A stretch of DNA of 32,000 nucleotides from assembly GCA_021498095.1 (NCBI GenBank), contig JAIZWK010000001.1:3930001-3962000 (forward strand), in the 5' to 3' direction. A model generated the notes under the pieces. The model had not been told where the DNA came from and ran no database searches. It saw only the letters and a list, made by a program, of their open reading frames with translations. The translations under genes and the position numbers were made by a program. The stretch comes from Candidatus Harpocratesius repetitus. Its GTDB lineage: Archaea > Asgardarchaeota > Lokiarchaeia > Sigyniarchaeales > Promethearchaeaceae. Within the stretch, counting starts at the first letter, position 1, and each line of letters opens with the position of its first letter. Below are positions 1 to 32,000 of the stretch, in pieces.

Positions 1-73
1 ACACAAGTGGAACGCACTGTAACCTTTTTAAAACAAAATTACATACTTGAGAACAATTCAACGTGAAACACTT

Positions 74-1264
74 ATGGATCAAAAAAAAACAACATATGAA
101 ATGTTAGGAGTATCTTCACAGAAAGAAGAAGTGCATGCAGCAGTCAAAAACCTTAATCAAGGCATATTTCCAGGTGCTTTTTGCAAGATAATAGCAGATA
201 TTGCAGATAATCCTGCTTATTGTTCTTTAGTCCATGCAGATGGCGCAGGAACAAAATCGTCTCTTGCTTATATGATGTTCAGTGAAACAGCAGATCTTTC
301 TTATTTTGAGGGAATTGTTCAAGATAGTATAGTAATGAATGTAGATGATGTCCTTTGTGTAGGTGCCGGAACGAGTTTCTTATTATCCAATACAATTGGT
401 CGAAATAAAAAACTAATTTCTGGTGCTGTAATTAAAACAATAATCGAAGCTTATGATAAATTTATTCAACGATTACAAGAATTTGGACTTCCTATTACAT
501 CATGTGGAGGAGAAACAGCTGATGTTGGTGATTTGGTTAGAACTTTAATTGTTGATTCCACATTGGTTACACGAATGAAGAGATCTGAGGTCATCCATCC
601 AAAATCAATTCAGCCAGGAGATGTAATTGTTGGATTAAGTAGTTTTGGAAAAGCAAATTATGAAGATGAATATAATAGTGGTATTGGTAGTAATGGCTTA
701 ACACTAGCACGACACGGATTATTGCATCATGACTATTATAAAAAGTATCAGGAATGTTACAGCCCAGAATTGGATGAAAATTGGACATTTTTTGGAAAAT
801 ACAGTCTGCATGACAAAGTGCCTCAAACGAACTTAACTGTTGGCCAAGCTATTTTATCACCTACTAGAACCTATACCCCAATTCTTTTAGAATTATTTAA
901 AATTGATCGATCACAAATTCATGCAATTTTCCATAATACTGGTGGAGGTCAGACTAAATGTTTAAAATTTGGGGAATCTCTTCATTACTATAAAAATAAC
1001 ATGTTTGCAGATCCACCATTTTTTAAACTAATTCAAGAATCATCTCAAACAGGATGGAAAGAGATGTATCAAGTATTTAATATGGGGCATAGAATGGAAA
1101 TTATATGTTCTGAAGATTTTGCAAAAGATTTCGTTATTAGAACTGCTCGCAAATATGGAGTTGAATCGAAAATAATTGGAGTTGTTGAGCGTTCTTCAGA
1201 AAAACATAAGAATTATTTGACTATCGAGAATTTGCATGGTAAATTTGAATATTCCTCAAAATAA
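74..1264 (+). CDS. purM: Phosphoribosylformylglycinamidine cyclo-ligase (AIR synthase), long Bacteroidota-like type
   Basis: Motifs HADGAGTKSS, MNVDDVLCVGA, GGETADVGD, GSNGLT, SPTRTY, FNMGHR. ATG at 74 preferred over the TTG at 47 used in the ORF track. Confidence 0.88.
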   Translation: MDQKKTTYEMLGVSSQKEEVHAAVKNLNQGIFPGAFCKIIADIADNPAYCSLVHADGAGTKSSLAYMMFSETADLSYFEGIVQDSIVMNVDDVLCVGAGTSFLLSNTIGRNKKLISGAVIKTIIEAYDKFIQRLQEFGLPITSCGGETADVGDLVRTLIVDSTLVTRMKRSEVIHPKSIQPGDVIVGLSSFGKANYEDEYNSGIGSNGLTLARHGLLHHDYYKKYQECYSPELDENWTFFGKYSLHDKVPQTNLTVGQAILSPTRTYTPILLELFKIDRSQIHAIFHNTGGGQTKCLKFGESLHYYKNNMFADPPFFKLIQESSQTGWKEMYQVFNMGHRMEIICSEDFAKDFVIRTARKYGVESKIIGVVERSSEKHKNYLTIENLHGKFEYSSK

Positions 1265-1287
1265 GAGAAATATGGTGATTCTTGAAA

Positions 1288-2358
1288 ATGACAACTTCTG
1301 AAAACTATGCAAGGCTTATATTTTTGCTCCTTTCAAGCGTCTTAACAAATTTTTTTTTCTATTTTATTTCTCAAATAATTTTAGATAAATCACTTTCTGA
1401 TGGATTATTGAAACTATATATTTACTGGATCAGTTTAGCGGTTTTCACCTTTTTTTCCTTATCATTTGGAGTCTGGATCGTTTACAAAATTTTCCCAAAT
1501 AACCAAGTTAAAAATATCCAACAATCAAAAAAACAAGATAAAAAAAAAAAAAACAATTCATTATCTTTACCTCCTAAGAACAAAGATCAAAAACCCCATC
1601 TAAAAATTCTATTCAAAGGATTTACAAAAAAAAACTTTTTTTCTCAAATTAAGGATGGTATTTTACTTTTCACTTGTATTTACATTCCCTTAGATTTTAT
1701 CAGTTATCTTATTCCAGGAGTTTTAGATTATTCAGTCAATTCTTTACAAGTATTAGATTTGAACGATCCTATGAACTATTTTCTTTATAATTTTCCTTTA
1801 ATGATAATCACAACTCTTTTTATCCATTTCTTAGTTGCGAGTCGAGAAGAATTCATATACCGGGAATTTTTCTTAACGATTGGCAAAGAAGAACTTCAAT
1901 CGCCCAAAGTATTCTTGTATAGTGCAATCCTATTCGGATTGGCACATTTTAATTATATTTTTATTCCAAATAATATTGGTAAATCTGTTTTTTATCCAAT
2001 TTGGTGGGGTTTCAACGGTTTAATTATTGGATTAATTGCTGGAGCTTATTTTTGGGGAAAACAAAAGATTTTTCCTCTAATTTTCGCACATTGGATAAAC
2101 AATACATTTTCAGCAATTGTTGTTCGACAATATGTATTAGGATATTCTTTTTGGAATTATATATTTATTTACCTTTATATTCCAGTTTTAAGTTTGGCTC
2201 TTATCTTTTATATCACAAGAATTTTTAAGATTGATCATTTATTCAAGATTATTAAAAAGAATGTTGTCAAGTATGTCCAATCAATAAACAATTGGAAGAC
2301 TCTTGCATTAGATTTTTTTATGATAGGAATTCTTTGGTTATTATTATCTCTTATTTAA
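1288..2358 (+). CDS. CPBP-family (CAAX protease/Abi/Rce1-like) intramembrane glutamic endopeptidase
   Basis: Many TM segments; motifs EEFIYR, FGLAH, AHWINN. GGTGA SD-like site at 1274-1278; alternative TTG start at 1282. Confidence 0.85.
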   Translation: MTTSENYARLIFLLLSSVLTNFFFYFISQIILDKSLSDGLLKLYIYWISLAVFTFFSLSFGVWIVYKIFPNNQVKNIQQSKKQDKKKKNNSLSLPPKNKDQKPHLKILFKGFTKKNFFSQIKDGILLFTCIYIPLDFISYLIPGVLDYSVNSLQVLDLNDPMNYFLYNFPLMIITTLFIHFLVASREEFIYREFFLTIGKEELQSPKVFLYSAILFGLAHFNYIFIPNNIGKSVFYPIWWGFNGLIIGLIAGAYFWGKQKIFPLIFAHWINNTFSAIVVRQYVLGYSFWNYIFIYLYIPVLSLALIFYITRIFKIDHLFKIIKKNVVKYVQSINNWKTLALDFFMIGILWLLLSLI

Positions 2359-2406
2359 AAATTCGATGAATAGATTGGATTATATCATTTTTTTCTCTTC
2401 AAAATT

Positions 2407-2412
2407 GGAGGT
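2407..2412 (+). promoter_or_regulatory. Shine-Dalgarno site GGAGGT for a GTG start at 2423
   Basis: GGAGGT 10 nt upstream of in-frame GTG AAA ATT GGA (KIGILSDTH is the usual N-terminus of this family). Confidence 0.65.
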
Positions 2413-2422
2413 AATCAGTAAA

Positions 2423-2962
2423 GTGAAAATTGGAATATTATCAGACACTCACATTAACTTTACACTAAATTCTGAAACAGAAAAAACATATTCTCACCTA
2501 ATTTTAGTAATTAAATACTATTTTCAAGATGTAGATCATATTATTCATGCGGGAGATGTGCTACTAGAAGAATTTATCCATGATTTGGAAAAAATTGCAC
2601 CAACTAGTGTCGTTCGTGGGAATATGGATTTTATTTCAAAATGGCCAAAAATTCTACATTTAACCTTTGAAGGAGTTTCAATTGTTGTGGCTCATGAACC
2701 ACAAGTTTATTTTGAATTAAAAGAAAAACCTAGAGTTTTCATCCATGGTCATACACATTACCCTAGAATTCAAGAAACTCATGAACACTGTTTGATCGTT
2801 AATCCTGGTTCTCTGACACAACCTCGACATTCTCCTTATTTGATCAAAGGATTTGAAAATGATGCTCCACCAGAACCAACACTAGCAATATTAGAAATTT
2901 CTCAAGAGATGGTTTCTGCATTTATTAAAAAGATCGCAAAAAAGAAGAATAAAAAATTTTGA
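2423..2962 (+). CDS. Metallophosphoesterase, YfcE/MJ0936 (Vps29-related) family
   Basis: Calcineurin-like motifs SDTH, HAGD, RGNMD, GHTH, NPGS. Start moved from 2366 to GTG 2423 on SD evidence. Confidence 0.88.
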   Translation: MKIGILSDTHINFTLNSETEKTYSHLILVIKYYFQDVDHIIHAGDVLLEEFIHDLEKIAPTSVVRGNMDFISKWPKILHLTFEGVSIVVAHEPQVYFELKEKPRVFIHGHTHYPRIQETHEHCLIVNPGSLTQPRHSPYLIKGFENDAPPEPTLAILEISQEMVSAFIKKIAKKKNKKF

Positions 2963-2966
2963 ATCT

Positions 2967-3527
2967 TTAATAATTTTTTTTTATTATTTCTTGAAATCTA
3001 TCGAAAATACTAAATGCAACCTTTGTAAAAACATTAATTACATTTGATTGTTCGTGGTCCAACTCCCTTTTTGCAGAAACTAATTCTATTGGTATCCCTA
3101 GACTATTTTCCATTTCAGATATTTCATCTTTACTTACTTTAAACTCTAAATCTGTCTTATTTCCTACAATTAGTTTTATGGCATCCGGACAAATTTGATC
3201 TGCAAATTTCGCCCATTCAGGTAAGCTTTCATAACTACTTCGATCATTAACATCAAAAACGATGATAATTCCAAGAGAGCCTTCACAATAAATAGAAGTG
3301 ACTTCAAAGTATTGATCTTGACCCGCCATATCCCAGTAAACCAAGGTCATTATATCATTATTACGAAGTTGGGACAAATCTCTATTTGTATATGACCTTT
3401 CAATGAAATCTGCCCCTAGAGTAGTAATGTACTCTTCGGTGAATGTATTTTTAATATATCTTAGAATTAATGAGGTTTTTCCTGTGCCTTCAGATCCAAT
3501 TACGGACACTTTTCCTTTATATTCCAT
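2967..3527 (-). CDS. Rab-like small GTPase (Ras superfamily)
   Basis: G1 GSEGTGKTS, G2 YITTLG, G3 WDMAGQ, G4 NKTD, G5 SAK. ATG at 3527 preceded by GGAG; no C-terminal Cys. Confidence 0.93.
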   Translation of the reverse strand: MEYKGKVSVIGSEGTGKTSLILRYIKNTFTEEYITTLGADFIERSYTNRDLSQLRNNDIMTLVYWDMAGQDQYFEVTSIYCEGSLGIIIVFDVNDRSSYESLPEWAKFADQICPDAIKLIVGNKTDLEFKVSKDEISEMENSLGIPIELVSAKRELDHEQSNVINVFTKVAFSIFDRFQEIIKKNY

Positions 3528-3528
3528 A

Positions 3529-4440
3529 TTAATCTCCTGTTTTTGTTTGATTTTTCTTGGCAAAAATAACTTGTTGACATAAATGCGTAAAAACCCACAT
3601 ACTTAAAGTATATAAACCTTTAATTTGACTTTTAGAAGCATTTTCCATGAATACCCCATAACCATATGTTGGTTTAGGAACAGAACTTGAAAGATATGTT
3701 TGAACATAAGCTTTTTCTGTAATCACCAAACCAAATGGAATTATAGGTGAAGAGTTCCAATTATAAAATTTTACTCCTTCATGATATAAATGATTGATCA
3801 GTGGTGTGAATTGCTTTTCATCTTTAGAAATTTTCATTGAAATTCGAAATTCAGCGTTAGATTTTTGTAATTTCTCCAAAATCCATTGAGTAATTGCTTC
3901 AAATTCTCGTAGAGCGACATTCGAATAATCAAGAGTTAATATTAAGAAACAATATTCTTCTGCTTCTTCAATGAATTTCCGGATTAATTTCCGGATTTTT
4001 TTCTCTCCTTGAACTGTCCAAACAGAATTTATCTCAATTGGTTGAAATTTAGTGAGATTTTCTAAATCTTGAACCAAATGCTCAGCTAAACCAATTTTAT
4101 TTTTAAATTTTGATATCAATTTTCCAAAGACAATCTCGGGAGGCACTGCCCTGTATCGAGGAGCACGAGGAACAGGTTCTTCTTCAACAATACCTCTTTT
4201 AACCAGCCTTTTTAAAGAATCATATACCCGAGCACGATCAACCTGACTTTTTTCAGATATTTTTGCAGGGCTACTTAAACCAAAAAGAAGCAAAGTTGTA
4301 TAAATTCTTGAATCATTTAATGTAAATGAACCAAGTTTTTGTAAATTTTTATTGATTTCAGCTAATTTTTCCCTAAATTCGTTATTGTCTGTAAAATCTT
4401 CACCCTCAGGCTCTATAGATTCATTTGGTAATTCAGCGAT
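3529..4440 (-). CDS. TrmB-family transcriptional regulator (N-terminal wHTH plus C-terminal effector-like domain)
   Basis: ISEKSQVDRARVYDSLKRLVKRGIV is a TrmB-type HTH. The frame stays open upstream of the ORF-track start (4293) to 4446 and encodes the expected first helices (LQKLGSFTLNDSRIYTTLLLFG). Start codon uncertain; see findings. Confidence 0.8.
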   Translation of the reverse strand: MAELPNESIEPEGEDFTDNNEFREKLAEINKNLQKLGSFTLNDSRIYTTLLLFGLSSPAKISEKSQVDRARVYDSLKRLVKRGIVEEEPVPRAPRYRAVPPEIVFGKLISKFKNKIGLAEHLVQDLENLTKFQPIEINSVWTVQGEKKIRKLIRKFIEEAEEYCFLILTLDYSNVALREFEAITQWILEKLQKSNAEFRISMKISKDEKQFTPLINHLYHEGVKFYNWNSSPIIPFGLVITEKAYVQTYLSSSVPKPTYGYGVFMENASKSQIKGLYTLSMWVFTHLCQQVIFAKKNQTKTGD

Positions 4441-4446
4441 AATAAT

Positions 4447-4451
4447 TCACC
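4447..4451 (-). promoter_or_regulatory. GGTGA SD-like motif upstream of the extended TrmB ORF, with a TATA-like TTTATAAT further upstream
   Basis: Minus strand reads TTTATAAT-ATGTTAATT-GGTGA-ATT-ATT-ATC-GCT; similar GGTGA motifs precede genes at 1288 and 21306. Confidence 0.4.
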
Positions 4452-4686
4452 AATTAACATATTATAAATGTAATCAATTTTTAATTAATTTAGATTCATA
4501 TTTCTTAAATATATAACGACTTATCTACACTTATTATTTTAGAGAAATTTCTTTTATTTAAAGTATACTTTTCTGAAAAAATAAAGCAATTCTTCTTTTT
4601 GAAAATTGATAATGATTGGTTTCTGGATCCTTAAAGTAGCTGCTATTGTTATTAGAAAATATCGAAAGAAAAGTTGGTTGATATAA

Positions 4687-5325
4687 ATGAATCAATGGTA
4701 TCATATATTCTCGTATTTTTGGTGGGATAATCCAATTGGAATTATTGCATCATGTATAATTATTGTGCTGGCAGTATATCTAACATTTTATATAATAATT
4801 GAGTTAATTGAATTTGGTTATTGGATCGGAATACAATCGTTCAAAGCAATGGGAATTGGCTTATTTATTGTGGGATATACCCTGATATTCATCTTTTTAA
4901 TACTTCCACTTGATTTAATTTCACCATATAAGTCTGTTTCGGATAGCTTCTTAATTTACGCAAAAAATATCGAAAAAAATGTTTATCTTTTCTATCCTAA
5001 ATTAGAAAAAAGAATAAAAAAGACAATAAAGAATCAAAAAGGAGAAAAAAGACAAAAAACCATTCTTCCATATGATGCTCCAGCAATTTCTCCGAAAACG
5101 CGCCGTATTATTGATGAACCTATCAATAATAAATCAGTAAAATCACAAATTTCTAATTCAAGAATACCAGAATACAATATACCGAAGTTTTATTGTTCCA
5201 AATGTGGAAAACCGTTTACACCTTTAATGATCTCTTTATTAAATAAAAAAAATGAAACATTCTGTGAAATTTGTGGCCAAAAATATAAGGAAAGAAATAA
5301 TATCCCTGTTCCCATTGCAAAATAA
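4687..5325 (+). CDS. Hypothetical membrane protein with C-terminal C4 zinc ribbon
   Basis: Two hydrophobic N-terminal segments, basic linker, CSKC-x16-CEIC near the C-terminus. Confidence 0.72.
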   Translation: MNQWYHIFSYFWWDNPIGIIASCIIIVLAVYLTFYIIIELIEFGYWIGIQSFKAMGIGLFIVGYTLIFIFLILPLDLISPYKSVSDSFLIYAKNIEKNVYLFYPKLEKRIKKTIKNQKGEKRQKTILPYDAPAISPKTRRIIDEPINNKSVKSQISNSRIPEYNIPKFYCSKCGKPFTPLMISLLNKKNETFCEICGQKYKERNNIPVPIAK

Positions 5326-5400
5326 CAATTATTACAAATTTAGAATAATCAATATTAACAGAACAGAGATATTTAAATTCAATTTTTCTAATGATAATGT

Positions 5401-6219
5401 ATGCACATTGGAACATATGAATTGAAAAAAATTGATTGGTTTCTTATTGTTTTTTTACTTATTTTAATAGTATTAACACCAATTATCTTAACTAATCCAG
5501 ATTTTGCAAAGAATTTTGATATATCTGTTTGGTTTGGTTCAGAAAGCTATGCACAATTAAATTATTGGGCAGCAATTGGATTTCTTATTTTGGTTAGCTT
5601 TTTAGGTGCATTAATTCCAATCCCAATTCCATATATTATACCTGCAGCTCTTTTTGCCAGTGCTTATTTTAATTCTGATTCAATTTCCTATCCATATTTG
5701 AAAATAATTGGAATCATTTTCTTAGCTGCGTTAGGAAATAGTATTGGAGATTTCTTAGATTATATTATTGGAAATGGTGCAGGTCACGTAATGGAAAAAG
5801 ATCAACCAGATTTAACAGATAAGTGGAGTCAAAGAATACTTAAGAAACCAAAAGCAATTCCTGGAATAATTGTAGCATTTGGTTTAACGCCTTTACCAGA
5901 TTCTTTATTATTAGTGCCTTTAGGGTTAGTTAAATATCCAATAAAAAAAACATTATTTTGGATGTATGTTGGAAAAGTAGGTATGTTTTTATTGGTTGTT
6001 ATGGCAGGAATCCTTGGAATCGAACCAATTTTGAATTTGTTAGGTGAAGGTGGAGGAGATTCTGGCAGTATTGCAGGAATTATTTTGCTCTATTTAATGT
6101 GGTTGATCGTTGCTCTAATGGCGAAATGGGATTCTATTTTCAAAAAGAATAAAAAGAGAGAAAATGAAGTAGAAAATGAAGTAGAAAATGAAAACCTAAT
6201 GAAAGTAGAACAAAAATAA
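5401..6219 (+). CDS. DedA/VTT (SNARE-associated Golgi protein) family membrane protein
   Basis: GALIPIPIPY, GNSIGDFLDYIIG and FGLTPLPDSLLLVPLG motifs, multiple TM helices. Confidence 0.78.
   Translation: MHIGTYELKKIDWFLIVFLLILIVLTPIILTNPDFAKNFDISVWFGSESYAQLNYWAAIGFLILVSFLGALIPIPIPYIIPAALFASAYFNSDSISYPYLKIIGIIFLAALGNSIGDFLDYIIGNGAGHVMEKDQPDLTDKWSQRILKKPKAIPGIIVAFGLTPLPDSLLLVPLGLVKYPIKKTLFWMYVGKVGMFLLVVMAGILGIEPILNLLGEGGGDSGSIAGIILLYLMWLIVALMAKWDSIFKKNKKRENEVENEVENENLMKVEQK
6160..6192 (+). repeat. 12-bp tandem repeat GAAAATGAAGTA x2.75 encoding ENEVENEVENE
   Basis: Read directly from the sequence at the 3' end of the VTT gene. Confidence 0.9.
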
Positions 6220-6358
6220 GAAAAACAAGATAAAGAAGAATTAAATTAATAAGAAGAGTAAAAATATCAAAAAGAACATAAATATAGTAATTCTTCTTTA
6301 TTTTTATCATGAAATTTTTAAAAATACTTAAGCAAAATGAGAAATTTTAAGCATTTTT

Positions 6359-7498
6359 TCATTTTTCTTTTCCATTTTGATATTCTTTAACAAAATTTCT
6401 AAATGCACTTAAAGCTTCAGGCAGATTTTTTCTTCCAAATCCAAGTCGAAAATGGGAATCACCATATTCATATAATGTACTTGGTAATAATAAAATTCCT
6501 GCTTCATCCACTACTTTTTTACAAAAATTTTCGGAGGAAATATCATTCTTGAGTTTTACTAAAGTGATAGAGCCAGCGCGAGGTTTTTTCCATTCAAAAA
6601 GATCTTTATAATCCATAAAGAATTCATCTAAATATTTCAGATTTTTTTTTATTATTTCTAAATTACGATGAACTAAATGTTTTCTATGTCTTAATGCAAG
6701 AATGGCTAAAAATTCGCTTGGAGCACTATTACAAATAGTAGTATAGTCTTTAAATGCACTCATTTTCCTTAAAAGTTCCGCATTCTTTGTGGCAATCCAT
6801 CCAATTCTCAATCCAGCCAATCCGAAAGCTTTAGATAAAACACCTAATGAAATTGCATTCTCATATAGATCACATGCAGGAGGAAGTCTAAAACTTGGTG
6901 AGTATTCTAAAAGTCGGTAAACTTCATCTGAAAATAGATAGATTTTCCGTTTTTTAGCAATATCAATTATTGATTGAAAATCATCTTTTGATATTAAGGA
7001 TCCAGTTGGATTATGTGGTTGATTGATAATTATTAATTTTGTATTCACTTGAAGGAGATCTTTCATAGTTTCAATATTAAACTGCCATTCGGTATCTGTT
7101 TCTTCTACAATCCATTTGCTAACATTGCATCCAATGGAATTTGCAATTTCAAACAAAGATTGATAAGCAGGATACTGCACGATAATATGATCATCTGGAT
7201 TCAATAACACATTTAGAAAGACAAAAATTCCTTCCTCAGCACCAGAAAAGCATAAAATTTGCTCAGATGAAATAGAAGAATACAATTTCGCAATTTCTGC
7301 GCGAAGTTGGGGATTTCCTTCTGATTCAGTATATCCTAACCAGAGATCTTGTAATTTTTCTAAAGATTCTTTATAATTACCCAAAATTAAAAGATCTCTG
7401 ATGCTTATTGATTCACAATCGCTGGAACTTAAAAGATAGGGTGCTTTAAATTCATATCGATTGAAATATCTTTCTAACAAGAAATCAGAAATTTTCAT
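6359..7498 (-). CDS. PLP-dependent aminotransferase, class I/II
   Basis: NQPHNPTG, SDEVY, SKAFGLAGLRIGW (PLP lysine), FRLGFG. Confidence 0.92.
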   Translation of the reverse strand: MKISDFLLERYFNRYEFKAPYLLSSSDCESISIRDLLILGNYKESLEKLQDLWLGYTESEGNPQLRAEIAKLYSSISSEQILCFSGAEEGIFVFLNVLLNPDDHIIVQYPAYQSLFEIANSIGCNVSKWIVEETDTEWQFNIETMKDLLQVNTKLIIINQPHNPTGSLISKDDFQSIIDIAKKRKIYLFSDEVYRLLEYSPSFRLPPACDLYENAISLGVLSKAFGLAGLRIGWIATKNAELLRKMSAFKDYTTICNSAPSEFLAILALRHRKHLVHRNLEIIKKNLKYLDEFFMDYKDLFEWKKPRAGSITLVKLKNDISSENFCKKVVDEAGILLLPSTLYEYGDSHFRLGFGRKNLPEALSAFRNFVKEYQNGKEK

Positions 7499-7671
7499 AG
7501 CTTATCCTTTCCATTGTCATGAAATCTTGATCGCTCTTATACTCTTATAAAATGTGATCAATTAATCAAGTAATCTGGTTATAAAGAGTGAAAAGCTTTC
7601 AATAAAATCAAAAAACTGGCAACCAGATGGCTTTTAATTTCCTATTATCTAATTAAGGAAACGGGAGAAAA

Positions 7672-9408
7672 ATGTCCATTACTATTGAACAAACATCTAC
7701 TTTTACTTCTGTTGGGATTGTCATTTCGCAAGTGGATGGAAATTCCCCATCAGTTCATCATTTTGCTTTTTTAACTTCGATCTCACCAAATCATTATGAA
7801 ACGGTTGTGCATCAAGGACAATACTGTATTGTAGATACATATCTTGGTAATGTGGTCGGAATTATTGAGCAAATTCATATATTAAATAGTTATTTTCATG
7901 ATTTTCAAACTGTAAAAAATTTCAATTTAGCCAAACTAAACTTAAAGCATTATTTCCCCAGTGATGAATGGGAAATTCAAATTGTTGAAGTAAAAGTGCT
8001 TGGATATATACCTACAGGAAAAAGGGTTCAAGAAATACATAATCCATTGGAATTTCGAAATATACAGCCAGCAGGATTCCCGGTTAAACCAGGAAATGAA
8101 GTTTATTTACTAAAAAATGAGTATCTTCAATCTTTTTTGGGTTTTGATTCTTCTGGATTGAATATAGGTACGCTTCAAAACTACTCAATGAATGTTTCGC
8201 TCAATTTGAATAAACTTTTTAATAAGCATGTTGCAATCTTGGCTCAAAGTGGTGCTGGGAAATCTTATTTAGTTTCAATAATGCTGGAAGAATTACTTCT
8301 TCGCCCTTTTGATGTTGGAACTCCAGGATTAATTATAATCGATTTACATGGAGAATATCGGTTTCTAAAACAAAAACTGGAAAATAATGGAAAATTTCAA
8401 TCAAAGATTGAACAAATCCAATCAAAAATCCAAATTATCAATGCCTCCTTTATGCAGATAGGAATTGAAGATATGAACGCTTATGATTTTAAAAAATACC
8501 AACCAAATATCTCATTACCTCAAATCCGAGAATTACGTCGAATTTTAAAAGATAGAAAAAACAATAATCCATTATCAAATCTTAATTCTCTTTGTGAAAG
8601 AATTCAATCAGATCATAATATAAACCCTAAAGTTCAAGAAACTCTTATTGGTTGGTTGGAAGATTTGTCACTTTTAAATATCTTCGCACAAACAACATCT
8701 CCATCAATCTTTGACTTGGTTCAACCAGGAAAACTAACAATTCTTGATTTTTCTTCGATTCTTTCCATGAGAAAAAAGCAAATCTTAGTTGATTTCTTTT
8801 CGAATCAATTCTTTTCCTATCGACGATCGAAAAAGATTGCTCCATTTATTTTATTTTTAGAAGAAGCACATAACTTTCTTCCTGAGTCGGGAGGTAAATA
8901 TGCAATTGCTAAACAAATTTTCGAAACATTAGCGCGTGAAGGTAGGAAATTCTTTGCCCAGTTGGTTCTCATTTCTCAACGCCCTGTGAGATTAAGTACA
9001 ACAGCACTTTCACAATGTAACACTCATATTATCATGAGAATTACTAATCCTTATGACCTTAACCATATTAAAAGTTCAACTGAAGCATTAACAAGCGAAT
9101 CTATAAAAGTAATTTCAAGTTTACCTACTGGAAATGCAGTAATTCTCGGTGGTGCAACAAATTACCCTGTTTTTTTTAAAGTTCGTCTTAGATTACTCTC
9201 ACGAGCTTACAGTGAAACGACTTTGGAAAGTGAATCTTTTGCTTATATGCCGAATATAAATAGAAATGAAAAAAAAAACAATAAAAGCGATAAATTATAC
9301 AAAACGGAAAAATTAGTGGAACAATTAAATGAAATTGATGAAAAACCTGAACAATTAAAAGGAGACAATCAATTTGAAGCACTTGATCTTTATATTGATG
9401 AAATTTAA
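7672..9408 (+). CDS. HerA/DUF87-family P-loop ATPase (HerA-like helicase/translocase)
   Basis: HAS-barrel-like N-terminus, Walker A AQSGAGKS, DLHGEY, Walker B LEEAH, REGRKF, SQRP. Confidence 0.88.
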   Translation: MSITIEQTSTFTSVGIVISQVDGNSPSVHHFAFLTSISPNHYETVVHQGQYCIVDTYLGNVVGIIEQIHILNSYFHDFQTVKNFNLAKLNLKHYFPSDEWEIQIVEVKVLGYIPTGKRVQEIHNPLEFRNIQPAGFPVKPGNEVYLLKNEYLQSFLGFDSSGLNIGTLQNYSMNVSLNLNKLFNKHVAILAQSGAGKSYLVSIMLEELLLRPFDVGTPGLIIIDLHGEYRFLKQKLENNGKFQSKIEQIQSKIQIINASFMQIGIEDMNAYDFKKYQPNISLPQIRELRRILKDRKNNNPLSNLNSLCERIQSDHNINPKVQETLIGWLEDLSLLNIFAQTTSPSIFDLVQPGKLTILDFSSILSMRKKQILVDFFSNQFFSYRRSKKIAPFILFLEEAHNFLPESGGKYAIAKQIFETLAREGRKFFAQLVLISQRPVRLSTTALSQCNTHIIMRITNPYDLNHIKSSTEALTSESIKVISSLPTGNAVILGGATNYPVFFKVRLRLLSRAYSETTLESESFAYMPNINRNEKKNNKSDKLYKTEKLVEQLNEIDEKPEQLKGDNQFEALDLYIDEI

Positions 9409-9666
9409 ATTTAGTATCATTAAATAATAAAATTTTTTTCAATTGTTTTTTCCTTATGAGGTTCTAGCAACTTCTTTATTTTTGACAGAATTTCCATTTT
9501 AATCTTTCATTTTCCGACAATAACCAAACTTATCCAAGAATTATTTCAGTCGGCAAAAATAAACTTTAGAAAATATAATTATGGGTAGGTTTTTGACTAT
9601 TTTTAATCAAATTTTAGTAGGATTTGATAAAAAAAGTTCTAAATTTTTGATCGACAAATTTCAAAT

Positions 9667-9951
9667 CTAATGAGTAAATTTCCTGATCTCTTGAAGTATT
9701 GATTGACTGAAATTCCCTCTAGGGTTTATTTCAACTTTTGAGACCTCTTTTTTTATTGCAATCACAAAGATAAATGATCGAACTTCAAGTTTGAAGAGAA
9801 ATTCATCCAAATCAGCTTTTGTAAAATCTTGATATTTATTTCCTAACTGTCGAAGTAGATCTGAAGTTAAAATTTCACCACGATTTTTTATCAAAATAGA
9901 GATTATTTCATTTTCAATTGGAACTGAATTCCATTTTTTTAGTTTTGCCAT
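9667..9951 (-). CDS. Small hypothetical protein, probable winged-helix fold
   Basis: 94 aa; three predicted helices (EIISILIKN, TSDLLRQL, KADLDEFLFKLE) followed by a beta-hairpin wing (FIFVIAIKKEVSKVEI). Confidence 0.65.
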   Translation of the reverse strand: MAKLKKWNSVPIENEIISILIKNRGEILTSDLLRQLGNKYQDFTKADLDEFLFKLEVRSFIFVIAIKKEVSKVEINPRGNFSQSILQEIRKFTH

Positions 9952-10144
9952 TGTTTATCATTTGTATTCAGTTGTATTCATAATTGATGCCATGGACAAT
10001 ATAATTTATAATATATCGATTAATTTGGAGTAAAAATTGCTTTTTAGTAAGTTAATTCCAAAAAAGGCATCAAAAAAATCATGTATTAACTAATAAAATG
10101 ATAAAGAATGAAAATTAAAAAATTTTACGTTCAAGATTTTACTT

Positions 10145-12385
10145 TTAAGTGTAAAGATCTGTTCCCCGATGACTAGCAGAAGAACCAATTTTGCGACTCT
10201 TAATTGATTCTTCAAATTTTTCATAAGACTCACAAACTTCCTTAGTTGCACTGGGACGCATTTCTTCCAAAGCCTTATCAAAATGCTGTGGTTTAATTTT
10301 GTCAGCTCGAATATCTTCCCGTAAAGCCCTAATCGCAGCTTCTCGGCAAAGTGACTCTATATCTGCTCCAGAAAAAAATTCAGTTTTTCGAGCAAGTTCT
10401 TCTAAATTAACTGATTTGGATAAAGGCATGGATTTGGTAAAAATTCTTAAAATTTCGATTCGATCTTGATAATTTGGAGGTGGGACATAAGACAACCGAT
10501 CAATGCGCCCAGGTCGAATGAGTGCAGGATCCATAATATCTGGTCGATTTGTCGCTGCAATCATTATTATATCGTGAGATTGAGAAATTCCATCTAATTC
10601 TGTGAGAAGTTGAGAAATAACACGCTCAGTTACTCCTGCATCTGAACCACCTGATCCCCTTCTTGGAGCAATAGAATCTAATTCATCAAAAAATATAATA
10701 CATGGCGCGGCCAATTTTGCCTTCCTAAATACTTCACGCACTGCTTTTTCGCTTTCTCCTACCCATTTAGAGATCAGCTCAGGACCTTTTATGGAAATAA
10801 AATTTGCTTCAGATTCAGTAGCAACAGCACGCGCTAATAAAGTTTTACCACAACCAGGAGGTCCATATAATAGAACACCAGAAGGAGGTGCAACACCCAT
10901 TCTTTCATATGCTTTTGGATTTTTAATTGGCCACTCTACAGATTCAATTAATTGTTGTTTAGTATATTCTAAACCACCAACATCATTCCAATGAACACTT
11001 GGGATTTCAACAAAAACTTCTCGAATTCCAGAAGGAATAATTTCTTTAAAAGCATGCTCAAAATCAATGCTTTTTACAAACATTTTTTCGAGTAATTCTG
11101 GATCAATTTCTTCTACATCAACATTAATTTCTGGAAGATAACGACGTAATGCAAACATCCCTGTTTCACGTACTAAACTTGCAATATCTGCACCAACATA
11201 ACCATGCGTAATTCGAGCAATTTCATGTAACCGAACATCTTCATCCAATGGCATTTTTCTTGTGTGAATCTGAAGGATCTCCAATCGTCCTTTTTCCCCT
11301 GGAACCTTTATTTCTAATTCTCTATCAAATCGACCAGGTCGCCGTAAAGCAGGATCGACAGCATTTGGTCGATTAGTTGCACCTATAATAATAACGCGCC
11401 CGCGTGTTTCCAAACCATCCATTAATGCTAATAACTGAGCAACTACCCTTCGTTCTACTTCACCAGTAACATTTTCTCGTTTTGGTGCAATGGCATCAAT
11501 CTCGTCTATAAAAATAATACTTGGCGATTTTTCCTCTGCTTCTTTGAATAATCCGCGCAATTTTTTTTCAGATTCACCATAAAACTTGCTCATAATTTCT
11601 GGACCATTTATGGAAATAAAGTGAGCTTGACTTTCGTTCGCTACTGCTTTTGCTAATAAAGTCTTACCACATCCAGGAGGACCACGTAAAAGAACACCTT
11701 TGGGAGGATCAATACCTAGACGATTGAACAATTCAGGATGTTTTAGTGGAAGTTCAACCATTTCCCTTACTTGCTGAATTTCCCGATCAAGACCACCTAT
11801 ATCTTCATAAGTAATATAAGGAATTCCAGGTGAAATTTCATCAATTGTAGTTTCATTAATAGAAAGTGTAGTAGATTGTTTCACTAAACAAATTCCAGCT
11901 GGTTTAATGGATATAATCCGGAAAACAATTTCTTTTGTCATACCAATATTAATATAAATAAGATCTCCTTTTGCAACAGGAAAATTTAAGAGTTTTCGTT
12001 TTACAAAACTTTCAAATCGGGTATTAGGTTTGATTTTTAAAGAAATTGGAGCCAATACAACAGATTTTGCATGAATTTCATCAACTTTAGAGATATAAAC
12101 GTAATCATCTATTCCTACATTAGCATTGTTACGAACTCTACTATCAATTCGAACTATCTCTAATCCTTGATCTTGTGGGTATGCAGGCCATGCAATTGCA
12201 GCTGTTATTTGTTCATCTCCGCGAATTTGAATAATATCTCCAGTATTCACATTTAATTCTTTCATAGTTTTAGAATCTAATCGAATAATAGAACGACCAA
12301 TATCACGTTTTCTTGCTTCTTGAACTTTTAGTTTTAATTCCTTATTACTGAAATTATTTCCACTAGAGTCCTCATTCATGCTCAT
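10145..12385 (-). CDS. cdc48: Cdc48/p97/VAT AAA+ ATPase
   Basis: N-domain (GRSIIRLD), two AAA modules each with [16 protein letters not shown] and RPGR-x-DR; C-terminal LYT. True start uncertain among ATGs at 12400, 12385 and 12379 (ORF track gives 12439). Confidence 0.96.
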
Positions 12386-12503
12386 TTTTTTTCTACTCAT
12401 TCTTTTAAATGATACCCATCGTAAAAAAATTCTGATCAAGCCATATATTGAATGTATTTTTTAAAGAATTTCTTGATGGCTCTAAAATACAATTAAAAAA
12501 ATA

Positions 12504-13553
12504 TTATAAAAAATCAGAAAGAGTTTTTTGGCGAGCAGAACCTCGTTTTTTCAATCGACTTAAACCAGTTTCGACTCTTTCACTATTGAAATTGTGTTTT
12601 TCAATAAGTATTTCTCTAATTTTATCAAAATTAGGTGTTTTCCATTTTAAAGAAGATATATTTTTATTAATGACAGGATTTAAAAAAATATTTTTTACTG
12701 CTTGAACCGTTTCTGAACTTAAAAGACCAGAGATTTTTTGTTTCCTGATTTCAATATCCTTTTCAAGCATTATATCCAAAGAACCATACTGCTGAACTAA
12801 TTTATAGGCAGTTTTTATTCCGACACCTTTAATCCCTGGGAAAAAATCTACACCAACTAAAATCCCAATATCAATTAATTGCTCCCTGCTAAGATTATTA
12901 GAAAACAAAATTTTTTCCAAGCTTAACCATTCAATATCTACAGTAACTACAGTAGAACGAATTTTCCTGGTTCGATTCATTGATAAATTCCTAACAACCT
13001 TCTTTGCTCCAAATAAAAATGAATCATAGTCTTGTGATCCGACAGCCCATGCTTGATTTGTGGAGACCAAGTAGGCTGCTTGAGATTCACCATCTTGTGC
13101 TGCCTCTACAATAGGAATACCCAATGCTGAAAGAAATTCTTTACTTTCTTGTATCATTGCCCCCGTTAATTTAGAAGAACCTTGTGCATATTTAGCTGCA
13201 TCTTCAGTTTCACCTAGATCTCGAGCTTCCTCAAATTTCTTTCTTGCTTCGTTTCTAATTTCTCGTCTTCTTTGAATTTCAGCTTGTTTAAATGGATTTG
13301 GTGGACCATCAAATACGTAGATAGGACGAATATCATGCTCAATTAGATTAAGTGAACGATAAAATAAACCTGAAAGATGAGAAGTGACATTTCCTTGGAA
13401 ATCTTTTAAAGGTGTGCCATCTCTACCACGAATAATTGCCAAAAATTGATAAAGTGTGTTGAATGCATCAATAGCAATGCGTTTTCCTACTAAATCTTCA
13501 AATTTAATAATTTTCTTAACATCCTTGACCAGAGGACCTAAATCGACACCCAT
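12504..13553 (-). CDS. fen: Flap endonuclease 1
   Basis: MGVDL start, IAIDAFNTLYQFL, TSHLSGLFYR, VFDG, SQDYD, C-terminal PIP box QKTLSDFL; AAGGAG SD at 13565-13570. Confidence 0.96.
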   Translation of the reverse strand: MGVDLGPLVKDVKKIIKFEDLVGKRIAIDAFNTLYQFLAIIRGRDGTPLKDFQGNVTSHLSGLFYRSLNLIEHDIRPIYVFDGPPNPFKQAEIQRRREIRNEARKKFEEARDLGETEDAAKYAQGSSKLTGAMIQESKEFLSALGIPIVEAAQDGESQAAYLVSTNQAWAVGSQDYDSFLFGAKKVVRNLSMNRTRKIRSTVVTVDIEWLSLEKILFSNNLSREQLIDIGILVGVDFFPGIKGVGIKTAYKLVQQYGSLDIMLEKDIEIRKQKISGLLSSETVQAVKNIFLNPVINKNISSLKWKTPNFDKIREILIEKHNFNSERVETGLSRLKKRGSARQKTLSDFL

Positions 13554-14020
13554 ATGTTTTTATTCTCCTTATTATTAGGTGAGTATGTAATGCTTTATCG
13601 ATAATATCTTTAAAATAATCTATTTAATATTATGTTATTTCTTAAAGCACCTTAAAATTTAAAATAATTTTTCAAAATATTTCCATCAATAATTGAGGGT
13701 ATTTTAAATTTTAAAGATTCGAAGTTTTTCATTCCTTCATCTTAATTCTCCCGGCTCAAATCTAAAATATCCTTTCTTATTTTTTGTCGATTTTACCAAG
13801 GTGCCAAATTCAAGATAGGTAAATCAAGAATTATAATAAAATAGACATTAGATTGAAGAATTTATAAACAGGATGGTAAATTTTTAACAAATTCTTTGAA
13901 AAAATCGAGTTCGACAAAAAAAGAATTGCTATATTTCAGATATAAGTCGGATATATATGAATGATATTCAAAAAAGCGTTTAAATTAAAAAAGATAAAAT
14001 ATCCTCAATTGTTATAGATA

Positions 14021-14563
14021 TTATTTTCGTTTTCTTTTTCCTTTTCTTTTTCGTCGGCGCTTTAATTTACCTCCACAAACAGGACAGATAGATTTCAACT
14101 TATTAGGGGGAAATCTTCGAAAACAGTTTGGACAATAGATTTCCCAGACAATTCTTTCTTTAATTCCCATTTGATGAAGCGGTTGAAATGTAATTCCTAT
14201 AAATGAAGCAGTATTCTGAATGGAATAATCATCAGATAGTAAAATTACTGAAGCATTCGGTGAGAAATTTATAATATCATAAGCAAGACTTAAAATTGAT
14301 ATATCAGGATCAGATAACGCACCAATATCACCGCTCAATTTCGCTTGTTCTTTAATAAATTCAATTGAAGATAGAGTAGGAGATTGGACATATATTCTCT
14401 CTTGAAGAAAAGCAACAGAGATAATTTGGGAAGAATTTCTATTTTTTTTGGCTTCTTCTATAATTTCTGGCGTTGTAATAAACTCTATTTCAGAATCTTC
14501 GGCTGTTATATTGATATTCAATCCTGATGAAAAAGCGGTATTATCTAAGATATAGTAAATCAT
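14021..14563 (-). CDS. nob1: Nob1-family rRNA-processing PIN endonuclease with Zn ribbon
   Basis: ILDNTAF, LSDPDISILSLA, SDDYSIQN, CPNC...CPVC. ATG at 14563 preferred over TTG at 14602. Confidence 0.88.
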   Translation of the reverse strand: MIYYILDNTAFSSGLNINITAEDSEIEFITTPEIIEEAKKNRNSSQIISVAFLQERIYVQSPTLSSIEFIKEQAKLSGDIGALSDPDISILSLAYDIINFSPNASVILLSDDYSIQNTASFIGITFQPLHQMGIKERIVWEIYCPNCFRRFPPNKLKSICPVCGGKLKRRRKRKGKRKRK

Positions 14564-14610
14564 TGTGATAATCAATGTAATAGTTAATAATCTTGATGAC
14601 AAAGTGATTT

Positions 14611-15555
14611 TTAATTTTCTAGACTGTCATCGGCTAATTTTCTTGAAAAAAGAATTTTATTCCGAACTTTATCGAAATATCCACCAACTTGATTGTTAAA
14701 TCGGATAAATTTTACATCAGTAGGAGCTCGTTGAATTACAATTTTAACTTGGGGACTTACTTTATATTCTGATTGACCATCAATAATGACTAATCCATTC
14801 AATCTGGGACGCTGCAATTTAATTTGAATTTTTGCGGATGTAGGAACAATTAATGGTCTAAATACTCCAGTCCCCGCAAAAGGGTTCAAAGGGACAATTT
14901 CAAAACCATTTAGTCGTGGATCTAACAGGCAACCTCCTGCTGATAGAGCATAAGCAGTAGAACCAGTGTGAGTAGATACAATTAATCCATCCAAATAACT
15001 GGAAGTAAAATTATGACCATCAATAGTGATATTTGCATAAAGAACCTTAGATGGCTTGGAAGAAATAATCAACACTTCATTCAGAGCAACTGGAAGAATA
15101 TGATTTCCAATTTGAGTGGTTAATCTAGCAGCATGTTCAATAGAATAATTACCTGCTAAAATATTATCTAAATCCTTTGCTAAAGATTCAGTATTTCCCA
15201 TAGATTCATCCAAAAATCCAACTGAACCCAAGTTAACGCCTAATATAGGAGGAAGCTTTTTCTTAGGTAGATTTTGGCAAACTCGTAATACAGTTCCATC
15301 CCCACCAACTGAGATGATAAATTTAGTATTATCTGTTGTCATATCACCTAAGTTTTTAGCAAAATGACGAATAAATTTTGAGGAAATACGAGTTTCATAT
15401 GAAATTCGTTCATTTTTCTTAAGTAAAAAATCAGTAATAAACTGAACAATTTTAAGTGCTTCGGGCGAATCTAATCTGCATGCGATCCCTATCGCCCGAT
15501 GGTCTCCAGCTTCTCGGGATTTAATTTGCGGAGCTTCATTCACAACAGACACCAC
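14611..15555 (-). CDS. nadK: NAD(+)/NADH kinase
   Basis: GGDGTVLR, GVNLGSVGFL, ALNEV, DGLIVSTHTGSTAYALSAGG. Confidence 0.94.
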   Translation of the reverse strand: MVSVVNEAPQIKSREAGDHRAIGIACRLDSPEALKIVQFITDFLLKKNERISYETRISSKFIRHFAKNLGDMTTDNTKFIISVGGDGTVLRVCQNLPKKKLPPILGVNLGSVGFLDESMGNTESLAKDLDNILAGNYSIEHAARLTTQIGNHILPVALNEVLIISSKPSKVLYANITIDGHNFTSSYLDGLIVSTHTGSTAYALSAGGCLLDPRLNGFEIVPLNPFAGTGVFRPLIVPTSAKIQIKLQRPRLNGLVIIDGQSEYKVSPQVKIVIQRAPTDVKFIRFNNQVGGYFDKVRNKILFSRKLADDSLEN

Positions 15556-15614
15556 TATTTTTAAAAATTATTGAAAAATACTCAGAAAATATTTGGAAAA
15601 AAAAATAAATCCAA

Positions 15615-16058
15615 TTATTTTGGCAAAACTATCCGGGTTACAAACGAACGACCAACCACAGTCCAAAATTCAACGGTTACATCTCCCCAGATCGATCGAT
15701 CATCAAGTAAATCATGTAATTTGCTAGTTTCAGAGTCTTCTTCATCAAGAGGATAAGCAATATCAAATGTTTCATAAGTTTCAAGATCCATTACTTGCAC
15801 GGTACGGTCATTTTCATTGATATCTATTAATTGACCTTGTCTTTTTTGAATTTCTGGAATATCTAGAGTCGTATCGGCAGTCATTGTAAGGCTTTTCTTC
15901 TTACCTGTGAATAGACCTACACATCCAATTCGAGACTTTGCATGTCCATGTTTTCCTGATTTAGAGTGATCATTACTCAAAACTAAGTAAGGTTCTCCAT
16001 CATCTGGATTAATAAAGTAATTTCCTTTCTTCAAGTTATTTGCTGATTTTCGCGCCAT
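15615..16058 (-). CDS. eif5a: Translation factor aIF5A/eIF5A
   Basis: Hypusination loop SKSGKHGHAK, KOW/SH3-like N-domain plus OB-fold C-domain (VQVMDLETYETF). Confidence 0.95.
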   Translation of the reverse strand: MARKSANNLKKGNYFINPDDGEPYLVLSNDHSKSGKHGHAKSRIGCVGLFTGKKKSLTMTADTTLDIPEIQKRQGQLIDINENDRTVQVMDLETYETFDIAYPLDEEDSETSKLHDLLDDRSIWGDVTVEFWTVVGRSFVTRIVLPK

Positions 16059-16293
16059 AGTATTTCACATCGAAAAGTGAAAATGTGATAAGAGAAAAAT
16101 TCTGATTTACTCTCCTTCACAGTTCCATATACGATTTATTAAGATCTCTAATTTTTTGAAGTTTGCGCTTTTTTGTTAGCGTGGCAAGAAAATGGGATGT
16201 TCAATATATTAAAGAGATGTGTATAAAAAAATAGAAAAAAAGAAAGAGCGTGATTTTTAAGAAAAGCACCCTTCTCTAAATACATTGATTGAA

Positions 16294-17028
16294 ATGAGAA
16301 ATTTACAGAATTTTGGCTTCGTTTTTGATCTTGATGGAACTATACTTGATGATATTGATTTAGCGAGAAATATTCCAATTATTGCAATGCAGGAAATGGG
16401 TTATCAAAATAAAAAATCAGTAAACAAAGAATTGGAAGAAGAAATATTAAATGTACTAGGAGAAGATGGCTCCAAACTTGTTATTCTTCGAATTTTTCTC
16501 AAGACAGCAAAATCATTTGGAATTCCATGGTATAAACGATTATTATTTATTAAGAAGTGCCAAAAGGTCTATAAGCGTGAAATTTCATCTTGTCCTCTTT
16601 TTCCAGGAAGTATGGAAGTATTTGAGAAAATTATCGAATTGGGAGGAATAATTGGGATATTGACAACATCAAGTATGGAAGAAATTAGTGAAAGATTTCT
16701 CGGCAGGGAACATTTGTTAACCATTTTTAAAGATAATATTTTAGGAAGAGATAAAGTAACAAAAATGAAACCAAATCCAGCTGGAATTATTTTATTGGCT
16801 AAAAAATGGAATATTCCAATTGAAAATATGGTAATGATTGGAGATATGAATATTGATATTCAAGCGGGAAAACAGGCAGGTTGTAAAACAATTGGAGTTT
16901 TATCTGGGTTTGCAACCAAAGAAATCATGGAGAGAGAGAAAGCTGATTTAATTATTTCAAAAATATCAGATTTATTGCCCATTTTACCGAATTTTACTCA
17001 AATATTATTTTCTCAAATAGAGAGTTAA
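16294..17028 (+). CDS. HAD-superfamily hydrolase (phosphoglycolate phosphatase-like)
   Basis: Motif I FDLDGT, motif II TTS, motif III KPNP, motif IV IGDMNID. Confidence 0.9.
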   Translation: MRNLQNFGFVFDLDGTILDDIDLARNIPIIAMQEMGYQNKKSVNKELEEEILNVLGEDGSKLVILRIFLKTAKSFGIPWYKRLLFIKKCQKVYKREISSCPLFPGSMEVFEKIIELGGIIGILTTSSMEEISERFLGREHLLTIFKDNILGRDKVTKMKPNPAGIILLAKKWNIPIENMVMIGDMNIDIQAGKQAGCKTIGVLSGFATKEIMEREKADLIISKISDLLPILPNFTQILFSQIES

Positions 17029-17081
17029 AAAAAGATCAAAATTATGGATTATTTAGAGATTATTCAAGAAAAATCACTTAA

Positions 17082-18101
17082 TTATAAATTATTCACTACA
17101 ATATCTTCTAATGTAAAATCCCAATTTAATATTAAATCATGCCATTGAATGATGATCTTCCCATTGGTAACATCAATTGCAAGTTGATTCTGATCTAATT
17201 CATCTATCAGTCGAGAAGAAGTTAAAAAATCAGGTAACTCGTCTGTGAACGAAACTGATTTACTATTTTCTGAATTTGCATAAATACTAAACGGATTATC
17301 TGTCCAATTATACGAAATTGTTGAAAGATGAATATTTTTTTTAGGGCCTAATAACCCAACTCCATCAAAATCATCAAAATCTAAATCTCCTTGCACTGAT
17401 AGTAAATTAAAGGAGAAATTTAATGGATTGAAAATCTTAATGGTGTATTCCATGCTATATGTTAATGCATTTAAATCAATCTCGAAACTTTGAAATTCAA
17501 AATTCAACAGCTTTTTCGACTGTTGCTTTGAAGATAATACAAATTCTTGATCCAGATGAAAAGCTGGATATATGACACCAAACCCCCGCAACTTAAATTT
17601 TCCAATAACATGTAGAGTTACATTTTCACGTGACATAAAATGATTAATCATTTTGTTTATACCTATTTGATTAGAAATTCCAACTCTAACGGTTAAATTA
17701 AAACTTTTGATACTTGGTGTTAAATGCATTTTTCCAAATGGAAGCAATGGAAATGAAAGATCAGTAATTCGATCACCTTCATGATAAATTTCGAAATAAA
17801 TCAGTTTTATGGAGATATCTGGCATAGATTTATCAATTGGAAAAAATAAAGAGAAATTTAAATCAAGATATTCTTCAGTAGCTGAAATTAAATAAATATA
17901 ATTTAGCTTCATAGGATCTGATTCGGAATCGGGAGAATTACTATCAGAATTCATTTGATTATTAATAGTTGATTGAATAATTCCGTAAGATCCACCATAT
18001 AATATTCCTAAAAGAGTGATAGAAAGCAGTGGAAGATATACCTTCCTTTTTCGGAATTGAGTACTAATTTTATTGAAAAAATCTGAAGATACATTAATCA
18101 T
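17082..18101 (-). CDS. Hypothetical single-pass membrane protein with probable tandem LEA_2/WHy-like beta-sandwich domains
   Basis: Basic N-terminus and TM helix (VYLPLLSITLLGILYGGSYGII), then beta-rich alternating pattern including IKIFNPLNFSFNL. Confidence 0.55.
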   Translation of the reverse strand: MINVSSDFFNKISTQFRKRKVYLPLLSITLLGILYGGSYGIIQSTINNQMNSDSNSPDSESDPMKLNYIYLISATEEYLDLNFSLFFPIDKSMPDISIKLIYFEIYHEGDRITDLSFPLLPFGKMHLTPSIKSFNLTVRVGISNQIGINKMINHFMSRENVTLHVIGKFKLRGFGVIYPAFHLDQEFVLSSKQQSKKLLNFEFQSFEIDLNALTYSMEYTIKIFNPLNFSFNLLSVQGDLDFDDFDGVGLLGPKKNIHLSTISYNWTDNPFSIYANSENSKSVSFTDELPDFLTSSRLIDELDQNQLAIDVTNGKIIIQWHDLILNWDFTLEDIVVNNL

Positions 18102-18264
18102 TTATTTTGCACCAAGAGAATATTTGAAGAAGAAAGATAAAATTTTTCCTATTCATGAAAAACGAAAAAAATTTGAATACTACCTTCTTTTATTGTATTG
18201 GTATAGAATAAAAAAAATCTTTTATAGATTTGTAATTTTTGAAAAATAATTGGGTGTGGAATAA

Positions 18265-19725
18265 TTGGTTCTTGATAACTTGGGAAAGTCGCTGGACACT
18301 TTAATTCGAAAAATTCGTCGATTACCAGAAATTGACAAAGATACTATAAATGCCATTTTACAAGAACTTCAAAGGGCATTACTGATGGCAGATGTAAAAG
18401 TAGAACTCTGTTTACAAGTCACAGATGCAATCAAAAAACAAGCCATGGATCAGCATATAAATAAGCAAATTGATCGAAAAGAATTCATTATTAAGCTCCT
18501 TCATGATCAACTTATTGAAATCCTTGGTGGAAAAGAAGCTCCAAAACGCATCAAAACGGGAAAACAATCCGTAATCATGTTAGTAGGAATTCAAGGAAGC
18601 GGAAAAACTACTACAGTAGGTAAATTAGCAAATTATTATAAAAATAGAGGATTTAAAGTCGGAGCAATATGTACTGATACATGGCGACCTGGAGCATATG
18701 ATCAGTTAGCTCAGACTATGAATTCAATTGGAGTGCCACATTATGGTCTTCCTAAAGAGAAAAATGCCATAAAAATTGCCAAGAAAGGAATGAAGCACTT
18801 TCTTCAAGCAAAAGGAAAGGATAAACGGGATTTAATAATTGTAGATACAGCAGGCAGACATAAGCAAGAAGAAGATTTAATGCGAGAAATGGAAAAACTA
18901 GAGTCTGTAATTAAACCAAATGAAACACTGCTGGTGATAGATGGAACTTTAGGTCAACAAGCCTATTCTCAAGCCAAAGCATTTGCTGAAACAACACATG
19001 TAGGAAGTATTATAATTACTAAATTGGATGGTTCTGCCAAAGGTGGGGGTGCATTATCCGCAGCTGCAGCGGCTAAAGCACCAATTAAATTTATCGGTGT
19101 TGGAGAACGTGTTGATGATTTAGAACCATTTAATCCAACAAAATTTGTCGGAACTTTAATGGGTATTCCTGATATCGAAGGTTTATTAGAAAAAATTGAA
19201 GAACTTGGTTTGGATGAAGAAGACCAAGAAGATATGGCTAAAAGGATTAAGAAAGGAAAATTCACACTCACTGACATGTACGTTCAATTGCAATCCATTC
19301 AAAAAATGGGCGGCGTAAAAAAAATAATCGGAATGCTTGGAGGTCAAAACCTTCCGGATCAGTTTAAAATAGCAGCTTCAGCAAATATGGAAAAAATTAA
19401 AGTTATGCTCCAATCAATGACACAAGAAGAAAAAGATGACCCCATAATTATTAAAAAGACTCGGATCACACGTATTTCCAAAGGTAGTGGAACCACTTAT
19501 ACAGAAGTTAAAAAACTTTTAGACCAATGGCGGCAAATGAATAGGGTTATGAAAACAATGTTTGGAAAGAAAGTGAGAGGAAAGAAAGGTGCAGCTCAAA
19601 ATATTCCAGGTATGGGTGATTTGGGTGATTTATCCGGAGGCATTCCAAAAGGTATGGATATTAACCAGCTTCAACAAATGATGGCGCAGGGTCAAAAAAA
19701 GAAACGAAAGAAATATCTCTGGTAA
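18265..19725 (+). CDS. srp54: Signal recognition particle 54 kDa protein
   Basis: MVLDNLG (TTG start), GIQGSGKTT, DTWRPGA, DTAGRH, TKLDGSAKGGGALS, GVGE, M-domain RITRISKGSG. Confidence 0.97.
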   Translation: MVLDNLGKSLDTLIRKIRRLPEIDKDTINAILQELQRALLMADVKVELCLQVTDAIKKQAMDQHINKQIDRKEFIIKLLHDQLIEILGGKEAPKRIKTGKQSVIMLVGIQGSGKTTTVGKLANYYKNRGFKVGAICTDTWRPGAYDQLAQTMNSIGVPHYGLPKEKNAIKIAKKGMKHFLQAKGKDKRDLIIVDTAGRHKQEEDLMREMEKLESVIKPNETLLVIDGTLGQQAYSQAKAFAETTHVGSIIITKLDGSAKGGGALSAAAAAKAPIKFIGVGERVDDLEPFNPTKFVGTLMGIPDIEGLLEKIEELGLDEEDQEDMAKRIKKGKFTLTDMYVQLQSIQKMGGVKKIIGMLGGQNLPDQFKIAASANMEKIKVMLQSMTQEEKDDPIIIKKTRITRISKGSGTTYTEVKKLLDQWRQMNRVMKTMFGKKVRGKKGAAQNIPGMGDLGDLSGGIPKGMDINQLQQMMAQGQKKKRKKYLW

Positions 19726-19755
19726 CATAATATTGATCACTGAATTGAAGTAGGG

Positions 19756-21294
19756 ATGAAAATGAATGCTCAACAAAATCGAATTGTTTTGAATAATGCC
19801 AGAATATTTACGAATAACACACTCATTTTGGGCCATCTAATTATAGAAGGAAACAAAATTCAATCCATTCATGAAGGTTCATTTTCCAATCTGGGTAATG
19901 AACAAAATGATCAAGATAATAGCAATAATATTAAGATTAAAATATTCGATTTAGAAAATGCTTTAGTACTTCCTGGATTTATTGACATGCACGTCCATTT
20001 TAGAGATTTTGAACAATCAAGTAAAGAAACTCTTGAAACTGGATCAAAAGGAGCACTTTTTGGAGGAGTAACTACCGTTATTACAATGCCAAATACTAAT
20101 CCACCGTTGTCATCTCTTAAGTCCATAGAAAGTTTCCAAAAAAAGCTGAACAACACTCCTATCTATTGTAATATTGGAATTTATTCGGGTATTAAACAGG
20201 ATTTCAATCCTTCTGAACTGCCAGTAATGAAAAAAAAAGGGATTTTTGGAGTTAAGGTTTATCCAGGAGATTTTTCAGATAATCTTCCCTTAAAATGGGA
20301 AGATGGTTGGCGTAGCGATATGTATCCAGGTGAATTCACCCAAAAAATTTCTCAAATATTAGATAATTTTCAACAAAAATATGATTATTGGAGACAACTT
20401 TTCAAATTATGTAAAGAGAACAATGTCCCAATTCTTTTTCATCCAGAATTACCACGAGATCAAAAATCTTTGAAGAAAATTTACGAACAAGGATTAAAAA
20501 TCGCAGAGATTGAGAATTCTCCAAATTCACATTTATTTGCTCATCATGTATCACATCCAGTTTATACAAATGAATTGGGTTTTGTGGAAATGATTATTGC
20601 ATTCTTGTATCAATTTTTTCCAGAACCTAAAGATGCACCCCATGTCCATTTTGTACATGTCTCAAGTGCTGAAGTTATCGAGGTAATCCAAGAAATGCTG
20701 AAAAAGAAGGAATATCCTTGTTCAATTGAAGTTTCACCCCATCATCTCCTTTTAAATTATGATATGAAATTTCCCTCCGAAAATTACGCAAAAGTGCTTG
20801 TTCCACTTCGATCTCCTGAAATTCAGCAGCAGCTAAAGAAAGAATGGCAAAGCGGAAAAGCAGATGTGATAGGAACCGATCATGCACCCCATACATATAA
20901 AGAAAAATCACAAGATTTTTTTTCAATTCCATCAGGATTTCCTTCAATTGATTTTGCAAGTCGGATTTTACTTTCTCAAGTGTTCCAAGGAGAGATCTCC
21001 TTAGCACAATTAGTTGAGATGTATTCAACTCACCCAGCTAAACTCCTAAATTTGCCCCACAAAGGCAAAATTGCCCCCGATATGGATGCAGATTTGATTG
21101 TGGTACATCAAACAGAGCCTTATCGATTAAACCATACTCGGATGAAAAGTAAACAAAAATGGACTCCATGGGAATCATATCAAGTATCAGCAGAAATTGA
21201 CTATGTTTTTTTGGGAGGTAAACTTGCTTTTGAGCGTAATTCGGGTATTTTTACACCATTCGGTACTTTTTTAAATCGAGACTCCGAATTATAA
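19756..21294 (+). CDS. pyrC: Dihydroorotase-family amidohydrolase
   Basis: PGFIDMHVHFRD, GGVTTVITMPNT, GVKVY, FHPE, HVS, EVSPHHL, TDHAPH. Confidence 0.75.
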   Translation: MKMNAQQNRIVLNNARIFTNNTLILGHLIIEGNKIQSIHEGSFSNLGNEQNDQDNSNNIKIKIFDLENALVLPGFIDMHVHFRDFEQSSKETLETGSKGALFGGVTTVITMPNTNPPLSSLKSIESFQKKLNNTPIYCNIGIYSGIKQDFNPSELPVMKKKGIFGVKVYPGDFSDNLPLKWEDGWRSDMYPGEFTQKISQILDNFQQKYDYWRQLFKLCKENNVPILFHPELPRDQKSLKKIYEQGLKIAEIENSPNSHLFAHHVSHPVYTNELGFVEMIIAFLYQFFPEPKDAPHVHFVHVSSAEVIEVIQEMLKKKEYPCSIEVSPHHLLLNYDMKFPSENYAKVLVPLRSPEIQQQLKKEWQSGKADVIGTDHAPHTYKEKSQDFFSIPSGFPSIDFASRILLSQVFQGEISLAQLVEMYSTHPAKLLNLPHKGKIAPDMDADLIVVHQTEPYRLNHTRMKSKQKWTPWESYQVSAEIDYVFLGGKLAFERNSGIFTPFGTFLNRDSEL

Positions 21295-21305
21295 GGTGAT
21301 AAAAA

Positions 21306-21932
21306 ATGGAAATCACTTTAGCTGATGGTCAAAAATTAGTAGCTTTTGCACGTAATAATATTGAATATTACCTCAAAACTAAGAAAAATATCGATATACC
21401 TAATGATATTCGTAATAAATATGCAGACAAGGCTGGAGCTTTTGTCACCCTAAATAAATATCCAAAACGAGACAATGCTCTTCGAGGTTGTATTGGTTAT
21501 ATTCTTCCTTATTATCCACTTTGGGAAACCATTTCAAAAGTATCTCTCTCTGCAGCTTTAGATGATCCCAGATTTCCTCCTGTGAAATTATCAGAAATGG
21601 ATCATTTGGTTGTAGAAGTTTCTGTTTTAACGGTTCCTGAAGAGATATCAGTTGAAAAACCTGAAGATTACGAACAGCATATCAAAATTGGACGAGATGG
21701 CTTGATTATAACTCGTGGTTGGCGTCGAGGATTATTATTACCTCAAGTTCCAATTGAATATGGAAGAAATTGGGATGTATTTACATTTCTGGGTCATACA
21801 TGTATGAAAGCTGGATTACAACCCGAAGCTTGGCGTGATATCAAAAAAACTAAAGTAGAGAGATTCACAGCAATTATTTTTGAAGAAGAATCCCCACGAG
21901 GTAAAGTTGTGCAGAAGAAAATCGGTGAATAA
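21306..21932 (+). CDS. AMMECR1-domain protein (TIGR00296-like)
   Basis: GAFVTL, LRGCIG, DPRFPP, EVSVLT, IGRDGL, GLLLPQV; GGTGA SD upstream. Confidence 0.93.
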   Translation: MEITLADGQKLVAFARNNIEYYLKTKKNIDIPNDIRNKYADKAGAFVTLNKYPKRDNALRGCIGYILPYYPLWETISKVSLSAALDDPRFPPVKLSEMDHLVVEVSVLTVPEEISVEKPEDYEQHIKIGRDGLIITRGWRRGLLLPQVPIEYGRNWDVFTFLGHTCMKAGLQPEAWRDIKKTKVERFTAIIFEEESPRGKVVQKKIGE

Positions 21933-22099
21933 AATTTGTTAAATTCCACAAATTACATAATGATTTTTTAAAAAATAAGAACTAAGTTGAAAAAAGAACA
22001 GAATTTATTCAAATTAGTAGATTTCTACACGGAAAACCAGAATTATTTTTTATTTCTTATTTCTATTAACAAATAAAGCATTAATAGTACGGAGATTCA

Positions 22100-23824
22100 A
22101 TGATATCTACAGCATTTCCTCAACAGACAAATATTTTAGAGCCGTTTTTCGATATAATTTTAATATCGGGAGAAAAATGGGCAGATCACCCTCATTCAGG
22201 GATTGGAATAATTGCACGAGTTTTAGAAATTGAAGGATATACAGTTGGAATTATTGAAAAACCGGATTGGCGAACTACAACTTCTTTTTTGAAATTGGGT
22301 TTACCTAAGCTTTTCTTTGGAATTTCTTCAGGAAGTATTGATAGCATGCTTCAAAACTATACACCCCTCAAAAAGAAAAGAGCAGAAGATCCTTATCATC
22401 CATTTCAATCAAACATTCCTGATCGTGCAACAATAGTATATGCCCAAAAGTTAAAACAAGCAATAAAATCAACGGAAGAAGGTCGTAAGCGTAAAATACC
22501 AATTGTTTTAGGAGGTGTAGAGGCATCACTTAGAAGATTTTCCCATTATGATTATTGGGACAATAAAATTAGAAGATCCATTCTCTTTGATGCAAAAGCA
22601 GATATTTTGGTATATGGACCTGGAGAATTTCAAATTGTTCAAATTGCACACAGAATTAGTAAAAACCAATCATTAATCGGAATTGAAGGAACTTTAATAG
22701 CAGTTTCGCAAAAAGAGAGCAAAATAATTGAAGAAGAAACAGAAAACTTGGAGGTTCTTCCATCCCATGAAGAAGTTTGTACGGATAAATTTCGATTCTG
22801 TGATATGCAACTAATGTTCTCTAATTCTAAAAATCTTCTTCAAAAAGTGGATAATCGGGCAGTAATTCAATTTCGCATGCATCAATATACCACAGAAGAA
22901 CTGGATAGAATATACAACCTGCCTTTCACATATAACATACCTTCTGATTTTCCTGAATTGCAAATGGCAAAATTTTCCATTATAACTCATAGAGGATGTA
23001 TTGGAGAATGTAATTTTTGTGCGATTGCTCTTCATCAAGGTACCAAGATTATTTCCCGTAGTAAAGAAAGTATCTTATCTGAAATTGAATTAATGACACA
23101 TTTACCTGATTTTCACGGATATATCAGCGATTTAGGTGGCCCCTCAGCAAATATGTATGGAATGGATTGTTCAAACCGAGATTCTTGCTTACAGCATTGT
23201 ATAAACTGTCCTATTTTGGATCGAACACATCAAAAAGCGCTTGATTTGTTGAAAGAATCCAGAAAAATACCTGGAATAAAAAAAGTGTTTGTGCGGAGTG
23301 GTGTACGCTATGATATGATAATGGATCATGAAGAATATATGAAAGAATTAATCACCTACCATATTTCTGGGCATTTAAAAATTGCTCCAGAACATTTCTC
23401 ACCTCGTGTTTATCGCTTAATGAATAAAGATAATTCTCGATTTTCAGAATTTTTCAAGAAATTTCACCAACTTAATCCTAATCCAAAGCAGGGATTAAAA
23501 TATTATTTCATTACTGCTCATCCAGGTAGTACCATGGAAGATGCTCAATTGTTACGAAATAAAATCCGTAATTTGGGAGAAAAAAACACAGAATCAATCC
23601 AAATTTTCACGCCCACTCCAATGTCGGTATCCACTTGCATGTACTACACGGGCCTTAACCCATATACAAAAGAATCTATTTATGTTCCGTATACATATCG
23701 AGAAAAAAAAGAACAAAAAAACATTCTATTCAACGATCGTTCATCTTCTAACATAAAGCAGCACTTGAATTCTAAAATTAAGGAAAAAAAAAAGAGAAAA
23801 AGCAGAATTAAAAAAAAATTATGA
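22100..23824 (+). CDS. YgiQ/UPF0313-family radical SAM protein
   Basis: DHPHSG, GGVEASLRRFSHYDYW, RGCIGECNFC (CxxxCxxC), DLGGPSANMYG, SGVRYD, LKIAPEH, YFITAHPG, FTPTPMS. Confidence 0.93.
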   Translation: MISTAFPQQTNILEPFFDIILISGEKWADHPHSGIGIIARVLEIEGYTVGIIEKPDWRTTTSFLKLGLPKLFFGISSGSIDSMLQNYTPLKKKRAEDPYHPFQSNIPDRATIVYAQKLKQAIKSTEEGRKRKIPIVLGGVEASLRRFSHYDYWDNKIRRSILFDAKADILVYGPGEFQIVQIAHRISKNQSLIGIEGTLIAVSQKESKIIEEETENLEVLPSHEEVCTDKFRFCDMQLMFSNSKNLLQKVDNRAVIQFRMHQYTTEELDRIYNLPFTYNIPSDFPELQMAKFSIITHRGCIGECNFCAIALHQGTKIISRSKESILSEIELMTHLPDFHGYISDLGGPSANMYGMDCSNRDSCLQHCINCPILDRTHQKALDLLKESRKIPGIKKVFVRSGVRYDMIMDHEEYMKELITYHISGHLKIAPEHFSPRVYRLMNKDNSRFSEFFKKFHQLNPNPKQGLKYYFITAHPGSTMEDAQLLRNKIRNLGEKNTESIQIFTPTPMSVSTCMYYTGLNPYTKESIYVPYTYREKKEQKNILFNDRSSSNIKQHLNSKIKEKKKRKSRIKKKL

Positions 23825-23875
23825 AAATAAAAGAATTAAAAGAGATGAAATACACTTAGATATACTGATCAATTC

Positions 23876-24742
23876 ATGAATTATCCAAACGCTCCTTTTC
23901 CAATTCCTAAATCGATACTTCTACAAAAATTGCGTGGATTTCTTAATGAAGATATCGGATTTGGAGATATTACCAGTAGTATGATCCCTGTTCAAGAACA
24001 AGGATCTGCAAAAATTAAAGCAAAATCTTCCGGAATTCTTGCTGGAATGGAAGAAGCACAATTACTTTTTGAAGATAATAATATTAAAGTCACTTCCCTA
24101 ACTCAAGATGGAAATGAAGTCAATAAAGATGAGATAATTATGGAATTACAAGGAAATCTTCGCACCATCTTGATGGTTGAACGCACTGCATTGAATTTTT
24201 TAATGAAACTTTCATCCATTGCCAGCAGCACAAATGATGTTATTACTAAACTTAGAAAAGAAAATCTTACAACTATAATTGCCGCCACAAGAAAAACAAC
24301 ACCTGGATTTACCTATTTCGAAAAAAAAGCCGTTTTTTTGGGGGGTGGCGATGTACATCGATGGAATCTATCCGATATGATTCTTTTAAAAAATACTCAT
24401 CTAAAATATTATCAAGGAGATATTGCCAAATTACTTACTAAAACTAAGGAACAAACAAGTTTTAGCAAAAAAATCGAAATTGAAATTGAAAATCCAAAAA
24501 ATATTCCCTTAGCCATTCAGCACGGAGCAGACATTATTATGTTGGATAATATGACACCAGATCAAATACGTAAAACACTTTCTGACTTATCTCCTTCAAA
24601 ACATATAATATTTGAAGCATCGGGAAATATTAATACTAAAAATATTCTCGAATATGCACAAGCTGGAGTTGATGTTATCAGCACATCTTCATTAATATTT
24701 CACCCTCATAAAATTATGGATTTTTCATTACGCTTAGTATAA
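23876..24742 (+). CDS. nadC: Nicotinate-nucleotide pyrophosphorylase (carboxylating)
   Basis: EDIGFGDITS, ERTALNFL, ATRKTTPG, HRWNLSD, IMLDN, EASGNI. Confidence 0.95.
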   Translation: MNYPNAPFPIPKSILLQKLRGFLNEDIGFGDITSSMIPVQEQGSAKIKAKSSGILAGMEEAQLLFEDNNIKVTSLTQDGNEVNKDEIIMELQGNLRTILMVERTALNFLMKLSSIASSTNDVITKLRKENLTTIIAATRKTTPGFTYFEKKAVFLGGGDVHRWNLSDMILLKNTHLKYYQGDIAKLLTKTKEQTSFSKKIEIEIENPKNIPLAIQHGADIIMLDNMTPDQIRKTLSDLSPSKHIIFEASGNINTKNILEYAQAGVDVISTSSLIFHPHKIMDFSLRLV

Positions 24743-24747
24743 TTATT

Positions 24748-25152
24748 TCACTCTGATTTTTCAGGAATTACTAAATAGGTTATTGTAGATTTATATAACC
24801 TATCACCGCTAATTTCTCTGTAAAAATCATTTATATCTCGAGAATTCCCTGAAAGTAATAGAGTTTTAATTATTCGAGTCCTTAAATGATACTGAGAAAT
24901 AGATTTAATCAGTTCATCATACTGCTGAACGATTGCAGAAAATTTTGTCGCTATATCCTCACGTGCTTCATAATGTGCGGTAACTACGGCTATTTGGTGC
25001 CCTAAAATAGGAAGATCTTTTGTGTGAGAACTTAAAAACTCCAAAATTATACTTCGAAGCAATTCACTTCTTGAAGAAAATCCTAACTTTTCTTGAATAA
25101 TATCAAGATTTTTCTGTAATTCTGCACTTACTTGGAGAGAGATCATCGGCAT
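24748..25152 (-). CDS. NikR-like ribbon-helix-helix regulator with C-terminal ACT-like domain
   Basis: ISLQVSAEL...LGFSSRSELLR is an RHH signature; C-terminal domain follows the NikR topology but the Ni ligands are degenerate. Confidence 0.78.
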   Translation of the reverse strand: MPMISLQVSAELQKNLDIIQEKLGFSSRSELLRSIILEFLSSHTKDLPILGHQIAVVTAHYEAREDIATKFSAIVQQYDELIKSISQYHLRTRIIKTLLLSGNSRDINDFYREISGDRLYKSTITYLVIPEKSE

Positions 25153-25264
25153 GATTTATTCACTGCTAGATCGATTAGCTTTCTAATAATATATTCTTTG
25201 CTATCCTAAATAAGAAGTTAAAAAAATCGATCAAAATATTGATTTTTATTTATCTTCTAACAAT

Positions 25265-25651
25265 TTAAAGAAGCTTCAAATGAGAAGTTAATTTGTCAAT
25301 TTCTCTAGCAAACGCTGGACCAATTGCAACTGCAGTTTTCGATCCAGGAGGAATCTGAGTTAATCCAGCATCTTGAATTAAACTGCATGGTAAAGATGCC
25401 CTTTTTGCTTGATTGTAAAGTAAAAGCAGTTCTTCTTCACTAGAGACCTTTAATACAACCTTTTTCTGTCCTTCCTGCTTCCAACCTGAATAAATGCTAG
25501 GATGATTTTTTTGAGCCGATTCTACCGCAACAACAGAGGCGTGACATCCTTGAGCTACTTTCTTTCCTGTTGACATTTTCAAATCTGTTCGAAGAATTAT
25601 TGCTTGTTTGTATTTATGTAATCCGTTTGTTTGACTATTCATCAGTATCAT
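25265..25651 (-). CDS. pth2: Peptidyl-tRNA hydrolase Pth2 (archaeal/eukaryotic type)
   Basis: KQAIILRTDLKMSTGKKVAQGCHA, GQKKVVLKV, DAGLTQI, AIGP, LKLL. Confidence 0.95.
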   Translation of the reverse strand: MILMNSQTNGLHKYKQAIILRTDLKMSTGKKVAQGCHASVVAVESAQKNHPSIYSGWKQEGQKKVVLKVSSEEELLLLYNQAKRASLPCSLIQDAGLTQIPPGSKTAVAIGPAFAREIDKLTSHLKLL

Positions 25652-25840
25652 TAACGCTCCATCAATTGATATAATAAAAATAATAATGACTATATTTCAT
25701 TTTATTTTTTAACCTTAAAAGTCGAAAAAAATCCTATGCCGAAAAATCAAACCTTTATGATAATTATTACTTGCAACGATATCTAAAGCAATAATGCTCG
25801 GGTTGATTTTGCATAGTATTATGTGATGATCAGAGTATGA

Positions 25841-26038
25841 TTATAATTCGATACGTTCAACTTCAATTTGTTTTAAGATTTCTTCAGCTTTGGCAGAATC
25901 TGTCTTCAAAGTATATAATTTAGTTGGAGTACGTAATTTAAGCTTAACATGCTCGCCTGATTTTTTGATTCGACATTCTGTCGCCCGAGTCTTAGCAATT
26001 TCTAAGAATTTTTCTATATCATAAATTTCTTCTGGCAT
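25841..26038 (-). CDS. rpl38e: 50S ribosomal protein L38e (eL38)
   Basis: MPEEIYDIEKFLEIA...VKLKLRT...LYTL pattern matches eL38; GAGGT SD upstream. Confidence 0.85.
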   Translation of the reverse strand: MPEEIYDIEKFLEIAKTRATECRIKKSGEHVKLKLRTPTKLYTLKTDSAKAEEILKQIEVERIEL

Positions 26039-26092
26039 TATTTTTACCTCGATTTATTATTTTCCGGTTTCTCCATCTATAGATTATTTGCC

Positions 26093-26248
26093 TTATCGCT
26101 CTCTACGCTTAGGTCTGAGATCACGAGAATGACATTTACGACATTTTTTAGCTCTAAATGGATTCTTAGCACCACACTTGCGGCAAATGTATACATATAG
26201 ATGATAATGGTCTGCGACTTTTCGCAAATAAGGATCAGTAACTGGCAT
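26093..26248 (-). CDS. rpl40e: 50S ribosomal protein L40e (eL40), not in the ORF track
   Basis: Manual translation: [51 protein letters not shown] (51 aa), with the eL40 C4 zinc finger [16 protein letters not shown]. Confidence 0.95.
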
Positions 26249-26436
26249 TTTCGATTCGCTATCCTTTTTTCAATTAAACAATAAGAAATTGAAAGTTTCA
26301 TTGATTAAAATTTTTTTGATTCGAAGGATTTCCATTATTCAGCAGCTTTTAAGGTGATCAATTTGAAGATGTATTTGTGGCAAAGATGAAAGATTTGATT
26401 CTTAAGCTAAAAGTAATGAAAAAATAAAGAGAATTA

Positions 26437-27615
26437 TTATTCAGCAATAGGCTTCTGAGACTCTTTTTCTTTTTCAATAGATGTTCCTGGAGGATTTTCT
26501 GAAGATTTCTCTTCTAATGGAGAATTTTTTTCAGATAAAGAATGATCTTCCAATGTAGGTTGATCTTTTAATCCAGTTTTTTCTTTTAATGTAGTTTTTT
26601 CTTTCAAGCGTTTTTTTTCTTCTAATTCATGTTGAGGAAATGGAGGTAAATCCAATTTTTTTTGTCGAAATTCAATGGAAGCAGTTCTCTTTGATAATAT
26701 AGTAACTTTTTCTTGTAATTGATTAATTTTCTCAGTCAATTTTACCAATGAAGGCACTAATAACTCAAGGTTATCCGTAAATCGTTCAATTCGTCGATCA
26801 AATTCGGTTATTTTCTCATCCAATCGATGTAATCGTGTACGAGTTTCCAAATTATTCGTATCTAATTTTTCTTCAATTGAATTCAATCGAGTTATTGTGT
26901 TTTTTGCCAAATTCACTGTTTGCTCAGAATCAAATGTTGTAGGTAAAGATTGTAATTTTTGCTCAATCTGATCTAATCTACCATCAATGGTGCTTAAAGT
27001 AGAAATGTCAAGAGTATCAATTCGATCATAAATTCCCTGTAAATCACCTTTTACTACAACATTATTTAATTTTTCTTGAAGTTGAAGAATATTATCATTG
27101 GATTTTGATTTTTCGGACAAATTGGTAATACTTCGCTCTATATCGATAAGTTTATTTTCCACATTCATTGAATTTAATTTGTAATCTATATTTTCAAAAT
27201 TCTTCTTAATATCAACGCCCGTTAGTATGTTTTCAATACTATCGACCTTCTGGCGTAAATAAGGATCAGAATACTTTTCAGATAATCTAGAAAGGTTTTG
27301 TCCCTTTAGATCAGATGGTGATGAAGCAGCAGGAACAACAGGAGCAACAGGAGCGACTGAAGGGTTTTGGATAATTTGGTGATATTTTGTACTTAAATCT
27401 TCACTTGGTGCTCTTCCATAAGGGTTAGCTGCTACAGTTGGAGAAAAAGAAGCAGTTTTTGGGGTAATTGGTATTTGCTGATTAACTGCAGATCTAGGTA
27501 GTGGGGTTCCTTTCTCGAATTTAACTGGTTTTCCACAATAAGTGCAAAACTTCTGGCCAGGTTTTAAAGGTTTGCCACAACCCCAACAAAATTTCGGTGT
27601 TTTTTGTGCAGGCAT
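26437..27615 (-). CDS. Hypothetical protein: N-terminal double zinc ribbon, Pro/Ala-rich linker, long coiled coil, repetitive charged tail
   Basis: CWGC-x10-CTYC; heptad-like segments (RLDQIEQKL, RLNSIEEKL, KINQLQEKV); no TM helix seen. Confidence 0.78.
   Translation of the reverse strand: MPAQKTPKFCWGCGKPLKPGQKFCTYCGKPVKFEKGTPLPRSAVNQQIPITPKTASFSPTVAANPYGRAPSEDLSTKYHQIIQNPSVAPVAPVVPAASSPSDLKGQNLSRLSEKYSDPYLRQKVDSIENILTGVDIKKNFENIDYKLNSMNVENKLIDIERSITNLSEKSKSNDNILQLQEKLNNVVVKGDLQGIYDRIDTLDISTLSTIDGRLDQIEQKLQSLPTTFDSEQTVNLAKNTITRLNSIEEKLDTNNLETRTRLHRLDEKITEFDRRIERFTDNLELLVPSLVKLTEKINQLQEKVTILSKRTASIEFRQKKLDLPPFPQHELEEKKRLKEKTTLKEKTGLKDQPTLEDHSLSEKNSPLEEKSSENPPGTSIEKEKESQKPIAE
26500..26625 (-). 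repeat. Degenerate 18-bp (6-aa) tandem repeat in the coding tail
   Basis: Units TTAGAAGAAAAAAAACGC, TTGAAAGAAAAAACTACA, TTAAAAGAAAAAACTGGA, TTAAAAGATCAACCTACA, then shorter or longer degenerate units (LEEKKR/LKEKTT/LKEKTG/LKDQPT/LEDHS/LSEKNSP/LEEKSS). Confidence 0.75.
27331..27357 (-). repeat. 9-bp x3 imperfect tandem repeat encoding VAPVAPVVP
   Basis: Plus strand AGGAACAAC AGGAGCAAC AGGAGCGAC. Confidence 0.7.
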
Positions 27616-27800
27616 GATGCATCTCCAAGGTTGGTTATTATAATTGTGATTTAGTTAGAATTATATTAATTATAGGAACAATAGAATGAAAAAGTTTAAG
27701 ATGCCAATAATTGGCACATATATTACTTAATTTAATATTTGCTGTACATAACCAAACGAAGTTCAAAAATCTTTTTCAGCTTTTAAATGCATATAAATGC

Positions 27801-28349
27801 TTATTGAAAGGAAGACTTCTTGTTTAAAACGTGTAATTCAACTAATTTATTGTTCAAATCAGTAAAAAGTTTCTCTAAATTTACGCCGGTTTTTGCCGAT
27901 GTCTCATAATAGCGAGCGTTCAACTGCTCAGCTAATGCTAATCCTTCTGATCTCGACACAACTCGTTCATCAGTTAAGTCGAGTTTATTTCCTACTAATA
28001 CACGTGGCACGTTAGGAACATATTGATCAGCTTCTTTTACCCAATTTTCAATATCAATAAAACTTTCCCGATCTGTAATATCAAACACGTATATTGTAGC
28101 AAAACTACCTTGATAAAATCCAGGACGGACAAATGCAAAGCTAGATTGACCGGCTAAGTCCCATATTTGTAGTCGACATACGGTGTTTTCATCATATCTT
28201 AACATTTTGATAGCAAAATTACTACCTATGGTCATTAAATAGTTAGCTTTGAACTTGTTTTCTGTATATTGAAGGACCATGGAGGTTTTACCGACTCCAC
28301 CATTTCCAAGTACACTTACTTTAAAAATGTATTCACGGACGTCGCGCAT
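27801..28349 (-). CDS. Rab-like small GTPase (Ras superfamily)
   Basis: G1 GNGGVGKTS, G2 YLMTIG, RLQIWDLAGQ, FYQGS, VFDIT, G4 NKLD, G5 ETSAK; no C-terminal Cys. Confidence 0.95.
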   Translation of the reverse strand: MRDVREYIFKVSVLGNGGVGKTSMVLQYTENKFKANYLMTIGSNFAIKMLRYDENTVCRLQIWDLAGQSSFAFVRPGFYQGSFATIYVFDITDRESFIDIENWVKEADQYVPNVPRVLVGNKLDLTDERVVSRSEGLALAEQLNARYYETSAKTGVNLEKLFTDLNNKLVELHVLNKKSSFQ

Positions 28350-28506
28350 TTTTCATTTTCACAGGATTTTGTTCCTAAATGTATGATCGTAATACAGATC
28401 TTTTGCACAGATTAAATATTGATATGAAGAGTATTTCTTGTTAAATTATTAATTCTTTGGTCAGATTAGTTTTACTTCATAAATAGAGATACGATGAGAA
28501 GCTTAA

Positions 28507-29664
28507 TTAATGAATTGTCGAGTCTTCCTTAATGGTTTGTGCATCAAGAGTAATACCAGATGAAATTGTTGCATTAGGACCAATAATCGAATTACTGCGA
28601 ATTACACAATTATCTCCGATAGTGCAACCATCAGCTATAACAGATTGTTCGATTTGGACATTATTTCCAATTTTGCAATTATCCCAAATAACACTTCTTG
28701 AAATATGTGTATTTGATCCTATTTGACAATGGGAACCAATAACAGATAATTCGTGAATATAAGAATTATCACCAAAATGATTATCAGAACCGAAACACAC
28801 AAAGTTATCATGAGAAACAGTGGGTTTTTCATTATTTAGATACCAAATATGCTCATTTCCTTGTCTAGTACCATAAGGAGTGATTGGATAACCATAGAGT
28901 CTTAAAACATCCCAATTACTCCAAAGATATGTAGTAGGATTCCCCACATCAAGCCAATAATAGTTTCTTACGAAACCATAAAGTGAATAACGATGTTCAA
29001 GCAAATATGGAAAAACCTCTTTACCAAAGTCCATAAAATCAGAAGAATTAATTAATTTAAGAATATCATGTTTAAAACAGTAAATTCCAGTATTGATTAT
29101 CGGTAATGGATCTGAAGCTCCACCTGTAAGTGCAGAGAGATAGATTTCTTCACTGCTTGGTTTTTCTAAAAAGCGAATTATACGTGATTCGGAATCAAGA
29201 AGAGTATTTCCATATTTTGTTGCCATTTCTTCAATTCTTTTCATGCTAACTGTGGCTTGAGCATTCTTTTTTTCGTGAAATTCCATGAATTCGCGTATAG
29301 GTAAGTTTGTAACGATATCTGCCATGCTAACTACGAAATTATCCGTGTCGATAAGATGAGAGACTTTGCGAACTGCATCAGCAGTTCCTTTAGAATCCAC
29401 ATGAGGAACGAGTACTTCAAGACCAATTTCTGCAAGTCTTTTTGAATCCCACGTTGTTTGAATGAGGTTACGCAACTTATCTCCTAAATGCTTAACAACA
29501 ATAATAATTTTCTTTATCCCTGCATATCGCAAATGATCAATGGCATAATCTACCATTGGTTTATTTCCAACTGGAACCATTGGTTTACAAATTTTGGCGG
29601 TTAATGGATTTAAACGTGAACCCAACCCACCAGCTAAGATAACGGCACTCCAAGATTTAGTCAT
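28507..29664 (-). CDS. Sugar-1-phosphate nucleotidyltransferase with C-terminal left-handed beta-helix (mannose-1-P guanylyltransferase/GlgC-like family)
   Basis: ILAGGLGSRLNPLT, KPMVPVGNKP, GTADAV, FLEKP, INTGIY, DFGKEVFP, YWLDVG, hexapeptide repeats. ATG at 29664 with a GGAG SD. Confidence 0.9.
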   Translation of the reverse strand: MTKSWSAVILAGGLGSRLNPLTAKICKPMVPVGNKPMVDYAIDHLRYAGIKKIIIVVKHLGDKLRNLIQTTWDSKRLAEIGLEVLVPHVDSKGTADAVRKVSHLIDTDNFVVSMADIVTNLPIREFMEFHEKKNAQATVSMKRIEEMATKYGNTLLDSESRIIRFLEKPSSEEIYLSALTGGASDPLPIINTGIYCFKHDILKLINSSDFMDFGKEVFPYLLEHRYSLYGFVRNYYWLDVGNPTTYLWSNWDVLRLYGYPITPYGTRQGNEHIWYLNNEKPTVSHDNFVCFGSDNHFGDNSYIHELSVIGSHCQIGSNTHISRSVIWDNCKIGNNVQIEQSVIADGCTIGDNCVIRSNSIIGPNATISSGITLDAQTIKEDSTIH

Positions 29665-29740
29665 AATTATTAATCTCCATATTAACAAAAAATAATCAAG
29701 TGTCTCCATAACTTGACTATTTTAATCAAATTAAATCAAC

Positions 29741-31141
29741 TTAAATAATAGATTGTATAAATTCTTCTGCTTTTGCAATAAGTATTTCAGATTTTTCTGC
29801 ATTTAATCCTTCAGCTTCAAGTTCTACAGCATTGGCATGCATAGAAGGACAAATAGAAACCCATCCTAAATCTTTAAAAATTAATTTCATGCCAATAATA
29901 ATATCTTGATAATCAATATTTGCTTTTCCTTGGGTCTGAATTAATTCCCGTAAAGATTCTTTACAAGTAGACATATTTTCATAACTAGTACTTATTGATT
30001 TATATGAATGAATTGTACGAGGAAAAGAGCGAATTAAAGCAGAAAGGGGGATTTTTTCACGTGCCAATATTTCTAAGATCTTTAGAGTAGTATAAACACC
30101 ATCGCTGAACGGTCCATAATTTGGAAAATAGAATTTCATAGTATCAGCACCTCCAAAGATTCCGCGCTGTTCTCTTAGCTCACGTGATATTTCACCAGGA
30201 AAATTTCGGGTTTTAAGTAATGTGAAACCACCTAATTCTTGAGCAAATTCCCCAATAATTTTAGATGCAGTTTTTGTTGTAATAATTGGTTGTTCTTTAG
30301 TAGATGAAATAATGGGGTCATATTTCATAAAAAACATCATTAATTCTTCAAAAGTTAGTATTTTTCCTGTTTCATCGATATAAAGTGCACGGGATCCATC
30401 AGTATCTAGAATTACTCCTAAATCTGCTTGAGATGCCTTCACAATATTTACTGCACTTTTAATTGATCTTAGATTAGGATACATCTCTGCTGATTTCTGA
30501 TCATTTTCATAGGCATTTATAGCTATAACATCAACCTTAAGACTTGTTAAAATTCCAGGAAGGACAATAGATCCGGGACCATAAGAACAATCACAAACAA
30601 CGTGCATTTGTTTTTTATTTTTGAATAAGTTTTGATCAACGAGTTGTGGAATGGCTTTTCGATAAATATCTTGAGTATGGGGTATATCAGTAATAGCACC
30701 AACATCAAGTGGTTTTGCTCTATTAATTTTATTTTGTCTTAAATATTCATTAACACTATCAAGTTTTTTAATATCAAATTCTATTCCAGAAGAATCATAA
30801 AAACGAATTTGATTTTGCATTTTTCCTGTCGAAACAGAAGAAAAATAAGCGCCAGCTGAAGCACCAAATCTTCGGATAGAAAATTGAAGAACAGAGACAG
30901 GTGCTGAATGAAGATTTAAAATATCAACCCCAGAACTCATTAAACCACCAATAAATGCACGTTTAAGCATTCGATTATTATTTGAATATTCACGAGCAAT
31001 TACCGCAATTCCTTTTGAGCCTAAATATGTCCCGAAAGCTGCACCGATTTTAGCTGCAAGTTCTGGAGTTAAAATTTCATTACCAATTGCTTGAATTCGT
31101 CCCCGATTAATTATGTCTTTCAAATTTGTAATTTCGCTCAT
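29741..31141 (-). CDS. Alpha-D-phosphohexomutase (PMM/PGM)-like protein with degenerate catalytic motifs
   Basis: Family scaffold intact (LTPELAAKIGAAFGT, VVCDCSYGPGS, ADLGVILD, SDGVYTTLKILE), but TASHNP, DGDGDR, GEESG and RxSGTEP are all altered. Confidence 0.85.
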   Translation of the reverse strand: MSEITNLKDIINRGRIQAIGNEILTPELAAKIGAAFGTYLGSKGIAVIAREYSNNNRMLKRAFIGGLMSSGVDILNLHSAPVSVLQFSIRRFGASAGAYFSSVSTGKMQNQIRFYDSSGIEFDIKKLDSVNEYLRQNKINRAKPLDVGAITDIPHTQDIYRKAIPQLVDQNLFKNKKQMHVVCDCSYGPGSIVLPGILTSLKVDVIAINAYENDQKSAEMYPNLRSIKSAVNIVKASQADLGVILDTDGSRALYIDETGKILTFEELMMFFMKYDPIISSTKEQPIITTKTASKIIGEFAQELGGFTLLKTRNFPGEISRELREQRGIFGGADTMKFYFPNYGPFSDGVYTTLKILEILAREKIPLSALIRSFPRTIHSYKSISTSYENMSTCKESLRELIQTQGKANIDYQDIIIGMKLIFKDLGWVSICPSMHANAVELEAEGLNAEKSEILIAKAEEFIQSII

Positions 31142-31253
31142 TATGATATCACTTAGCACTAGATGGATTATAATTTATGTAACAATCTATATAATTATTA
31201 ATAGATATTCAGTCCCTTAAATGATTTTAATAATTAATCTTGATAATTGATTT

Positions 31254-32000
31254 CTATTTAAGTGATTCTAATAAGTGACTTACTTGATATTTAGCTTTTT
31301 GTGCCATGTCCCTCCATGTTAGAGTGAGATTTAGGTTTTGGGAGATAATTTCTGCATTTTTATCATAGATGGCAGGAATTAAAGAAATCAAAAATAACCA
31401 ATGGCATAATATATTAAAGCGATCTGCATTAAGCCATAGGATTTCTTGATATCGATTGAATTGTAGATAATTTTGAATTTCAGGATCGTTAAAGATTTTT
31501 GCTAATAAAGAATAGGATTTTGATACTCCATCCATAACACCTTTATTAAACCAATTTTGATGGACAATAAGTAGTTTAAGTAAATATAGAAGTTCAGAAA
31601 GATTAGAATCTTTTTCACAGATTTCTCCCATTACCCATTCCACAACATTCCCCAAGCGCCATTCTTCAAGCCAACTTCGACTTAAATTTTCAAAATCTTT
31701 ATTATAACGAATTTCTCCTAATCGATGAAGAGTAATCCAAGCGTAAAACAAGCCCCATTCTTCTATGTTTTTAGGTAAAAATGATTCTATAGCCTGCCAA
31801 TCATCTGATTTTAAGGAAATTCTTTTCAGTTCTTCTTTAAAATGGACAAAAAGATTCAATTCAGATTTCAAATGTTGTAAAAATTTCTCTAATTGCGCTA
31901 AAAGTTTAGTATTATCTATAGAAGAACTAAGAAATTTCCCAATTTCGCTCGAAAAAAGGTTGATTTGTTGAGAAATAGGATCATCCATAATATTAAAAGT
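31254..32000 (-). CDS. C-terminal part of a larger protein extending beyond the window; tentatively a large alpha-amylase-family glycoside hydrolase
   Basis: The frame stays open from the ATG at 31988 to the window edge. LQFNRYQEILWLNADRF and SRSWLEEWRLG resemble, from memory, the C-terminal region of large bacterial alpha-amylase-family proteins. Catalytic domain not visible. Confidence 0.5.
   Translation of the reverse strand, partial: TFNIMDDPISQQINLFSSEIGKFLSSSIDNTKLLAQLEKFLQHLKSELNLFVHFKEELKRISLKSDDWQAIESFLPKNIEEWGLFYAWITLHRLGEIRYNKDFENLSRSWLEEWRLGNVVEWVMGEICEKDSNLSELLYLLKLLIVHQNWFNKGVMDGVSKSYSLLAKIFNDPEIQNYLQFNRYQEILWLNADRFNILCHWLFLISLIPAIYDKNAEIISQNLNLTLTWRDMAQKAKYQVSHLLESLK

Follow-up and report, generated by a model that had tools for sequence, protein, structure and literature searches.

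A lineage-restricted zinc-ribbon protein with a predicted self-associating rod, encoded beside a Rab-like GTPase in Candidatus Harpocratesius repetitus

Rab effectors and tethers such as EEA1, rabenosyn-5, rabphilin-3A and the golgins carry a zinc-binding head on a long coiled coil, and effectors of this type are dimers. To our knowledge, no effector is known for any of the dozens of Rab-like GTPases of Asgard archaea. A second comparison is offered by the CdvA and ESCRT-III-type proteins (MIM2, E3B), which end, past a helical body, in a short, conserved, proline-containing phi-P-x-phi-P peptide. The alpha/beta coiled coils include the Tcar0761/DUF3782-type stalks, the DUF1640 (MCUR1/CCDC90B) necks and the stalks of trimeric autotransporter adhesins; their beta-layers follow the consensus [aliphatic]-A-T-K-[polar]-[DE] or are of the KADKAD type, each layer is a triangle built by three residues in beta conformation within a parallel trimer, and the structures of this kind are all trimers (Hartmann et al. 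2016; PMC4786415). The R-h-x-x-h-E motif of coronin-1, ccbeta and GCN4p-M3 was defined on short coiled coils, acts within a trigger sequence and is also found in some dimers (PMC3653964).

The window, a stretch of 32,000 nucleotides from the genome of Candidatus Harpocratesius repetitus, contains a Rab-like GTPase gene followed by a gene for a 392-aa protein (Table 1). An earlier note on this DNA had placed two same-strand ORFs here, separated by a 185-bp gap, and both proved to be real minus-strand genes at the places it had given. The 392-aa protein has a zinc-binding head and a long coiled coil in common with the effectors of the EEA1 and rabenosyn type, and the position of its gene beside that of a Rab-like GTPase is a further point in the analogy. 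However, its head is a four-Cys ribbon of the prokaryotic type, the C2H2 and FYVE fingers with which such effectors bind Rab-GTP were not found, a lipid-binding domain is absent, and the rod is probably trimeric whereas effectors of the EEA1 type are dimeric. In structure searches with the 392-aa protein, Foldseek against the PDB gave no match at E <= 0.001, and the wide VIA-align search gave tied long-helix matches only (Z ~7). The best ESM Atlas score, 0.84, was under the meaningful level. With no homology found, the likeness to eukaryotic Rab effectors, tethers and intermediate filaments that had been proposed is an analogy of layout only.

Table 1. Features of the gene pair and its spacer (positions in the window; residues are those of the 392-aa protein)
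Feature	Position	Strand	Details
Rab-like small GTPase gene	27801..28349	(-)	182 aa; G1-G5 intact; catalytic Gln (DLAGQ); C-terminal Cys absent
Spacer between the two genes	27616..27800	(-)	185 bp
T5 run in spacer	27765-27769	coding strand	32-36 nt past GTPase stop
Palindrome GCCAATTATTGGC in spacer	27703-27715
TATAATT in spacer	27659-27665		invariant; -50..-44 relative to ATG of 392-aa gene
ATTATAAT in spacer	27637-27644		not conserved
GGAG in spacer			-14 from ATG of 392-aa gene
Zinc-ribbon/coiled-coil protein gene (P0001)	26437..27615	(-)	392 aa; T6 run at 26419-26424 after stop
Basic single 4-Cys zinc ribbon	27523..27591	(-)	residues 9-31; FCWGCG-x12-KFCTYCGK
Disordered Pro/Ser/Ala linker	27265..27510	(-)	residues 36-117; 9-bp (APV) repeat
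Segmented N-terminal rod half	26935..27264	(-)	residues 118-227; period ~3.28
DYKLNSMNVENK block	27151..27186	(-)	residues 144-155; most conserved block of the rod
Beta-layer-type motif VVVKGDL	27040..27060	(-)	residues 186-192
RLDQIE	26962..26979	(-)	residues 213-218; R(g)-h(a)-x-x-h(d)-E(e); [RK]-L-x-x-I-E in 27-29/30 members
Continuous heptad coiled coil	26662..26934	(-)	residues 228-318; period 3.52; pLDDT ~85-94
RLNSIE	26872..26889	(-)	residues 243-248; R-L-N-x-[MI]-[DE] in 29/30 members
LDLPPFP	26635..26655	(-)	residues 321-327; near-invariant short linear motif directly past the rod
Lys/Glu-rich disordered tail	26440..26634	(-)	residues 328-392; 18-bp (LKEKTx) repeat, 3.5 copies

The distribution of the 392-aa protein was evaluated in two protein collections. 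A search of 5.8 billion proteins gave 34 relatives at E <= 0.001, and about 15 clusters among 1.84 billion representatives aligned past the zinc ribbon. The family is very small and, among the genomes searched, confined to one Lokiarchaeial family; its members come from Harpocratesius-like organisms, Lokiarchaeum, Promethearchaeum and a few MAG genera, and the two species in culture, P. syntrophicum MK-D1 and L. ossiferum, are represented. The profile also matched proteins of ~290 aa in about 115 genomes of the sister family f3, over the zinc ribbon and a charged linker only. These were set aside as a different family because the rod motifs and LDLPPFP are absent.

The zinc module, first read as a double ribbon, is a single CxxC-x12-CxxC ribbon, and the whole protein holds just four cysteines (10, 13, 24 and 27). 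Zn_Ribbon_1 was the sole Pfam family over threshold (29.5 bits, cut-off 25); the eight-Cys DZR model (PF12773) was matched over half of its length and scored 22.0 bits, under its cut-off of 27.3. Invariant in the ribbon are the four cysteines, W11, K22, F23, G28 and K29, and the net charge is +7 across 35 residues. Matches of the ribbon to RanBP2/NZF-type fingers, at E > 0.7, were considered meaningless. The linker, described earlier as Pro/Ala-rich, is indeed a Pro/Ser/Ala stretch of ~80 aa with predicted disorder (AF2 pLDDT <50 at 36-115), and is variable in both length and sequence among relatives. The repetitive charged tail is likewise present, with its 18-bp repeat, but it is not conserved: it varies among relatives and many of them, MK-D1 included, lack one. 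The claim that the 392-aa protein has no TM helix was borne out, the 19-residue Kyte-Doolittle mean peaking at 0.91, and a soluble, cytoplasmic protein is the best explanation.

The rod had been described as about 200 aa of heptads. This description holds for the C-terminal half, where the heptads are regular over residues 228-318, but not for residues 118-227, where the helix is broken and the period, measured over residues 118-186, is 3.28. AF2 predicted helices across 118-318, with one long helix at 228-318 (pLDDT ~90) and breaks in the N-terminal half at 134-135, 150-151, 172-173, 187-188, 202-203 and 224-227. [quoted passage not shown] Two conserved elements of this half were overlooked in the earlier note. 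The first is the DYKLNSMNVENK block (EYK-N--NVENK), in which Y145, K146 and N148 are invariant and the nonad centre lies at M150-N-V152. The second is a beta-layer-type LAT-x-ED motif with the family consensus L-A-T-x-E-D-L. The pattern [LMV]-[AV]-[TSV]-x-x-[DE]-[LIM] is present at one column in 30/30 members, with Leu at 186 in 25 of them, Ala at 187 in 24, Thr or Ser at 188 in 28 and the nearly invariant Asp at 191 in 28; the family fits the beta-layer motif and the Harpocratesius copy fits it loosely. For the MK-D1 orthologue, AF2 places helix breaks precisely on L158-A-T160 and on the NVENK site, which are homologous to the Harpocratesius breaks. The heptad half contains NLAKNT-x-RLN, the polar hendecad NLETRTRL (N255 nearly invariant) and LVPSLVKLTEK (P288 invariant).

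The trimerisation motifs listed in the earlier note, two exact R-h-x-x-h-E copies and the near copies KVDSIE, KLIDIE, RIDTLD and RLHRLD, were all found, and the two exact copies are in register and conserved. Core positions 221 and 224 come next after RLDQIE, and core position 251 after RLNSIE. The strict motif was counted twice, against 0.11 in shuffles, and the loose form seven times, against 0.49. With coronin-1, ccbeta and GCN4p-M3 the family shares three motifs in g-a-b-c-d-e register, two of them exact and one conservative, which at least 27/30 relatives keep, although here they lie within a 200-residue rod and not in a short coiled coil. Furthermore, the family profile matched the trimeric alpha/beta coiled coil Tcar0761 (PDB 5apz) at E 1.6e-6, a match that includes GCN4 adaptor sequence and in which 12.5 of 30.6 bits are compositional bias. 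A second match, 7o92, was obtained at E 2.4e-4, and both alignments pass through MATKDD/MATKHD. In common with the alpha/beta coiled coils, the family has [aliphatic]-A-T-x-[polar]-[DE] at a fixed position, nonad interruptions and a periodicity below 3.5. Unlike them, it has one to few sites in place of tandem nonad arrays, the Lys of the A-T-K consensus is not conserved (the Harpocratesius copy reads VVVKGD), and the trimer is predicted only. The endonuclease, membrane anchor and adhesin head of the Tcar0761-type and adhesin proteins are absent, and a zinc ribbon and LDLPPFP are present instead.

The trimeric coiled coil that the earlier note had predicted is retained with a qualification. 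A parallel trimer is favoured because of the beta-layer motif with its nonads, the 5apz match, the AF2 breaks and the conserved, in-register R-h-x-x-h-E motifs. However, the core over residues 262-314 is dimer-like, with Leu, Val or Ile at a and 50% Leu at d, and a core with L/V/I at a and a Leu-rich d is the classical dimer pattern; because of this heptad-core composition the trimer is no more than favoured. The degenerate beta-layer motif of the Harpocratesius copy also counts against it. The breaks in the monomer AF2 models of two orthologues are consistent with a beta-layer, short of proof, and could merely reflect G, N and D residues.

On balance, we lean slightly towards a soluble, lineage-restricted protein, made up of a ribbon head, a tether, a self-associating and likely trimeric rod and an end peptide, that would act as a multivalent adaptor or scaffold. 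The basic single zinc ribbon is carried on the disordered tether of ~80 residues. The helical rod of ~200 residues is broken in its N-terminal half at conserved nonad/beta-layer-type sites and runs as regular heptads in its C-terminal half, with the near-invariant LDLPPFP directly behind it. The rod would self-associate in parallel, most likely as an alpha/beta-type trimer, and the stalk so formed would measure ~25-30 nm and bear three zinc-ribbon heads on their tethers at one end and three LDLPPFP peptides at the opposite end. The heads may then hold one ligand while LDLPPFP recruits a peptide-binding partner. The term adaptor is drawn from the layout because no ligand was found for the zinc ribbon or for LDLPPFP. 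Whether or not the GTPase is its partner, the protein is a candidate for a natural alpha/beta coiled coil from Asgard archaea whose head, stalk and end peptide are well defined; should the link to the GTPase fail, what remains is a moderately interesting scaffold protein restricted to one lineage.

The GTPase is as well conserved and Rab-like as had been noted. It matched Pfam Ras at 4.9e-50 over 160/162 positions, as expected of a Ras-superfamily G domain, and its G1-G5 motifs are complete (GNGGVGKT, DLAGQ, NKLD and SAK). The best 60 PDB matches listed were Rabs throughout, headed by a Thorarchaeota Rab (4.9e-42) and followed by Rab1, Rab21, Rab35 and Rab8, and by these matches the protein lies nearer to Rabs than to the Ras, Rho, Arf and Ran families. 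The C-terminal Cys prenylation motif that Rabs carry on a hypervariable tail is absent, the protein ending in ...LHVLNKKSSFQ, and for this reason it is termed Rab-like, like other Asgard GTPases.

The spacer between the two genes was also evaluated. The TATA-like ATTATAAT to which the earlier note had drawn attention is present but is not kept within the genus. A promoter-like footprint belonging to the 392-aa gene itself is conserved, and transcription of the gene appears to start at a promoter of its own and to end at a T-run. Scans with sigma-70 promoter and hairpin-terminator consensus sequences were uninformative, the host being an archaeon.

It is possible, but unlikely, that the adjacent GTPase has its cognate effector or tether in the 392-aa protein, which would bind the GTP form through the ribbon or the rod. 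The GTPase orthologue lies directly upstream in 8/8 contigs with enough flank and adjoins the partner gene likewise in genera g1, g5, g6 and g7. A metagenome scan contributed just one new contig with flank. The adjacency, on which the earlier note had staked the pairing, is therefore conserved in every contig with enough flank, and it persists despite the insertions in MK-D1 and L. ossiferum and the inversion of the partner gene in g7, where it is convergent with the GTPase gene. In addition, the switch and catalytic motifs of the GTPase are intact, and the conservation of the zinc ribbon far exceeds the needs of a purely structural knuckle. However, the adjacency is weak evidence because the pair sits within ~12 kb of DNA that are collinear throughout the family, so that it may be inherited gene order, and because of the opposite-strand ORF between the two genes in MK-D1, the g7 inversion and the promoter-like footprint. 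The intervening ORF, the convergent orientation, the footprint and the T-runs also speak against an operon. Moreover, in g2, g3, g4, one Lokiarchaeum species and the sister families f2 and f3, no partner was detected either close to the GTPase orthologue or elsewhere in the genome, and a published survey of the small GTPases of MK-D1 found gene neighbourhood to be a poor guide to their partners (PMC10933270). On present evidence, the relation of the 392-aa protein to the Rab-like GTPase is positional only.

We regard as distinctly unlikely the stronger proposal that the protein is a dedicated trimeric effector or tether of the neighbouring GTPase, the two being the first Rab-effector pair of archaea, with LDLPPFP coupling them to Vps4/ESCRT or to actin. 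Since the pair is present in both cultured Lokiarchaeia, MK-D1 and L. ossiferum, the effector hypothesis is directly testable.

LDLPPFP, which the earlier note overlooked, is the best-conserved element of the 392-aa protein. In the Promethearchaeum clade the proteins end with it (..LDLPPFPA); in the most distant relatives it is shrunk to phi-x-PFP, with the PFP core retained. Its near-invariance makes it a handle for partner finding. L323-P-P-F-P327 matches, near the C-terminus, the published MIM2 core phi-P-x-phi-P (PMC8970359). The genome has one MIT/Vps4 gene, and its ESCRT-III proteins bear ALPSVP, TLPEVP and QLPDAP near their C-termini, but a MIM2-type peptide read by the Vps4 MIT domain, with the 392-aa protein as a Vps4 substrate or adaptor, is improbable. 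The pattern is one of five residues and of low information, the near-C-terminal regex matching 33 ORFs in the genome, and it is unspecific, since the EVH1-ligand consensus also accommodates the LPPFP pattern. Unlike the CdvA and ESCRT-III-type proteins, the family has no Snf7, PspA or CdvA homology (a Snf7 match was obtained for 0/30 members) and no ESCRT gene linkage in the Harpocratesius genome, and its peptide binding is putative. A Snf7 gene does lie near the GTPase orthologue of g3, but as a lone paralogue amid housekeeping genes.

A further alternative to the adaptor or scaffold is a cytoskeletal protein whose coiled coil, dimeric or otherwise, would polymerise into filaments like those of intermediate-filament proteins or crescentin, under the control of the head and tail. 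The head-rod-tail layout and the dimer-like a/d core of the heptad half would suit such a protein, and lamin, keratin and vimentin were among the many long-helix structural matches. These matches, however, are tied with one another (Z ~7, E > 4) and reflect generic long helices, the tail is unconserved and missing in MK-D1, consensus motifs of intermediate filaments were not found, and Pfam Filament gave no match at E <= 1. Moreover, beta-layer and nonad features are not known from intermediate-filament rods. Filament formation is accordingly given little credence. A nucleic-acid or ribosome-associated factor, whose basic ribbon would bind RNA or DNA and whose gene would be grouped in function with the L40e, L38e and PTH2 genes found directly downstream in all collinear genomes, is very improbable despite the ribbon's charge and its weak profile similarity to eL37-type ribbons (E 1-5), as these similarities are at chance level, the T6 run after the gene makes a separate transcript likely, and the caveat of block synteny applies as it does for the GTPase.

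The occurrence of the end peptide elsewhere in the genome was also considered. Other copies of LPPFP are found only at the N-termini of four near-identical repeated ORFs. Mimicry of the FtsZ C-terminal LD-I-P-x-F by LDLPPFP was rejected, the sole FtsZ detected in the genome ending in ...ADEFFNISEIRSINEENLNLY, from which the motif is absent. A second LDLPPF protein, encoded by a 399-aa ORF at 945926-947125 of the genome, carries the peptide inside a folded region and was judged a chance occurrence. By eye, this ORF resembles a radical-SAM-type enzyme.

The window spans 3930001-3962000 in a closed Lokiarchaeial genome of 4.36 Mb, and in it a spacer of 185 bp separates the 392-aa zinc-ribbon/coiled-coil protein (ZnR-CC) from the upstream GTPase. 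The earlier note had described the latter as a well-conserved Rab-like protein on the same strand, and this was borne out: the ORF encodes a complete Ras-superfamily G domain (Pfam Ras, 4.9e-50) with G1-G5 all intact (GNGGVGKT, DLAGQ, NKLD, SAK). The best 60 solved structures listed were all Rabs (60/60), led by the Thorarchaeota Rab 7ezb (4.9e-42), then Rab1, Rab21, Rab35 and Rab8. Because the sequence has no C-terminal cysteine, and thus no prenylation signal, the protein is called Rab-like.

Coordinates of the gene pair and of neighboring or intervening features (L022, P. syntrophicum MK-D1 locus; L021, L. ossiferum locus; others, window positions)
Feature	Position	Strand	Length
GTPase ORF	27801-28349	minus	182 aa
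ZnR-CC ORF	26437-27615	minus	392 aa
Palindrome GCCAATTATTGGC	27703-27715	minus	
L40e gene	26093-26248	minus	51 aa
ORF overlapping L40e	26077-26301	minus	74 aa
MK-D1 intervening ORF	L022:7920-8573	minus	217 aa
L. ossiferum intervening ORF	L021:10707-11408	minus	233 aa

The architecture proposed for ZnR-CC was partly confirmed, with three corrections (a single ribbon, a segmented rod, a non-conserved tail) and one addition, the peptide LDLPPFP. The zinc module is one CxxC-x12-CxxC ribbon and not a double one, because Zn_Ribbon_1 alone passes threshold, while DZR is sub-threshold and covers only half of its model. As proposed, no transmembrane segment was found in ZnR-CC, the highest 19-residue hydropathy being 0.91. 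In an alignment of 30 relatives, conservation gathers in four places: the ribbon (ten invariant positions); an E-Y-K-x-N-x-h-N-V-E-N-K block with invariant Y145, K146 and N148; the rod blocks NLAKNT-x-RLN, ETRTRL and LVPSL-x-KLTEK, the last containing the invariant P288; and LDLPPFP (residues 321-327), which directly follows the rod (residues 118-318). The repetitive Lys/Glu-rich tail emphasized earlier varies or is missing among these relatives; its DNA is a young 18-bp repeat, and in the Promethearchaeum clade ...LDLPPFPA is the C-terminal end of the protein. AlphaFold2 (AF2) with the family alignment left the linker (36-115) and the tail (325-392) disordered.

The rod had been read as about 200 aa of heptads. 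AF2 predicted six short helices (118-133, 136-149, 152-171, 174-186, 189-201 and 204-223) followed by one long helix at 228-318 (pLDDT ~85-94). Hydrophobicity averaged across the family has a period of 3.52 over 228-318, so that canonical heptads hold there, but of 3.28 over 118-186, where the conserved hydrophobic spacing, 3-4-3-2-4-3-4-3-2-4, is that of heptad plus nonad. Residues 251-261 form a single 11-residue step carrying the nearly invariant polar N255.

When the family profile was compared with the PDB, it matched 5apz, the Tcar0761 alpha/beta coiled coil flanked by GCN4 adaptors, at an E-value of 1.6e-6 with substantial compositional bias, and 7o92 at 2.4e-4. Both alignments pass through the MATKDD/MATKHD beta-layer motif, which corresponds to L-A-T-x-E-D-L of the family (residues 186-192); the consensus in the 5apz source paper is [aliphatic]-A-T-K-[polar]-[DE] (Hartmann et al. 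2016, PMC4786415). The motif occupies the same alignment column in 30/30 members, with L at 186 in 25, A at 187 in 24, T or S at 188 in 28 and D at 191 in 28. The copy in the window is degenerate (V186-V-V-K-G-D191), and its AF2 helix breaks at 187-188; an independent AF2 model of the MK-D1 orthologue (~36% identity) has its break precisely on L158-A159-T160. The two models share further breaks, one at h-N-V of the NVENK block and two at other homologous sites. Alpha/beta coiled-coil stalks (Tcar0761/DUF3782, DUF1640, TAA stalks) are the closest known kind, sharing motif and periodicity, although ZnR-CC differs from them in its zinc-ribbon head, its terminal peptide and its few break sites. 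The likeness to EEA1-type effectors and to intermediate filaments is in layout alone. In the Promethearchaeum clade, the stretch of the rod that varies (residues 134-158 in the MK-D1 orthologue, L022:9099-9173) consists of a run, KLEKLDRLDRLEKLDRLEKLDNLEKL, with Leu at each third residue nine times consecutively, terminating in the LAT of the beta-layer motif. According to the alpha/beta coiled-coil paper (PMC4786415), such hexad spacing, of period 3.0, had not been observed naturally as a continuous array.

The trimerization hexapeptides quoted earlier (motif definition and caveats: PMC3653964) are all present. The rod holds two strict R-h-x-x-h-E matches against 0.11 expected from rod shuffles and seven loose ones against 0.49, figures that overstate significance because simple shuffles disregard the heptad pattern. 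The two strict motifs (213, 243) and a conservative third at 261 persist in at least 27/30 members and lie in g-a-b-c-d-e register with the core positions that follow. However, the core composition of the heptad half resembles that of a dimer (position a: L 36%, V 21%, I 20%; position d: L 50%). Judged from its sequence, the rod is probably a parallel trimer, a call that is not firm because of this core and the bias in the 5apz match; the structural part of the earlier interpretation is thus partly supported, by the motifs in register and the profile match.

Searching 5.8 billion proteins by word index returned 34 relatives, the closest named one being from 'Candidatus Harpocratesius sp.' (90% identity); all those with a named source are Promethearchaeota/Lokiarchaeia. 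When 1.84 billion representatives were searched exhaustively with the profile, only ~15 clusters matched past the zinc ribbon, the remainder being multi-ribbon proteins at profile positions 5-40. Across a set of 151 genomes from the class, full-length members are confined to genera g1, g5 and g6 of one Lokiarchaeial family (f1), and its genus g7 has a divergent member (hhalign probability 99.2%, ribbon through NVENK). Named hosts include Lokiarchaeum ossiferum Loki-B35 and Promethearchaeum syntrophicum MK-D1. The most distant relatives retain the ribbon, the EYK-N--NVENK block and a phi-x-P-F-P peptide (DLDLPPFP, SFSPFP, TFAPFP). Members are labeled 'zinc-ribbon domain-containing protein' at NCBI, and no published account of the family surfaced in literature queries, which did not target it directly. 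Zinc-ribbon proteins of ~290 aa in the sister family f3 were rejected as members, having nothing in common beyond the ribbon. They combine a ribbon, an acidic/basic linker and charged helices (L029-L036; e.g. L029:1507-2370), and in 7/8 loci inspected adjoin a ~450-aa translation-factor-type GTPase gene (N-terminus ..IPIHIGLFGHIDSGKTA..; e.g. L029:1-1345), with no such gene at L032; this pairing would be a second, independent case of a zinc-ribbon helical protein beside a GTPase.

The possibility was considered that ZnR-CC is an effector of the adjoining GTPase, as had been proposed with the proviso that their adjacency be conserved. A GTPase orthologue does adjoin ZnR-CC in every family-carrying contig with enough upstream flank, on the same strand in 8/8 named or metagenomic contigs. 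However, the pair belongs to a block whose entire gene order is shared by g1, g5 and g6 (PGM-like, NTP-transferase, GTPase, ZnR-CC, L40e, L38e, PTH2, NikR-like and onward), L40e and L38e following ZnR-CC in all collinear genomes. An opposite-strand ORF separates the pair in MK-D1, and in g7 the two genes are convergent. Furthermore, the spacer carries a promoter-like footprint conserved in the genus, TGGCATCT..TTTTTCA, then TATAATT, invariant and placed 50-44 nt upstream of the ATG, and GGAG at -14; T-runs follow both stop codons; the TATA-like ATTATAAT quoted earlier is not conserved in the genus. Additionally, the GTPase orthogroup predates the ZnR-CC family and has a broader distribution: clear orthologues in g2, g3, g4 and another Lokiarchaeum species (54-62% identity, against at most 45% for paralogues) have no ZnR-CC alongside, and those of f2 and f3 (46-53%) lie in unrelated gene contexts. 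The GTPase and ZnR-CC are therefore neighbors, not an operon, and from adjacency alone an effector role is unlikely. The pair occurs in both cultured Asgard species and is thus directly testable.

The MK-D1 ORF and a hydrophobic ORF between NTP-transferase and GTPase in L. ossiferum, which looks membrane-spanning by eye, have no Pfam match and are lineage-specific insertions in the otherwise collinear block. In g3 (G004, L055:1474-3407) the GTPase orthologue is followed by a same-strand 186-aa protein that matches no Pfam family, after which comes a solitary Snf7/ESCRT-III paralogue (1.8e-13), with a HEAT-repeat protein upstream on the other strand. In the window, a perfect palindrome overlaps the conserved TGGCATCT block ~40 nt upstream of TATAATT; its half-site TGGCATC is kept in 3/3 species of the genus, and it may be a transcription-factor operator. 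The ORF overlapping L40e in another frame is probably spurious.

It was also considered whether LDLPPFP might be an ESCRT-linked peptide of the MIM2 type. L-P-P-F-P conforms to the MIM2 core phi-P-x-phi-P (PMC8970359) and is similar to the tails (ALPSVP, TLPEVP, QLPDAP) of the genome's own ESCRT-III proteins, and the genome encodes a single Vps4-type MIT protein. However, so short a pattern counts for little, the rod has no Snf7 similarity and the gene has no ESCRT linkage. The assignment is kept as an improbable lead. A reading as an FtsZ tail was not supported.

Elsewhere in this genome, four near-identical ORF starts (..ETTIPQSSLPPFPINLFLR..) occur on contig C1 (G000) at 2161263, 2373782, 2579088 and 2676653, two of the ORFs being ~450 aa; they have the appearance of copies of a single repeated element, possibly mobile.

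Follow-up and report, generated by a model that had tools for sequence, protein, structure and literature searches.

A gene on the minus strand of the DNA analyzed here, a 32,000-nucleotide stretch of the genome of the Asgard archaeon Candidatus Harpocratesius repetitus (hereafter the window), probably encodes a pseudoenzyme with the phosphohexomutase fold, which would serve as a non-catalytic subunit of the nucleotidyltransferase encoded 76 bp downstream. The argument brings together the altered loops of the protein, its conservation and phylogenetic placement, its association with one type of transferase across the Asgard archaea, and a predicted complex of the two products.

A mutase fold with altered catalytic loops

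The gene and the elements that bear on its function are the following.

29741-31141, minus strand: stand-alone PGM-like (pseudo-mutase) gene, 466 aa from the ATG at 31141 (open-reading-frame list and translation)
30956-30976, minus strand: NRMLKRA in domain I, the local form of the clade signature SRM[LI]KRA (alignments)
30860-30877, minus strand: IRRFGA, invariant and found only in the stand-alone clade, immediately N-terminal to the former phosphoserine loop; core of the predicted transferase contact surface
30824-30853, minus strand: former phosphoserine loop GAYFSSVSTG (counterpart of GxxITASHNP), with Val where the nucleophile would be and the next His changed to Ser
30389-30406, minus strand: remodeled metal loop DTDGSR (counterpart of DxDxDR), with Ser in place of the third Asp
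30134-30154, minus strand: remodeled sugar loop GGADTMK, aligned to GGEENGG; both Glu residues gone
29831-29851, minus strand: former domain IV phosphate-binding loop CPSMHAN (counterpart of RxSGTEP), without its Arg, Gly, Thr, and Glu

An in-frame GTG at 31159 would extend the reading frame to 29741-31159 and add six residues; the ATG is the start used in orthologues and in the database record, which begins MSEIT. Pfam detects PGM_PMM domains I-III in the product. The match to PGM_PMM_IV falls below the Pfam threshold, yet domain IV is visible in the AlphaFold model, which comprises four domains at a pLDDT of 90.7. The protein thus has the three alpha/beta/alpha domains and the C-terminal TBP-like domain that define the alpha-D-phosphohexomutase fold. 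The closest solved structures are two active PGM/PMM enzymes from the Thermococcales (Pyrococcus horikoshii PH0923, 1wqa; Thermococcus kodakarensis, 9du5), which share the four domains at 27-28% identity and are matched both by Foldseek (TM 0.76-0.78, E 1e-43, about 465 columns) and by HMMER (E about 1e-48). Homologues at E<=1e-20 number 318, far beyond chance, and the NCBIfam model Arch_GlmM scores 211 bits against a cut-off of 439.

In the HMMER alignment, four loops of the protein lie opposite ITASHNP, DGDADR, GGEENGG, and RASGTEP of 9du5 and 1wqa, and its N-terminal IQAIGNE lies opposite VRGIANE. Competent PGM, PMM, and GlmM enzymes carry (T/S)-A-S-H-N-P in the phosphoserine loop, where the window protein has SSVSTG; the S-H pair is present in all 30 of the active-like reference sequences. 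The metal loop lacks the three Asp ligands of D-x-D-x-D-R, the sugar loop departs from G-E-x-(S/N)-G, and the domain IV loop departs from R-x-S-G-T-E-P. In contrast to 1wqa and 9du5, the protein differs in all four catalytic loops, carries clade-specific motifs, and occupies a separate place in the tree. An earlier sequence-only reading of this DNA had described a full-length open reading frame of about 466 aa in which every functional motif of a PMM/PGM homologue is altered while the scaffold is kept. Re-translation reproduces its coordinates and loop sequences, with both reading frames on the minus strand, the ATG-initiated frame encodes 466 aa, and the HMMER alignment and the fold model agree with it on motifs and scaffold.

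The neighboring transferase and the predicted complex

The putative partner is encoded immediately downstream on the same strand.

28507-29664, minus strand: NTP-transferase + LbH gene, 385 aa from the orthologue-type ATG (the database record starts MTKSW)
29611-29634, minus strand: intact nucleotide-binding signature AGGLGSRL (translation)
29101-29157, minus strand: insertion SSEEIYLSALTGGASDPLP, which follows immediately on the FLEKP sugar-phosphate motif and is the predicted docking element

From an upstream in-frame ATG at 29709 the transferase frame would span 28507-29709; with the orthologue start at 29664, the gap between the two genes is 76 bp, the spacing first reported, and the GGLGSRL and KP motifs are intact on re-translation, likewise as first described. 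The enzyme retains AGGLGSRL, KP, catalytic-type Asp residues, FLEKP, and WLDVG together with a hexapeptide beta-helix. In all 116 orthologues AGGLGSRL (residues A11, G12, G13, G15, R17, and L18), KP, MADIV, FLEKP, and WLDVG are invariant, the pattern of a sugar-1-phosphate nucleotidylyltransferase. Pfam assigns NTP_transferase (155 bits), LbH_EIF2B (74.5 bits), and Hexapep, and the relatives in the PDB include GDP-Man and UDP-Glc pyrophosphorylases, AGPase, and eIF2B epsilon/gamma, the nearest solved one being a GDP-mannose pyrophosphorylase. The top NCBIfam match is glgC, with glgD matching too; its 180.7 bits lie far below the curated cut-off of 424.9 for the GlgC equivalog (TIGR02091), and the protein is therefore not a member of GlgC proper. 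The other five scored transferase paralogues of the genome reach at most 88.7 bits against the same model. On three grounds the transferase probably makes NDP-glucose (as an ADP- or UDP-glucose pyrophosphorylase) for the synthesis of glycogen-type alpha-glucan: no other transferase of the genome is as GlgC-like, separate ManC-type, RmlA, and GlmU genes lie elsewhere, and GH57 branching-enzyme and GH13 genes are neighbors.

The proposal that the two products form a heteromeric complex, already advanced in the sequence-only reading, draws support from co-occurrence, gene linkage, an insertion specific to partner transferases, and a complex model that holds up against its controls. In an alignment of split, fused, and non-partner paralogues, an insertion of 11-15 aa after FLEKP is found only in transferases that have a separate PGM-like partner. 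Multimer modeling of the pair gives a score of 0.61 (runs of 0.72, 0.61, and 0.56) versus 0.00 for the best of three controls. Among solved complexes 58 of 80 attain that mark, and among mismatched pairs 2 of 110, counts that apply only approximately here because our own alignments were used. The runs have at least 91% of contacts in common, with a partner pLDDT of at least 87, and the contacts fall on residues 90-95 of the PGM-like protein (IRRFGA) and 170-188 of the transferase (the insertion). On the PGM-like side, the residues of the predicted interface exceed random residue sets in conservation (0.79 vs. 0.66, P about 0.0008); those on the transferase side are not above average (0.62 vs. 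0.67). PDB searches with either protein found no solved complex similar to the predicted pair.

In the predicted complex, the IRRFGA surface of domains I-II and R326 of domain III would clamp the transferase insertion, and the clamp would extend to the transferase loop preceding the Y-G sugar-binding motif. So positioned at the mouth of the sugar-1-phosphate pocket of the transferase, the PGM-like partner could modulate activity, specificity, or assembly. The more specific role of sugar-phosphate sensor, suggested earlier, is not adopted, since the phosphate and sugar loops are not retained; both loops, the former in domain IV, rank with the least canonical parts of the protein, and conservation in the stand-alone family is lowest in domain IV.

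Distribution in Asgard archaea and the alpha-glucan context

A survey of 300 Asgard genomes places the transferase type in nine families (f1, f2, f3, f4, f6, f7, f20, f24, and f27); the 21 other Asgard families sampled yielded none. The same nine families carry the stand-alone PGM-like form, with one further match in f16. The two genes are adjacent, in varied orders, in six of the nine (f1, f3, f6, f20, f24, and f27). In f2 they share one alpha-glucan cluster, with the transferase one or two genes beyond the PGM-like gene's neighbor; in f7 a distance of 13-22 kb separates them in most cases, and one f4 genome has them on different contigs.

Two further genes flank the pair in the window.

31254-32000, minus strand: 3′ part of the upstream, same-strand GH13 alpha-amylase-domain gene (1139 aa), which runs off the window end
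27801-28349, minus strand: gene for a Ras-family small GTPase, next downstream and in the same orientation (Pfam Ras, 169.7 bits)

The full reading frame of the GH13 gene (L047:5255-8674, minus strand) matches Pfam Alpha-amylase and, weakly, NCBIfam MalA/TreS, and its orthologues adjoin the pair in other genomes too. The pair stands beside GH57 or GH13 alpha-glucan genes in three Asgard families, and the GH57 neighbors score 430-510 bits against branching-enzyme models. In f24, f27, f20, and f6 the surrounding stretch of about 4-5 kb showed no alpha-glucan gene, and the glucan link may therefore be lineage-specific. On the other flank, the small GTPase gene holds the same position in two other genomes (G089 and G285), and an Arf-like GTPase occupies the equivalent place in a distant family.

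This context bears on a reading in which the PGM-like protein is non-catalytic and has the GH57/GH13 enzymes, glycogen, or another protein as its main partner, the transferase being a mere pathway neighbor. We regard it as rather unlikely. A GH57 or GH13 gene is the immediate neighbor of the PGM-like gene in all 29 of the f1 and f2 loci with enough flank, the f2 transferase being the one displaced, and protein-binding regulators built on the PGM fold (GlmM-CdaA complexes, PGM5) are among the fold matches; however, co-occurrence with this transferase type is strict at the family level, the transferase is adjacent in f24, f27, f20, and f6 where glucan genes are not nearby, the complex model passes its controls, and a homologous module is covalently fused to the transferase in the sister clade.

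Fused relatives, conservation, and possible residual activity

Fused transferase-PGM-like proteins of ~830 aa ("ManC/ManB"), in which the PGM-like loops are non-canonical, exist in Actinomycetota, Thermoprotei, and Asgard archaea. In the tree, active-like PGMs, including the genome's own, stand apart from a single clade (support 97) that splits into a stand-alone subclade holding the window protein (support 100) and a fused subclade (support 99). The signature SRM[LI]KRA is common to the stand-alone forms and the PGM-like half of the fused proteins and is absent from active PGMs; its residues M58, K60, and R61 (in NRMLKRA here) are invariant among 118 family members. Signature and placement together assign the window protein to a transferase-associated PGM-like clade, whose modules are fused to, or linked and co-occurring with, an NTP_transferase+LbH gene. 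This placement agrees with the earlier proposal that the pair is an unfused counterpart of the fused proteins, with the gene order reversed here. The stand-alone and fused clades are sisters, the former not nested in the latter; this topology lends no support to fission of a fused ancestor and is compatible with either direction of change between fused and split forms.

The fused "mannose-1-phosphate guanylyltransferase/phosphomannomutase" proteins of type K16881 (e.g., Streptomyces coelicolor SCO1388) have the same two modules, the SRM[LI]KRA signature, and non-canonical loops. They differ in that their modules are covalent with the transferase first, whereas the window has two genes, PGM-like then transferase; and the stand-alone clade has IRRFGA, DxDGSR, and DTxK of its own, with the extra insertion after FLEKP in its transferases. 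Ser occupies the aligned nucleophile position in 35 of 52 fused forms, mostly followed by Pro and not His. The notion that all fused forms are dead was accordingly dropped, and inactivity is less certain for the K16881-type fusions, which mostly retain this Ser, than for the stand-alone form. SCO1388 has been called "apparently bifunctional," with no mutant phenotype and a small contribution to GDP-mannose synthesis (PMC5982138). Apart from that remark, we found no study of the PGM-like module in the literature on fusions, SCO1388, sll1496, CugP, K16881, Asgard glycogen, and pseudoenzymes; CipG, a recently described cyanobacterial GlgC partner, is a pentapeptide-repeat protein unrelated to the PGM-like protein.

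The stand-alone forms are conserved around motifs of their own, namely, SRMLKRA, IRRFGA, DxDGSR, and DTxK. In IRRFGA, a site that is variable in the fused forms, R90, R91, and G93 are invariant and F92 and A94 at least 98% conserved. Of 118 close family members, 114 have Gly, Val, or Phe at the nucleophile position and one has Ser. In the metal loop D246 and R251 do not vary, and D248, G249, and S250 are each at least 90% conserved; in the sugar-loop motif (A/G)(A/S)DTxK, Lys K336 is invariant, with D333 and T334 at least 90% conserved. The invariance of DxDGSR and DTxK could reflect a ligand site that has been kept, or a catalytic one, and not a purely structural role.

Purifying selection on the gene matches in strength that on the genome's active PGM: dN to the closest genome is 0.119 for the PGM-like gene, 0.120 for the active paralogue, and 0.141 for the transferase, the comparison with the active paralogue being the informative measure because synonymous sites are saturated (pS 0.70-0.83) and dN/dS proper is not computable. 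This equality, in a family conserved Asgard-wide, upholds the initial view that selection rather than decay has shaped the gene. Elsewhere the genome carries two PGM-family genes with intact motifs, which answers the question of whether a separate active PGM exists; a fourth PGM_PMM_I match (L004) is false, lying inside a beta-helix/PKD repeat protein.

The protein might still be an enzyme, either a mutase with an alternative nucleophile, such as the conserved Ser two residues upstream (position 5 of the former phosphoserine loop), or a protein with another phospho-sugar activity built on DxDGSR and DTxK. It would then supply or edit the substrate of the transferase, and the linkage would reflect a pathway and not a complex. 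The non-random remodeling of the loops just described fits such a protein, as do some basal stand-alone members that retain Ser-His, one of them with all three Asp residues (DSDADR), and the nucleophile-position Ser of so many fused forms. Residual catalysis is nonetheless unlikely in the window protein, from which the nucleophile Ser, the His, one of three metal ligands, the Glu pair of the sugar loop, and the Arg, Thr, and Glu of the phosphate loop are all gone; domain IV, which holds the substrate phosphate, is the part that has diverged most, intact PGM-family genes are kept elsewhere in the genome, and the partner-specific insertion and the complex model suggest physical association. That the gene is instead a relic, a duplicated PGM drifting toward a pseudogene with no function of its own, is barely credible, for although all canonical motifs are altered in a mosaic decay that removed different motifs in different lineages, the reading frame is intact in nearly all sampled genomes, dN equals that of the active paralogue with dS saturated, 37 columns are invariant and 66 nearly so among 118 family sequences down to 39% identity, and the model is confident and well folded.

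Comparison with known systems and implications

Non-catalytic partners recur as a means of controlling the committed step in sugar-nucleotide and storage-glucan synthesis, as exemplified by GMPPA, GlgD, and the large subunit of plant AGPase. The likeness to GMPPA-GMPPB drawn in the sequence-only reading is a loose one: in both cases an active NTP-transferase+LbH enzyme is paired with a conserved inactive protein, and GMPPB (7d72) is among the solved relatives of the transferase. It does not extend to the nature of the partner or to the pathway. GMPPA, which senses the product, arose as a paralogue of its catalytic subunit, whereas the PGM-like protein has the PGM fold rather than the NTP-transferase fold and derives from an enzyme one pathway step upstream, in a glucose/alpha-glucan and not a mannose context. 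GlgC/GlgD of Firmicutes and the small and large subunits of plant ADP-glucose pyrophosphorylase are storage-glucan enzymes with a non-catalytic or weakly catalytic modulatory subunit; the window transferase matches glgC and glgD in NCBIfam and plant AGPase subunits in the PDB. Their modulatory subunits, unlike the PGM-like protein, are again paralogues of the catalytic one.

Precedents for the same fold acting through protein contacts are GlmM-CdaA and vertebrate PGM5, both among the Foldseek fold matches. GlmM regulates the CdaA cyclase and is itself still an active enzyme, and PGM5 is a eukaryotic cytoskeleton-associated paralogue, a structural protein. Neither partners a nucleotidyltransferase, unlike the role proposed here.

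To our knowledge, all known non-catalytic partners of such enzymes are paralogues of the catalytic subunit; the window partner, if the pseudoenzyme reading is true, derives instead from the preceding enzyme of the pathway. The coexistence of fused and separate-subunit forms would then constitute a natural experiment on how a docking insertion takes over from a covalent link. Many annotations label these proteins as phosphomannomutases or bifunctional enzymes, a label that is very probably wrong for the stand-alone Asgard family and that would mislead metabolic reconstructions relying on it. More tentatively, the entire "bifunctional ManC/ManB" class (Actinomycetota, Thermoprotei, Asgard archaea, and others, together with the stand-alone forms) may be mislabeled in its mutase half, an ancestral PGM module having possibly become a non-catalytic regulatory or assembly module, with NDP-glucose supplied in Asgard archaea by a heteromeric enzyme.

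Asgard archaea are the closest known relatives of eukaryotes. Archaeal glycogen metabolism and its regulation have been described as largely unexplored (PMC11046441). If the reading proposed here is true, the second subunit of an Asgard storage-glucan enzyme would be a dead copy of the enzyme upstream of it in the pathway, and its control would represent pseudoenzyme regulation of a type not described for this enzyme class.

Catalytic loops and constraint in the PGM homologue

The window, with a GC content of about 31%, is G000:C1:3930001-3962000 in a single-contig genome of 4.36 Mb, and database homologues place the host among Lokiarchaeia-type Asgard archaea. Three consecutive minus-strand genes are followed by that of a small GTPase.

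31254 to past the window end, minus strand: 3′ part of the gene for a 1139-aa GH13-domain protein
29741-31141, minus strand: PGM/PMM homologue, 466 aa
28507-29664, minus strand: NTP_transferase and left-handed beta-helix (LbH) protein, 385 aa, 76 bp beyond the PGM homologue
27801-28349, minus strand: Ras-family small GTPase gene, directly downstream of the pair

The PGM homologue aligns over its full length to the solved Thermococcales enzymes 9du5 and 1wqa (HMMER, E ~1e-48), and in these alignments four functional loops are replaced, namely, the phosphoserine loop (ITASHNP to FSSVSTG), the metal loop (DGDADR to DTDGSR), the sugar loop (GGEENGG to GGADTMK), and the phosphate loop (RASGTEP to CPSMHAN). 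While Pfam reports domains I-III only, an AlphaFold model built with 118 homologues as input contains all four domains with confidence (pLDDT 90.7, pTM 0.92) and superposes on 1wqa and 9du5 with TM 0.76-0.78. The claim of the sequence-only reading that the catalytic motifs are altered on a kept scaffold is thus borne out, and its motif coordinates are exact. At the nucleophile position, the 118 family members carry Gly (100), Val (9), Phe (5), or Ser (1). We hold with some confidence that this protein is catalytically dead, a conclusion confined to the window's protein rather than extended to all the fused relatives described below. As to the separate active PGM that the sequence-only reading proposed to look for, the genome has two PGM-family genes with intact signatures, coding for 482 aa (TASHNP, DGDADR, GGENCG, RKSGTTP) and 598 aa. 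The divergent 598-aa gene, L003:304-2100 (-), at about G000:C1 2161700-2163500, has intact TASHN, DTDRDR, EESGGH, and RPSGTGP loops and adjoins a 300-aa protein with a GTPase P-loop.

Homologues of the PGM-like protein number 318 at E<=1e-20, each roughly 460 aa long, and reside in Loki-, Thor-, Hermod-, and Sigyn-type Asgard genomes; the orthologue of Lokiarchaeum ossiferum shares 69% identity and that of Promethearchaeum syntrophicum 62%. An alignment of 118 homologues has 37 invariant columns and a further 66 conserved at 90% or above, and the former active-site loops have become new family motifs: G-x-Y-F-S-x-G-H (without its His in the subclade of the window's protein), D-x-D-G-S-R, (A/G)(A/S)-D-T-x-K, and P-S-x-(H/Y)-R-N. 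Non-synonymous divergence to the closest genome is 0.119 for the PGM-like gene, 0.120 for the active PGM paralogue, and 0.141 for the transferase, synonymous sites being saturated and a true dN/dS therefore unobtainable. As judged from these sequence comparisons, constraint on the gene equals that on a working enzyme, in agreement with the earlier claim of selection rather than decay; a relic is ruled out by the breadth of the family, its invariant columns, and a divergence equal to that of the active PGM.

Genomic coupling and fused relatives

In a sample of 300 Asgard genomes, transferase orthologues (E<=1e-75) are found in families f1 (6/6), f2 (61/69), f3 (1/1), f4 (1/1), f6 (2/2), f7 (18/28), f20 (1/1), f24 (20/21), and f27 (2/3), and in none of the other 21 families (e.g., 0/76 in f9). 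The stand-alone PGM-like gene occupies the same nine families, with one additional match in f16 (G247).

Arrangement of the PGM-like and transferase genes
f24, f27, f20, f6: transferase then PGM-like, 20-180 bp gap, order as in the fusions
Window's genus, g3, g4 (genera of f1): PGM-like then transferase, order reversed
g2 of f1, and f3: pair convergent
f2: same strand, 2-8 kb gap with one or two alpha-glucan genes inside
f7: mostly 13-22 kb apart

In two distant families of opposite gene order, the pair is directly followed on the same strand by a small GTPase gene. In the window's family (G000, G089, G285) it comes after the transferase and is Ras-like, and in f24 (G259, G220, G253, G136; e.g., L046:5243-6199 (-)) it comes after the PGM-like gene and is Arf-like, of 318 aa; further such loci are L134, L139, L140, L146, and L147. 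This adjacency may be due to chance, Asgard genomes being rich in such GTPases.

Longer proteins and, exhaustively with HMMER, 1.84 billion representatives were searched for PGM-like relatives, which yielded many proteins of about 830 aa combining NTP_transferase, LbH, and PGM-like modules. These fused, K16881-type proteins are the closest relatives of the window's pair. Species-representative genomes contain more than 600 fused loci, of which the 80 that best match an actinobacterial query are all from Actinomycetota; fused forms are also present in Thermoprotei and some Asgard families. All fused PGM-like modules share with the window's protein an SRM[LI]KRA motif that active PGMs lack. In a FastTree phylogeny of 140 sequences rooted on active-like PGMs, one clade apart from these holds every PGM-like module (support 97) and splits into 31 stand-alone sequences, the window's protein among them (support 100), and 75 fused or truncated ones (support 99). 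Because the stand-alone clade is sister to the fused clade and not nested within it, the tree fits fission and fusion alike. Of the proposal that the pair is a split version of the fusion in reversed order, the unfused counterpart and the reversed order in the window's genus stand, and the implied fission is one of the two directions that the tree allows.

Loop decay across the PGM-like clade is a mosaic. The Asgard fused form keeps DSDADR and GGEESGG and is missing TASHNP; one stand-alone lineage keeps TRSHN and has lost the metal loop. Ser occupies the aligned nucleophile position in 35 of 52 fused forms but is then followed by Pro, and in fused forms the second Asp of the metal loop is mostly lost and the third mostly Glu. 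Proteins of 550-715 aa (e.g., P0271, P0279, P0283, P0294), placed by the tree among fused forms, carry the PGM-like module after just 100-200 N-terminal residues; such lengths may stem from truncated gene calls or mark an alternative architecture, a beta-helix and PGM-like module without the transferase domain.

A predicted heteromeric complex

All the motifs that an active sugar-1-phosphate nucleotidylyltransferase should have are kept in the transferase. Directly after FLEKP, transferases with a separate partner protein carry an insertion of 11-15 residues (window 29101-29157), absent from aligned fused forms and non-partner paralogues. Complex prediction scored the pair at 0.72, 0.61, and 0.56 (median 0.61), versus 0.00 for the best of three controls. 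In the calibration of the method, 58 of 80 solved complexes attain this mark, as do 2 of 110 mismatched pairs, counts that are a rough guide only, own alignments having been supplied. The runs share at least 91% of contacts, with partner pLDDT of at least 87. PDB searches with either protein found no solved complex of this kind, so that recall of a known structure by the model is unlikely.

In the model, insertion residues 170-188, residues 145-149, and R255/Y257 of the transferase meet IRRFGA (residues 89-94), a domain-II helix (151-167), and R326 of the PGM-like protein. Conservation of the interface residues exceeds that of random residue sets on the PGM-like side (0.79 vs. 0.66, P ~0.0008) but not on the transferase side (0.62 vs. 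0.67). IRRFGA is invariant among stand-alone sequences and differs from one fused form to another, which fits a non-covalent docking surface in place of the covalent link. Together with the insertion and the model scores, this lends support, short of proof, to the heteromeric complex proposed earlier. The PGM-fold protein would sit on the transferase catalytic domain at the rim of the sugar-1-phosphate pocket, from where it would modulate the transferase. The suggested role as a sugar-phosphate sensor is disfavored, since no other part of the protein has degenerated as far as the loops for phosphate and sugar, and conservation is lowest in domain IV. The residues kept in DxDGSR and DTxK may be structural, bind some ligand, or face the partner.

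Pathway and known analogues

The flank was long enough in 29 other loci (f1, f2), and in each of them the PGM-like gene neighbors either the gene of a GH57 protein, which scores 430-510 bits with models of 1,4-alpha-glucan branching enzymes, or that of the large GH13 protein. An f7 genome likewise has the GH13 orthologue beside the pair. Among seven NTP_transferase loci in the genome, the transferase scores 180.7 bits against the glgC model, far under the curated cut-off, versus at most 88.7 for five other scored loci; the genome also has RmlA, archaeal GlmU, and ManC-type genes of their own, plus a weak match to a GlgA-like synthase. On account of the glycosidase neighbors, the best glgC score, and the separate RmlA, GlmU, and ManC-type genes, the transferase is, by inference, more likely an NDP-glucose pyrophosphorylase serving storage glucan than a GDP-mannose enzyme, although among solved structures it is closest to a GDP-mannose pyrophosphorylase and the surroundings of the pair in f24, f27, f20, and f6 lack glucan genes.

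The 1139-aa protein (continuing as L047:5255-8674 (-)) has a short GH13 alpha-amylase match (residues 314-436), weak MalA/TreS-like matches, and no family over most of its length; orthologues of 43-72% identity adjoin the PGM-like gene in several genera of f1, f2, and f7. Upstream on the same strand, just past the window, lies a 1072-aa protein with a weak UPF0182 match (L047:8727-11945 (-)). In an f2 cluster (G204, L045:2752-4011 (+)), a 419-aa protein that faintly resembles GalT (UDP-glucose--hexose-1-phosphate uridylyltransferase) may be another sugar-nucleotide enzyme; it is encoded next to an alpha/beta hydrolase, two genes upstream of the transferase.

Literature searches found no paper on the dead PGM module, and the sole experimental remark found on fused K16881-type proteins concerns SCO1388 (PMC5982138). 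By function, the closest parallels are GMPPA/GMPPB, GlgC/GlgD, and the plant AGPase subunits, in which the inactive partner is a paralogue of the catalytic subunit, in contrast to the PGM-fold partner here; the earlier analogy to GMPPA/GMPPB is accordingly a loose one. We rate the pair as a probable variant of this kind, a pseudoenzyme partner of an NDP-sugar pyrophosphorylase. The beta-helix domain in the C-terminal third of the transferase passes the Pfam cut-off for the eIF2B-epsilon LbH family (74.5 vs. 54 bits), and solved structures matched by the protein include the epsilon and gamma subunits of eIF2B (E 1e-27 to 1e-18), a likeness that may be relevant to the archaeal origin of these eukaryotic pseudo-enzymes.
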